Positions 1 to 64,000 of a stretch of DNA of 64,000 nucleotides are shown here, piece after piece. The notes under the pieces were generated by a model. That model had not been told where the DNA came from. It worked only from the letters and a program-made list of their open reading frames with translations, and ran no database searches. The stretch is from Podarcis pityusensis (lineage: Eukaryota), in assembly GCA_964106645.2 (NCBI GenBank), contig OZ067040.1. The stretch is one strand, 5' to 3'. The position numbers and the translations under genes were made by a program. Position 1 is the first letter of the stretch. Each line of letters begins with the position of its first letter.

Positions 1-1375
1 TTCATGCAAGTGGGACTGGGCCTTCAGGGCACCCTCTCACAAGCAATTCCAATTAACAGAGATGTCAAGCAAGGCTGTATACTGGTATTCTTCCCATTTA
101 ATTACTATATAAATAATCTCATTCCTGATATGGCATCCCCATCCTTCTTTGTCCCCACCCTTGGGAATTGTAAAATGCCAATTTTGCTCTACACCAATGA
201 CTTAGCTTTGTTATCCCAGAATAAAAGTGGACTTAGAAGGATGCTGGTTAAATTTGGACAGCTGTGTAAAAAAGAGCATCCAGAAATTAACTACAATAAA
301 ACCAAGGTCACTGTATTTGGCAAGAAGACTACTAAGTCCAGGTAGACTCTAGATGGTCACACCCTATAGACGGTCACACCCAGATTTAAATATCTAGGAT
401 TACTTATCAATGGGAAGTCATCATGGAAATCCCGTCTGGAAGCAATTAAGCTAATATCTGGCCATTCTACTGGGCAGCTATATAGGTTCTTCCATTCAAA
501 GGGTAGACAGTTAACCAACCCAGCTATCAAGATCTTTGTCTCTAAAATCATCGCTCAAATGCTTTATGGGGCTGAGATATGGGAAATTGGTGTCAAATCT
601 GAAATGGAAGTCCTACAAAATAAATTTATGAGGCAGATTTGGGGGCTTCCCTGTGGGACACCAGCAGCCCACCTCACAGCCTAGTTGGGCCTTCCCTCGC
701 TAGCAGCCAGAATTGATCTAGTCTACCTGAGATACTGGCACAGGCTAAATGCCTTGGAAGATCATACTCTTACTAAGTTCTGCTGGTTAGAGCAACTAAG
801 GACATGGAGCTGGGCACAAAAGTGCCAAGATAAGTTTAGGGTTTATAATCTCCAAATGGAGAACTACTTAGCCCTTAGCCCATGTGACCTCAGAAATTGG
901 ATTTTTGATCAGGATGCCAACCAAGACAGAGTATCCGTTATTGCTGCCTGATACTCTACTTGGTACCCCCAAATTAAGACCAATCACTCAAGGCCCCATT
1001 ACCTTGAGACTCTGACTTTTTCATAACTATGTAGGGACTTTGTAGAGCTAAGATTTCAACAGATGCCCTCAGCATATTTAGAGGGGAATTCTTAATTGGC
1101 TTCCAGGTCGATCCGCACAGGAAGTGACAGTTGAATTCCTAGCAGATAAATATCTATATATGACACACCAGGTAGCCAAATTTGCACTGGCAGCCAAGAA
1201 GCTCCATTCCAGCTATGTGAATGCACTCCAATTTTAAGTCTTAATGTTGTAAATTACTTTTATATTGTAAACTGCTACAGGCTACGTGTATGATTTTTGA
1301 TGGAAGTTTCCTTTTATTCTCTGTCGTCCATTGTAAAGCCCTTTGACTACATACAATAAATATTGATTGATTGAC
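1..1375 (+). mobile_element. Non-LTR retrotransposon, 3' part (RT domain to tail), decayed; RTE-X-like clade tentative
   Basis: ORF 4-345 has decayed RT motifs DVKQGCIL..FNYYINNL and ILLYTNDLALL (cf. GVRQGC.LSP.LFN and LLYADD). Downstream remnants: FKYLG, MLYGAEIW, ELRFQQMPSAYLEG, THQVAKFALAAKK. Ends with AATAAA and (ATTG)n at ~1354-1375. Confidence 0.85.
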
Positions 1376-2728
1376 TTGAATCTATATATAGCTTAAGGTA
1401 AGCAATAGTACTACTTAAACATTTCTTGTTCCAAAGTCTAGATCTTAAGAATTCCATTGTTCAAAGTAGGAGAGCATTCCAAGTTTCTTGGCCTTGCTAT
1501 CTCTTGTAAGATGCTGCAAGCATAGGCTTAGGCAAGTGAGCTTCATATCATAGGAAATTGGTAGTTCAAACTTTAGAGCATATTTATAAAGTTTCTCAGA
1601 ATCTTATCATGAGAAAATAATAACTCACTGTCTCATAAATTAGGCTCACAATCCACTCTAAGCTATTTTATCATTTATAAACATTCTCAGAACTTTAACA
1701 TCAATACATCAAGTTTTACAACTATCCTTATCATGACATCCATGCATTCAGCTTATCATGATTACACATTCCTTAACCTAAAATTTATTGACCATTAATT
1801 GATAAACAAAACCTTTAACTACAGTTATGTCCTTGAATGAAAGATTGAACTTTCCCCAAACTTCAGATAAACCTTTAACCTCAAACATTAGTTTTATGAT
1901 TTAATGTTCTTTCTATTTAATAAAAATGAAACATTCTGCCTTGTGAATGATGCTAATATTAGTTACTAAAATTAATTATGCTCTTGCTTTGAGTCTGTGT
2001 CCTTTCTTAACATAATGATTGCTTTTATTTATGTAGCTCTGCAAATTCTTATAAATTTGTCACAAACCATTTCCATTGGTTATGACTTGTTTCCATTAAA
2101 ACAGAATGCATTGTGTTCCTATGGAGATGAATTACTATTATTATCAGTAGCCATTGTTGGCAATTCCAGGAGAACTAAAGCTGGCTATACTGTGATATCT
2201 GCTATGACAGTCTGGGATAAGGTGATGCTCTGTTTTTGAAGGGTTATACTGATATGAGTATTATGCATCAGAGCACACAATGCATTTTGATTAATAGTAG
2301 AATCAACAAACTGTACTCTGGGTTATTATGCAAAGGAGACACTCTATTACCGTGTTATAGTAGTAAAGAATAAGTGAACAAGTTCTGTATTCTCATAGGC
2401 TGTCTTAGTCTGCCCTTCTGGAACAGAGAAACATCAAATGACTGAGAAAATTGTTCCACCTTACAGGCGACTGGTCTAGAGCAATAGTGCCACTCCCATG
2501 ATCTCTGTTTTTACCAGTGTTTTAAGGTTCCAAGCACTCACAGCAGGATGAAAGTCTCATTGAACTCAGTGAGACTTTTGGATTTGCTGCATGAGTAAAA
2601 TAGAAAAAGATTAAAGAAGTACTTAGGTTTTGAGACAGCTGGAAATAAAGATAACTCATTCATGGTGATAGATTAATATTTTGATCTCATCCCACCACTT
2701 TAGCAAGGATCCTGATGCTTCCTAGCCC

Positions 2729-3106
2729 TAGAGATGGGGGAGAAAATTGTTTGAGTTTCCATTTAAAGGCCGGCTTACCCAATTCTCTGAATTTTGCAGT
2801 GCTGCTCTCCAGCCAAGCAATGTGTACAGAAAGATATATATCCTGGGATAAAGTGCACATAGAAATGCAAATATTATCGAAAATAAATTGTTTTGTTAAG
2901 CAAAATTGCTTTGCAAAAAAAAAAAAAAGGTGCTTGGCAAAATTGCATATAACAATGTATACATTAGGTAGAATCCCTACTAAAATGCTAATGAATTTTC
3001 CTGAGAACTTTCTTGTTTAATTGCAAACCGATATGGAGAACTGAACTTATGATTGGAAAAATGAGAAACCAAGAGAATCCAAAAGTGTCAGATTTGCCCT
3101 TCCCTC
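2729..3106. mobile_element. Decayed non-autonomous DNA transposon (hAT-like MITE)
   Basis: Ends resemble TAGGGATG..CATCCCT. Interior is shared with 37930-38336 (CCATTTAAA..GC, CATAGAAATGCA, GGAAAAATGAGAAA). Confidence 0.55.
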
Positions 3107-3379
3107 TTTTCCCTCTCTCCCAGAAAGCGATACCATCTTCACAAGATGTAAATACAACATTCACAGATGGCCATCATCTCTGTCCTTCGATAGTGTATAA
3201 ATGAGCTAATGCAGCACTTGCTTTACTCTGTCTTAGTGCATAGGATCTGTTTTTGGACTGTCACTATTCTGACAGACAAGGAAGAAGGACAAAAAAAGGA
3301 AATCAATAAATAATGGCTGCATCATATTGATTCAAGAGTTGCTTAACATCATCAGGAAGGAGTGGTGAGAGTTGGTCCC

Positions 3380-3600
3380 TTTTTCAATACCCAGCTGACA
3401 AGAGAATTCTCTGGCATGGTTGCTTTATCAAGTGTCACCATCTGTATTTCAAACTTTTTTTTTGTGGAGCTCTATATTGCTTTTAGGCAAAGCACTAAAT
3501 TACCCTTTGGCAGTCTTTCTGGAGATAGCATCCTTGCAACTTATACCACCTCCTTTGAAATGATTCTGGATCTATAGTGTGCATTAGTCTACTGGTGCTT
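3380..3600 (-). mobile_element. RTE/BovB-like LINE ORF remnant
   Basis: Minus-strand translation VARMLSPERLPK resembles the RTE C-terminal W.GHVARM..ERLPK motif. Heavily decayed. Confidence 0.4.
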
Positions 3601-4408
3601 CCAGACTGTTGCTATTTTCATGGAGGAGTAAATCACATGCCGGCAAATTTAGGTCCCAGAATTATAGGTGATTGGGAGTTCTTGTGCAACAAACCCACTT
3701 CCCCATCCCCCCCAAAAATCACAACTTTTTGTGATAAGAATGGAGAAATACGCTGGAAAGTATGGAATGACACTTGCTATGATGCAACATCAATTAACCC
3801 ACAAACAACTCAGAATGTTTAAACAGCTTTAAACAGCTAACATCATCTAATCTCCCCAGAAACAAATTGGAATGAATACTCAATAAATGAGTTTTCTGGA
3901 AGCACCTTGTGAATCACAATCCTTATCTACTCCCCACCTCCCTCAGGACCCTTCTGAACGCAACTCAGATGCGGTACTGCACCAGTGCTCATTCTATTCT
4001 ATGGAAACAAGGCTTCATCCTGCTGATAATCTTCTGTTTCTTTCTGTTGGGGTTGCATACTGTTTTTAATGTATTCCATTTATGCCTTGGGCAGAGGGGG
4101 ACTCTTCCGGCTTCGCAGCCCTATAGAGATGGGGGATGGTAATGGATGGGTCTGAAGCTCCAACAGAAAAGGAAATGTGTTCCTCTCCAAAGTCTACTCT
4201 ATTAAAACAACTATGTACACTTACTTGGGACTAAGTACACAGAATGCATTAACTACTTCTGAGTTCATGTAGGATATGCAGTTCTGTTGAATGATGGCAC
4301 CATATAAGTGGAATGGATATAGTTCTCAGAAAGGCTACAAAAAGGTAGTCAAATTTCAATGCTCCTGTTGAATAATTACTTATGATCTGAAGCACAGAAG
4401 AATAGAAG

Positions 4409-4616
4409 ATTTATTTCATAGTCCACCTTTTCTTCAAGAAGTTCAAGTTGGTTCTCCCCTTCGTTACTTGACCCTCACAACAGCCCTGTGAGCTAGGTTA
4501 GGCTGGGAGACAGTAACTGGGCCAAGATCATCCCAGTGAGCTCCATAGTTGAGTGGGGATTTGAACCCTGGTCTTCCATGTCCTAGGGCAGCACTCTAAC
4601 CACTACACCATGCTGG
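4409..4616 (-). mobile_element. Squam3/MIR-like tRNA-derived SINE
   Basis: Reverse complement CCAGCATGGTGTAGTGGTTAGAGTG..GGGTTCAAATCCCCACTC (Pol III A/B boxes), CORE-like body, AT-rich tail. Confidence 0.8.
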
Positions 4617-6360
4617 GTTTCTCTTACTCTTCTGAAACAATGTCCCTGATTCCCTAGCTTCTTGTTTTCCCAACCAGTTCATGAAGTTTGGCTACTCCAC
4701 CAACTCAAAGGGAAATCCAGGGGCTACAGCTCACTAGCCTTCACAGGTGGGTTATCCTGCCTGCATGACTTTGGGTCTACTGAGCCTCTTGAAACTCTCA
4801 TGTCCAGAAAAGTGAGGAGAGGATGAGGTGGTGGTGAGGTCAGTGTGGTGCAAACACACCTGTAGAGCCAATCCAGTGTTCCCATTTGTGCATCTGCATT
4901 TTGCTGGCTTCACCTATCCACATTCCCATGTGTTGCAGCAATGCAGGCTCTCTGCTTCTGCAAATAGTCTTCCCACTTCCCGCTCAAAGGGTAAGCCTTT
5001 CAGAACTAGCCCTGAATTCACTCTCATTAGTCATAGCACAAAGTACCTGATTCATAGCTGGTTGTATCACTTCCTGTGAGGTGGAGAGTTACCCCATCTG
5101 AGAATGCTCACTTAAATGAAAGAAACACAGTCAAATATAAATGAATCCTAAACTGTGGATTGGCTTGAAATTTGAAGTAGCCATATTGACTTACCTGTTT
5201 AGTAATCAGACATGATAGTGATGCTGAGTAGACAGTGTTAGATACCCCCCCCCCCAGCCTCACTTCAGATTAGCATGCTATAGGAGATGTTCAGGTGTTT
5301 TTAAAACATGATTTACTCTTCCCCGTTAGAGTACTGCTTGGAAAATCTTGGTTTCCCCCCCAGTACATGAAATCATATGCATGTCGGTATATCTGGCTAT
5401 CTCTGCAAAAGCAGAACGAGCATTGTGTCACATATTAGGTGATACTTTTGCTTGTGATTGGTTGCTTAATTTAAAACAATGAGATGCACTACGTACGCAT
5501 TTCAAATTCAGATGCCACCCATAGCCAATTGTATCATTTTTTCACCGTAGGTAAAATATACTACCCAAACTTCTTGATAATAAGCTTAACCTCTTTGTAA
5601 TTGAAAAGTGATTCAAAATGTCTCCCTCCCATGTTTTCTATTAGCTTCTGTTTAACATATAACATATCAAATACCCTGTTTTTTCCATCACTCTCTAGGT
5701 CTCTGCTCCTTTTGGTTTCAGCAGAACAGCTCATACATAAACATATTCACATCCTAGATTGGTAGTGACAGTTTATTTCTACTATCCTGATGGATTGTAC
5801 AGGATATCTACAGCTTTCTTCACTAACTAGACAACCAAGCGTGGACTGCAAAATTAATCTTGAAATGGCAAGATACCTTAGCAGGCAGAATCACTTCCAC
5901 ACATGTTCACTTGCTTCAACGAGATAGCTTTTCTTTACAGATTCTTCTGTATCAAGCAATTTTAACAGAATAGACCGAATACACTGCAGCTTGCTTTGGG
6001 ATTTTTCAGACACCTGGCAGGCAAGCAGGCAGGGTTGATCTGTAGATCTACTTCCATTTGGGGGTCTACTTTCATTTGGGGATTTGGGGATAAAGGTATG
6101 TAGGTAGAAGTTTGGCATCAATCTTGAAGGGTTGTGTGTCAAGTAAATATATTTTATTAAAGAGGTAGTGCTGGGCAAAATCCCCCAAAACAAGGTTTTA
6201 AAAAGATAGAATTGTTTTACATATAAAATGGCTTTTGATTGTTTTTACATTTTGGGGGGTTTTATTGACTGTTTGTGTGGTGGTCTTTTCTTCTTCAGCT
6301 GTACATGTTATTGTTGTAACTATTGTGGAGGGTGGGGTGATTTTAAAAAACCAATCCTCT

Positions 6361-6705
6361 TGTCACACTGGGAATATTTCCTTACTCACCCAGTTTAGAC
6401 TATTCCACCATTCTTCAGCAGAGTTTCTTTTCTTTCAGCAAAGTAAGTGGCTCACGTATATGTCAAACAAAGCTTTAAAAATAAAGAAAACTGTAATGTA
6501 ACACAATAACATACAGTAATGTCTGAGAGAAACTAAAACAACATGAGGCAAGAATGACAGTTGGTCTCTCTAACTTAACTTAACTGAACTGAACACCTGA
6601 AGGGAGCGGCTGATTCCGGAGCATAACACAAAAGCCCCGCCCACCAGATGCCAGACATCCAACTGATCAAATTAGGCCCCAGTGTTTTTCTTATAGTGAC
6701 TCACA
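6361..6705 (-). mobile_element. Possible decayed LTR fragment
   Basis: TGT..ACA ends, GC box and AACTT/AACTG repeats as in squamate Gypsy LTRs. No TSD; boundaries uncertain. Confidence 0.3.
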
Positions 6706-6741
6706 TGGGCAGGTAAGAAACCTAAGAAATAAATACATGTA

Positions 6742-6964
6742 CAGTGATATCTCGGGTTAAGAACTTAATTTGTTCTGGAGGTCTGTTCTTAACCTGAAAC
6801 TGTTCTTAACTTGAGGTACCACTTTAGCTAATGGGGCCTCCCGCTGCCGCCGTGCTGCCAAGCGATTTCTGTTCTCATCCTGAAGTAAAGTTCTTAACCC
6901 GAGGTACTATTTCTGGGTTAGTGGAGTCTGTAACCTGAAGCGCCTGTAACCCGAGGTACCACTG
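6742..6964. mobile_element. Tc1/mariner (Tigger-like) MITE, family A
   Basis: TIRs CAGTGATATCTCGGGTTA / TAACCCGAGGTACCACTG with TA on both sides. Inverted relative to copies at 37202 and 61583. Confidence 0.92.
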
Positions 6965-8699
6965 TATAAAATAAGTTGTGGTTTTAACAAGGCCTCTGGT
7001 TAGATCCCAGTCCATTGTTTTCAAAGGGATGGCTGGTTCAAATGTACATAGAATCATGTTCATCATTAGATTTTACCACATTTGATTAATTAAGGCTGCA
7101 GTCCTAACACCAATTACCTGGAAGAAAGCAGCATTGAATTTTGAGTAGACATGGTTAAGGATTGTTAATTGCTATTAGCTAAACAGGTAAACCCTCTTCG
7201 TTGAACTGATATGAAAGTCTCATCTTTGGGATGTTATATCTGTAATTATACATTCACACATTGCAGTTACCACTGGATACTAAAGTGATGGACATGTATG
7301 TATGAACTAAACCCTTGACGACTGGAAGCCAGTATGTGCAACTGACTGTTTTGGACAACAGTATCATAGGATACGAATGTTCTGTTTGTCCCGTTGTGTG
7401 TGTGATGGTTCATTCTCATATGCATGTCACCGCTGAATGCTGCAGTGGTTAAGTGATGAATGTGCATATCTACACCAGGTCTTAATTGGTACTGAGTGTG
7501 CTAGTGTGTGGCCCTCAGTGCCCAATGATATCATCAGCCTGTGTGTCAGCTGCTAGTCATTCTGAATGTGCATAGACTGCATTGTGCAACACTTGCTGTC
7601 TTCCAGCTTCTTCTGCCATCATGCAGTATCCTATTGCTCTCCCTTCTTGGTCCCTTCCTCCTGTGAAGTGGCCACGTAATTTGCTCAGGACCACCAAACA
7701 CATTGCCACGCTTTCAAATAACTGCAATTTCAGACGAAGAGACAGGTGGGCATGCAGATCTTGTTCTGTTTTTGAAATGTATAGTATTACAATCCAGGAG
7801 AGTTTAGACACACATATCATATAATCATATTTCTTTAATATCCATTGAAAACTTAGGCATAAGTATGCCACAGTTAATTAAATGACCTAACTAATGATTA
7901 AATACTCTTCTGGTTTGACATGAGTAACTGTACTGTGTGATGTGGTTCTATATTAGCAGAAACTACCAGATGACAGTTCTGCTGGAAAAGAATGAATGTT
8001 GAAGTTTGCCTGCAGGAAAGGCAGCTGCATGTCAACTGCTCTCTGAATCAGAATAAAAAGTTCTCAGATGATTTCATTCCATCTGACTTTTTCATTCTCC
8101 TACAGTAATGGAGACTTCATTGATGGCAAGTCCAGTACCATTTACCACAAGTAGATGTCAAGCTAGGTGTTGGAATACATTAGCAGCATAAATGCTTATG
8201 ACTTCTGAAGCCTTATATAGCCTAGACACAGCATATCTGAGGGTAGGCCTCTCCTAGTATGAACCCTCTCATCGTCTAAGATCTCATGGATAAGCCATGT
8301 TCCACGTTTCCTTCAAAAATACGTTTGGTTGATGCTCAGAGTAAGACCTAGATGCTTCTATTGTTATAGAATGTTCCATCTAAGCCTTTTGCTGCCTGCT
8401 TTAGAAAAGGACATAAACCAGAATTATTTCTCTTAATTATATTTTCAGTCAGAAAGTGGCACTATATTTTTAGTACATGAAATGACTCACGTTTTATTAT
8501 TCTGTTCTTCACAATCATGAGATGTATGTTACTCAGAGACCCATTTTACATGTGGTAACTATGATCAGGATGGAAAAACTTTCCCAAGGCTACCAATGAA
8601 GGCCAATTATCTTGATCTGACTACCATAACTCAAGATAGGACCTGCATGCCATTTATTTTAAAAACTTGCTCCCCTCCTAATTTTTGAGGAACTCAAGG

Positions 8700-8779
8700 T
8701 GGCAGGGGGTTGGACTCGATGGCCCTCTTGTGGTCTCTTCCAACTCTATGATTCTATGTTTCTATGATTCTATGATTCT
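8700..8779 (+). mobile_element. CR1 LINE 3' tail
   Basis: GGGTTGGACTCGATGGCC..TTCCAACTCTATG followed by (ATTCTATG)n. Confidence 0.9.
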
Positions 8780-9607
8780 CATTTTTCCTGAAAGTCCCTG
8801 TAACATGTAACACTGATCTTCAAGTGGGCCCATATGCAATGCCCATCCAGAAAAGCGAAGAGTATAATCAGGCCTAGGCTATGCATACACATTACGTTTA
8901 TAATATGGAAGTCAGGCCAGCAGCTGGGTAGACAGGAGCAATTCTGCATTCTTACCACATGTTGACTATAGCCACAATGTTGCCCAATGCATGAGCAGGA
9001 AATTGAAGGTTGTAAATTGAGCTAAACTCAAAAGAAAAAAACAAGGAAGGAATGGGAGTAAGTATATTGAATTCTACTGGAGGAATAAATACTAGAAGCT
9101 GCTCTAAGTGCAAAACTTCAACTCTAATTATGTATTCCTTGATGATAAACAGTAATTGTACATAGGTGGAGGGTAAGATACTTCTTTTCAAAAGTAACAT
9201 GAAATTGGGAACTGGATGATTAACAAAATGTTAATTGCCAAATGCGCTATGTAATTGAAAATGTGATAACTGCCATATAATTCCAGACATTAATGCATTA
9301 GTGTGGTGTCCCAATTATGAAAAGCCCAATGCCTGCAGCTACACTAGGTTGGCAGAACACACAGTACAGAATTTGTCACCAGGCACTTGTAAGTATCCCC
9401 CTTCGCTTTAGCCTTTGTTGGTATCAAATAGTTATTTTTGTCACTGTTCATCGGCTCACAGCATCAAAGCTAGGAATGTGTATGCCTCCCATCTGCCCTG
9501 TGGCCCATGGATTCAGCAGATCTTCCCTGTGCTACTCCAAATCCACCCCAGAAACAATTTGGGGGTTGGTTTAAGTGTTTTTAAAGGGAGTTTTAAACAC
9601 TAACATA

Positions 9608-9840
9608 CAGTATTTGACTAGGACCTGGGATATAAGGGTTCAAATCTCCACTCAGCCATGAAGCTCACTGGGTGACCTTTGGCCAGTCTCTGTCTGTCAG
9701 CCTAACCTACCTCACAGATTGTCGTGAGGATTAAATAGATTATAAACAGATAGATTTATAGAATTGCAGAGTTGGAAGGGAATTGCATGCCACCTTGAGC
9801 TCATTAGAGAAAAAGGTGGGATATCAACGCAATAAAATAA
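9608..9840 (+). mobile_element. Squam3/MIR-like SINE with a small antisense CR1-tail fragment (~9745-9781)
   Basis: GGGTTCAAATCTCCACTCAGCCATGAAGCTCACTGGGTGACC body; ATAGAATTGCAGAGTTGGAAGGG insert. Confidence 0.75.
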
Positions 9841-10341
9841 AGTTAAAATAGGGTTTAAAAAAAGGCCGGAGGGGACACACCAGCACCATGCAGGATTGAA
9901 TCCCCCTAGTTAACAGCTCTCTGATGCTGCTTGGTGCTGCTGGTTTGCAAGTGCCTTCCTTTCACAAAAGGGAAGCACACTGCCCAATGAATCTACAATC
10001 AAATATCACTTGAACTCATGCTTCTCAGATGGCAGATGGCGCAAATTCTACCGTGGACTAAAATTATTTATTGAAAGCAGGCTATGGAGGTTTAAAATAG
10101 ATTTTGTTTTCTGGCTCAAACCTCCCCAGAGCATTTGGACTGGCTGCTCTGTGGAAAGTGAAGCGGTAAGGCTCAAGGCATCCATTGGCTCTCTATCTCC
10201 TATATGTTTTCCCTCCAGAATGCCATTTCAGATTTCAGTGGTTTGGGGCAAGATTCCAAGCAATATTTAAAGGTCTGCTTGCTGATACATTCAAGGTTGA
10301 ATTTAAGCAAATCCGTGCAGTGAAGAGATTTAGTTATGATA

Positions 10342-10698
10342 CAGTGGTACCTCGCAAGACGAATGCCTCGCAAGACAAAAAACTCGCTAGACGAAAGGGT
10401 TTTTTTGTTTTTTGAGCTGCTTTGCAAGACGATTTTCCCTATGGGCTTGCTTCGCAAGATGGAAACGTCTTGCAAGTTTGTTTCCTTTTTCTTAACACCG
10501 TTAATACAGTTGCGACTTGACTTCGAGGAGCAACTCATAGAACGTGGTGTGGTAGCCTTTTTTGAGGTTTTTAAAGACTTTGGTGATTTTTGAAGCTTTT
10601 CCAAAACTTTCCCGACACCGTGCTTCACAAGACAAAAAAAAATCGCAAGACGACAAAACTCGTGGAACGAATTAATTTCGTCTTGCGCGGCACCACTG
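10342..10698. mobile_element. Tc1/mariner (Tigger-like) MITE, family B
   Basis: TIRs CAGTGGTACCTCGCAAGACGAA / TTCGTCTTGCGCGGCACCACTG, TA TSD, internal GCAAGAC repeats, CpG-rich. Confidence 0.92.
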
Positions 10699-11029
10699 TA
10701 GTTATATTTTAATGCTAGTGCTGTGCAGGGATAGCTCCACCATTAGATGCTGGGAGACAGCGGCAGAGGAAACAGATAGTTGAAGGGAGAAGATTTGGCC
10801 AGGTTACTGAGTGATGCAGCAGTTTTGCTTTACAAATTAAACCCTGTTTGGACATAATGTGTGGTTCAGTTGTGACATACAATAGCTTTGGTAGTTTGCT
10901 CCTGGTCTTTTGTTAGTAACATAAATCAAGCTAAGATTTCAACTTCTGCCCCCGAGTCCAATTCAGGTCTTTCTTTTCCCTGCATAGTTTCCAAGAACAT
11001 AAAACTCTTTGTAAAATCAAACTCTATAA

Positions 11030-11164
11030 TGAGGCTATAGACCTTGGGCCCCCAGATTCTGTTGGAGTACAACTCCCATCATCCCTGGCTATTGACTAAG
11101 CAGTCTAGGAATGATGGTACTTGCAATCCAATAGCATCTAAGGACACAAGGCTGATGAACACTG
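11030..11164. mobile_element. Old URR1-like hAT MITE
   Basis: TACAACTCCCATCATCCCT..GATGG..TTGCAATCCAA palindromic core, homologous to copies at 24101 and 60831. Confidence 0.7.
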
Positions 11165-12094
11165 GACTTGTATGCCACACTTCTCTGAAATGTGACTGTG
11201 TACTCATGTCAGAGCATAGCTTGCTCCTGCTACCAGCTAGGGTTGGATTCACAGCAGCTACAGAAATGCTGAAACCACAGGAGAGAAAACAAGAAGGTTT
11301 TGAGAATGATAACTAACCGAAACCAGTGTTTTTTATGCTGCACCTCCCACACAGTTTTAAAGTTGAAGCCTAAAGAGATTAACGCTAATGAAGTGAAAAA
11401 CAACCTCTATGTGTTGCACTTGAAATGAATGGTATATGGGTAGGGGAATCCCTCTGCAAAGAAATCTAAGGGCAAAATAAAAAATAAAAAATCAATCTGC
11501 TTGTTCACAAAGCTTGGAAGTTTCATCAAGAACAAACTGACTTTTCATGCAATCAATACACAACAGAGGTCTCTTTTACTGCAATGGCGAGAGCTCTAAG
11601 GCTCTAATAAGTGCATCATAATTTCGGGCTTTTCAGCTGTGTGTATCAAAGGAGCACATGTCACCACCCCTGATATATCTCCAAGGAGAACATGTCACCA
11701 CCCGCAATATACAGTTGGTAGAACTGAGGCACAGAGATAAAACCTTCTGTCCTAGATTTCGCAGTCTGATAATAACAAAATAACTATGGATAATACATAC
11801 TACTTCAGCTGCTCTTCATTTTAACCTGTTCTCTTTTTTAAAGGAAGTGCTTTATTTCTATTCTCAGCAAATGTACACCTAACTATAGACTGGAATGCTG
11901 GTGGGGAAACATCGAAGGTGTAATTACCTGGTAAATGGAGGGTCCTCCCACTTGGTCCAATATGCAAAAATGTAATCCAGATCACAAGAACGTAAAAGGA
12001 AGGGTTGCCAGCAACATAATACAAGGGCTTCTTGCCAGATAAGTACTGCTTTGAAACGTCAGAAACTCCCAGTCCTGGGAGGAGAAAGAATTAC

Positions 12095-12268
12095 AGGAAT
12101 GTGCCTATTATCAGGTCATCTCTATAGACAGCATTGTCTGCCATGACTCACAAGATAGTCTTTACATCAGCTACTACATGACGCTTTTAAGGGTTGGAAA
12201 TAGCAGGGGTTGAACCTGGGATCTTTTGCAGTCCAAGCATGTGCTCTATTACGGAATTATGGGCCCAG
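12095..12268 (-). mobile_element. tRNA-head SINE with CR1-like tail, decayed
   Basis: Reverse complement TAGAGCACATGCTTGGACTGCAAAAGATCCCAGGTTCAACCCCTG; same family as 13215. Confidence 0.65.
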
Positions 12269-12512
12269 AGGAAAAAGCAGCTGTTCTTTCCTATGCTTAT
12301 GGTTCTGCACTCATTATCACCTTGAGATATGAAATGATATCTATGTAATTGTAGAATGGCTATCTCAGCCATGGAAAGTATCCCATGACACACTTTGTTT
12401 AAAGATGGTTGTGACGGGTGCCATTGGTAGGTAGGGTGATTTACTCACTCATTCTCTCTCACACACACTCTTTCTCTCTCTCACACTCTTTCTCTCTCTC
12501 AATCCTACACAC

Positions 12513-12998
12513 TGTCAAGGCTTTGGGAAGTCTGTTCCTCCCCCAGTGACAGCAAGAAGCAGAGAGAACAAGGTAGAGTCCTTGTTTATTCATTCATAAT
12601 AGTGAGAAACAAAAGAAGGCAGCAAACCCTAACAATGGCGTTGCTCCAACTGGGCTCTCCACCCCCCCCCCCAGCAATAGCATTCCCCCTTATGATGGCC
12701 ACTTGTGGCCAATTGTCTCTGAGTCCTTTGTTCCTGCACTCTTAATGAATGCTGAGTTCTGGGAGAAGGGGGGCTAGAAATATTCTCCAGTGACAACGAG
12801 TCAGCTGACTGCTCTGCCTGTGTCTCTCCCCCCTCCTCCTTCTAACACTTCACAACTTTTCTGTTCATCTATCTCTGAGCTGTGATCCTCCCCAAACCTC
12901 TGCTGTAAATCAATGCAGCACCAGGAGAACGGGGTGGGGGTAGGGTGAATCCCACCACTCCTCCTCCTGTTTCATCCCCTTGAGTCCAATCCCTGACA
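12513..12998 (-). mobile_element. Solo LTR (Gypsy-like)
   Basis: TGTCAAGG...CCCTGACA termini. CACAC on both sides (inside a CA tract, so weak evidence). Minus-strand AATAAA ~70 bp from the 3' end. Confidence 0.8.
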
Positions 12999-13214
12999 CA
13001 CACACACACACATATTCACTCATGGACCCGCATACCATTTGCCATGGCTGGTGCCTTGGGTGGACAGGGCCACCCACACGTTCTATACCATGTGTACTTA
13101 TTGACACACACCAGTGTGTGACTGCAAATTTCATTGTATGTGATGATGAGATTGCAGTCTGTGTACGTCCCTGATAAAAGGGGAATAAATATGAGTCAAG
13201 AAGGAATGGACTGA

Positions 13215-13553
13215 GGGAGATGTATCTCTGTGGTAGAGCATCTGTTTTTCATGCAGGAGGCCCCAGTTTCAATCTCCAGGTAGAGCTAAAATTCTATCTG
13301 AAATCCTGGAGAGCCACTGCCAATAGGTATGAAGAATGCTGAGCTAGATGGACCAGTGTGATGTAGTGGTTAGAGTGTTGGACGAGGTCCCCTGGAGACC
13401 AGAATTCCAGTCCCCACCCAGTCATGAAGCTCACTGGGTGATCACAGGGTTGCTGTGTGGATTAAACAAGGCATAGAAGAACTGTGCCTTGGAAGAAAGG
13501 AGAGATATAAATGTAACAAACAAAATGGTCTCATTTTGTATAAGGCACCTTCC
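13215..13553 (+). mobile_element. tRNA-head/CR1-tail SINE interrupted by a Squam3-like SINE (13353-13524)
   Basis: GTGGTAGAGCATCTG..CTAGATGGACCA, then the insert, then the tail resumes as AATGGTCT..GTATAAGGCACCTTCCT. Confidence 0.75.
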
Positions 13554-14352
13554 TTTGAGACGGCAGGTTTATGAGAAGCTCAGCCACATTTATTGGGAAA
13601 AAGGCAGACGAGGAGGGCCAGATTTGGATCAAGCTACATGAGGGCACTGAGACAGATTCAAACCAACAGGATTCACAACTCAAGCCAACATGATTCACAA
13701 AAAGGCTAGATTTGTGTTTTCACATCAAAGTAAAGTAGCAGGCTAATAAAAAAAAATCCTGTTCTTAATGTTTACTCTACTTCTTATTCCCCCAGCTTCC
13801 AGGAGATTTTGGACAAAGCCAATAGCCACTGATCTTGTGAAAACCACAGTGAAATATTAAATACAGTTTCAGAAGAGAAGTTCCTTTCACCAGACACTTA
13901 TTTAAAAGGATATAGGGTTATGGATTTTGAACTGCTCTAAAACACTTCCCTGCCTTGCTCTCTCTCACCATGTAAAAAAACAACAAAATACTGAGTGATA
14001 TACTCCTATATTTCTCTTTCCTAGAAAACTCATACATCTTGCTCTGATTTCATTCATATGCTTGTCTTGTTGCCTTTTCTTCATTTTCCAGTTTTCTAAG
14101 GATACTAAGATTGTATTGTAAAATCCAGAGGCACTTTAAATATATATATTCTGAATTTTTATACCATTTAATGCTCAAATGACTTCTGATGGGCTTACAA
14201 AACACAGAAATCAACTGTACAACTTTGTTAAAATACAGAATAATTAGAAACACATAATTAAAATACATAATAAACCAATCTCATGAAAATAATACAACAA
14301 TGGACACATTGCAGCACAAAACTTAAAATTTATTTTGTGACCTACCTAACAA

Positions 14353-14715
14353 TAAAGGTAAAGGTAAAGGTACCCCTGCCCATACGGGCCAGTCGTGTCC
14401 GACTCTAGGGTTGTGCGCCCATCTCACTTAAGAGGCCGGGGCCAGCGCTGTCCGGAGACACTTCCGGGTCACGTGGCCAGCGTGATGAAGCTGCTCTGGC
14501 GAGCCAGCACCAGCGCAGCACACGGAAACGCCGTTTACCTTCCCACTATAAAGCGGTACCTATTTATCTACTTGCCCTTAGGGGTGATTTCGAACTGCTA
14601 GGTGGGCAGGAGCTGGGACCGAAAGATGGGAGCTCACCCCGCCGCGGGGATTCGAACCTCCGACCATATGATCGGCAAATCCTAGGCACTTTACCCACAG
14701 CGCCACCCGCGTCCC
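14353..14715 (-). mobile_element. Sauria SINE, full length
   Basis: Reverse complement starts GGGACGCGGGTGGCGCTGTGGGT, B box GGTTCGAATCC, (ACCTTT)n tail. TAACAATA on both flanks; CpG-rich. Confidence 0.95.
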
Positions 14716-15984
14716 TATAACAATATATCCTCTATAACAATATATCCAATATATACCTAACAATATATCCTCTTAAAACCTAGAGGATGTACCTAATATA
14801 TACCTAACAATATATCCTCTTAAAATCTAGATGTCACTCGCCATTTTCATTGTAGAAGCTACCTTTAATGAGCAAGGCTTGTTGCCACCTTGCCACAGCC
14901 TTTGGCCTTGGGATCTCAGTGGGATGGCAAAACCTGCTCCTGTGCTGCTTCAGATGCTGAAATGTTTCCCTCCACTATCCAACCGATTCTGCACATAAGA
15001 AAATGAGCACGTCAGGGAGAAGGCTAGGCTAGAACCTTTCTCATGACACCAAGGTTTCTAGGTACAGAAAATCTTTGTGCATATAATGTGGGCTTCCGTA
15101 TGCAGATCAAAGTAGTACAGCCCAGGTCCAAGGAAGACTTACTAAAGACTTAGTAGTCTAATATTAGATCTTTATTGACAATACATATAATAAATGAAGA
15201 GGTGGAAAAACAGTCAGAGGCAGTAAGAAGATGTTTTCCTTGTTCTAATTTTGGAACAATACTGCAGTTTTGCACATGACTCACTGCAAGGCAGCACCCT
15301 GATTTTTATATGCCAATCTGCAACCTGCAACACGATGTTTACCAATAATATTATTTCTTCTTCATGCGCTGAGAGAATCAGCTACTCCTCTCCATTTACA
15401 ATGTATTTCTTTTAGCATTGTAGTGGTGTAGGTTGTGGCAACTGTCTTAAAAATATGTTGGGGTGTGTGTGATGCTTGTAATAGGGACTCAACTTGCAAC
15501 ACAATACAGTATGATTTTACTTTTCTTATAGTGATAATGAGTTTACCCACAGACTTCAGAATATGTTGCTATGTGGAAAAACAACCTCTTCTATAATCAT
15601 CTCCACAAGCCCATTAAAAGGAACCTGCAGGATTGTATCACCCAGAGCTTTCGAAAGTGTCATGTTAAAAACAACAAGAACCACCATAGAAGCTAGCCAA
15701 AGTTAACCTCTTTTATGCATATGTTAAATTGCTTGTTAAGAGCAGTGTGATTTAGATATGCTGAATGTCGTCTGCACCACAGCTGTGCCATTGTTACGTG
15801 CACCAAATATTTAACCACTTAGATATTCATAAATATAAAATTTCACACTCTCTCTCATCTAAACATTTGTGCCTAAGAAACTGGGAGAACATTTGGAACA
15901 CATCTCCTCTCCCCAGCATGGAGGCAAAGTAATTTGCCGGAGGATGTCTGTGCCTCGTTGTTGCCACCCCCAGCTATGGCTGGT

Positions 15985-16240
15985 TTAATGTATGTTGCAC
16001 TCTTTCCATTTCTTAAATCCACGCTCAATTAACGATCTGTTACCAAACCGTTCTCCTGGTCTAACATCAGAGTTACAAGCCAAATGACGGCATGGAAAAC
16101 AGAAAGCAGCCTTTAGCAGCGGAGCAGTCCGTGAATGCTTATAGTGTAAACACCTACCGGGGTCGGAACACTGACCGTTTGTACGAGGATGCGAAGGATG
16201 TTTCAACAGGAGTTGCTGGTCATCTTGTGCAATGAAGTAC
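15985..16240 (-). pseudogene. hAT (Tip100/ZMYM1-type) transposase N-terminal TTF zinc-finger fossil
   Basis: Translation HPRTNG..LLKAAFCFPCRHL..GFKKWKE matches the ZnF_TTF signature DAAFCFPCRxF...GFxNWK. Confidence 0.7.
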
Positions 16241-17095
16241 TACAGCTGTGACAATGTTGTCATTTGCTGCTTGCATAAATAGGTGACACACTTTGCCTAC
16301 CTGGCACTTGTACATTTGCTGACATCATGGTACACACAGCTTCTTGAGGTATGCAGATGGGCTTGTTACTCTGATAATGGATACCTTTTTATTTCTTGGA
16401 CATGAAGCCTTTATGAGTTTAAATGATAATTATAATATATATCTGTTTTGTAATCATTTTGCATATTTTAGCTGTTCATCTACATTTTTATATTATACAC
16501 TGCTTATTGACTGCCATTGTCTCAGACTTGCAGGGCACTAGTCCTCCACAAGGCCACCCATATCTAACTTCTCAATATTCAACTATGTTTTATAAAAGGA
16601 ACCCTGTCAGTGGCAGCAGGGGTGGGCAGGGTGCCTGTCCCGCAGAGTTTAGCTGCTTCAGCCTGCCTCATGGGTGGGCTAGCCCTGAAAATGAGGCAGG
16701 ATTAAGGAGATATTTATGACTCAAAATGCAGGTAATCAAGCAGGGGCCAAGTCAATCAATTGTAGTAAAGGTATGTGACGTTTCAGAAGATTATGGGGAA
16801 CTCAAATGGTGCTGCACATAGAGGCCTCTTTTCCTACTCAAATGGTGTCAGGTTGAGAATGAATCAAATGACATGCATTCCTGAGGAAACTTGATTAATA
16901 GCAGACAGTCACTGTTGGAAAGTAATTAATCTGAGTACTTAAGCACCAATCACCAATAATCCAACTATGGAGGCAGAGTTAATTGAGCTGCTGGCTCAGA
17001 TCAGGGCTTGAGCAAGCAGTCCCCATAAGGAAGAGGAACAGAAGTAGGAGACTCCAATTCTGTACATGCCCACATTGGCATCACCGATGTAGAAC

Positions 17096-17411
17096 CAGGG
17101 CTGTCTTACCCATATGCGATAGGGGTGCAGGGCACCCAGGCACTGGGTTCTCAGGGGCACCAGGCTGAGAGTCCAGGGCCTGAGAGTTAAGTCCGGGGAA
17201 GAGTCCTCCCATCAGTCGGGCCGCTGCAGCGGGCTCTTCTGCTGCGGGCAGCTCTGCGCCACAAGTTCAGGGGCGACTGAGCCAGTGACACACTGAGGTG
17301 GCCAGCCAGCTCTGCCCTCCTGTGCGCCTGGGACTGGGCAACCTGGGGGGGGGGGGGTGGCGCCGGGCGGATCTTTGCACCCCAGTGCCAAATATACTTA
17401 AGACAGCTCTG
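17096..17411. mobile_element. hAT MITE
   Basis: TIRs CAGGGCTGTCTTA / TAAGACAGCTCTG; 8-bp TSD TGTAGAAC/TGTAGGAC; GC-rich interior. Confidence 0.9.
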
Positions 17412-17679
17412 TGTAGGACCACCCCCAGCTGGAGGAAAGGCTTTTGCAAATATGTTCACACCTTGGATAAATTTGAATGAAGAACAGCTTAATGACTCCT
17501 ACTGGAGTGAAATTGGCCCAAGAAACAACACATCAAACGGTATTAGTATATATGTGTATGGGTGTGCATGATACATATGCATTTTATCAGAATGCTGATG
17601 ACATTCAGCTCTATTTGTCTATTAAATCTGGGTAACTAGAGGCCTTGTGTAAACTGAATCAGTGCCTGGACAAGGGTAA

Positions 17680-18520
17680 ACAGACTGAAGTTGAATCCTG
17701 CTAAGACAAAGACACTGAGTAAGTGGTTGCCGGGTCCAAAAAATTAGGATGCGTTGTTCTTGATGGTGTTGCCTTCCCTCTGAAATAACAAGTACACAGC
17801 TTAGGGATGCTCTTTCAACAATTTTTGTCCATGAAGGTTCAAGTGGCTTCTGTGGTGAAGAGCGCCTATTTCCTGAACAGGAAAAATTTGGCCACTGTGA
17901 CACATGTGTGGGTAGCCTTAGCACTGGACTGTTGGAACGTGCTCTCTGTTGGGCTTCCCTTGCAGCTGATCTGGAGGCTAAAGCAGGTGCAGAACTCTGA
18001 AGCCCAAATCATGAGTGGTGCTCCATTTTGGGCATATATCATGCCAGTGCTGAGGGAACTGCACTAGCTGTTGTTTCTGCAACTCACATAAAAAGCCCCG
18101 AATAACTTTGAAAAAAGTTACCAAAAAGCTGTCTTCCCCTCCAAGGGCATTGCACTCCACTATTAGCACCTGGTTAGTTTTGCCATGGCATGATCATTGG
18201 CTTGTGGTAACAAAAGGCAGACTAGGGTCATGGGATACCTTCTCTGCTGAAACATGAAAGACCCTCATCAGTATTGGCAATCTGCCAGCTCCTGAAGGCA
18301 AGTATTGCCCTGAACTGACCTTCTGATCTGAATGATTTAGCTGTCTTTTAACTGTTTTAATTGCCATGCTTTTTAACTGGCTTCTTTTATTGTGCATTTT
18401 AATTAGGGAAGCTTTAATACTTTGGCAGAATTGTTATTGTGCACTTCAATTATGTATGTATAGTTGTAAACCACTTACAAGCCATTTCGACATATAAGCA
18501 GTATATTAATTAATTAATCA
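17680..18520 (+). mobile_element. L2 LINE 3' fragment
   Basis: LKLNPAKT..LSMKVQVASVV..LATVTH..LDCWNVLSVGLPL..VQNSEAQ (L2 ORF2 C-terminus), then a TGTAAACCAC..GCAGTATAT tail. Confidence 0.85.
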
Positions 18521-19845
18521 TTGGACTTTCCTTTGGAGTTATGGCTGCTTTGGCCACCTTTAGGCTTTTCTTAATGGTGTGTGTGTGCTTTTAGCTTTAC
18601 AGACCTCAGTGTCCCTCAAGGATTCTCATTTGTCTTTAGTCCCATTTTGGTTCCAAGCCAGTGAGATCTTAGTACCAGAGTTCCTGATTAGAAGGAATGT
18701 TAAATCCACTCTGAATGGAAAAAAAGAATAAGAGCTGGTGCCTCATGGTCCAGACAAATCATATATGAAACCACAGCTCCAACAGGGGCCTACAGAGTGA
18801 AAAACTTCCATACAGTGTGAGAAGTCTTTGATAATCAAAGGCCATGCTAGCAAGCTTGTTGGGAACCAGTGGGTAAGGGTCTTAAACTAGAAACTGCAGT
18901 AGCTATGCTTGTTCACAAACTCTATACTTCTATATTCAAGGATTGATCCAAATTTGGCTATAGTGCAGCTTATTTTTACTGTAATTTACAGTCTTTCCAA
19001 ACACTTACATTTTTTAGTTCTGCACTGACTACACACACACACACTCTTTCATCCAGGCCTTGGGTGAAAATGGATGCACTAAGGTTTGGCACTGTTGATG
19101 ATGATTCACTCACTGGACTGTATTTTGTAGGATATTTTCGTTATAATTTTAAGTATTCTGTATTAATTTTTATTGTTTTCATGTAAAGATTGTGTTTGTA
19201 AAGTGCCCTGGAATATCAGGTGAAGGGAAGTTTAGAAACTGAAGAAATAAAATAGGAGTTGAAGCCTGATAATAAGTCATAAAGCAGTCTTATTTTCCAA
19301 CATATTTCTTCAAGTTACAGAAAAACATCACTTCAATATCTATTGCAGAGAGACAAAATATTAATGGTGAAGTAGGGCATCATTAATACTAATTTAAGAG
19401 GGGAGAAAAGGCTCTTTTTAAAATATAAAATGTGTATGAACTGCAATCATTGTCTCTTGGGCAACAAAATCTAGATCAAGAGCAACATTAGAGTTGCTCT
19501 CCTCTGTTTGTAGAAGTGCTACAATCATCATTTCTTTTGCTCACTCAGGGTGTATAATTCCAAACCCATGGAAGTAAACAGCAGTCTACCCAATTACTTA
19601 GACCACTTAATGCCAGCCTTTTCTTTGCTTTTATAAAATTCTCAGAAATCTCTTCAGCTGATTGCTCATCATACTTAGTTCTGTTCTATGACTTCTAAAA
19701 TAAAAAGCAAACAAACAGAATGCATTCCTATCATAAGCTAATCCTAACAGTACAGGAAAGGGTGTGTTGCTGATCCTTGCACAAAATGTATTAAGTCTGA
19801 GCAGATTGGCAGGGGGGAAATGTGCTCCAAATATAACCCGTTGAG

Positions 19846-20038
19846 TAGGCCTGCATAACTTGTATGTGACCTGCCAAGCCAAATGCAGCCCACCTACCTT
19901 GTGGTCTGCGAGGAGCTTGACAACCTTCATTTTTATGCAATTCCAGGCAGGCAACAAAAACAGAAGCCCTAATAGGCCACCCATCTCATAGTAGGTGGGA
20001 TGTGGTTGTCAAAGCGAGTCACAAGTTGTGCAGTCCTG
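19846..20038. mobile_element. Old hAT-like MITE
   Basis: Imperfect TIRs AGGCCTGCATAACTTGT / ACAAGTTGTGCAGTCCTG; TSD eroded. Confidence 0.5.
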
Positions 20039-20347
20039 CTGTGTAATGGATGGCGAATGCCACACTTAACATATGCTTGACATTATAAATCCCCATGTTA
20101 GGGAGGGGGAAATATACCTCTGCAAAACCATAATGTTAGAAATAAGACTCTATCCTAGCCTTTTCCTGCCATGTTAATTTGGGAATATTTTGATGTCTTC
20201 CCCAGCACTGGGGGCAGGGGGGAAAGTGCAGCCCACCTCCGAGGTAACCACAGCATCATTTTACACATGAGTAAAACATTAATAGCACACCCTCTAACAT
20301 TTTTCTGATGAAAATAGGGTCATCCTATTCTATCATCACCATTTTCT

Positions 20348-20540
20348 TGTTTATACCTGTCCATTTTAATGGGTTGCCCCAGCAGCCACTCTCGGTGGCT
20401 TCCATGATATAAAGAAACATAACATAAAAAAAAAATAAAACTTGTACACACACACAACTTCCCTATACAGGGCCACCTTCAGATGTCTTCTAAAGGCTGT
20501 ATAATTGCTTATCTTCTTGGCTCAGGGGGTCACATAATTC
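20348..20540 (-). mobile_element. L2 LINE 3' end
   Basis: TTTATACC..CCCCAGCAGCCACTCT tail and CTTCCCTATACAGGGC..TTCAGATGTCTTCTAAA, typical of squamate L2 ends. Confidence 0.7.
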
Positions 20541-21449
20541 AGATTTACTCCCACCCATATTCACTCTGGCAGCTGCTACAAAAAAACAAATAAAACATAC
20601 TTTTGGGAGATCCTGACTAAGGATCCTTCCTGACCATTTGATTCGGAGTCCTGTAAATGAAAATTGATTCTTATATTTGAAATGAATGATTAAATGTTAG
20701 TTCTGGTACTATGCTTTTGTAATTGAATATGAATCACTCCCATCATGCTCACTGTGCCCCTTAGTGCCTATGAGAGATGATGAGTCATAACAGAGAAGTG
20801 TGTGCACAAGCTGTACAATAGGAAGAGCCTGGGTCAAACTTCACAAAAGGGAGAATGTGAAAAAGATTCAATTCCTCTATTTAGATTTTTATGCTGGGCA
20901 CAGTCATGCATTTATATTGTGATACTGACACTGATAAACACAAAAAATAATAAACTGGATTGAAAAAATGTTGGGGACGGCATTACAAATTTGTAAGATA
21001 TTGTATGTTATGTTTTCTGTTAATTTGATATTCGATAACTCTGAAAAGAGAATACGTAAGTGAAAATTGGTTTTCATATTTGAAACGACTGGTTCATGAA
21101 ATGTTGTTTAATGAAATGTTGGTCACCCTATTACTTTCTTGTAATTGAAAAATCTCCAAATAAAGTCTCACCTCAGCTATGAGCTCACTGGATGGCCATA
21201 GGCAAACCTCAGATCCCTGCCTGTAATACAGTGTTATTAAATCGGTCAGATCTAACAAGGGCTATTGTAAGAGTGAAACTGCAGGTTTCATGGGAATTCT
21301 ATGGTTGGAGAGTTTGGATTGGTGCCATTGTGCAAAGAGAGGGCAGGTTTAAAAGTGTATAGAATTTAGGGAATCAGCCGTTGTAAACAGGGTCCGGGCA
21401 CAACCCTTTATTAGATGAGCTCCTGAAGAAAGTGTGTTGCTACTATTTA

Positions 21450-21925
21450 TGAGGCACCCTAAACACCAGTTGGTGGGGAGCAGCAACAGGAGAGGGCTAT
21501 TGCCTTCAAGACCTGTTTGTGGGCTTCCAGAGGTATAAGAACAATGGCTCATCTAGACGACCTTCCTGTTCTCACAGTGGCCAACCAGATACCTAAAGGA
21601 AGCTCCAAAGCAAGACCTGAGCTCAAAAGCACTCTCCTCGGTTGTGAATCCCAGTAACTGGAATGCAGAGGCTTACTGCTTCTAACAGTGGTTCTAGAAC
21701 ATAGCCACCAACTTTATCCATGCATTTTACAGCCATTTGAGTCGATGGCTGTCACTGCTTCTTGAGGGAGTAAATCCCATAGTTCAGTTATGCACCATGT
21801 AAATAACTAGTTTCTTTTGTCCTGAATCTTTCAGTGGCATCCATATGGCCAATGTGGGAAACTGGATGGGGGACAAGATGAACCAGTAGTCTGATCCAGC
21901 AGTGCTCACCTTCTTATGCTCTTAC
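21450..21925. mobile_element. Nested CR1 3' fragments (plus copy split by a minus copy at ~21533-21833)
   Basis: Plus copy GGGCTTCCAGAGG resumes as GGCATCC..TCTGATCCAGC..TTCTTATGCTCTTA. Insert starts ATAAGAAC..CTGTTCTCACAGTGGCCAACCAGAT. Confidence 0.7.
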
Positions 21926-22020
21926 CTTTACTTGACTATCTCTATAACAACTCTGCAAGGAATTTGCAGAGACCAAAAAATCACAGTTATATTACCCCTT
22001 CCTTGCATAATAGAAGGAAG

Positions 22021-22048
<28 letters not shown>
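22021..22048. repeat. (GA)n microsatellite
   Basis: Read directly. Confidence 0.95.
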
Positions 22049-22053
<5 letters not shown>

Positions 22054-24100
22054 AATTTACATTGGGAAAATGGATTGGAGGAAGCCCGCTTGCACTACAG
22101 TCTCAATCTCCAAACAGGGTTTGTGAGGTGGCATTTAGGAGAAGAAAGATATAGCTAATCATGGTGCTTGTGGAACCCCGAGTGCTTCAAAAAAGCAAAA
22201 AGCAGCAGCAGCAGCAACATAATATAATGTTTTATTGTAGAAAGTGAGTGGAAGTGAGCAAGGGGTAAGATATGTAGTAAAAGGAAATCAAGGTAGCCAA
22301 AGTTAGTGTTTTACCTATGAGGAGACATCAGGAAAATACTGCACGTGAACTTGGGGACTTCTTTCTCAGCCTCAAATATGGAACTCTGCCTTTCAAAATT
22401 GTTTTTAGCCTTTTAGTACAAGTTCTGCCTTCCCAGAACCTATTGTTCTTGTGATGCAATTGCCTAGGCTTTGGTAGAGCACTGGCCTTTGAGGAATATT
22501 CTTATAAAGTATGGGTAGATTTTTCTTTTTTAAAAAAATCCACCCTACTGTACTCTCAAAGTGCAAGAGGCATTGTCTTGGATGGCCATTGTTTTGTTTC
22601 TTCTAAGGAGGCCGCGAGGAACGACTGTCGGAACGTTACTTTTTCTCACAATGACAAGTTGGGATCATTTTACTGTTTCCACAGCTGCAGGGTGTTAAAT
22701 GCTGACTGCACCCAATTCTGTGATCATTGTACTGTATCTAACACACCCAGTCAAGTGTTAGATCTATTGCTGGCACGGACCCTTGCCTTCCTCTGGCTGT
22801 TGGGCTCTGATAAGTTAAAGTCCTCATGTGCTCCAATTATCTGCCTATCAGCTATGAGAGCTTCTCATTGACCATCACTAACCTTCATTTGACTTTCTGC
22901 TTCCTTTTGCAGCAACCCCCATCTCAAGCCTTTCTCCCACGCACAGCCAAACCAAGCATTTTGTGTGTGTGGGGGGGGGGTTAGCCCCTCTCAGCTTTGA
23001 GGTTTTTAAATCTGACATACTTTGCATCATTACTCTGCGGAAAATATTCTGCCACCTTTGGGGCATGAGGAGAGAGCTTCAAATAGGCTTCAGGCAATCA
23101 CGGAGCTAGGGGGAAAAGCAGGGGAGGGAGGAGGTAATGGTTTCACATGTATGCACCTGTCAAAATCTCAGAAGACATTTGGAGATATGCTGAGATGATG
23201 TACCTATATATTTTTTGCTTTGTTTGAACTCCCCAGAGGGTCTGGAAGCCTTCCCGTTAATTAAAGAGAAAGATTGGGTCATTAATTTGATTCTCAATTA
23301 ATTTGTCATTCAGCAAAGCCTATTTATTTCACCATGAAATGCTGACAAAGGAACGCAAGAGACTCAGGTTGCAACCAACTTTTCCATCTAGCTCTTCTCA
23401 AGCTGTGTGCAGTGACTAATAGCCATAAGAGACATCTCAGCCACTCTCTATTGATCATGTAGAAACATAAGTGTGAACTGGATTGTATACAGATACAGCT
23501 GGCAGACATTTCAGTGATTTCAACAGCAGCAACTTTTCCAGCCATCGCAATTATAGAAATTGCTGGGTGGATTCAGACAACCATTTACCAGATTCCAAGT
23601 CAACATGCAATGGATGCAGCCACTTGGTAACTTAGCTGTCTGTATTGCCTTGCCAAGTACTAAGAATTCTTACACACATCAGGACTAACTGTAAGTAAAA
23701 TGTGTGGTAAAAACAGCCTTCTGTATCCAGCTGTGGCTGTATCTGTGTGTAGTTTTGTCCACACTTCTGTTTATTTGACATGTAGCATATGGTTACATGC
23801 CATCCCAATCTGAGTGGTGTGAGATTCCAGGGGTACCAGGCATGCTTGCCAGGGTCTGTGTTCCCTTTAGGACAACGAGGCACAGTGGAGTCTATGGTGT
23901 CTTTACAAAGTATGGCATACTGACACATATATACAACCTGCGCCTAATTTGGAGGGGGTTCTGAGCATCACACTGCAAGTGGCACCACCTTCCAAAAGCA
24001 GCAGCATTCCTGCTCCGCCTAAGCCTTAGACATTTGTAACACAGGGAGTGGCCTCCACTCCCGTGATGTGTTGATTTGTTAATCTTCTGTTGCCTTAATG

Positions 24101-24236
24101 CACGCTTCCTCAAACTCGGCCCTCCGGATGTTTTTGGCGTACAACTCCCATGATCCCTAGCTAGCAGGATCAGTGGTCAGGGATGATGGGAATTGTAGTC
24201 TCAAAACATCTGGAGGGCTGAGGTTGAGGAAGCCTG
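24101..24236. mobile_element. URR1-like hAT-Charlie MITE
   Basis: Long TIRs CACGCTTCCTCAAACTCGGCCCTCC / GGAGGGCTGAGGTTGAGGAAGCCTG; TSD CCTTAATG/GCTTAATG. Confidence 0.92.
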
Positions 24237-26532
24237 GCTTAATGGCTCACTTCCCACTTAAACCATGTGGATATAGAGTTGCATCTACAGCAGCACAAGC
24301 AGATGCCTTCATCTGTGCCAGCTCTCCCATTTCCCATTACATCCACAGCAGGCGCTGCAACCTTCACACTCAAAGGCTCACTCTTCCATTGTCTCCCAAG
24401 ACTGATGGATGGTAACAATACAGATGGGGTCTAATACACAACTTAGGTCATCTGCCTGACTTCATTAACTTTCGCACATGCTCATTCCAGGGGTTTTTGA
24501 AGTGGGTGTCACACACAACCTAATACACACTCAGATCTATCTTAAGACACAATGGTCTGACATCCCTTTTTAACATACCATTTCTAATTAAAGTCTAACA
24601 TACATTATATCCAGGCATTTAGAACCCACAGACCTATAACAATATATTCCTAATAAAAACTGTTTGAAAATATCAGACACATTGTATATCAATGGATGAC
24701 TATGTATGTTGGAGTGTGGGCATGGAATCAGACTGTGTGTTTGCAAGACAGAGAGAGGCTTTCTTATAGCTTGGCCCAGGCCAAACAAACATTTTCCTAC
24801 CTAGTATGAGAGATAAGTGAAGGCATGAATAACAGATTCAGGGAAATCATGGGTACAGATAAACTTAGTATTGCTTTGGTCCTGCCTCACTTTATGCCTG
24901 GGAATATGGCGTGGGGCGTGGGAGAAAGGAAGATAAACCTCAGGCTCACTTCATACAAGATAGAAAACAGAAACCTGACTTTGACCAGGATTCTTCTCTG
25001 ACTTTAGAAATGGAACAAAGAGCTACCAAGACATTAAAAAAAGAGAGAAGAAACTGAATCTACCATTTGCTCAGCGATGTCACCTTTTAATCTTTATGTA
25101 GGAATTTCTTGTGGAAGGCAGGAATGAATAGAGTATCTTTTGCGAAAAGGAGGGGAGACATGCATGCAAGTGGGAGAAGGAGACAGATGGAGCTTTGTGG
25201 CTGGCATTTTTTTGATAGATTGCATGGAGGTGATGTGTTAAGATAAAATGCCAAAGATGTAGAGTTACAAGACAGCCTTAAAAGGCAACAGCAGAAGGTG
25301 GAAGGAAGTTAACCACCTCTCATCTTTCAGGTGAACAGAATAATCAGATTGCAAGGTAGAAAGGTGTTTCTTAACTTTAGGACCATGCGACTGCCAGGTG
25401 CTTGACAGCACTGTTGTACCTGCAGTGTCAGGCAGCGGAAAAGGTGATACAGCAAGGTCGGGGGGGGGGGGGAGATACATGATTAATGGTCTGTGTTCAG
25501 CTTGGTGAGTCATCAGTTGTGCAGAACTACTTAACCCTCATCAGACTACTGCCTTTTCTTCTGAATGACACATATCTCCCGATACCACAGTTGCTCAGGA
25601 CAAGTGCGTTTAAACATATATGTACACTGCTTTTCCATGTTCAGAGAATAAGCCCTTCCAGAACACAAATGCTTGGGGAAATTTAGGTCAAGTGGTGTGG
25701 TGTTCTAGGGGAAAATTATTTCCAAGGCAACCTTGACCTTATTCCTCTTTGGTGCAGGTTTCTAAACTAATGTATTCATGATAGTGTTCTAGTAGTGGGT
25801 TTTCCCAGGGCCTTCTGCATGATATCTTGCCTTCTATGAGTCTGAGAACTCTCTTTGCCAATATCACAGAGGAGCAATGGGATTTCATTATATTGGAACT
25901 CAGGAAAGAGTAGGGTTTCAGAGGCTCTATACCTGCTAAATAGAGGATGGGGAAAGCTCATTCAGTAGAGAACAGTTAGTGGTACGCATGGAACCCTTTT
26001 CCTCTTTGTGACCAATCCAATGCTGGCTCTTATTCTTCCAGCCAAAATGGAGACTTTTGAGTAAAGTTGCTGGGGGAACCATGTTTCCTGGCTAACAACC
26101 TACTATTATTTGATAAAGAGTTACTTTCCCCAGTTGTATTTGTTGCACACTCTCTCAGTGGAATTGGTATTTATATATTTATTTTTAAAAAAATCATAAA
26201 ATTTATACACCAATTGATTGTTAAAAAATGTATTATTTCTGGAGTGCCGCCTCCAACACAAGGCATCCAATTTGCTATTTTTATATTTATTGTAGAGCTT
26301 ACCACAGCTTGATTCCAAAACAAAAAATAACAAAAAAAAGAGAAAGAACAGCATCTGTAGCCTAGTTCTGAGCAAGTTAGTGTCTGTGTAGTGCCACTTC
26401 ATAAAGCTCTTTCAAACAAAACACCCCTTGCAAATAGAAATGTAGTGCTTTAGGGGAAGATTTGGCAAAACGAGGCTTTATTTCACCCTGGGTCAAAGAC
26501 CCAGTTTAGCACACACACCCCTCAGGCATTTG

Positions 26533-26559
26533 CACACACACACACACACACACACACAC
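26533..26559. repeat. (CA)n microsatellite
   Basis: Read directly. Confidence 0.95.
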
Positions 26560-27044
26560 AGGCTGGGAGTCTCCGGAGGCTTCACACAGGGCAAAAAACT
26601 GCAGCTAGCCATCCTGTAGCTACGGCACTGTGGCTAGTTGTCCATGTGCTGCTGTACACATCTTACATGGAAAATCCATTGCCTCAGATAATGACCATCT
26701 GCTGCCCTTCAGAGAGAATAGGCCTTACAAGAATAAAGTAAGAATAATGTAACTTAGCAGAAGAAAGCTTTGCATAGTCTATTTCAAGGATGTGATAACT
26801 TTACCTGTTGCTTGGAAACACTAATAGTTCCTTAAAAATGGGAAATTAAACCTTTCAATTCCTTTGAATATTAACATGTAATCCACCCTTCACTGTGGCA
26901 GAAGCAGCCCCTGGGTATTCTTAAAATTAACAGAATTTAGTTTTCCACTGACAAGCTACGCATTATAAAGTTTATACTATCAATCCGTAAGACTGCAACT
27001 TCATATACACCAGAATCGGGCAAAAGGGATCGAAAAGGATACTA

Positions 27045-27150
27045 TATCCAGTTCAGGTTGTTGGCAACAAAGATACCCAAGAATCTAGAAAGTCAGTCCT
27101 GTGAAGAAAGAACTATGATGTTTAGGTGAGAGAAAAATCACATCAAAGGG
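27045..27150 (+). mobile_element. Very old CR1 ORF2 remnant
   Basis: GTTCAG..GGCAACAAAGAT..CTAGAAAGTCAGTCCTGTGAAGAAAG..ATGTTTAG resembles the VQRRATKMI.GLE..SYEERL coding DNA. Confidence 0.45.
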
Positions 27151-30100
27151 AACATCTTCTGATTCTACTTCAATAGACATAAATGGATGTCAGAAAGCCT
27201 TGTTCATTCTATCCCCCTCACAAGAAAATAGTGCATGGGCTTCTCAAATTTTATGACCATTTTAATGGATTTGATTTTTCAGTGATTATGAACAGATCTG
27301 GGAACAAACACCAGGGAATGGCAATCACCTTCAGGCCTGGTCTTCTATTTGAGAGACTTCTGGCTGCTAACTCTTGTTGGAAACAGAAAGCTAGTCTAAG
27401 TGAACTTTTGACTGGTTGAGGAAAGCTATTTTCCTAAGATTATATTTTTGTACTCAGATTATGAAAGGAAGCAAAGGTTGTAAATGAGAGAGGATTAGAG
27501 TTAATACACATATGAGCCTGTGAAATAGATATTTCCTAACTCTGTGTTTCTATGAAACCTTATAGATATTGTCCATTTCCTCTGTTCTGATTATACCAGT
27601 GAGTATAACTTAACACCTGGCTGGGCCTGCACTGAAATTTGGATCATGGCAGAGAGCCCCAATTCATAGAGGCTCTTCCACTTCTAGGTCCACAGCTGAA
27701 CCCTGATTCAGGAATGCATAGGTATGGGCTTCTTCCCTCTTCCCATGTACTATCACATGAAGATGTAGTTTCATGCCAGTAGCTGGGCACTTCACTAGCA
27801 GCCCTTAAGCACCCAACTCACTGTCCCCTGTGCCCCTGTAGGTTGGAAGGGTGGGGGGGAATCTGGACAGCTAATTTGGAGACATATAATCCTATAATTG
27901 AAATGGTGAAGTCTAAAGTTCTGTTTGCTGTGGAGACTCTAGGTCTGGGCAGAACTAAACCATGATAGCTGTAAACCTGCCTCAACTAGAATACCGCTAC
28001 AAATACTGCATTTGCATTTCATGGGGAAACAAAAAACGATCTTCTGTACAGTGGTAGATGCACATAACTGCCTGGCCATGAGCTGACACATTTTCCCCAT
28101 TGTAATCAAGAAGCAAATAGCTGCATGAAAAAGTGTGATACATAAATAGGTTAGACCCATGGCTTTTGTTAAATAAAGGCCACTAATAAAGTTTATGTAG
28201 AAGTACTTAGTCTGATTTTCTAGCTAAGTACAAAGCATAATCCATTAATATCTGTAAATTGGCAAAGCCATGACATTATTTCCATGCAAAACATTTGCTT
28301 AATGTACTTTTCTAGTCACATAATCATTAGCACAGATTAGGTATTATCCCATGCCCTCTGCAGCAACATTTGCATACCATATTGCACATAATCTTAACCC
28401 TATTACAAAGCCTGCTCCGAGTTCTTGTATCTGGAGATTAGACTAAAACAAAAAGAAACCGATTGAACCTGTTGTGGGATTTCTCAAATTAGAATTCTTT
28501 GGCAACTTTTTGTTTCAAACGTCTCTTCACAGCTCTCCGCCAAGGGAGAGAAAATGAGTCTGGCCTTTGCCATGCCTGTGAAGTCATTATCCTGTCAGGA
28601 ATGACACACAGAATTGAACCAACAGAAACAAACTTCCGGCTTCACTCAGAGCCTCTCACAATGAAATCTGGCTGGACATGGACTTTGAACGTTACACTCA
28701 TTGTTTATTTCTTTGAGATATAACCTAATATAATTATTTTATTCTCCATGAAAGGAAGCATATAGTAGTTCTTTGCAAAGCAGCTCTCTCGCTACAGTTT
28801 TTCATGTGCTCCCTTGAATTATTCCAATACTTAAAAATTGGAAGAAAAAGCCACTATATATGGGTGGCCAGTAGGTCTGAGAATAGCTGTCAATTTTTTC
28901 CTTTTTTTAAGGGAAATTCCCTTATTCCAAATAGGATTCCTCGCAAGAAAAGGGAAAAGTTGACAGCTATGGGTCTGAGTGAAGCCTAGTACACCCAGGT
29001 CTGTCAGCCAGGCTTCATCCCCCAGCCTGCCTGCGATTGGCCAATTCAAATGTGCATTCTCCTGGGGGCCCACACAGCTCCTGGAGGAGGATGACGTTCT
29101 CCAATGGCCTCATTGAATGAGGGTTCAAACAGCTGCAGCTGTGCCTGTCCGCAGCCACCAACCTCCCAGGATTATTGGTGAGTATTCTTTGTCACACACA
29201 AAAAACTTCATTAGATGGTGCTGGATCCAGGAAAATGCAGGTGTAAAGCAGCTAATGGATTGGGGGACTTGAGTGAAGTGTGGTGCAAAGGCTGTGAGAG
29301 AAGGAGGGATCCCTGAAAGTTGGGTGGAGGGAAGCAACCTCTTCAAGTGAGCTCTCCCTTTTTCTCTCAGACCCAATTACCACAGCCTGTTCCATTCAGC
29401 AGAGACCCCAACCGTCAAGAGAGATGGAGGGCAGTGGTGGTCCATGGTGACAGGGAAGTCAGCTTCTGCCAGCTTTGTTCTGTGTACATCTTTTCCAGAT
29501 CCAGCCCATTCTCTCTGCTATTTTGCAGTTAAATGATCAAGTTCTCATCTTGCTCTTTGATAGAGGGACTGGTAAAACTTTCAAACAGTCAGAAAATGGA
29601 TGCGGTATAATTGAGGGAAGAAGTGAAAAGAACTGGTAAACAAGACATAAAAGAAAGCTGAAACATTTAGGGCAGATACCAATCAAGAAACACATCTGAA
29701 GAAATTATATTATCCAGGCCCTCTCATATTTTGTTATTTTGTTCTGCAGCTGCTGTTCATGCGTTTCTCGCCCATACGCCCCTTCCTTTCAGAATTGTGG
29801 ACGGATGATTATTATTTTTTTATGCGTGTTCCATTGAAGAAAAAAAAACAGGATCACTTTGTGTCAGCTACTTGTGTGTAAAAGGAGGAGGGAGACAGCT
29901 GGGGAATTCCAAGATCAAATACATAGCATGAGTCACAACCCAGGGGGAAAACCAGTCCTAAACGTTTTGCTACTGAGTATGCTGCACTTGACACAATGGG
30001 ACTTACAGTACAATCCTACTGAGGTTTCCTTGGGAGTAAGTAATGTTTCTACTGCTGGAAATTGCTGAACCACTTCTAGGGAAGTAGACAATAAGATGAA

Positions 30101-30560
30101 GCAAGCAAAATGCATTCTAAAAGTGAAGAGGAGCTTGAAGTTATGACCACGTTGGCAGACTGATGGGATATCAACAAAAACTTTAGCAATGAAGTAGCAA
30201 CTTTCACCCAAGCTACCACCACCACCAAGCATTTGAATGACTGTCTCACACATACAGTGAACACACGTTAGGGTGGGAGATTGGCAGATTCCATTCCACC
30301 AGGCACAAGTGTTCTCATATATGTAGCATATTTAACATATGCATGTGATCAGGATCCCTAAAAAATCAGGGCTCCCAATTGTATGAATTAGTACTATGTA
30401 ATATAAGTGTATGCATGTGGATACATTGCAGACATGCAAATGAACATGTGCACAATGAAGTTGAAGCCTGCTGCTGTGATGCCACCACTGCCCAGATGTG
30501 CATGTACTGAATGTATGGAAAATAGAATTGTGTGGCGCTGAAGAAATCCAGATGTCTACA

Positions 30561-30968
30561 TGTCATAGTCTCATTGCTGAGCAACCACATTCGGAGCTCA
30601 GTGGACTGAGAGGCCAGCCAGCCAGAAGAGTCCCTGAGGTGTACTTGCCTGGAGGCAGAATCAGCATCCAAAATCAGGTCCTAGGGTCAGATGAACAGCA
30701 ATCCACATGGTCAGATGGTCCAGGGGCCAGGGAATCCAAAGATCTCGGGGTCAAGATGAGCAGGAAGCAGCAGAGTCATATCAGGAACTATAAGCATTGT
30801 TACCAGCACCTGACTGCTGCTGGAAGCTCTGCTGAAGAAGGCTGAAGCCAGCTGGTTCGCATCAGTGCCTTCCCCTCTGTAACCTTGTAGGTTGCAGGTC
30901 GAGTCGCTCCACCTTCTCCCACTTCAGGCTGTTGTTCAGCAGGCAAAGCTGACTCCTGTCCCATGACA
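30561..30968 (-). mobile_element. Solo LTR (Gypsy-like), decayed
   Basis: TGTCAT...ATGACA termini, purine-rich GTCAG/GTCCAG repeats; flanks CTACA/GTACT match only partly. Strand tentative. Confidence 0.65.
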
Positions 30969-32339
30969 GTACTTACTAAAAGGAGGAGTCAGGCCTAGAT
31001 TACAATTATTAGTGTTATGGATCACAGTATATCCTCATATAGATTGTACCTGAAAAAAGCAAGCCAAACATCTTTGCTCCAGAAAATGAAAAATATAGCC
31101 CCCAACACTTTTATATAGCATATATGTCACAATGCATTTTTGGTGTTTTAGTATCTCACAACAATGTGTGTGTGTGTGTTCTGTGAGTTCAGCATTTTCT
31201 CTGTCCTAGCTTAGTAGTTTTAGGGTTAACCCCCCCTCTCTTTTCTTGCTTTAAGGCAAGATAGGTTGCAGAGATATTTCTTAGTCACACTCCAATTGCC
31301 TTATTTATTAACCAATTTGTTGAAAACATATTCAAATAGAACACAATGCTGATGGTAATTGAGATATATGCAAGATTTTTAGGGAGCTATTTTGTTTTCT
31401 CCTTTTAAACTGCACCATGCATCAAAAAGAATTCCCTATGGATTTCATTGAATTAAGAAGCATATCTGTGATTTTATTGATTGCACCTCCAGCAGCGCCG
31501 CAAAATTTTTATTTGCCTTCCTGGCACACACACACATATATAATCTGCAGGCATATACATAAACACAACTTTGCTGTCAGGTTGCCTAACCTAGGATGCA
31601 AAAACCTGTCACTTCAGTTCATTAAGTTTACATCTCTCTGGCAGAGCTGAGAAAGGAATTTGCAATCAGCGAATACAAGAATAGGAATGCAACCTAAGAG
31701 CATGGTAAATCAATGTATCTTTTCTCCACCAATTGACTAATTTGCTTCCATAAAAATTATAGCATGCCAGGGCTCAAATATTTAACCTCCTATTGTCTCT
31801 GTGATTAAATGTTTGCCCATTTTTTTGGTCAGGGTCAAAGTAATGGTAGTTCATTAATACATTCAATTCCATTCCATAGCAGATGCTATGGTGAGCTGCA
31901 ACTGCTCACCTCATCTCTGGCTGGTTGCATTGTTGCTGTTTACTGAGAGGTCACCAGTAATGAGTTTGGTGTGGTGTAAATGCACCAGTGGAGCCAACCT
32001 GATACTCCAGCCAGTGCATTTGCAAACATCCTTGCAACCTTTACACCACCTTGTCCACCCCTCTCTAGCTCTTGGTAAGCAGCAGCAACACAGCTGACTG
32101 GAGGTCAAGTAAGTAGAGGCACCTCATCACGCCGTCTGCAACTGATTACATTGATTTTGGTAATATTATTCATGACTAGGGGTATCCCAGTCTCAGATTG
32201 CAATCTTGCTAAGGTGTACGCACAACAGAACACAACGGCTCTTACTGCTGTCATCCAGGGCCCTGCTCCAAGTCCATTAAACTGGGGAGGAAAACCTGGT
32301 GTCAACCAGGAGTGAGGTCTTTTCTGTTGTGACATCTAC

Positions 32340-32675
32340 TTTGTGGAATATCTTACCGAGCAAGGTCTGTCAAGCTCCATCACTGTTTTGCTTCAGGCAG
32401 CTGGTAAAGATGAAGCCTTGACGTATTTTTTTTATTTTTTAAATAAAGGCTTTTGGTTAATTGTGAAATTGCCTGCCGGCTCAGTTCTGGGCTACTTTTG
32501 TGCTGCTTGAATTTGCTACACAGGAGGTCAATTTATCTGTTGGAATGCATACTGGAGTTTTTCAGGGATTATTTTGTTTTATTCCATTTCTATTACTGTT
32601 TGTTTGCCATCTTCAGTCTCTTTGGAGAAATATGAAGGAATCAGGATAAACATTTTTTAATAAAATAAACAATAA
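32340..32675 (+). mobile_element. L2 3' end remnant
   Basis: TGGAATATCTTACC..GCTCCATCACTG..TTCAGGCAGCTGGTAAAGA (WN.LP..APSL..FRQLVK) with a T-rich UTR. Confidence 0.6.
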
Positions 32676-33784
32676 ACATGAACAGGATTCTTCTGTCAAA
32701 CATATACCCAGGAACTAGCATTAAATTTCAACATTGTTTACTTCCAAGCAGTTTGCATGATCTATTTTAAAGTACAACCTGGTGTTAGTTTGATTAGATC
32801 ATAGTATTTGTTTGATTGCTTATTTCTATCTCATTTCTTAGTCAAGAACTCCTGTAGTAGCTAAGAGCATTTTAAAACAGCAAGCATGTTAGATTCACAC
32901 ACACACACACACACACACGTTAAAACAAACAAAGCAACAAATGGTCTTCTTAATTCCACTGGGTTTAGGATGAAAGTTGGTTGACTAGTCTTCCTAACGA
33001 GTGACTATGAAATTAGAAGGGTTATAAATAAGTCCTTTGTGAATAAGTAATAAATTCTGCAAAGCTGACAGCTACTATTTATTATACGCATGAAATGGTA
33101 AAGGAAATCCCAGGTGGAACTCAAAATAAATGAAAAGCATATTTTCTTGCCCAACCAGACCCTCACTATTTCTGTCACATCTTTTAGTTCAGTCCCTTAT
33201 TTACACCAACATAGGAACTGGTGGGTGGGATTGCAAGCCCTACGTGGTGGGCTACACAAACTGTTGTCTTTACTTCAATGCTAAATTACAATAGCACTTG
33301 TAGAAATTCTAGCTAAGTGATTTACGCCCTTGAACTATGAGTGCAAGGCATCCCAGCTTTCAAAAAGAAGATATTTCCAGAACTTAATGGGATTATGAAG
33401 GCTAGACCAAGAAGTCTGGCATTAGCTAACTAACCAATCTACAATAGCAGCTGAAGCTGGAATGCAGATGTTTGACAACACAGAATACACAGAGGAAGGG
33501 GACACGGGGTGGGGAGTGGGGAGAGATTATCAAATTACAGGAAAATGCAGGAAATTTCATAGATACATATGTGCAAGATCCTGCCTCACAAAAAGAGACT
33601 GGAAAAGATGCCTGTTAGATTCATTTTACTACTATGAATACTGTATGTGATGATTTTAGGGAGAAAGGTATTGAGCCGCAACTGACAAATTGGATTTGCA
33701 CCCGAGAGCAAATTAAAGGCTGCAGCCATTCAGCAACTCTTTACGGTGTTCTTTGGACTGGGTTAAAATGGCTCTGGATAACGA

Positions 33785-33785
33785 T

Positions 33786-33833
<48 letters not shown>

Positions 33834-33836
33834 TTT
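33785..33836. repeat. (CTTT)n microsatellite
   Basis: Read directly. Confidence 0.95.
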
Positions 33837-34554
33837 CATTCAGTGGGGAACAAAAGGATTATAAGGGCTTTGGACAGGATCACACAGAAACACAACAGAT
33901 CTAATGTGCTTTCATCTTCATCGTTGCAAATCCTCAGCTTTGGTAGGACTCAAGAGAAGCGTTAAAGTTCTTCCTGTTTATTAAAGCAACGTTGATGCCT
34001 TAGCCTGCCAGACACCCCATGGAAAGCCAAGAGTCAGCGTCCATTTCTCACTTTAATTCTAGCAGTGGGGATATCTTGCTGAAAGTCGTCTAAACTGAAT
34101 CATGCTCTCTGAATGCTGGCCTTTGACAAAAACAAAAATAAAAAAATAAAAATGGAAACAGTCATCTACCATTATTATTTTGCCTTTTTCTTCTTTCTCC
34201 TCAATACATGATGTGCTTTTGCATGTTTCTTGCAGAAGTCAGTTTACCCACCTGCTGAAAAGACCAGAAATGCATCTCCCATTTTCTTTGGTCAAGTAAT
34301 AAACTGAAGCATACTAGTCTGAGTAAAATCAGATGTGATGTGGTTCACTGCAGAAAATGTTATTTGTTTCCCCCTTTTCTCCCTGTAGCATTTAGGAAGG
34401 AAACACGGGATGTGACATCACTAGGCCAGCCCCACGGCAACAGTATTAACTGCCACGGACTACAGGGGTGAGAACTCATAGGAAATAACATCACATCATC
34501 CACTACTGATTAAAACTTTAAAGGGGCAAAGGAGGAAATGGCCTGGTATATCCC

Positions 34555-34733
34555 AAGCCACTCTCTGAGATCATCTGGGCAAGCACTATTTGTAGTCCCC
34601 CATCAATAGACCAGAAGCGTAACTCATGTCAATAAGATGCTGTGCGTTCATTGTAGTGGGCCCAACTATATGGAAATGCCTCCTACGAGAAACCAGGCAG
34701 GCACCAACCCTATTAAGTTTCACATGCCTGGTT
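34555..34733 (+). mobile_element. L2 ORF2 C-terminal fragment (older)
   Basis: SLRSSGQAL..AFIVVGPTIWKCL..RQAPTLLSF. Confidence 0.7.
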
Positions 34734-35078
34734 ATTTCCTTGAGATCTGATGGGAGGGCGTTCCACAGGGCGGGCGCCACTACCGAGAAGGCCCTCTGAC
34801 AGGTTCCCTCTAACTTCACTTCTCGCAGTGAGGGAACTGCCAGAAGGCCCTTGGTGCTGGACCTCAGTGTCCAGGCTGAATGATGGGGGTGGAGAAGCTC
34901 CTTCACGTTTACTGGACCGAGGCCATTTAGGGCTTTAAAGGTCAGCCCTGAATTGTGCTTGGAAACATACTGGGAGCCAATGTAGGTCTTTCAGTACTGG
35001 TGTTATATGGTCTCAGTGGCCACTCCGAGTAACCAGTCTAGCTGCCGCATTCTGGATTTGTTGTAGTTTCTGGGTCAC
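34732..35078 (-). mobile_element. L2 ORF2 C-terminal fragment (younger)
   Basis: KLQQIQNAAARLVT..TLRSSTKGLLAVPS..RAFSVVAPALWNALPSDLKEI. Confidence 0.9.
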
Positions 35079-35314
35079 AAAATGGTAGGAGTCTGGAGGA
35101 TGCCACATTGACCGCAATGGCACACCTTGCTTCCACATAAACTAAAGGATCATGAAAAAGAATGGTAGAGTGTTAATGGTGACTGACTCTCAGCTTGACA
35201 GTGCCTCTCACTATTATGTTCCCCCCATGAAGCACTTCCATTTCACGGCAGTGCACAAAATCCATAAAAATCCATGTAAAAATCACAGATACCCATTAAA
35301 CTTGCTTGAGACAC

Positions 35315-35550
35315 ATATATGAAGAAACGAGATAAAGAATTGGACTCACTGGCAGAGTTTGAATAAACAAACACAATTGTATATAACAAAAAGTAAGATT
35401 ATATGTACTGGGAAAAATTTGGGAAACAACATTCAGGGTGAGTATTATGGAAATAAAACAAAATGGGAATTTGAGGGAAGTCCAGGGGAGGAGGGGGGGG
35501 GGAATATGGAAAATTGTTAGAGAAATATTGTTAGAGGATATATACATGAA
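35315..35550 (+). mobile_element. L1 3' end fragment
   Basis: YMKKRDKELDSLAEFE* resembles a squamate L1 ORF2 terminus; followed by a GGGAAGTC and G-run 3' UTR. Confidence 0.6.
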
Positions 35551-37201
35551 ACACATGAAGCGTTTGGCGTTACCTTGCTTCGGATCACCAGCCATGCATA
35601 ATTGCTGTGGGGTTTTTTTTAAAATAAAAAATACCTTCATTTTTATTCTATTAGAAGTAAAGTCCATCTGCTTCCTCAGGTAAACTTGGGTCAAGTGACC
35701 CATTCAGGAGACTTGTTTTCTTATATATTATTATAATATAAATAAATGAGAGCGATAAGACTGCAGAGACAAAAAATCCTTCAGAAGAGTTTTAACTTTT
35801 ATTTACTTCCCCAGCACATTTATATTGGAACATTGCCATAGGACGGTCAGATTTTACCATTACCGAAACACCTTGGAATCCAGATATCTCAATCTAACTT
35901 TCCCCCATATTCCTGATTCTAGTGGTTAGAAGGAGATTAGAGTATATAGTGTAGATTTAATGTCATCCTGGCAGGAGGTGGCAGGTGAGGAATCCTGTCA
36001 GTCCCCGATTTACTGCTTAACAGTAGGGGGAAGCTTTAGAACAACCCCCCTCCAGACCATCATAAGCACTTCTTTATTGTCGGCCTGTCAGAATGCCACA
36101 CAGGGTAGCCCCGAAGCTTAAAAGAGATTTATGAAAAAAGACCACCTGGAGACTATCTTATTTTTATCATTTTAAAAGGACATGAAAAGATCATTTGCAG
36201 TTGTATCCCTTTCCTGGTCAGTGCACAAATCCACAAAAGGGCAATTCACAGAGGAAAACCAGCGCAGGCAATTTGATGGGGATGTACTTTCTTTTCATAC
36301 ACTGTTGACCAGTTTGGTTCTATTACCTGAATTGATTTGTGGTATATTAAGCCTGCTTTGTTTAGCTTTTTAATTTCCATATGTATAAAGCTGGATAGTC
36401 CCCAAACAGCAGGCGGTGCTCATATTGTGCTAAATATTCTTAAGTTGAAAGAGAGACATGAAAGGAGACTGTTTTTAGAACCTTTATTGTTTGCTTTTAC
36501 CTTTCTTCCCCCCATCCACGCTCACAGTGTCAGAAAGTGCTCATTTTAGAAAGTCTAAAATCCCAACCATGCATAATAACTAGTATTAATCTTGTATTGT
36601 GTACAGATCTGTCAACATCTGTCAGGAACAAAAAGTGTCAGTATTTTTTCAAAAAAAGGATTTAGGATAATTAAAGGAAATTCTTAAAACTCCAGCCAGC
36701 AATGATTTTAGTACAATAGTAACATACAAACAAACAAAGCAAGCAACAAAAGTATTATATGTAAGGAATGGCAGGGGGTTGGAGAGTAGGACGAAGTATG
36801 ACTTTCTGCAGATTTCATCTATTATTTCTCTATAGGCTGGTTCTAGACGGGTGAACAAAGGCTGGTGATTTTTTTTAAGGTGACAGCAGTGTAGGCTGAA
36901 GGATCTGATATCAACTTGGACTCTGATATCAACTTGGACTCTAGGCAGCATTTACATTGCTCAGGTGGAGGCAATGGTTAATTTTCAATTGAGATCTAGA
37001 GTGGTTTGAGCTATTCTCCAACAAGGAACCTGATCCTATTGATACCAAGCTATAGATAATGTTCTGGACATGTTAAGAGGCATCTTCTTCATTACTGCCT
37101 GACAAATTTCAATGCTGAGTCTTAACATTCAAAACAGTTTTTTTTGTTTTGTTATCGGTCCCTTTCTGCATAGAGTTACAGTCTGTGGGATTCGTAAGGT
37201 A

Positions 37202-37443
37202 CAGTGGTACCTCAGGTTACATACGCTTCAGGTTACATACGCTTCAGGTTACAGAGTCCGCTAACCCAGAAATAGTGTTTCAGGTTAAGAACTTTGCTTC
37301 AGGATGAGAACAGAAATCAGGCTCCGGCGGCGTGGCAACAGCAGGAGGCCCCATTAGCTAAAGTGGTGCTTCAGGTTAAGAACAATTTCAGGTTAAGTAT
37401 GGACCTCTGGAACGAATTAAGTACTTAACCTGAGGTACCACTG
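37202..37443. mobile_element. Tc1/mariner MITE, family A
   Basis: CAGTGGTACCTCAGGTTA...TAACCTGAGGTACCACTG, TA TSD. Confidence 0.95.
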
Positions 37444-37929
37444 TATCTCACAGGCCCAGTTCAGACAAAACAATGCTAGTTCAATAAACCATGGGATAGG
37501 TCTTATCTCCATATAATCCCTTCTCACACTTTCTTTTCCTTCCTTTGGCATCTGGCTGTTTTCGGTTTTTTTAAATCCCTGTTTCCCATGATGCCTGGAT
37601 TAGAAACCTGTGGCTTAAGAAACAAAGGCAAGAAGAAGGACAAAATATAGCATGGGGCCATATGGAATCTTCCTTGTTCGAGAAACCATAGCTTGGTCCA
37701 GGACTGAGTGGGTGCTCCACTATGATTTGCCTGAGAACAGAATAACAAAATGCTATTGCCTCTGAAGAACAGTAAATTTGCTCAGAATGCAACAAAACAC
37801 AGCAAGGTGATTTGGAAAATTCTTTTTGATATAAACTTAACATAGTTCTCAGCCCTTTCGGTGTTGTCTGTACCTTCAAATGCTGTGAGGGACTGAAGTA
37901 GAATGAAACCACTGCTGCTCTTATTCCTA

Positions 37930-38336
37930 TATAGCAATGGTGAATAAATTCCATTCAATCCCCATTTAAAAGTGAGCCTGTCAATTTTGTACTTTCTGAA
38001 ACAATACATAGGCTGAAACACAGCAAACTTTAGAAATTTGCATTTCCCCAAATTTTGCAATCCAGATCTCTGTCCCAAATAATGGGTACACAAGTGCATA
38101 TGCTAAGAGTAAGTATGCATAGAAATGCACAAGTTGGTCAAAATAAACAAAAAAGCATTATATTAAGACAAATGGCTTTGTAGCAATGTGTATATCAGGC
38201 AGAAAATTGCATACTAATGTGTGTATTAGTAGAAATTTGCACCCAAATCCCCAATGGATGTGGAAATGTCGAGAACAGATCTTTATACTGGGGAAAATGA
38301 GAAATGTGAAACCGAAATTGACAGAGTCACCCTCCC
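37930..38336. mobile_element. Decayed hAT-like MITE (same family as 2729-3106)
   Basis: Shared internal motifs and right end GAAATTGACAGAGTCACCCTCCCT. Confidence 0.55.
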
Positions 38337-40759
38337 TCTTTCTTTTCCTTCTTGTGTCCCTCTGTGCTATGCCTAATTTTCTTTCATGGCATGGGTGATC
38401 AAGGAGGCTGGAGGAGGAACGAGGAAAGGAAACACAACAGCTGCATGTACCATTTCCATTTACTTCCTTCCTCTTTAGATAGTCACTCACCCCATTTTGA
38501 CCTCTGTGACATTTTGAGAAGCTTTGCTGCCTACACATAGAGCAGGGGGAGTAGCCAATTTTTGCATAAGTCGTTTGGGTAGAAATGCACCCGTGCCCTT
38601 TACGAAGTAGGATAAATCAATGCACTTCCAGTTCTAAGAAAGGACGGGAAAGAAATGCTCCAATAATCGCTGGAAGCTCTGCAGTTTACAGTAATACTAA
38701 GTAATTGACACAAAAAGGCCTCTGATAGATCCTGTGGGTTGCTTAGCACACTCTTCCACAATACTAATAAGTACCTATGAAAACTCCAAAAGTGGAAATA
38801 TGCTTAATTGCTTAAGTGACTTAGGTGTGGGCTGAAGGGAATTTAATATTTGTCATCTATTCCCCTGGCAACAGCTGCTGTTTAAAGTGCTACTTTATTA
38901 GCCTCTGATTGCTAATGATTATTTTCCAAGCATCTGTAAGCTTTATTCTTATGTTTAGTCTTTCTCTGCGAGGCCTCTGTTGATTTGGATAATTTCTTCT
39001 TTCTGTCAGCGGTTTGTGGCTGCAATCATTTGATGGAATGGGAGCTGGGAGAGCGAGGGACAACACACCTGACAAACATCTTTTGCTAAGCTTCTGTGCC
39101 CAGGGATCATTTGTTTGGACTGAACATCATGTATAAAAGGGATAGGTGGGAGGAAAGAAAGGGAAGAAAAAGATTAGGTAGCAAAATAACACAAAATAAA
39201 TCTTCTCCGCAAGTTTGCCATTAATGAAGGCAAATAGAATATCTGTAACAAGGAGTGAGAAATGTTTTCAAATCCTCTTTTAATTTGTCTCCTTGGCTTC
39301 CCAAGGTCATTTTGATGTGCTTATTTTGCAAGACAATTAATAATACAAACACCTATCTGAAAAATTGCTCCCGTGAAAATGGCTTTACCTGCCTTGCTGC
39401 ATCAGCAGACAGACACCAAGAAAACAAATGGCAAGGTGTTGTGACTTCATGTGGGTCCATGGCTTCATCCCTTGTACAGTGTAACTCATTTCAGATGATA
39501 ACTGAGAGAGAATGCATGCATAGACCCAGAGGGTTCAGGATGCTGGCTGCAGGCTCCCCCCTGTAATAAGTCATCTAAAGTTGTTGCATTCCTGATCAGT
39601 AGGCCACCATTGTTGATCGCCTGGACATCATGCCACCCTTGAGCTCTTCTGCTGGCGCTCTCAAAGCCTCTCAGCATCTCCCCATCACTGCCTCCTTGGT
39701 CATGAGGTGGTGACTGTTTGCACTTTTCATGAGAGAAAAAGGTGACTGGAGCTGAAGCAGGAAGTTAGAAGAGTGACAATCTTTTCCACTTCATTCAGCT
39801 CTATGTGCTTTCCAAGGGTCATGTTAATGCTACTGGATCTGACCTTTACACAGATCCCTTGGAAAAGGAAGTGTGTTCCTTCTCTCACACTATGGGGGCT
39901 GATCCAGGAGAGGGGGCAGGATGTGACCCCAAGGGGTGGTGCCTGTACCTCAAGAATCCAAATGTGTCCTTGAACCTAAAAGGGTCAGTAACCCTGATAC
40001 ATGGTTTGTTCAGTTTGAGATGAATACAGAGGTTAAGGAAAGAGACATGGCCAGAAGCCAAACACTCTGCATCTAGAGGAACAGGGAAAGTGACAAAAAT
40101 TAGTTACCATGAAGAAAGTAGGAGCATCTCCAACCAGCAAGAGCAATTGCGTTATGAATTGGCAGCAAGAACTTGGACAGTGCCAGCTGAAGATTAATAA
40201 AAGATAGTTAGCTGCAGTTGTGGCTAAAGTAACAAGACCAGTCCCTAGGAGGAAAGCAGCAGCATCTTCAATCAAATCAGCAAAAGCAATTGAGTCATGG
40301 CTTAGCAACATGAACTGGGACAGTACCAGCTTTCTCTTTAGGGTGGTGGAGCGATGGTATCCCACTTGATATTTTTCAATAGGTGACCTTACATTCAGCA
40401 ACGTTTCCAGCTGCATATTCTAGAATCATATCTCTTGGGAAGGCCTGCCATTCTTGTACGAAAAGGAAGGAATAGCTCATTTGGAAGGCAGTGTTTTATT
40501 CAGAAACCAGGAAAATCCATGGAAAAGGCCCACCACCAACTTATTATTACTAGCTCATTAGGTTCCTCCTTGCTGGTTTTTACAGCAAGGCAGCAAATGT
40601 CCATGGTGGTACAGCGGTTCAAGTTTGAAAAAACTTTGCTGGAAAAAGACAAATAAAAAAATACTGCTTTATATCAAAATTTACAATCCAAAATTAGACA
40701 TGCGCAATAAAGTCCTGATCTAGGGGTGTGTACACACACAACACACACACACACACAGT

Positions 40760-40972
40760 GTATGGTTTGATATTTTACTGTTGTAAACTGCCCGGATATT
40801 TCTTTATGAATAGCGGTACATGCATATTTTTACAAATAAATAAGTGGTTATTAGATTTTAAATGTTATGTTTTTTATGATATGGTTTTATGTTTTACACT
40901 TGTAAACTGCTCTGGTTTTTTCTTAATGAATAGTGGTATATAAATATTTTTATAAGTAAATAAATGAATAAA
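40760..40972 (+). repeat. Two tandem L2-like 3' tails
   Basis: TTGTAAACTGC..ATGAATAG(C/T)GGTA..AAATAAA occurs twice, ~118 bp apart. Confidence 0.6.
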
Positions 40973-41704
40973 GGTAGCTCTAGTTCCCAGCAAGGGAAAG
41001 GCTCTTTTTATACATCTGAGAGTGAGTTTGAAGGCACAGAGAAGAACAGTCCTAGTAAATGCATGATATAGGACAATCAGGTTTTAGGTAGCATGTGGAA
41101 GCCCTTGGGGCATGCCATCTGTCACACACTGAGCATCTTGTAAAGCAACATTAGCAGTGTGAAATAATAGGCTGAGACAACTAGGCAACCACCAGCAGGA
41201 AAAAGTCACTTAAGTCAGTTCCAGGTGGTTTTATTTTCCTGCTGGTCAGTGAGGTTAAACACAGGGACAACACAGATCTGACTTCCCCTCTTTACACTCT
41301 AAACATCCACAGCTGGCAAATAGGTGCTATGTGCTAGACAGCGAAGTTGTATCCTCTTCTTCTGCATTTCCTTTTGGAGGCATTGCCTGGGGGCATGTTG
41401 TGGATCTTTGGCAGATCTTCCATTTCAGTGCTTGAGCATGCAAGACATAACGTTCACAGCACATTTGAAAGCTTCTGAAATGTCACTTTCAGAGTGCAGC
41501 TCTTAAAAACAAAGATCTGGTCTACCAGCTACCCAAACATATCTCTGTGTGAATGTATATAGTTAATACAAATCATGTAAAACACACACATATGCAACAT
41601 AATATATATTTCAAAACTTGGCATTGGCTTAACCATTGTGGGGGGAGAGTATTTCCTGAAATCCTATCAAACAGCTTCCTTGGTAAAGCAGGCTTCTGAA
41701 GGCA

Positions 41705-42306
41705 CCGTATTTTTTGCTCTATAAGACGCACTTTCCCCCTCCTAAAAAGTAAGGGGAAATGTATGTGCGTCTTATGGAGCGAATGCAGGCACGAGGCTCT
41801 GCTCAGTGCTCCCTTTAAAGAGCCGTGTAGAGCGTGTGTGTGTGGCTCCTGGGGGCTTTTCCCCAAGGAGGGAGAAGGGCTGCCCTTCTCCCTCCTTGGG
41901 TAAAGCTCCCAAGAGCCGCACACACACTTCGTGCGCTCTTTAAAGGGAGTGGCGGCTCTTGGGGGAGCCTTCGGCCTTAGCCGTGTGCAGCCTCTTCCAG
42001 GCAGGCGGAACCTTCATCCCCCTGACCAGGAGAAGCTGCACGCAGCTATCCCATAAGACAGGACAGCAAGCGGGATCGCTGCGCAGCAATCCTGCTTGCT
42101 GTCCTGGCTCCTGCCTTCATCTGGCTGCCTGGGAGAGACTGTGCGTGGCTATCCCATAAGCCAGGACAGTAAGAGGCTATCCCAGAAGCCAGATCCCTCT
42201 TGCTGTTCTGGCTTCTGGGATTCAGAATATTTTTTTTCTTGTTTTCCTCCTCCAAAAACTAGGTGCGTCCTATGGTCTGGTGCACCTTATAGAGCGAAAA
42301 ATACGG
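41705..42306. mobile_element. pogo/Tigger-like MITE with internal palindrome
   Basis: TIRs CCGTATTTTTTGCTCTATAAG / CTTATAGAGCGAAAAATACGG; flanks CA and TA; hairpin at 41809-41949. Confidence 0.9.
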
Positions 42307-45204
42307 TAAGTGCCCTTTCCTCATAGCTGAAACTCTGGAAAGAAAATGGTGGTCTCAATCGCCTCAGTGGAGGTGACCTTTAAAATATGCTGGCCTAAAA
42401 TCATACACAGCTTTATAACTTAAATTGAATCACTCCTGAAAACAAACAAGAAGCTGCCTTATACCAAGTCAGATCATTAGACCATTTAGGTTACACTGTC
42501 AGCAGTTCTTTGGGCAGAATCTGTCAGCCCCCTGTTGTTTCAGTTGCCTCCAACACCAGTTGGGTTACAGAATAATACTTTGCATTTGCAATAGGTTTGG
42601 CCATTCAAAGTGTATCACATCAATTTTGTTATTAATCCATACAACACTCAGTCCTATATAAGCCACAGTCCCAATAATACTATCTAGCAAATTATTTGGC
42701 AAGGTACAGATTTGTGTGTGTTGGTGGATCAAACCCACACTCTCAGTCACTATGATTCACTGTCACAGCAACAGTGCTGCCTCTGAGTTTGAGATATAGT
42801 CATGCACATAAAAATGCAAACGAGGAAAAACATAACGACATGGTCAGCAAACTCCCATTTCGGAAACAGTAGGGTGAGAAAGTGCATGGAAACACTATGG
42901 GTTATTAACCTTTAACAGTGTTTCAGCAAGACCAGGAAAAAAACGGTGTTCGATAAAACACAATCTAAAAATAAAAGGGAGGGAGAGGAAAGAAATCAGT
43001 AAGAACTTCAGAAACTTACAAGATGTTGAGTAAGTGTACTTTCTTCTCAGTTAAGCCACTGGGAGATAGAATGTGAAGTTCATATATCTAGTCAGATTTT
43101 AAAAATAAAATAAAAATCATTCAACCACATCTTTAGATTCTCATGCTACAGGGAATAGCCTGAGATCAACAGGGAACTAGCCTCCAAGACTGAACTATGC
43201 AGTCTCACGTTGCTTCCCGTTCTGTTTTTGTAATGCTCGCAGATGTCTCTGAATACATCCAGATTACCGCTGATTTATATTCACTCTGTATTTTGTAAAT
43301 GGTCTACTGACAATGAGTGACTCGTCACAGAAGGCTAGGCTGGGTGTTTGCAAATAAGACCTGCATTCCCTGCTCAGACATTAGAACGAGAAGCAAAGGC
43401 TTCAAGAACAAGACAGATCACACTGAAAGTTCCATGACTTGCTGAGGAAATGTGCTGAAAGTTAGAGCAGGAATCAGAAAGCATTACCAGCCAGCTCTAA
43501 ACTAATTCTCAACGCTTCAATGAAAAACAAGAAAACAGGCAGAAAGATATCTCAGTAAATTTGAGGGGATGCTTTCCCTAATATCTTCCTAAGTAAGAGT
43601 TACCTTTCAGCTAAGTGTGGGATTACTTTGGATGAAACTTGTAGGGAAAGGAAATCTGATTGATTGATTAAATGGATGTCTCTCTAATTTATCTCAGTAA
43701 AATGAGAAGATAATAAAGTTGAGCCCTGTCTTTAATTCCATAGGGGTGTTACTTTAATCATTCCTCAGTGATGAATGAAGATGTGGGATAATAGGTTGTC
43801 CTTTAAAAAAAGGAAAAGCACTGTGTGTGTCTTACGGATCCACATATTAGTTTTGGTAATGAAATCACAGGTGGAAAGTTTATTTAACTTTAGGTGGAAT
43901 AGCAATATTTGTTCTATTGATCTGCTAGATTAAATTTCTGAGAGGTGAGTCTGGGGATGTCAGAGAATTCCTATGGAAATGGGGGCAACAGTGGAAATTG
44001 CCAGTGTTCACTTACAGTATTCATTCCATGTCTGAAACGGAAATTAATCCAGAAAATACAATCAGCACCCACTGTTTAGCACACATATTTTGCTAGTTAG
44101 TATATGAAGGGGTTAAGGACCACAGAGCAGGCTTAGTGAGGTCACATCCCCTCTTTCCTGTTCTTTTCACTTTCCCTCTCTTTTTGCTCTGCAAGCCATG
44201 GAGGTGGATGTGCCTCAAGATACCTTTCAGCTTCAGACACATGCCTGAATCCATCTTTCTGTGATTGCTACCCAAGAATATTTCGCCTGCAATAGTTATT
44301 CTGGTGGCACTGAATGATGCACGAATAAGACCTTGGATTATGTAAGTAAAAGTTTTAAACTTACTTAAGTGTTTGGTCTGTTTATTGTAGAAGGGGTGTA
44401 AAGAGGGTCAGTTGCTTCATGCAGCTAAATTAGGATCAAATAAAGTTTATTAGCCCATATTATTGATGCTATACTGCTGCATGATTTTGAGATTAAAACT
44501 CTGCTAAATGCAATCAGACCTGTGTTTTGAATACAGGTGGTAAGCTGATTTCTTTGTTTGCTAACCACTACATGTGGGTCTCTAGGATTAATAATTAGCA
44601 TCCTTTCACATACCTATATTGTTTTCATTCTGCAAATGATATGTAATGGATGATGCTGACCCCCACTTTGAATTGGGTTTTCTTTTAATTTAAATAAATG
44701 ACCTTTGTATTGAAATGAATGGTGTGGAATAATGTAATGATAATATTGAAATTTTACTACAGCAGACAGTGAAATGAATAACATCATTTTTTTACAGAAG
44801 CAAAACTGCAGCAGAATGGAAACAGTACTGCATGCAGTGAATACAGGGTAGAATGGAAATTAATGCATTCTTCCATACTAATGTATGTCCATAAGTTGTG
44901 TAATTCAGTAGGGCCTAACATGAGGTACCAAGCTGAATGTAACCCAATAAGTCATGCCTGAAAAGTCTTCTTTCCCAGTTCCAAGCAGGTTGCAGAAACA
45001 CCTTTATTGGACTGTTCTATTACCAGTGAGGAATGCTGCTGGTCTGCTGCTTATTGTAGTTCCTCCACTATTTAAATCAATGGCAAAACTGACTTTTAGT
45101 AAAAGAAAACTAAAATCCTCTGCTTCCTCAGCCAACATAACAGCCTCACATATCTACCCAGCGGGTATTAGAATTTATCCCACTCTTCCCAATGTCTCTG
45201 CACA

Positions 45205-45325
45205 CTTAGATGGGAATTAGTTCCACTGAAGTCAAAGGGACTTACTTCTGAGTTGACAGGCATAGGATTGCACAGTAAAACTGCTCTCCTATACACTTCT
45301 GGGTAGGCACACATAGGATTGCACT
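45205..45325. repeat. Short palindromic squamate interspersed repeat (possibly Penelope-derived)
   Basis: GGGACTTACTTCTGAGT..CATAGGATTGCA motif. Related decayed copies near 4215-4278, 7095-7165, 30005-30045, 52890-53025, 56845-56895. Confidence 0.5.
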
Positions 45326-45383
45326 GCCAGGGAGAAGTGGGTGGAACAAAGAATGTAGAGCAGCCTACTTTCTACAATAATAG

Positions 45384-45420
<37 letters not shown>
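45384..45420. repeat. (TTA)n microsatellite
   Basis: Read directly. Confidence 0.95.
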
Positions 45421-45421
<1 letters not shown>

Positions 45422-47697
45422 ACACACTCACCCTCTGTTCTCTATCCTCTCGCCAGGTAGTGACACATTCAAACCAGACAAAAACACTCAAGGAGGGTGC
45501 AAAGCAGGGCTGGGCAGAGGTGTGGCCTGGGGAGAGACCATGTGGCTGAGGGCTAGACAGAAAAGCTTGGAGGGCTGCATTGGAACTCTGAGCTGGAAGT
45601 TCCTTACCCCAGCTTTACACCACAACACAAAATAGTTAACTACACTTCATGGAGAAACAACCTGGAATAGGTACCATCAGAAAAGGAACAATTCAAACTA
45701 CATCTGGAAATTATTGGCAATATCAATCTGTGCATGATAATTTTAAAACTTTTTATTATTATTTAAATCATTGTGTAATCAGACAGCTTGGTGAAGTCGT
45801 GTTCTTCCATATCACACTGAAGATTTAGGCTGGATTTTGCTTTTTGTTAATTTGATTCTTAGAGCTTCAACAAATGTAACGACAACAAAAAAATACTAAA
45901 TTGCCAAGGGCTGTGATCATGTCAGATTTTGTAAGCAAAGCAGCACCGGTCCTGCTCAGTATTTTGCTGGAAGCACTTCAAGGAGAAAATGAATCTGCAG
46001 AGTATGTTAATATCTATCCACAAAACTGCTACCACTATTTCTTCTTCTTTGATATACCCCACCCCCCTGATTTCTATATATTTTTACTTTACGGGAAAAG
46101 GACAAGGAAGTATGTAATAAAAAACATGAAGACTGATATTTTATTCACAGCAGCTTTAGAGAAAATACAAGCTATGGTACACATTGCATTTGTGTGCATA
46201 TGTATCATTCTGTATGTTCATTTGTCACGCAGTGTGGAATGCCCTGGTAAATAATACAAAACCTTATATAAACAAGGCTGTGAATGTGTTTTATATAAGA
46301 AACAGAAACCATGTCCCAGAATGCTTCACTCTCTCATCACTCTTGACGTAGCTGTCCAGGGGAGAATAGTGGACTTGCTTTCTACAGTGGTTCCATTCCA
46401 AATATTTCTTTCTCCCTCACCCCCAGTCTCCCACATAGATAAAACTTTAATCATTAAACAAAAACCTGAAGCATATTTTAACTAGGCTTTTGACTGCACA
46501 CTTAAGAGTATGGAGATATTTTTAACATCACCACTACCACCACCACCATTATTATTAAAATTATAAACTGCTCTTCATCCAGAGATCTCAGGGTGATTCA
46601 GAAGATAAAAATACAGGATAGAAACACAAAATAAATAGTTAAAATGAAAACAAAACAAAACAATACAATACCTTCCCCCCCATTTTTTTTAAAGGCCATA
46701 AAATAATAAATTTGGGGTGGGGGGATACAGACTGCTCTAATAATGGAAACAACACTGTGTCAATACCACCCACTCACCCACACACACAAATGTATGCATG
46801 AGGAGCACCCACCCACAGTACCCATCTGGAAACCCTGTCAATCTAAGGAGGAAAATACATTGCTTTCTTATGTGAATAGATTTGTTTCCTGTGCTTTCTC
46901 CCCTCTTGCACATATACATAGACATAGGAAAGCATATTGTGAGATAGAATCTGCAAACAATAGGTGATTCATTCTGCTTTCTCCTGCTCTGCAATATGAT
47001 AGCCAATTAAACTCTTTCTGGTCTCACTGGCTAAACCAGCAGAAGTCAACAATTGGTTTGACAACAGGCCTCCTTAGGTTACACTGCATCTTCTGTTAGC
47101 TTGTTGAGCAAGACGGAAGGCTAACTGGAAAGGATTTGTGAAATGAGACCCGTTAGCTTCAGAATTTCCCCCTTCCCTGCTTGTCACAAACTGCCAATTT
47201 AAGGGAGAAAGGAGGTCTGGCTCCTTAACACCTCGAGATAAAAATCTTTGTCTCAACTTTCACAGTTTATGATATAGATCTCTGCTTGAATATCAAAAGA
47301 ACATCACTAGCTCAGAAAATGACCTCCAAGCTCCTGGCCACTAAGAAGCCAGAATAATAGGTAGTAGGGTCAGCTTGATTGTGAAATAATGTATACTTCA
47401 TCCTTGGTGTAATTCAGTAGCCTTAAACAGGGTCAGCCTGTCGGATTAAGAAATGCTGATCTTGGCTTGTAAAATGTGCATAATTATGTCTTGGATTTAC
47501 ACAATAGATTTCAAATATACTACATTGCACATTAACAGCTTCTGCCAAATGAGCATGAAGTCTCGCTATTTGAGAACTTCCGGCTGCTTTCCTCACATGA
47601 TGAGGACAGTGCTCTTTTCAAAAGTTGGTTTCCCATTCATTTCAACAGAAGGAGCTGGTTTCTCTTTGCAAGTATATATGGCAAGAAGCCATATATT

Positions 47698-47958
47698 GAG
47701 CCAGTGTGGTGTAGTGGTTAAGAGTGGTGGACTTGTAATCTGGGGAACCGGGTTTGATTCCCCGCTCCTCCACATGCAGCTGCTGGGTGACCTTGGGCCA
47801 GTCACACTTCTTTGAAGTCTCTCAGCCCCACTCACCTCACAGAGTGTTTGTTGTGGGGGAGGAAGGGAAAGGAGAATGTTAGCCGCTTTGAGACTCCTTA
47901 AAGGGAGTGAAAGGCAGGATATCAAATCCAAACTCTTCTCTTCTTCTCTTCTTCTTCT
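47698..47958 (+). mobile_element. Squam3-type SINE, full length
   Basis: GAGCCAGTGTGGTGTAGTGGTTAAGAG head, B box GGTTTGATTCC, GCCGCTTTGAGACTCC 3' region, (CTT)n tail. Confidence 0.9.
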
Positions 47959-48030
47959 GCACACATGCTTTGCTTTGCAGTTCCTGCAGCCAATATGAAT
48001 GTCTAGATCAGAATATAATTAAGTGCTTAC

Positions 48031-48358
48031 TTAAACCACAGAGCCTAGGACTTGCTGATCAGAAGGTTGGTGGTTCGAATCCCTGTGACGGGGTGAGCTC
48101 CCATTGCTCAGTCCCTGCTCCTGCCAACCTAGCAGTTCGAAAGCACGTCAAAGTTCAAGTAGATAAGTAGGTACCACTCCGGCGGGAAGGTAAATGGCGT
48201 TTCCGTGTGCTGCTCTGGTTCGCCCGAAGCGGCTTAATCATGCTGGCCACATGACCCGGAAGCTGTATGCCAGCTTCCTCGGCAGATAAAGCAAGATGAG
48301 TGCCGCAACCCCAGTTGGCCACGACTGGACCTAATGGTCAGGGATCCCTTTACCTTTA
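48031..48358 (+). mobile_element. Sauria SINE, 5'-truncated
   Basis: GGTTCGAATCCC..CTAGCAGTTCGAAAGCA..CATGACCCGGAAG..CCCTTTACCTTTA. Confidence 0.93.
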
Positions 48359-49652
48359 TTATTAATAAAAGAAACTACCAGACCCACAAAGCTTAAAGAC
48401 TGGAAACTGAAAGATAAACTAATTCACAGAACATTATGAGGCACAGGTTGGTTGGTTGGTTTAAAAATAATAATAGCCTAGATTAAAACAAAGGTTGATT
48501 GAGATCTGCAGGAAGGCCTGCCAATCTCCGTGATCTTCAGGAATCAGAAACACATGAGCATACCTGAGATGGTACATCCCTTAAATTATTTCAAACATGC
48601 CTTCGTGAATTTTTGAATTAGATCCCTGCTTTCATTTCCTTAGAGTTCACTGTTTAATTTTCAAAAAGCATTTTAACCTGAAAAGCATTCTAGAGGATTG
48701 ATTATATGTCAGATGTATATCCAGCTTTAATGTATTGCATATATGGCTTGAACAACGAATATTATGCAAATGCATTTTTTCTTCTTTTAACCATCAAAGT
48801 TATAAGTTAAGTACAGCCTTACATTTGGGACGTGTTATTTATGCTGTCATTTCCATTGTTATTATTTATTATATGCAGCAACAGTGTACACGGCACTTTG
48901 CAAAGTAACTTGTGTCATTGCTTGGCGCTGCTGTCCTCCCTTGCAGTCAAGGGCATACACAACTTCGGCTGATAGGTGCTAATGTCTTGGGATGGAGGCT
49001 GGATCTCAAGGCTCTTGCAAAGGGGTGAGCAGGTTGGCCTCAGAATTATAGCCCAGCTCTATATGCTGGTTTGACAGCAAAGCAGCTTAAAGATCAGGCC
49101 AGAGGGTTATCAGGCTGGACCTATCAATTTAGTTTCAAATATATCACTGTATATATTTGGTACAAATATGGCAAAAATTTCTAATGCACAGCCCATGGGA
49201 GTCAATGAATGCTGTAGGCCCACTCAGCAAACTGAATATGTGTAGGGAACATTTTTCCTTTTACTTTTTTAATTGCTCATTGCTGGAGGCACCAGAATTT
49301 AGTAGGTTGCCTGGGTTCTGGGATTGCACCCACTCAGACTGGCTTTGTGTCATTCTACATTACCACACAATTACATAGTCACACAATTGCTGGTTTGAAA
49401 CTACAAGCTGCGAATGCAGGATGTTTGCTATAAAATCAAACAGTTAAATCCGTATGGAAAAGTCTCATTGTCAGATTTATGATTTCTGAACACTATCGCT
49501 ATTCAAACCTCAAACAATCTCACCAAGTGAATCATATTAAACCTTTGCATTATTTAAATGTATTTCAAGAAATGTAACATCTTGCTTAGAATCTGGCATA
49601 ATTAAGATTAAATGGAAGGGGAATAACATAATGCAACATTCAATATAATACC

Positions 49653-49805
49653 CAGTGCTTTTTTTCCGGGGGGGGGGAGGCAGGGGTACGCATACACCTA
49701 AACATTTTGGGAATCTAAGTTTGGCCTCATTGAGAAGCAGTATTTCAATATGAGTAGAAAAATGAGAGTACCCCTAAGCATATTTTTTTAGAAAAAAAAG
49801 TACTG
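49653..49805. mobile_element. Small hAT MITE
   Basis: TIRs CAGTGCTTTTTTT / AAAAAAAGTACTG; perfect 8-bp TSD ATAATACC. Confidence 0.92.
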
Positions 49806-50284
49806 ATAATACCTATATGTAAAAGACAGGCAGTTGGATGGGAACTTCTTATTCTGTGTGGGTGATAAACAATCTTAGCCATACCCAGAGGAGACTCACT
49901 GAAATCTTCACTTGTTGGCATAATGCCAATAACCTTTGCACATGACACACCCCAGGGGAGAGGTCATTGCATAAACCTCAGAATATGTATCAGTGCACAT
50001 AAGAACACTGCAAACAGCCTATAATGCTTAAAATCCAAGATTAAGGTAGGAGAATAGAAAGGTGAGGAAGGGTCTGCCTCACTTGCCACTGAAAAGTTCC
50101 CTGACTTTAAGAACCTTTTGGGACCGCAGTGTAACACTGGGCATTTAGTATTAGCTGCCCCATTTCTTCCTGTGTTTATTTGTAACCTGCCCTCTACAAA
50201 TATCTCTTGCAAAGCACACTAACATTCGGGAGGCTAATGGGAACTACTCTTAGAGGATGTGTGTGTGGAACCCTTTGTCATGGA

Positions 50285-50509
50285 CACTGGCGGAGGAAGA
50301 GGAGTGCGGGGGGAGTGCACCGCCCCTGGCAGCGCGATCCCAGTGGGGTGCCATTGCGGCTGCCCCCCTGCCCGCGCTGGCAGCGTGCACCGCCCCCAGG
50401 ATGCGCATCACGCCCCTGCGGAAGGCGCGCCACACCCCCGAGATGCTCACCAGCCCTGCCCCCGCCTGCTCTCCACCCCCCGGTGCTGGAGCATGAAGCT
50501 CTGCCACTG
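50285..50509. mobile_element. GC-rich hAT MITE
   Basis: TIRs CACTGGCGGAG / CTCTGCCACTG; perfect 8-bp TSD GTCATGGA. Confidence 0.9.
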
Positions 50510-51699
50510 GTCATGGATGGCTCTGAATCCAGCCTAGGGAGTGCACAGTGAAGGCTCATTCCATTCATGCACTGTCTGCAGCATTGGGGCATGTGGAGGA
50601 AGACTTGAGCATGCTTAGGCTGTGTACACATTACAATATGAAAACACAGCTAGGTTGTTGTCCTCAGTTTGAATCAAAGCTGGATTACGGACAAACGTAT
50701 CAAAATGCATTATTTCATAAGAAACAACAGAATAGATGCAGACAGATATGGATTGTGGCTAACATAATGTGCACAGCTCTAACGCTTCTCAAATTAACAG
50801 GAGGAGCACACTGGATGCAGTGTAAATGAGAGAGTGTACACTTACTTGGGAGTAACCTCTGCTGAAAAAACACAGGACTTCCATATAATGACATTGTGGA
50901 ATCTCAACAATTGTTACAGCATTTCTTTATCAGGGTAGCAGATTCACACATTCTTGCCTTTACAATATTGACCTAAACAGCTGTTCTGTGTTTGGGAACA
51001 GTCTACCAACATTCAATTTTAAACCTGTCTTCTGTTTCGAAACTCTCTTGTTTTTAGCTGGTTTTTTTATCTTTTGTACATTGGCTTGGGACTTGCACGG
51101 AAGGTGATTAATTAAGAAGAAAAACATTGTATGTTTCCGTGTTTAGCATCCGTATCTCATTTCAGATAATCTGCTGATGGAAGGCACTTTGAACCAGTAG
51201 AGGTTTTCATTAGCTGGTGGGGGAAGGAATCCAGTTTTTGCCAGCTCCCTCTGCACTGCGGTCCCCCTTGTCACTTCTCACATTGAATGGTCCCCCAAGA
51301 CTCTGGAACCACTTTGGTTGTATACAGGGGACACCACTGGATACAGCCCTCTCATATTCTACATGATTCTGTCAAATGCAGAACTATTGTGCTAAAAAAA
51401 TTAAAGAACTTTAGGGGTGGCTACAGAAGGGTGAAAAAAAAAGTTTGTTCCATGTAAACATTTATATCATTTATAAAGCCAGCTTTTGATATATTATTTA
51501 TTTTTGTTTTCATTATGGCTTTATGTTCTTTTGGTGCTTGGCAGAGAAGCATATTTTAAATATAATGGCAAACATATGCTAATCAACATACAGAATGGAA
51601 CACAGCCCATGCTGAAAGTACAGTGTGCATACCAGGTTAGGAGACTGTGTATAATTAATTCAACTTCTCCCCCCTCCCCCAAATCCTGCTAAAAGTTTT

Positions 51700-52860
51700 A
51701 TTTCATTCTTTTGGTGCGGCAGTAATAGTAGCTACATGATGCAGTACATGATTTATTTATGGGCTGCTAATGAAGACATAGCTAATCATCATAATTAATT
51801 GGTATTTTTTGCTTTGGGGCTTAATTGCCGATTTTTTTTTTTTTACATGCTGGCTTTGGCTCGGTCTAGCTGTGGGGCACAAATTACACAGGGAAACTTT
51901 GTGCCTCTCCCTTTGAGCTTGCTCTTCTGCCTGAGCTGAACCTGCTTGTATGCTTATTGCAGCTTAACCCACAAATTGCCGCCTTAACGTGGAAGTGTCT
52001 GGATTCAACTGAGTGAGCACGGTCAGGAAGTGAAAAGATTTGTGAGTCATTAGTGTGGCTTTGAGTGTGAAAGGCATGCAGCCAGTAAGATAACCCAGGG
52101 CTGGCATGAAAGAGAAGAGGAACCAGGACAGAAAGAAGCGTGGGACTCTTGTAAAGGATGGGGGAGGAGGAGAAAGACCAACCATAAGCAAAGCCAGAGA
52201 AAGGTTTTAACGAGCACATCTGATGCTCTCCTATTATTGCCCATTATATTATCTCATTTTCCACATGCTTTTCCTTCTGTCTGTTCCGCCGTACCTTGCC
52301 TTTCCTTTATGGTATTTATTGTGATATAGAATAATGCACTGACTTCCCGGGTACTGAAATAAGGCAGTGTTTAAATCATATTTCTACACTATCAATGAAC
52401 TGTGAGCTTTCTCATTAGGTCTGCCAATGTACTAAAGATTTTGTTGGTGGTGTTGATGAACCACCTACCTTTTTAGCCAATTAATTCAGTAATTAGCCAA
52501 TCAAATTTGAATATATTTGCACATTATGAGAAGCTCAATACAGGCACATTTTGCAGTTATTGGTGATGGTCGGGCATAATTTACTACAATAAATAAGTTG
52601 CCTTTTGGTGCGTCTTTCTGCCCCTTTTATTAGGTCCCATTTCATTACCTCTTGTGGTTAACGCATCAGAGGCTAAATGGCTTCAAAATAAGTATACCCT
52701 TCAGTCTTAAGCCACACCAATTAAAATTGTCACCATTGATTAAAATTCACTCCCACTGATTAATAAATTTAACCACTGCTTGATTAATCAATTAAATTTA
52801 TTGTTTAATCCATTAAAGCCTTTTCAGCTGTATTTGTTATAAATAGTCACCTGCCACCGC
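51700..52860. promoter_or_regulatory. Candidate conserved non-coding enhancer block
   Basis: No recognisable repeats, dense TAAT/TAATTA sites, TGATTTAT (PBX-HOX-like), TGAGTCA (AP-1), CAGGAAGT (ETS). Inferred from composition only. Confidence 0.45.
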
Positions 52861-53043
52861 AGAGTGGGGACTTGGTAAGAAAATGCAATGAGCACAATCC
52901 AGTCAACATTAAGCACTTTCTGGTCCCATTGATTTTAGTGGGAGAGTTGTAGGGCAATCCTGTACACAACAAGGATGCCCTACTGAGTTCAATTTAACTT
53001 GCTGCTAAGTACATGTGTGCTGGATTTTAGCCTTAGACACATA

Positions 53044-53294
53044 CAGTGGTACCTTGGTACTCGAACAGCTTGGCTCCCAAACAAATCGGCTCCCGAATGC
53101 CGCAAACCCGGAAGTAAGTGTTCTGGTTTGCAAAGGTTTGTCAGAAGCCGAACGTCCGACACAGTTTACACGGCTTCCAGGTGAGAGCAGGAAGCTCCTG
53201 CAACCAATTGGAAACTGTGCCTTGGTTTTCAAACAGGTTTGGGAGTCGAACAGACTCTCAGAATGGATTAAGTTCGAGAACCAAGGTACCACTG
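53044..53294. mobile_element. Tc1/mariner MITE, family C
   Basis: CAGTGGTACCTTGGTACTCGAAC / GTTCGAGAACCAAGGTACCACTG, TA TSD. Confidence 0.93.
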
Positions 53295-55506
53295 TACTTA
53301 CTTCTTTCCAATGAAAACCAATGGAACTTAAGAATATTTTCCTTTGACTTAACACTATGAATTATGGGTACTGATATTTGTTGAGAACTTTCTAGAAGTG
53401 TCTCAAAACATTTTTTGGGGGGGAGTTTAATAATACTTCATATGGATCCCCAAATCCTGTAACACCAAGGCCATCCTTACAGGTGCTGGAATGTATGTGA
53501 TCCAGCAGCAGCAGCTCCCAAGTGTTCCACCTGAGTCCTACAGTCATTCTACTCCCTAGTGACCTCTGTTCTACACCAGCATTGCCCATTTCAGAGGAGA
53601 GATGACGTTGGTATGAAAAGTGCTGCATGAGATACAGATCTCCACATTAAGGAAGTGGAGGAAAGATAATTCCAGAAGGAGGCCATTTCAGTTGGCATTT
53701 GATAATTAAGTTGACATGTGGAGTGACCTAAATAGAACATTCTAAATGATAAAAAAAAATCCTATTATTTCCCAGCAATGTTCACTCAACCTGGAGTGGA
53801 CATTACTCAGTTTAGCAATTGTTTACATATATAATTTTTGTGAGTAAATTTAAATTGCCCCAACTTTATATTGGGCACCTGGAAAACTGGAATAAACTAG
53901 TAGAACTTGATGTCATCGTTTCCACTGAAAGTACCACATGTACAATGGCTGCTTATTGTAGACTCAGTTAAATGGCCAGTGCTTCCCACCTTTAATTATC
54001 TTTGCCATAACTTGAAAATGAGGATTTGTGTTTGCTTTGATCACCATTCTCAAATTCCTGTATAGTACTGCTTCTGAGTTTCACGCTCTTGAATAGGTGA
54101 GAGCTGTGAATATCCCTGGGCAGTAAATGATATTTTCTCAAGGATTTGTGATTGGCATGAATTGTCTAACAGCAGACACTTAGAAACAATCTCTTTTGTT
54201 GTCACTTTTAAGAGCTCATGAATACTTTAAGGCACACGCCATGTTATGTGAGGAATCTGGCTCTTCCGCTTGCTGAACTGAAGACCCCTTGGAGCCAAAA
54301 GGAGTGACTTCATCAAACGAAGGAAAGTAGAAACTCCATTAGCTGTAGCAGCAAGGCTTATAAATTATTTCTGAGCCTCCCGATGAAGGACAGGCCATAA
54401 AATACTTCGAGCAAAGTGCTTGATTCCAAACGAGCACATACAAAGATGTGCCAGTGCGATGCATACTGTTTCAGCAGATGTGCATTTAGCTGCACCATTA
54501 TCTTCAAAGCGCATGTTTGTGGGGTGGTGGTGGGTTATGCTGAAGAGCTATGTAGGTGACAACTTGATTGAGAAATGCCAGCTGTGTGGCTTGGACAGGA
54601 ACTCTTTATATACAAAAGAAGCTACTTAGACTGTTTGGCTTATTTTGTTGCACTGAAAGGAAAAACTCCTTGAGCTGCCAAAATTATCTGATGAAAATAC
54701 TTGGTAGGGGAAATTCATGCGGGAAAATCTTCTTTTTCCTACAAAAGCATTTTTTTATATATAAAAGTGCTAAGGCTACACAGCTGGAGTGAGATTTTTG
54801 TCAAAAAATAGTCTGCACTTTCTTCTCGGAGTCTGCATACTGGCAGATATTGCTGATCGTCAGGTATTACTCTCCCTAACTAGAAGTTTAATTTTGTCAC
54901 TATAGTTTTAACTTGGTTTCATGGCTGACATACCAGTTATTCTTGCTGTCATGATTTCAAATAAGGAAAGCAAGTACCAGTGGGAAAGGTATAATATTCC
55001 CCCCCCCCCCGTCATAATTCTGCTTGTTGGGTCAGCTATCGGCTAGAGCAACAACTTTTTTTTTTAATGAGGCTTGTTCATGTGGCTTTAAGAATGGACA
55101 GAAACCCCAAAATGAAGCAGGTGAAGTTTTCACCACCATACCAGGAAACCTATGTCCGTGATGACAGGGGTGCACGGCTGGGGCCCGACCATCACCTGCT
55201 AAAAGTTTGCCTAGCAGGATGTTGTTAAAACCACAGTAGAAAAGGCCAGGAAGCAAAGGTACAGCAGGGGAAGTTTTTTTAAAAAAAGATTTTAATGCTT
55301 TATCTAAGTTTTAATTTTTTTAAAAAATATATCCTATTTTGCTCTCTTCTAACAAGAACAACCAGCTCAGAGCTCTTCAGAACTCCTTGGACAGCATTCT
55401 AGACATCCACAGATTGCAGCTTGACAACTGAGTGCTAGGCCAAAGTTTCAAACAACATACAAGCAAGAACATACACCACTTAGCCACTTCTTAATTATTT
55501 TGATGT

Positions 55507-56631
55507 GGGGGGGCCAGCATTGGAAGATGGCCGACAATAACATCTCTCTGACCCATACGAGGTAATTAAGAGGTTGCTATGGGAAGTATGCAGTCTTCCT
55601 ACCCCCCCAAGGAGATGGGGGGGCTGCCTTGCCAGCGGTGTCCACAATGCACCCCCAGATTCGAGGTCTGGGGGCGCCGGTCACTTGGCACGAGCCCTCG
55701 ATGCGGTCAGCTCTTCCTGACGCCGATTCCAATCAGCGCGTGCTGGTTAGCTTCAGCTCGGAATTATAATTGGAATGAAGCTGAAGCACATACATCAAGT
55801 AACGCTCGAGAGATAAGACTGCTGATTAATGGATCTCTGTGACCGGGAGTGACGGACGGATAAGTAAATCTTCTGATGAATCACCATTAAGAGACTGTAT
55901 GTTTGGAATGAAGGGGGGGTGGAGGAAAAAACCTTTTTTCTTTGTACTATGTGATATTAATAACCCTTCACCCCAGAAAGAAACAAGATCATTGCGTTTT
56001 ACTAATCACAAGCAGGAAGTTAAGAACTGTGTGGGATGGATTATAGCTAGAAAGGATTGGTAAACAATGAGAACGGAGGAAAATTCTATGACGCAGTCAA
56101 AAAATGGCGTCTCGCCAAGACAGGCTTGCCGGAGAAAGAAGGACAGGGGGAGGAGAATCAGGACCATTGGAATGAGAAGGATTGCTGGAATGTAATTTTG
56201 ACCTGACAGAGCCTCCTGATATACTGGGCAAGTCTGAGAAAAGTAAAGGACGGACCAAAGATTATTTTTTTTTTTATGGAAGCGAGGAACAGCGGCTGTC
56301 CCTGAGCGATATGATCTTTGGAGAGTACAAAACCCACATAGAGCATGTTTGTTTCCAATCTGCTTGTGAAAATTATCAGAGATTTCAAAGAAAGGAATAT
56401 ACGATAACAACGAGAAGATGAAGAAAGTAATAAAGGACTATCTGGATTGAACTGGATAGAACTGTTTAATTAATGCAGCAATATAAGTGATGTTTGGACT
56501 CGTCCGGAGCTTGATGTATGGGTACCCCCAACAAAATTTAAAATTCCGCTGTATAATTTGGAACTAATGTCATTTGGATAATGTGATGTGATTGGCCTGT
56601 TAATAAAAATTATTTTTTAAAAAAATATATA
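55507..56631 (+). mobile_element. Full-length ~1.1-kb non-autonomous L1-type retroelement, copy 1
   Basis: Perfect 15-bp TSD TAATTATTTTGATGT (55492-55506, 56632-56646). 5' G-run plus AAGATGGCCG, AATAAA and A/T tail. Homologous to 57602-58753. Confidence 0.88.
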
Positions 56632-57601
56632 TAATTATTTTGATGTAAGAAAGAGCAACACACACACACACACACTTGCTCTTCCCCTCAAGAACATGAA
56701 GAAAAGTACAAACCTCTTACTTTCCCCTCCCTCTCAAACATCCCTGCATCTATTTGCCCGAAACTTGGCAGATTTAGTCCACTCTGAAGTGGGTAGGCAT
56801 AGCTTCCCAGATATGGGTGGGTTCTTGGTTTACATAGTTAGTAGACTGCAATGCTATACTCATTTACTTGGGAGTAAGACAGTTGAACTCAGTGTATGTC
56901 AGTCTCCTTAGCACCACTTCTCTGGCCAGATTTATGTGTTTATAGCTTGCAATTCTGCCCACTTCCTTTGTATTTATTATGCAATTTATCATCATGGCAA
57001 TTCCGGCCTCATCTAGTGAATTTCCCTAGATGTTCATCATAAGTAGCTTAAACTCACTTTAGCTATTTAAGCATTATTAAAATAATGGACAGAGATACTA
57101 ATACACAACACAGTAAACAGCAGTAGATACTAATGGGAAGAAATCATTGAAATAATTACATTGGTGTGTAGCCGATTAATTTCAAAACCTTCACTCTGTA
57201 TCTGAAATTAAATAGAACAGAATTATATTGAAAAGTGGGGTAGGGAGTTTAAACTGATTTGCTTTAACAGTGCCACTAAAAGATTATGCTTTTGTGCAGG
57301 TGCCTTCATGTGAACGTCAGGTGTTATGAAACATTTTCTGCAGGTTTTCCCTATGATGAGATAGCATCATATCCAATGGCAGAAGGCAGAGCTGATGTTG
57401 CAGTCTGGTTTCAGTCATTTCCCATATCTCATGTGACAAGGAAAGCTTGGAGAATGTTGGGGGAATACCATACCAGCTCTTTAGCCACACAAGGATCATT
57501 TGAGGAGAATACAAAACTTGGCCTCTCCCGGGAGGGATGGAGACTTAGTCTCAAGTAGGCAGATGTGCTTAGTCACAGGCAGGCATTTGGGTGGTTTTCT
57601 A

Positions 57602-58753
57602 TTTTTTAAAAAAATAATTTTTATTAACATGCCAATCAAATCACATTAATTCCAAATCACATTAATCCCAAATTATACAGCCAAATTTTTAAAATTTTAT
57701 TGGGGGTACCCATACTTCGAGCTCTGAAAGGGATCCAAACATCACTCTTGTTGCTGCTTTAATTACACAGTTCTGTCCAGTTCTGTCCATATAGTCTCTT
57801 TGTTATTTTCCTCATCTTCTTGTTGTTATCATATATTCCTTTCTTTGTGATCTCTGATAATCTTCACAAGTGGGTTGAAAACAAACATATCCTGTGTGGA
57901 TTTTACACTCTCCAAGAGCCATATCACATAAAGGACAGACGCCATTTCCATACCTCCGCAAATAACATTCCCACAGTCTGTCCGTTGATTTCCACAGGCC
58001 TGCGAATCTATATCTCAGGGGGCCCTGCCAGGTCAAATCCACATTCTGATAACCATACATTCACATTCCAATGACCATGGTCCTCCTCCCCCTCGTCCTC
58101 CTGTGGGCAGGCCTGTCTTAACGAATCTCCATTTGAAACTGCGTCACAAAGCTTTCTTTCCATCCGATGTTCCCACCAGTCCTCTCTTTGATCAGTAATT
58201 CATTTCCACACAGTTCTTAATCTCCTGCTTGTGATTAGTAATTTGCAACGATTCTTTCTCTCTGGGAGGGAGGATTATTGGGTACTCACATAAGACAAAA
58301 AAAGAGAAAAGTTTTTCCTCCCCCCCCTTTCTGTTCCGCTCCGACATACCAATCTTTTAATGATGAGTCTTCACTTGATTTATTGTCCAGCCCATCGCTC
58401 CGCTCACAGAGATCCCATTAATCAGCAGTCTTTACTCCCGATCTTCACTTGAAGTATGTGCATTTGCTTCTATTTCCAATTATATATTTCGAGCTGATGC
58501 AAACCAGTGCGTGATTCGGAGACAGCGTCCGGAAGAGCCGACTCCACCTGAGGGCTTCGTGCCTAGTGTCCTTGTCACCCCCTTCTTTCGAATCTGGGGG
58601 TGAATTATGGACACAGCAGGCAAGGCAGTACCCCCCATTCCCTTGGGGGGCAGGGGAGGCTGCATACTCCCATATCAGCCTCTTAATTACCTCGTGTGGG
58701 TCAGAGAGATGTTATTGTCGGCCATCTTCCAATGCGCCCCCTGGTGGCCCCCC
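57602..58753 (-). mobile_element. Full-length ~1.15-kb non-autonomous L1-type retroelement, copy 2
   Basis: Perfect 18-bp TSD CATTTGGGTGGTTTTCTA (57584-57601, 58754-58771). Same 5' and 3' structure as copy 1. Confidence 0.88.
58734..58747 (-). promoter_or_regulatory. CTCF consensus core
   Basis: Minus strand reads CCACCAGGGGGCGC, an exact match to the canonical core. Binding is not shown. Confidence 0.7.
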
Positions 58754-60830
58754 CATTTGGGTGGTTTTCTAATACCGTGAAGTCTTCTTCAGCACCCTTC
58801 CTCTCTTCATAATGCCTTCCCACTGCCCCTACAGAGTAGATTTTGACCAGTCACATTTCCTTTGGGTGGGGTGTGTGTGGCTATATAGGAATTAGGGGGA
58901 ATCCCCTGATTGGCCTTTGAGACTCCTCTTTTTCACCTACGTCACACTGTGATATTTTGTTATTGTTCTGATGATTTGTCCTGTTTGCAATACAGTGCAG
59001 GTAGGTGAGGAAATTAAGATCTTTATCACTTTAGGTGGCATTGGGTTAAAAGGTGATATTGAGTCACTTTCCATAGCCTTTAGCTTAGGGGACATTGTGA
59101 GTGTCCCTTATGCCTGGTGTGCATGACTTGGTGAATACTGGACAGTGGGACAGGTTTTTTTTTTTTTTTTTTAGTAAGGAGGGATAATTTTCTTTCATTT
59201 CTTGGCTGTGGAGCCACATCATCTGGCTGTGTTAACATCCCTACAGGACAAATTAATTCAACCCACCTGTCCATACTCGCACCATCTCATTATTCTTTGG
59301 CAGATCAACTAGTTATATTGTAAATAATTATAACCTTTCTATCAATTACTCTGTCTCTTGAGTCTTCTTCCTGGGTGGGATGAGAAACAGCTGCGAATGG
59401 GTTAATGAGAGGACAGTGGTGCATTTACATGACTTGTAAAAAAGAGGGGAGAAACTTAGCATGCAGTGGTATTTTTCATAGGGAACAGTTAGGGTTAGTT
59501 GCCCACCTTCCCAAAGCCTGCCTGGTTTTAGAAAGGAGGCAGCAGGACTCCTGGATCCTGTCAGAGTCCGGGAACCCCCTTCCCAAGGCCTAGGAAGCTT
59601 GTGCCCAGCTTATGGGGGAAGGCACAATGCTCTGAGGGAGTCAGAGCACCCTCCTGCCACTGGCCCGACGGTGCAGGAAAAGGGAGAGAACAACTAAGGA
59701 CCATTGAAATAAATGCCGACAAACTCTCTGGCTGTGTTTTCCTGGAACTGCTGCAGGCAGTTAGGAAGAGAAGTGCTTTCTCAACCCCTAAGAAGCTGCA
59801 AAACTTCTTCCCTTGCCTGATTGTGCCTGCTTTCAGGAATACGCCCCCCCCCCCCCCGTGCTTCAGTCCTCATTCCCCTGCCTATATGACATCTAAGTCA
59901 ATCTATACAACCTGAAGAACCATGCAGTACAGGTATTTCTCAACTGCATCAGTTCAGCATGGAAGTGCAGAGTTGGATATTTGAGGTTCCCTTAGAAAAA
60001 CAGGCAAGTGGCGTCCTAGGGATCACAGTACTCTTAGAAACCTTTTCTTTGCCCGTAACAAGGAGTTATGTGGAAAGTGTTCCTCTATTATCCTGTCTCC
60101 CACTTGAAGCCTGAAATGGTATATCCTAGCTAGAGTTTTGCTCGTGTTACTTGTCTCACAGAAGGTTCTCAGGTCAAAAAGATCTAGAATGAGATGGACT
60201 CTCATCACCTCACTGTGACTGATGGTGACATAACAATTTCACTTTGGAGGCCTAGCCTATCACATCTGAGTGTGATGTGTTGGCAGAATATCATTGTTTA
60301 AGAATTCTAACATATTGTGTGCATGACTTGCTCAAGTGTCAGTGACCAGATTTAATTTAGAAGAGTAGGGGTCTAAGTAGAAGATGAAGGCCTTGGCTTA
60401 AGATTTCTGTGTGCCACTCAATTTGAAAAATACTGTGATTGATCACATACTTTTTTCTAGTAATAAAAATCAGCCATCCTCCCAATAGCAAACTCAGGTG
60501 GTGAATGACAACAGTACTGAAACCAAAAAAAGGGCCAGTGAGAAATAAGATGGTGGTATCAATATGCTCAGGAAACTGTACATAAATATTTTTTATGTCA
60601 CAACATGCATTTAAAAACCTTAAGGGTGTACCTTCATCCAAGAAGGAAGCTTAATGAGGACTGAGCATATTCAACAGAAGAATATTGATTGATGGTGATT
60701 AAAGAAGAACAGAAAGGAAGGATAGAATGGAGTAACTTGGAGAAAGCACTGCTTGGGAATGAGAATTTATGTTAGGAGGTGAGGTTGCACTGCAACATTT
60801 GATTGTAGCTCCCTCTTGGTTTTCCTAAAC

Positions 60831-60966
60831 CAGGCATAGGCAAACTCGGTCCTCCAGATGTTTTGGGACTACAACTCCCATCACCCCTAGCTAATAGGAC
60901 CAGTGGTCAGGGATGATGGGAATTGTAGTCCCAAAACATCTGGGGGGCCAAGTTTGCCTATGCCTG
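60831..60966. mobile_element. URR1-like hAT-Charlie MITE
   Basis: TIRs CAGGCATAGGCAAACT / AGTTTGCCTATGCCTG; perfect TSD TCCTAAAC. Confidence 0.95.
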
Positions 60967-61308
60967 TCCTAAACTGCACGTAGCGTGATGAATCTCATCA
61001 CAAAGAGCTGGGATACTTTCTATAATAGAAGCAAAATGGCTTAACGCAGTGTGCCGTTTACAAGGATGCTTCGTGACTTTACATATCAGTGCATGTTGTG
61101 TGACTATCTAAAACATGATTGATTCCAATACATTCTGTACTGATGAGGATTTGATGACAGAATACCAAACCAAGAGTTATTTACTGGATTATACATCAAA
61201 ATACTTGTAAGAGGCATAGTTCATGCCTGTCAAAGGGCTTGTGAGCATATAAAAATGAGAAAAAAAGCTTTCTCTCATCAGAAACAAGATTAATGTTGTG
61301 CTGATTAA

Positions 61309-61345
<37 letters not shown>
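61309..61345. repeat. (AAT)n microsatellite
   Basis: Read directly. Confidence 0.95.
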
Positions 61346-61350
<5 letters not shown>

Positions 61351-61582
61351 CTCAGTGCATTAAGGACAGGTATTCATTATACATATATAGTAGACTAATA
61401 TCATTTTCAAAGGTGCCCATAATTAAACACTTAGTGGCCTAACTTATTCTGAAGATACATTTCCTCAAGGGCCCTATAAATAAAAATCATTTGCAGATAT
61501 TAATGTGCTGTAAAATATCTATGAAAAATAACGTAGATTGTTTCTGGAAAGCTTTATTTTTAGTCAAAGAAAAAATGACATA

Positions 61583-61824
61583 CAGTGGTACCTTGGGTTA
61601 CATACGCTTCAGGTTACATACGCTTCAGGTTACAGACTCTGCTAACCCAGAAATATTACCTTGGGTTAAAAACTTTGCTTCAGGATGAGAACAGAAATCG
61701 TGCTCTGGCGGTGTGGCAGCAGCAGGGGCCCCCGTTAGCTAAAGTGGTGCTTCAGGTTAAGAACAGTTTCAGGTTAAGAATGGACCTCCGGAACGAATTA
61801 AGTATTTAACCCGAGGTACCACTG
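61583..61824. mobile_element. Tc1/mariner MITE, family A
   Basis: CAGTGGTACCTTGGGTTA...TAACCCGAGGTACCACTG, TA TSD; closely similar to 37202-37443. Confidence 0.95.
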
Positions 61825-62159
61825 TATTTAGATATATTGCTGAAGCAGGCCCAAGGCCCGCTTTTCTGTCTCCCACAACAGTGTGGCATTCAGAAACCTA
61901 GCAGGTGAATGGCATCCTGTCATGAAAAGGGACTGCTCTGTTCACAAGAATGTAGCTGCCACTTGAGATCAGCTTCGCAGATCCTTCTCTGTGTGCCTTG
62001 CCTTTTCATGTGAAACTACCTCTCCAGACATCTGCCCTGGCCATCTTCCTGCTCCTCCTTCAGGCACCAGGTGAAATCGGTCCTGTTCACACCTGAAATG
62101 CCTTTTAATGTTTTTTAAAGGACCCTTTTAATTGCCTTTCCATTTTTTAAAAAAAATAT

Positions 62160-62440
62160 GATAAAAAGAGCCCTGCTCGATTAATACAACTATTGTGTCC
62201 TCCCTCACACTGGCCAGTTAGATGCCTATGGGAAGCTAACAAGCAGGACACAGATGCAATAGCACTTTCTCACTCCTTTCCCCCAGCAACTGATACTAAG
62301 AGCTGTGTATCCTCTGATAGTGGTTGTAAATGTAGGCACTGTGCCTAGTTGCCATTGATAGGCAAATTCAGGAATGATAAGGCTAACTCTCTCTTTAAAC
62401 CCATCCAAGTTGGTGGCCATCAGTATTTCTTGTGGTAGTA
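62160..62440 (-). mobile_element. CR1 3' fragment
   Basis: ATAAAAAGAGCCCTGCT..GATGCCTATGGGAAGC..CCATTGATAG..CCATCCAAGTTGGTGGCCATCA. Confidence 0.7.
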
Positions 62441-62619
62441 ATGCTTTATTCTGGATGTTATGGGATGTCATTATTGCCTTATCTGCTATCTATCTGGTTT
62501 TTTTCAGCGGACTTTTAAAAGTTATTATTTGCATTTTTTACTGAAAGGCACCTTGAGGCCAGTTGGCAATAAGCTGTTCGTAGTAAGCTACCGGGTTCTC
62601 TAGAGGAAATTTTCCACTG

Positions 62620-63460
62620 CATCCATCTCAGAAGTGTGGCAGAAATTATCGTCTTATAGCATATCACACTGTGGGAGTCATTGCTTCCACAATCTCTTCA
62701 GATCCATCACAGAACTATTGACCTATTACAAATTCTAGTGAAGACACCAGAGACCGAAATGCTACTGAATTTCTCCTAAAGAGAAATTTTGAAGTGAATT
62801 GGCTCCAGTGAAATATCCAAAGAATTCTGAGGGAATTAAAATTAATTCTGATGAGACTCGACATACATTTGTCAGAGAAGACTGGACTGGAGCTAGTGGT
62901 GAATGGATGTTTTCTAAGATTCATCACCTGAGGTGGCAATTTTTGCTTTTATCCCAATCCCAGACTTCCAATAATGCTAAAATTGCACCATCATAATATA
63001 ATTGTGGTGTTGGGACACTCATACAACCACATGACCAGACGTTAAGACACTTGTCCAAATATTTTAAGGCACTAGTCAGTGAGTTTATGAGCAACTATGA
63101 ACTGAAGTATGTTGGCGGCAAATGGACCTGGGACAGCCTGATTCTATGGATCCAATTTTGTTTTAGCTGCCACTGTGCAACTGTTGGACCAATTCACAGT
63201 GCACGTCAAATCACATAAGAGAATCACTAGTATTTGCTTTGTTTAGTGCCATCCTATGCTGAACAGGACCCTTGTATCTCCCAGCTATCCATTCCTATGC
63301 CTCTACCCTTATCCAACACCAGTTCTGACCTTCATAGAATCTATGTAAATGGAACCATCTGACACGCTTGTACCACAGTTCTTGATGCATCCTAATGAAA
63401 AGATGTGTGGCCAATGGTAATGCATTTGTATGTGGTCTAATACCAATGGAAGGACTTTAA
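62620..63460 (+). pseudogene. Putative decayed viral envelope glycoprotein (class III/spuma-like ERV env TM ectodomain)
   Basis: One frame is open 62799-63218 apart from one stop. Ordered motifs across frameshifts: YNCGVGTLI, CWTNSQC, CLVPSYAEQDPC, YVNGTI, CVANGNAFVCG. N-x-S/T sequons present. Confidence 0.4.
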
Positions 63461-64000
63461 ATTTGATTCTGTTTGCTCCAGAAGCAGAGCACTGGCTAAT
63501 AAACAGGGCTATAATATATATCGTCTAACTTAAAGGCTCTATAATCTTTGTGTTTCCCCAGTGCATTTTATCGAAGTTTATTATTCTGATAAATGCCATG
63601 GATAAGTTTTTATTTTTTTATTTTTAGGGAAATAGTTGGGGACATGGGAAAAGAAAATACCTAGTCTGAAGATAATTCAGAACCATGCAAAGAAAGCCTT
63701 TGCAGAAAGCTAGGTAATCACCAGCCTTATGGGTTACTGCTATGGCAGCAAACAGAAATAATCAACATAAATGAAGCACACAGAGAGAACTTCATTACCA
63801 TAAAAAGTCTTGATTAAGTAGAAGCAACTATTCCAGTAACTATATCAAATGAATTAACGCACAGTTTCATGCATATGATCTCATTCCCCGGCTATATGTC
63901 TCCTTGCATTAAAGATCCAAGTGCTAGAAATTGTAAAGACCAAGGAACAACTAAAGAGTGCAAAGTATTGCTATGAGTTTGGGGGGTGGGGGTAGGTTGA

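What the first reader, a model, noticed from the sequence alone, without database searches (positions are those of the whole stretch)
55492..58771. Convergent pair of full-length ~1.1-kb non-autonomous L1-type retroelements from two diverged subfamilies
Seen: two homologous elements lie tail-to-tail 970 bp apart, each with its own perfect TSD (15 and 18 bp), a 5' G-run, AAGATGGCCG, AATAAA and an A/T tail. The first ~60 bp after the G-run and the last ~110 bp are very similar, while the interiors are visibly diverged with many indels. There is no RT, endonuclease or ORF1-like sequence and no Pol III A/B boxes. Known: a G-run plus AAGATGGCCG is the YY1 start motif of mammalian L1 5' UTRs, and TSDs of this length indicate L1-type target-primed insertion. 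Inference: a Pol II-driven parasite of lizard L1, neither a SINE nor a 5'-truncated LINE, with two lineages that were both active recently and are constrained at the ends.
Basis: partly seen in the sequence, partly recalled or inferred. Interest (0 to 1): 0.8.

Follow-up and report, generated by a model that had tools for sequence, protein, structure and literature searches.

The report
Two non-coding L1-type retroposon insertions
Two separate, recent insertions of a 1.1-kb protein-less retroelement that carries its own start and poly(A) signals and was probably inserted by a LINE enzyme (most likely L1); the finding is real, but it is an ordinary example of a known kind.

Summary
Element e1 (55507-56631, +) and element e2 (57602-58753, -) are homologous end to end (77% identity). 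They lie tail-to-tail, 970 bp apart. Each is bracketed by its own perfect duplication of the target site (15 and 18 bp). Each starts with a G-run and has an AAGATGGCCG box 18-26 nt in. Each ends with AATAAA, a T-run and a short A-run.

Neither element has LINE protein remnants, a tRNA/7SL/5S-type head or A/B boxes, and the reading frames they share show no coding constraint. The perfect duplications and CpG content 2-3 times background mean both copies are young. Most of their 23% divergence therefore predates insertion, which implies two old source lineages. The head (91-96%) and the last ~290 nt (87%) are much better conserved than the interior (71.5%; p = 2e-10).

The best reading is a non-coding, polyadenylated, LINE-dependent retroposon with a promoter box that lies inside the transcript. 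L1 as the driver, Pol II/YY1 use, copy number and curation status could not be tested: the window holds no L1 and no host-genome or read data could be reached. Other first-stage notes on this genome report similar retroposons (s1-711398, s1-711340, s1-711431); I did not verify them. This is a known kind, and the elements are probably a new or uncurated member of it.

The parts
55492..55506 (.). 5' copy of the 15-bp target-site duplication of e1
   Evidence: 100% identical to 56632-56646 (D10); borders the homology block exactly
55507..56631 (+). Element e1, full-length copy, 1125 bp
   Evidence: End-to-end alignment with e2 at 77% identity. Sense strand is purine-rich (A 31.6%, G 25.7%). CpG o/e 0.67 against 0.22 background.
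55507..55584 (+). Conserved head of e1: G7 run (55507-55513), AAGATGGCCG box (55524-55533, 18 nt from the 5' end), 12-codon mini-ORF (55527-55565) ending in a GAG|GTAATT donor-like motif
   Evidence: 68 nt are 96% identical to e2 (I2). The box occurs only in the two heads in 64 kb. Sequence read.
56345..56631 (+). Conserved 3' block of e1 with AATAAA (56602-56607), T6 (56613-56618), A7 (56619-56625), TATATA (56626-56631)
   Evidence: 87% identity to e2 against 71.5% for the interior. Alignment. No stable fold, z +1.4.
56632..56646 (.). 3' copy of the 15-bp TSD of e1
   Evidence: D10
57584..57601 (.). TSD copy next to the 3' (A-run) end of e2, 18 bp
   Evidence: 100% identical to 58754-58771 (D5)
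57602..58753 (-). Element e2, full-length copy, 1152 bp
   Evidence: CpG o/e 0.49
57602..57890 (-). Conserved 3' block of e2 with AATAAA (57620-57625), T7 (57608-57614), A6 (57602-57607)
58668..58753 (-). Conserved head of e2: G6 run (58748-58753), extra CCACCAGGGGGCGC (58734-58747), AAGATGGCCG box (58719-58728, 26 nt from the 5' end), same 12-codon mini-ORF (58687-58725)
   Evidence: (I2)
58754..58771 (.). TSD copy next to the 5' (G-run) end of e2, 18 bp
   Evidence: D5

Best explanation
e1 and e2 are two independent, recent insertions of full-length polyadenylated transcripts. They belong to a non-coding, non-autonomous retroposon of the class of LINE-dependent retroposons without a small-RNA Pol III head, and they come from two source lineages that split long before either insertion.

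Proposed mechanism:
1. A source copy is transcribed from its first bases (the G-run). The conserved head lies inside the transcript. It includes a YY1/TISU-type AAGATGGCC box at about +18 to +35, so the start signal travels with every new copy.
2. The transcript is cleaved and polyadenylated about 11-17 nt after the terminal AATAAA.
3. A LINE ORF2-type endonuclease/reverse transcriptase supplied in trans, most likely L1, nicks an AT-rich target (T|TA...). It primes on the A-tail and copies the RNA to its 5' end, creating TSDs of 15-18 bp.

Shown here: the insertion hallmarks, the absence of coding capacity and of a Pol III head, the youth of both copies, the deep split between them, and the conservation of the ends.

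Inferred: Pol II/YY1 transcription, L1 as the driver, and multi-copy family status.
For: - Perfect 15- and 18-bp TSDs sit exactly at the homology borders.
- AATAAA plus an A-run lies at the 3' end and a G-run at the 5' end in both copies.
- The YY1-type box occurs only in the two heads of the window, in the same orientation and at a similar offset. TISU/YY1 elements act downstream of the start site, up to about +30 and in one orientation only (PMC2518114). Mammalian L1s start with G2-6...CAAGATGGC (PMC5381506).
- No LINE domains in 65 translated pieces or in 8 ORFs.
- No protein homologues. Only two marginal chance hits appeared in the exhaustive search.
- The shared ORF shows the same pN/pS in non-ORF frames.
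- No tRNA or Rfam hit and no A/B boxes inside the elements. Internal T6-T11 runs would stop Pol III.
- Age: zero changes in 66 TSD sites give at most 4.5% divergence per copy since insertion (95% bound). CpG o/e is 0.49-0.67 against 0.22 background. At least about 14 of the 23 points of divergence therefore predate insertion.
- Ends 88% against interior 71.5%, Fisher p = 2e-10, unchanged when CpG transitions are removed.
- L2-type insertions give only 1-9 bp TSDs and simple-repeat tails (PMC4476161). All vertebrate L1s end in AATAAA plus poly(A) (PMC5381506).
Against: - Only two copies were available. Copy number and family structure are unknown. The three similar notes from this genome are unverified titles.
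- No L1 sequence was at hand, so neither dependence on L1 nor derivation from it could be tested. The only RT-bearing LINE in the window has a microsatellite tail.
- The A-tails are very short (6-7 nt) for young L1-type events.
- The target sites (tct|TAATTA, tat|TAGAAAA) match TT|AAAA only loosely.
- The conserved ends could reflect exchange between lineages rather than constraint.
Confidence: 0.7

Rival explanations
1. L1-derived deletion derivative. The element is what remains of an autonomous lizard L1 after loss of both ORFs (5' UTR start joined to 3' UTR), like RIME from ingi or the internally deleted Vingi derivatives. Its ends would then be homologous to a living L1, and the L1 machinery would recognise them as its own.
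For: The head resembles L1 starts: a G-run plus a YY1 box as in mammals. e2 has GGGGGCGCAT and e1 has GGGGGCCAGCAT, against the Anolis clade-2 start GGGNGCTGCGCATGC; ATGGCC compares with the clade-1 ...N8ATGGCG (PMC5381506; sequence). The sense strand is A/purine-rich, as in L1. The 3' end is T-rich and repeated, followed by AATAAA, as described for lizard L1 3' UTRs. The best-conserved parts are exactly the two ends.
Against: The motif matches span only 10-15 nt of G-rich sequence, so chance is not excluded. There is no trace of ORF1, EN or RT in any frame. No L1 was available for a real alignment.
Confidence: 0.25
2. Ordinary processed retrocopies of two paralogous host genes, either lncRNA genes or exon 1 plus intron 1 isoforms ending at an intronic poly(A) site. 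The copies themselves would not propagate.
For: A TISU-type box with an ATG in good context, a 12-codon ORF and a conserved GAG|GTAATT donor-like site together look like the first exon and first intron boundary of a housekeeping-type gene (PMC2518114). Retrocopies of host mRNAs are reported in this genome by another unverified note (s1-711389).
Against: Two deeply diverged sources each gave a recent, full-length insertion within 1 kb of the other. Further ~1.2-kb retroposons with a 'YY1 head' are noted elsewhere in the genome (unverified). No protein homologue was found for any frame. The selective conservation of head and tail fits elements that must stay transcribable and mobilisable.
Confidence: 0.12
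3. Mobilised by a LINE clade other than L1 that is present in lizards (Vingi, R4, RTE or L2).
For: Several LINE clades in Anolis can copy foreign RNAs: U6 chimeras occur with L1, L2 and RTE (PMC4476161). The A-run is short and preceded by a conserved T-run, which could be a specific 3' recognition end rather than a free poly(A) tail.
Against: L2, CR1 and RTE ends are simple repeats with short or no TSDs (the LINE at window 1-1375 ends in a TTGA repeat). Here there is AATAAA, an A-run and TSDs of 15-18 bp. The 3' end shows no stable stem-loop.
Confidence: 0.1
4. Inverted segmental duplication or assembly artefact.
For: The two copies form a large inverted repeat.
Against: They are only 77% identical, have different TSDs, share no flanking homology, and are separated by 970 bp of unrelated sequence.
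Confidence: 0.01

Closest known systems
SVA / LAVA-type L1-dependent retroposons of hominoids (Dfam class 'LINE-dependent retroposon lacking a small-RNA Pol III promoter'; the class name is from my own knowledge)
   Same: Non-coding and kilobase-sized. Ends in AATAAA plus an A-tail and has variable TSDs of about 15 bp. No Pol III head. Depends on an enzyme supplied in trans (SVA: PMC3287187, PMC5753468).
   Different: No hexamer repeat, VNTR, Alu-like or LTR-derived modules (one search shows only 10-16-nt micro-duplications). This element carries a defined G-run/YY1-type start, whereas SVA lacks a defined internal promoter. The host is a lizard.
Start module of the mammalian L1 5' UTR (G2-6...CAAGATGGCGGA, YY1 site)
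   Same: A G-run at the very 5' end followed within 20-30 nt by AAGATGGC in the sense orientation (PMC5381506).
   Different: No homology beyond the motif and no ORFs. The published Anolis L1 starts use other consensus sequences (PMC5381506).
HAL1 (half-L1) and internally deleted LINE derivatives (RIME/ingi, Vingi derivatives; the latter two from my own knowledge)
   Same: Non-autonomous elements of about 0.5-2 kb that keep LINE-type ends and are mobilised in trans. Several lineages can arise (PMC5753468 for HAL1).
   Different: HAL1 keeps ORF1, and no ORF1 is present here. Homology of the ends to a LINE could not be tested.
TISU element of vertebrate housekeeping genes
   Same: AAGATGGC with the ATG close to the 5' end, in one orientation only, within about +30 of the start, and bound by YY1 (PMC2518114).
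   Different: Here the ATG opens only a 12-codon ORF. In e2 the box is at +26 to +35. Function was not tested.

Membership tests
LINE(L1)-dependent retroposon without Pol III head | Variable-length target-site duplications of about 7-20 bp flanking the full copy | tested here: met
   Perfect 15- and 18-bp TSDs at the homology borders
LINE(L1)-dependent retroposon without Pol III head | Poly(A) signal and A-tail at the 3' end | tested here: met
   AATAAA 11-12 nt before T6-7 and then A6-7 in both copies. The tails are unusually short.
LINE(L1)-dependent retroposon without Pol III head | No RT, EN or ORF1 coding capacity | tested here: met
   Pfam on 65 pieces and 8 ORFs found no LINE domain. 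No homologues. No codon-level constraint.
LINE(L1)-dependent retroposon without Pol III head | No tRNA/7SL/5S head or A/B boxes | tested here: met
   ARAGORN found 0 and Rfam found 0. No box matches inside the elements. Internal T6-T11 runs are present.
LINE(L1)-dependent retroposon without Pol III head | L1-type nick site (TT|AAAA) | tested here: inconclusive
   tct|TAATTA and tat|TAGAAAA are AT-rich but only loose matches, and n = 2
LINE(L1)-dependent retroposon without Pol III head | Multi-copy dispersed family | tested here: inconclusive
   Two copies in 64 kb and none else in the window. Similar elements are noted elsewhere only as unverified titles. No host-genome search was possible.
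LINE(L1)-dependent retroposon without Pol III head | Mobilisation by L1 proteins in trans | not testable with these tools
   Needs a cell-based assay
L1-derived deletion derivative (HAL1 / RIME type) | Sequence homology of the 5' and/or 3' end to an autonomous L1 of the same genome | not testable with these tools
   There is no L1 in the window. Only 10-15-nt motif resemblance to published start consensus sequences.
L1-derived deletion derivative (HAL1 / RIME type) | Retained ORF1 (HAL1 only) | tested here: not met
   No Transposase_22 or L1 ORF1 domain hit
SINE | Internal Pol III promoter from tRNA, 7SL or 5S; length under about 600 bp | tested here: not met
   length 1125-1152 bp
SVA-like composite retroposon | VNTR or hexamer repeat modules | tested here: not met
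   TRF finds only 2-copy micro-duplications of 10-16 nt
Processed pseudogene of a host gene | Intron-bearing parent locus; copies trace to one gene | not testable with these tools
   No host genome or transcriptome was reachable. Two sources with 23% divergence argue against a single parent.

The most novel reading that the evidence does not exclude
A lizard lineage of Pol II-transcribed, non-coding retroposons has evolved, independently of mammalian L1, the same solution for carrying a promoter inside the transcript: a G-run start with a downstream YY1/TISU box. It persists as several concurrently active, deeply diverged lineages, held together only by selection on about 70 nt of head and about 290 nt of tail. 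One lineage (e2) has added a perfect CTCF core next to the YY1 box, so it would seed paired CTCF/YY1 sites wherever it lands.
Probability: 0.2. Interest if true: 0.6.

Novelty: new member of a known kind. Interest (0 to 1): 0.35.

Why it matters
If the family is confirmed genome-wide, it would be a compact non-mammalian counterpart of SVA-type elements. It would offer a 1.1-kb natural substrate for asking what a reptile L1 needs from a passenger RNA. It would also be an independent case of a YY1-type start module carried inside a transcript. Its insertions would serve as young polymorphic markers and as possible carriers of YY1 and CTCF sites. On present evidence it is a well-formed but ordinary example of LINE-dependent retroposition. 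It may already sit in a repeat library under an 'unknown' or 'L1' label.

Tried and rejected
2. Protein route to other copies or a parent gene:
   - The e2 sense 82-aa ORF and the e1 antisense 134-aa ORF gave no homologues.
   - An exact look-up of the 134-aa ORF found it not on record.
   - The exhaustive search with the 87-aa e1 ORF gave two marginal hits (E 5e-4 and 1e-3). One is a PKD-repeat protein. The other is a translated 83-aa tandem repeat on an ENA contig that also carries Ig-domain exons. Neither shows DNA similarity to e1 or e2, so both were rejected as chance.
3. The PIGBOS1-like Pfam hit on the e2 ORF (E 0.071, below the family cutoff) is at chance level among 65 queries, and no hydrophobic segment precedes it. 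Rejected.
4. Exact-pattern scans with the conserved head, an interior block and a tail block against metagenome and viral contigs returned 0. A literal motif search of the paper library returned 0.
5. Coding hypothesis for the shared terminal ORF: pN/pS is 0.42, but it is 0.46-0.50 in frames that contain stops, and differences are spread evenly over codon positions (7/7/8). Rejected.
6. Structured-RNA hypothesis for the ends: z-scores range from -1.2 to +1.4, and only 2 compensated pairs were seen with two sequences. No support.
7. CpG decay as the cause of the faster-diverging interior: removing CpG transitions leaves the contrast unchanged. Rejected.
8. TTTTTTAAAAAA as a family tail signature: the other four sites in the window have unrelated contexts. 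Not informative.
9. The scan's own index searched by sequence returned nothing. The operators state that such a blank means nothing.
Full report
**Observation.** The region holds two homologous elements in opposite orientation: e1 at 55507-56631 (+, 1125 bp) and e2 at 57602-58753 (-, 1152 bp).
- e1 is bracketed by a perfect 15-bp direct repeat (55492-55506 and 56632-56646).
- e2 is bracketed by a perfect 18-bp direct repeat (57584-57601 and 58754-58771) (families D10 and D5).
- Only about 0.009 exact repeats of 15 nt or more are expected by chance in 4.3 kb.
- Both repeats sit exactly where the homology between e1 and e2 begins and ends.
- The bodies are 970 bp apart, tail to tail. The flanks share no homology, and no third copy or fragment exists in the 64-kb window.

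This excludes an inverted duplication or a twin-priming product. These are two separate insertions made by target-primed reverse transcription.

**Anatomy.**
- Both copies begin with a G-run (G7 in e1, G6 in e2).
- AAGATGGCCG lies 18 nt (e1) or 26 nt (e2) from the 5' end. These are the only two matches in the window (0.03 expected).
- The ATG inside the box opens an identical 12-codon mini-ORF. Its stop lies within a GAG|GTAATT motif that resembles a splice donor.
- e2 has 9-12 extra bases at the tip that create CCACCAGGGGGCGC. This is the only match in the window to a CTCF-core pattern.
- Both copies end with AATAAA, then 11-12 nt that include a T6-7 run, then A6-7. e1 adds TATATA.
- The sense strand is rich in purines and A.
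- Tandem repeats are limited to two-copy micro-duplications of 10-16 nt.

**What it is not.**
- No coding LINE remnant. All 65 stop-to-stop pieces of 25 aa or more, on both strands of both copies, gave no RT, endonuclease or L1 ORF1 domain at E<=1.
- No protein homologues. Two word-indexed searches were blank. The exhaustive search with the 87-aa e1 ORF gave only two marginal hits. They proved to be a PKD-repeat protein and a translated tandem repeat, neither with any DNA similarity.
- No coding constraint. The one frame left open in both copies has pN/pS of 0.42, but frames with stops give 0.46-0.50, and substitutions are spread evenly over codon positions.
- No Pol III head. ARAGORN and Rfam find nothing, and no A- or B-box match lies inside either element. 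Internal T6-T11 runs would terminate Pol III.

The elements are therefore neither SINEs nor truncated LINEs.

**Age and lineages.** Global identity is 77%, with 63 gap columns. Zero changes in 66 TSD sites bound the divergence since insertion at 4.5% or less per copy (joint 95% bound). CpG o/e is 0.67 in e1 and 0.49 in e2, against 0.22 for the rest of the window and 0.13 for the spacer between them. So the copies have not yet decayed. At most about 9 of the 23 points of divergence can have arisen after insertion. The rest separates two sources that were both still producing copies recently.

**Ends against interior.**
- The first 100 alignment columns are 91% identical, and 68 nt of them are 96% identical (I2).
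- The last ~290 columns are 87% identical.
- The interior is 71.5% identical.
- Ends against interior gives Fisher p = 2e-10, and the result is the same when CpG transitions are removed.
- No stable RNA fold explains the conservation (z from -1.2 to +1.4).

Either the ends are under selection in the source lineages (start signal at the head, processing or recognition at the tail), or the ends have been exchanged between lineages. Two copies cannot separate these.

**Mechanism (inferred).** A retroposon survives only if its start signal lies inside the transcript.
- The conserved head fits a downstream, orientation-specific YY1/TISU-type element. TISU lies within about +30 of the start, has the AAGATGG core and binds YY1 (PMC2518114).
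- Almost all mammalian L1s start with G2-6...CAAGATGGCGGA, and the YY1 site there fixes the initiation point (PMC5381506).
- The terminal AATAAA followed by an A-run at the expected cleavage distance indicates a polyadenylated Pol II-type RNA.
- TSDs of 15-18 bp, AT-rich T|TA targets and the AATAAA/A-tail end match L1-type insertion. L2-type events give TSDs of 1-9 bp and simple-repeat tails (PMC4476161). All vertebrate L1s end in AATAAA plus poly(A) (PMC5381506).
- L1 is the likeliest driver but was not tested. The window's only RT-bearing LINE (1 to about 1375) has a TTGA-repeat tail and no similarity to e1 or e2.
- The very short A-tails and the conserved T-run before them are unusual for L1-type events and are unexplained.

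**Comparison with known elements.**
- The general kind is established: a non-coding, LINE-dependent retroposon without a Pol III head. SVA and LAVA are L1-mobilised examples (PMC3287187, PMC5753468). HAL1 and internally deleted LINE derivatives are related precedents.
- This element lacks SVA's repeat modules and HAL1's ORF1.
- Published Anolis L1 starts are GACTTCCGGTG-N8-ATGGCG (clade 1) and GGGNGCTGCGCATGC (clade 2) (PMC5381506). The tips GGGGGCGCAT in e2 and GGGGGCCAGCAT in e1, plus ATGGCC, resemble parts of both, but only over 10-15 nt. That is a lead towards an L1-derived head, not a demonstration.
- I found no paper describing such a family in squamates. Repbase and Dfam were not available, so prior curation cannot be excluded.

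**Limits.**
- Pattern scans of metagenome and viral collections were blank, as expected for a vertebrate repeat.
- Other first-stage notes on this genome list a 1.2-kb non-coding retroposon with a 'YY1 head' and a 17-bp TSD (s1-711398). They also list two further candidate L1-dependent retroposons (s1-711340, s1-711431) and an intact L1 (s1-711350). These are unverified titles, used only as leads.

**Verdict.** L1 dependence, Pol II/YY1 use and family status remain inference. It is a new or uncurated member of a known kind, of moderate interest.

Noticed in passing
window 58734-58747 (-): The 5' tip of e2 carries CCACCAGGGGGCGC, the only match in 64 kb to the CTCF-core pattern CCASYAGRKGGCRS (0.02 expected). 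It lies 5 nt upstream of the YY1-type box. e1 lacks it because of a 9-12-nt indel. This agrees with note s1-711329. Binding was not tested.
   Followed up: partly
window 55527-55565 (+) and 58687-58725 (-): An identical 12-codon mini-ORF (MADNNISLTHTR) starts at the ATG of the YY1/TISU-type box and stops inside a conserved GAG|GTAATT donor-like motif. The single nucleotide difference between the copies is synonymous (CAT/CAC). It could be a relic of a first exon and intron boundary in the ancestral transcript.
   Followed up: partly
window 1-1375 (+): The 3' part of a LINE runs in from the window edge. Pfam RVT_1 hits 1-342 at E 6e-7. It ends in ...AATAAATATTGATTGATTGA, a simple-repeat tail of the L2/CR1 kind. 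It shows no similarity to e1 or e2.
   Followed up: partly
window 4546-4610, 14648-14705, 47707-47761, 48072-48082: Exact or near-exact B-box matches (GGTTCGAATCC) lie next to A-box-like matches. These are probably tRNA-derived SINE heads. None lies in or next to the two elements.
   Followed up: no
window 55493-55501 vs 56608-56616: The e1 target-site duplication shares 9 nt (AATTATTTT) with the element's own 3' end just before the A-run. This may be chance in AT-rich DNA or microhomology at the target. e2 shows nothing similar.
   Followed up: no
window 22526, 55275, 55316, 56613, 57602, 62143: The palindromic TTTTTTAAAAAA occurs 6 times (0.08 expected from shuffles). Two sites are the element tails and two lie 180-230 bp upstream of e1. 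The contexts are otherwise unrelated. Shuffles do not preserve homopolymer runs, so the excess is weak evidence.
   Followed up: partly
window 56658-56675: An (AC)9 microsatellite lies 12 bp after the 3' TSD of e1. It belongs to the target locus, not to the element.
   Followed up: no

Follow-up and report, generated by a model that had tools for sequence, protein, structure and literature searches.

Retroposon-mediated spread of CTCF-binding sites is well established in mammals, and two related insertions in a 64,000-nucleotide stretch of the Podarcis pityusensis genome (contig OZ067040.1; the whole stretch is hereafter the window) raise the question whether a lizard element does the same. 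One of them (copy 2) begins with a near-consensus CTCF motif beside a YY1-type motif, and a 9-nucleotide difference removes the CTCF motif from the other (copy 1). Is this motif an inherited part of the element, and would it serve the element itself or the architecture of host chromatin? The reading that we prefer, and to which as a whole we assign about even chances, is that of a non-coding, non-autonomous retroposon of about 1.14 kb with an L1-type RNA polymerase II (pol II) promoter, in which the CTCF core derives from the tip of the source element and is used by the promoter.

Both copies are complete retroposed insertions, as attested by exact target site duplications (TSDs) and by an AATAAA signal with an A/T tail. 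Copy 2 occupies 57602..58753 (-; 1152 bp) between two 100% identical 18-bp TSDs, the 5' one at 58754..58771 (-) and the 3' one at 57584..57601 (-). Copy 1, a full-length member of the same family, occupies 55507..56631 (+; 1125 bp) and is bounded by a pair of 15-bp TSDs, also 100% identical, at 55492..55506 (+) on the 5' side and 56632..56646 (+) on the 3' side. The two are convergent (tail to tail) and about 940 bp apart, and an nhmmer search of the 64-kb window detected no further or truncated copies. Because the G at 58754 is also the last base of the TSD, the G-run at the start of copy 2 is 6 or 7 long. The polyadenylation signals, at 57620..57625 (-) in copy 2 and 56602..56607 (+) in copy 1, lie 24-30 nt before the element end and are followed by T6-7 A6-7, a short tail with no microsatellite, to which copy 1 adds an extra TATATA. 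Both TSDs begin with TA after T, and the insertion sites (approximately TT/AGAAAA for copy 2 and TT/AATT for copy 1; n=2) bear only a loose likeness to TT/AAAA.

The copies are 76% identical over 1166 alignment columns. By tiles of 50 columns, identity amounts to 40-44 positions in the first 150 columns, frequently drops to 27-35 in the middle and reaches 38-45 in the 300 columns that precede the tail. Within this middle part, which is otherwise 60-70% identical, short near-identical blocks (in copy 1 around 55820-55842 (+) and around 56002-56032 (+), and at the corresponding places of copy 2) suggest conserved protein- or RNA-binding motifs. The CpG observed/expected ratio is 0.67 and 0.49 in the two copies, 0.24 in the window and 0.13 between the copies; the two element values are reached by 0 and 6 of 216 tiles, respectively. 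Since the copies are CpG-rich and only 19 of the 153 transitions between them lie in a CpG context, most of the 24% divergence probably stems from two source lineages. Judged by the sequences, each copy is probably close to its own source, and the two would represent fairly young insertions from long-separated lineages; copy 1, which is full length, seems no older than copy 2.

The beginning of the element is reminiscent of LINE-1. In both copies, a YY1-type motif, AAGATGGCCG, comes just after the 5' G-run: in copy 2 at 58719..58728 (-), starting at +26 and 8 nt after a second G-run, and in copy 1 at 55524..55533 (+), starting at +18. These are the only two matches in the window to the pattern used, a pattern that gives at least two matches in 5 of 100 shuffles. 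The mammalian L1 5' consensus likewise consists of a G-run followed by CAAGATGGC, where the YY1 motif sets transcription initiation (reported second-hand in PMC5381506). Vertebrate LINE-1 5' UTR promoters have in common with the element the 5' G-run with a YY1 motif within 10-25 nt and the CpG-rich head, and LINE-1 also resembles it in the AATAAA signal, the A-rich tail and TSDs of 15-18 bp; the element differs in its size of 1.1 kb and in the absence of ORF1 and ORF2. Among lizard L1 elements, the tips of anole clade 1 end in ATGGCG and those of clade 2, like frog tips, contain a G-run or are GC-rich (PMC5381506); the tip of the element matches neither the clade-1 nor the clade-2 anole consensus printed there. 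By analogy, the YY1 motif would be part of the expected L1-type promoter anatomy. At L1 elements, YY1 plays a dual role, activating and repressing (PMC8535693), and its binding to young L1 elements in human cells is seen chiefly in embryonal lines (PMC10879037). The ATG inside the YY1 motif opens a 12-codon ORF (MADNNISLTHTR) in both copies, at 55527-55565 (+) and 58687-58725 (-); the single difference between the two versions is synonymous, and the ORF ends at a 5' splice-site-like sequence.

Several better-known element classes were considered and rejected. An autonomous LINE-1 or HAL1 does not fit: coding signal for ORF1p/ORF2p is absent, though the 5' G-run and YY1 motif are present. Codon-position bias was absent from 16 ungapped alignment blocks, and of the 27 gaps just 4 have a length divisible by three; there is no long sense ORF, and Pfam comparison of 21 of the 32 ORFs of the element region produced two weak matches, none above the cut-off. 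HAL1 is L1-type, non-autonomous and pol II-driven, in which it resembles the element, but it encodes ORF1p (PMC5786205). The possibility of a residual L1 ORF close to the 3' end was also discarded (162 protein candidates for the 3' ORF pair, none with E<=0.01, and no codon signal), and protein searches found no link between the element and L1. The classical SINE class of the B2, Sauria SINE or Squam3 type fares no better: ARAGORN predicted 0 tRNAs, box A/B is absent, and there are internal T4+ runs. Rfam searches gave no match at the gathering score, the sole match (E 0.74) lying between the copies. For an HDV-like 5' ribozyme, Rfam gave no match, and a relaxed partial descriptor of our own, a weak test, found none in copy 2; its one match, partial and unconserved, is in copy 1.

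Searches for relatives through two antisense ORFs that span the motif, and in which the indel is in frame, returned 76 candidates for the first, none with E<=0.001, and no candidate for the second; a full HMMER scan with the antisense-ORF profile gave a single match (E=1e-3), at profile positions 17-48 and thus away from the motif. Such searches are uninformative on copy number, as the protein sets may well omit the spurious ORFs of a lizard repeat. Scans of prokaryotic genomes for the element gave 0 matches and then 2, of 19-22 nt, in one bacterial species; these do not extend and were judged to be chance.

The element has no ORF, as is expected of bipartite non-autonomous LINEs, and it shares with RIME, NARTc, Bov-A, RTESINE and the Vingi and R2 derivatives a non-coding nature and probable transcription by pol II (PMC5786205). 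As in these ORF-less elements, the 5' and 3' ends are conserved and the middle is more variable (PMC5786205); the element differs from them in its L1-type hallmarks. The clades for which bipartite LINEs of this ORF-less, non-autonomous kind were on record in 2018 were RTE, Ingi, Vingi and R2 only, so that an ORF-less element of L1 type would lie outside all four (PMC5786205). TSD lengths are mostly 7-18 bp in the L1 clade and 7-15 bp in the RTE clade (PMC6007223); the 15- and 18-bp TSDs found here fit the L1 range and the longer exceeds the RTE range, which argues for L1-clade machinery. Under our preferred reading, pol II would transcribe the element from an internal promoter in the first ~40 nt, starting at the G-run in a position determined by the YY1 motif, as in L1; after polyadenylation, the RNA would serve as a template in trans for L1-clade proteins, which would copy it via target-primed reverse transcription.

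The same hallmarks could be explained without a self-propagating family, if the copies were processed pseudogenes of a host non-coding RNA with CTCF and YY1 sites near its promoter-proximal start. TSDs, a poly(A) signal and a YY1 motif close to the start fit retrocopies too, and the 12-codon ORF that starts in the YY1 motif of both copies, as well as the better-than-shuffled folding of the 5' 300 nt described below, can be cited in favor of this possibility. However, two CpG-rich copies 24% apart would require two source genes, two independent insertions less than 1 kb apart suggest an abundant family, and an Rfam match is absent; we regard the pseudogene explanation as very unlikely.

The CTCF motif predicted at the tip of copy 2 spans 58732..58750 (-), that is, +4 to +22 of the element, and matches 16 of the 19 bases of the consensus printed in bioRxiv 10.1101/024620 and also in 10.1101/2022.08.11.503410. 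Its 14-mer core, CCACCAGGGGGCGC, lies at 58734-58747 (-), and the motif points into the element body, i.e. to lower coordinates and toward copy 1. When up to 3 mismatches are allowed, the 19-mer consensus has a single match in the window, at 58732-58750 and with the 16 identities contiguous, and none in 100 dinucleotide shuffles. The core, with up to 2 mismatches, also matches once in the window, at a loose setting under which 13 of 100 shuffles match too, and a degenerate CTCF pattern discriminates less, with at least 2 matches in 17 of 100 shuffles. All bit scores and p values that follow rest on one CTCF count matrix. By this matrix, the copy 2 site scores 22.3 of 29.1 bits, with 13.5 for the second-best site in the window; its per-site p is 2e-8, and the score is reached in 4 of 300 Markov-1 simulated windows. 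The earlier note had described a perfect CTCF core at this place, and the core is indeed real and far above chance.

Copy 2 contains the core only, an upstream second CTCF module not being seen there by eye. Five nucleotides separate the core from the YY1 motif, a spacing at which simultaneous binding of CTCF and YY1 may be hindered. The core includes one CpG only, near its 3' end. Because the CpGs that regulate binding at the H19 and beta-globin CTCF sites occupy other positions (PMC6746451), methylation may not block the copy 2 site. Elsewhere in the window, a weak CTCF-like score of 10 bits at 62049-62067 (-) overlaps or abuts a YY1-like AAGATGGCC that starts at 62047 on the same strand (region 62039-62067); this pairing is probably due to chance, though it is the same as that at the tip of copy 2.

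The sequences that the earlier note gave for the two 5' tips are correct, copy 2 starting at 58753 (-) and copy 1 at 55507 (+), and its claim that a 9-bp difference creates or destroys the CTCF core holds as well. A MAFFT alignment with flanks introduces one clean 9-nt gap, corresponding to CCAGGGGGC at 58736..58744 (-), a segment of copy 2 that copy 1 lacks, and a scan of the whole of copy 1 with the count matrix yields no CTCF site, the best score being 1.6 bits. The note had further described the CTCF-YY1 pair as absent from copy 1; this is true of the CTCF core, whereas the YY1 motif is found in both copies. Two alignments trimmed exactly at the tips instead contain an 8-nt gap, in one case with 4 mismatches, a possible though poorer reading of the tips that speaks against a core already present in the source RNA.

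As to the origin of the 9 nt, a tandem duplication or local template copy was rejected, given that no copy with at most one mismatch lies within ~300 bp of either tip; one 8/9 match occurs deep in copy 2 on the opposite strand, and no microhomology is present at the ends of the 9 nt. The observed 9-mer has the top score (count matrix) among the 262,144 possible 9-mers at that place, of which 0.23% give any CTCF site at p<=1e-5. A private random gain of the core is unlikely, since it would have to hit the best of 262,144 sequences, and a loss needs no luck. From the sequences of the two copies, we infer that the core was probably already present in the source RNA of copy 2, in which case its siblings should carry it, and that copy 1 or its lineage probably lost the 9 nt (n=2 copies); a gain by one subfamily would be the less likely polarity. 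If the loss occurred in the source of copy 1, the CTCF site is dispensable for mobilization; copy 1 suggests that the site is non-essential.

The motif might, alternatively, be private to copy 2 and have arisen during integration, when template jumps at the 5' junction joined the G-run of the RNA and the target DNA. The tip of copy 2 indeed has CCACC, 5 nt within its first 12, in common with its own target site, a coincidence noticed post hoc that 3.7% of random 18-mers would show likewise; furthermore, an alternative alignment sets the G-run of copy 1 against the second G-run of copy 2, whose 8-nt distance to the YY1 motif is near-canonical in comparison with 7 in the mammalian L1 consensus (PMC5381506). 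Such an origin would nevertheless take at least 2 jumps, plus an account of the first 9 nt that the copies have in common, and a single 9-nt gap without mismatch is simpler. We consider this origin to have little chance of being correct, and a core inherited from the source element remains the preferred reading.

A further constraint on the tip may come from RNA structure. A multi-hairpin 5' RNA domain is predicted in both copies, at 55507-55797 (+) and 58454-58753 (-), and comprises C6/G6 hairpins as well as a long arm in which two pairs are changed on both sides. In both copies, folding of the first ~300 nt surpasses that of shuffled sequences, with z of -2.80 (1/200) and -2.54 (4/200). The consensus fold has 76 pairs, 3 of which show changes on both sides, and is closed where the YY1 segment pairs with its partial reverse complement at about +212 to +223 (58531..58542 (-) in copy 2, 55706-55717 (+) in copy 1). 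Independent folds of the first 240 columns have 28 pairs in common, with a null of 8 +/- 8 (4/200; a column shuffle that does not keep dinucleotides). Covariation gives no support for the 5' fold, the 2 compensatory pairs comparing with a shuffle mean of 1.5 and being reached in 25 of 60 shuffles, and in copy 1 the antisense strand folds no worse than the sense strand. Taken as a model, the fold suggests a structured 5' domain as a second constraint on the tip. In the third hairpin of copy 1, at 55661-55681 (+), a run of GGGGGCGC resembles the 3' half of the CTCF core and is no site by score.

These predictions bear on the possibility that the motif in the source element is a mere coincidence of a G-rich, L1-like tip and RNA-structure constraints, with neither CTCF binding nor selection for it. 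The 3' half of the motif looks like the G-rich tips that are common among L1 elements, such as the G-run or GC-rich tips of lizard clade-2 and frog L1 (PMC5381506), and in the predicted fold of copy 2 it is paired downstream. Given this 3' half, random upstream bases produce a site at p<=1e-6 with a probability of 0.25-0.5%, so that chance alone can supply one in a scan of a whole genome, and this site was picked post hoc from a genome scan; in addition, copy 1 does without the site. On the other side, the observed score is reached from that start with a probability of only 4e-5 to 1e-4, and the predicted folds leave most of the 5' half of the core unpaired. Moreover, a near-consensus CTCF site is likely to be bound, whatever its origin. 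On balance, coincidence appears improbable, and we return to the preferred reading, a core inherited from the source and used by the element.

Under that reading, the site would most likely serve the element by helping to maintain its promoter in an open, active state, the role that CTCF has at the human L1 5' UTR: the L1HS 5' UTR is bound by CTCF, and CTCF knockdown lowers its promoter activity (PMC6004460). The arrangement differs, in that the CTCF motif of the element precedes YY1 at the very tip and that of L1HS is internal. Because the site lies within the first 22 nt, only full-length copies would carry it, always pointing inward. Insulation or looping of host chromatin by the carrier copies, if any, would be a by-product; an inward-pointing site, if bound, could stall loop extrusion, in accordance with models of convergent sites (10.1101/024620).

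The opposite emphasis had been proposed, namely that the 9 nt were gained by one subfamily, which scatters CTCF+YY1 loop anchors of fixed orientation and thereby reshapes host chromatin, at this locus among others, in surroundings that the earlier note took to be enhancer-like. For the CTCF part, the site is near consensus, its orientation is fixed by the anatomy of the element, and there is precedent in the SINE-spread CTCF sites that act as insulators in rodents, dog and opossum, namely B2, the canoid SINE LYS and opossum MAR_Mdo (PMC3368268). The claim of YY1 as a second looping anchor, in contrast, found no support: a G-run with YY1 is the standard L1 start (PMC5381506), so that the motif, which occurs in both copies, is no evidence of a looping pair and is accounted for by an L1-type promoter. 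A gain would also need the best of all possible 9-mers, and regions co-bound by CTCF and YY1 are active, often promoter-proximal and resemble active YY1 regions (PMC4056453). Dispersal of loop anchors therefore seems doubtful, about as much so as coincidence, and promoter use by the element is again the explanation that we prefer.

The comparison with B2 applies in outcome, a CTCF core within a retroposon, and not in anatomy, the element having neither a tRNA-derived head nor pol III boxes. Like the CTCF-carrying SINEs, it is a non-autonomous retroposon with a CTCF core, and the presence of the core only is shared with the dog and opossum elements (PMC3368268); it differs from them in being several times longer and in its reptile host, and its predicted motif is present in one of two copies. 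If the tip of copy 2 proved to be family-wide and bound, the spreading of CTCF sites would extend to lizards, and the carrier and non-carrier sub-lineages would form natural pairs for testing, in a reptile, insulators made by retroposons. The broadest version of this proposal would be that lizards harbor a family of retroposons without ORFs, driven by pol II and dependent on L1, which have a structured 5' RNA domain and have kept a consensus CTCF site at the transcription start, such that every full-length copy plants a bound, inward-pointing site; it strikes us as unlikely. At the level of titles and the openings of abstracts, the literature yielded no squamate CTCF-carrying retroposon and no mention of this family, which Repbase, Dfam or supplementary data may already list. 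The novelty may reside in the occurrence, in a reptile, of an L1-like element of pol II type that has no ORF; as far as the sequences go, the CTCF half of the story would be a testable lead from one copy, and the YY1 half ordinary L1 promoter biology.

Comparison of 249 ORFs with Pfam detected no host gene, the 4 weak matches (E 0.036-0.085) all being under the cut-off, in a search that short exons would escape. The ORFs at 370-684 (+) and 34586-34990 (-) had no Pfam match and look like what we take to be decayed C-terminal fragments of LINE ORF2. Two copies that are presumably Sauria SINE-like lie at 14359-14716 (-) and 48030-48358 (+) and are 77% identical; close to the latter, 47700-47945 (+) is occupied by what we assume to be a Squam3-like SINE. 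A CpG-rich repeat of ~250 bp is present in three copies, 84-90% identical, at 37200-37446, 61581-61827 and 6740-6954, and palindromic, MITE-like elements with internal inverted repeats occur at 60831-60972, 24095-24242, 41809-41949, 42056-42109 and 28883-28970.
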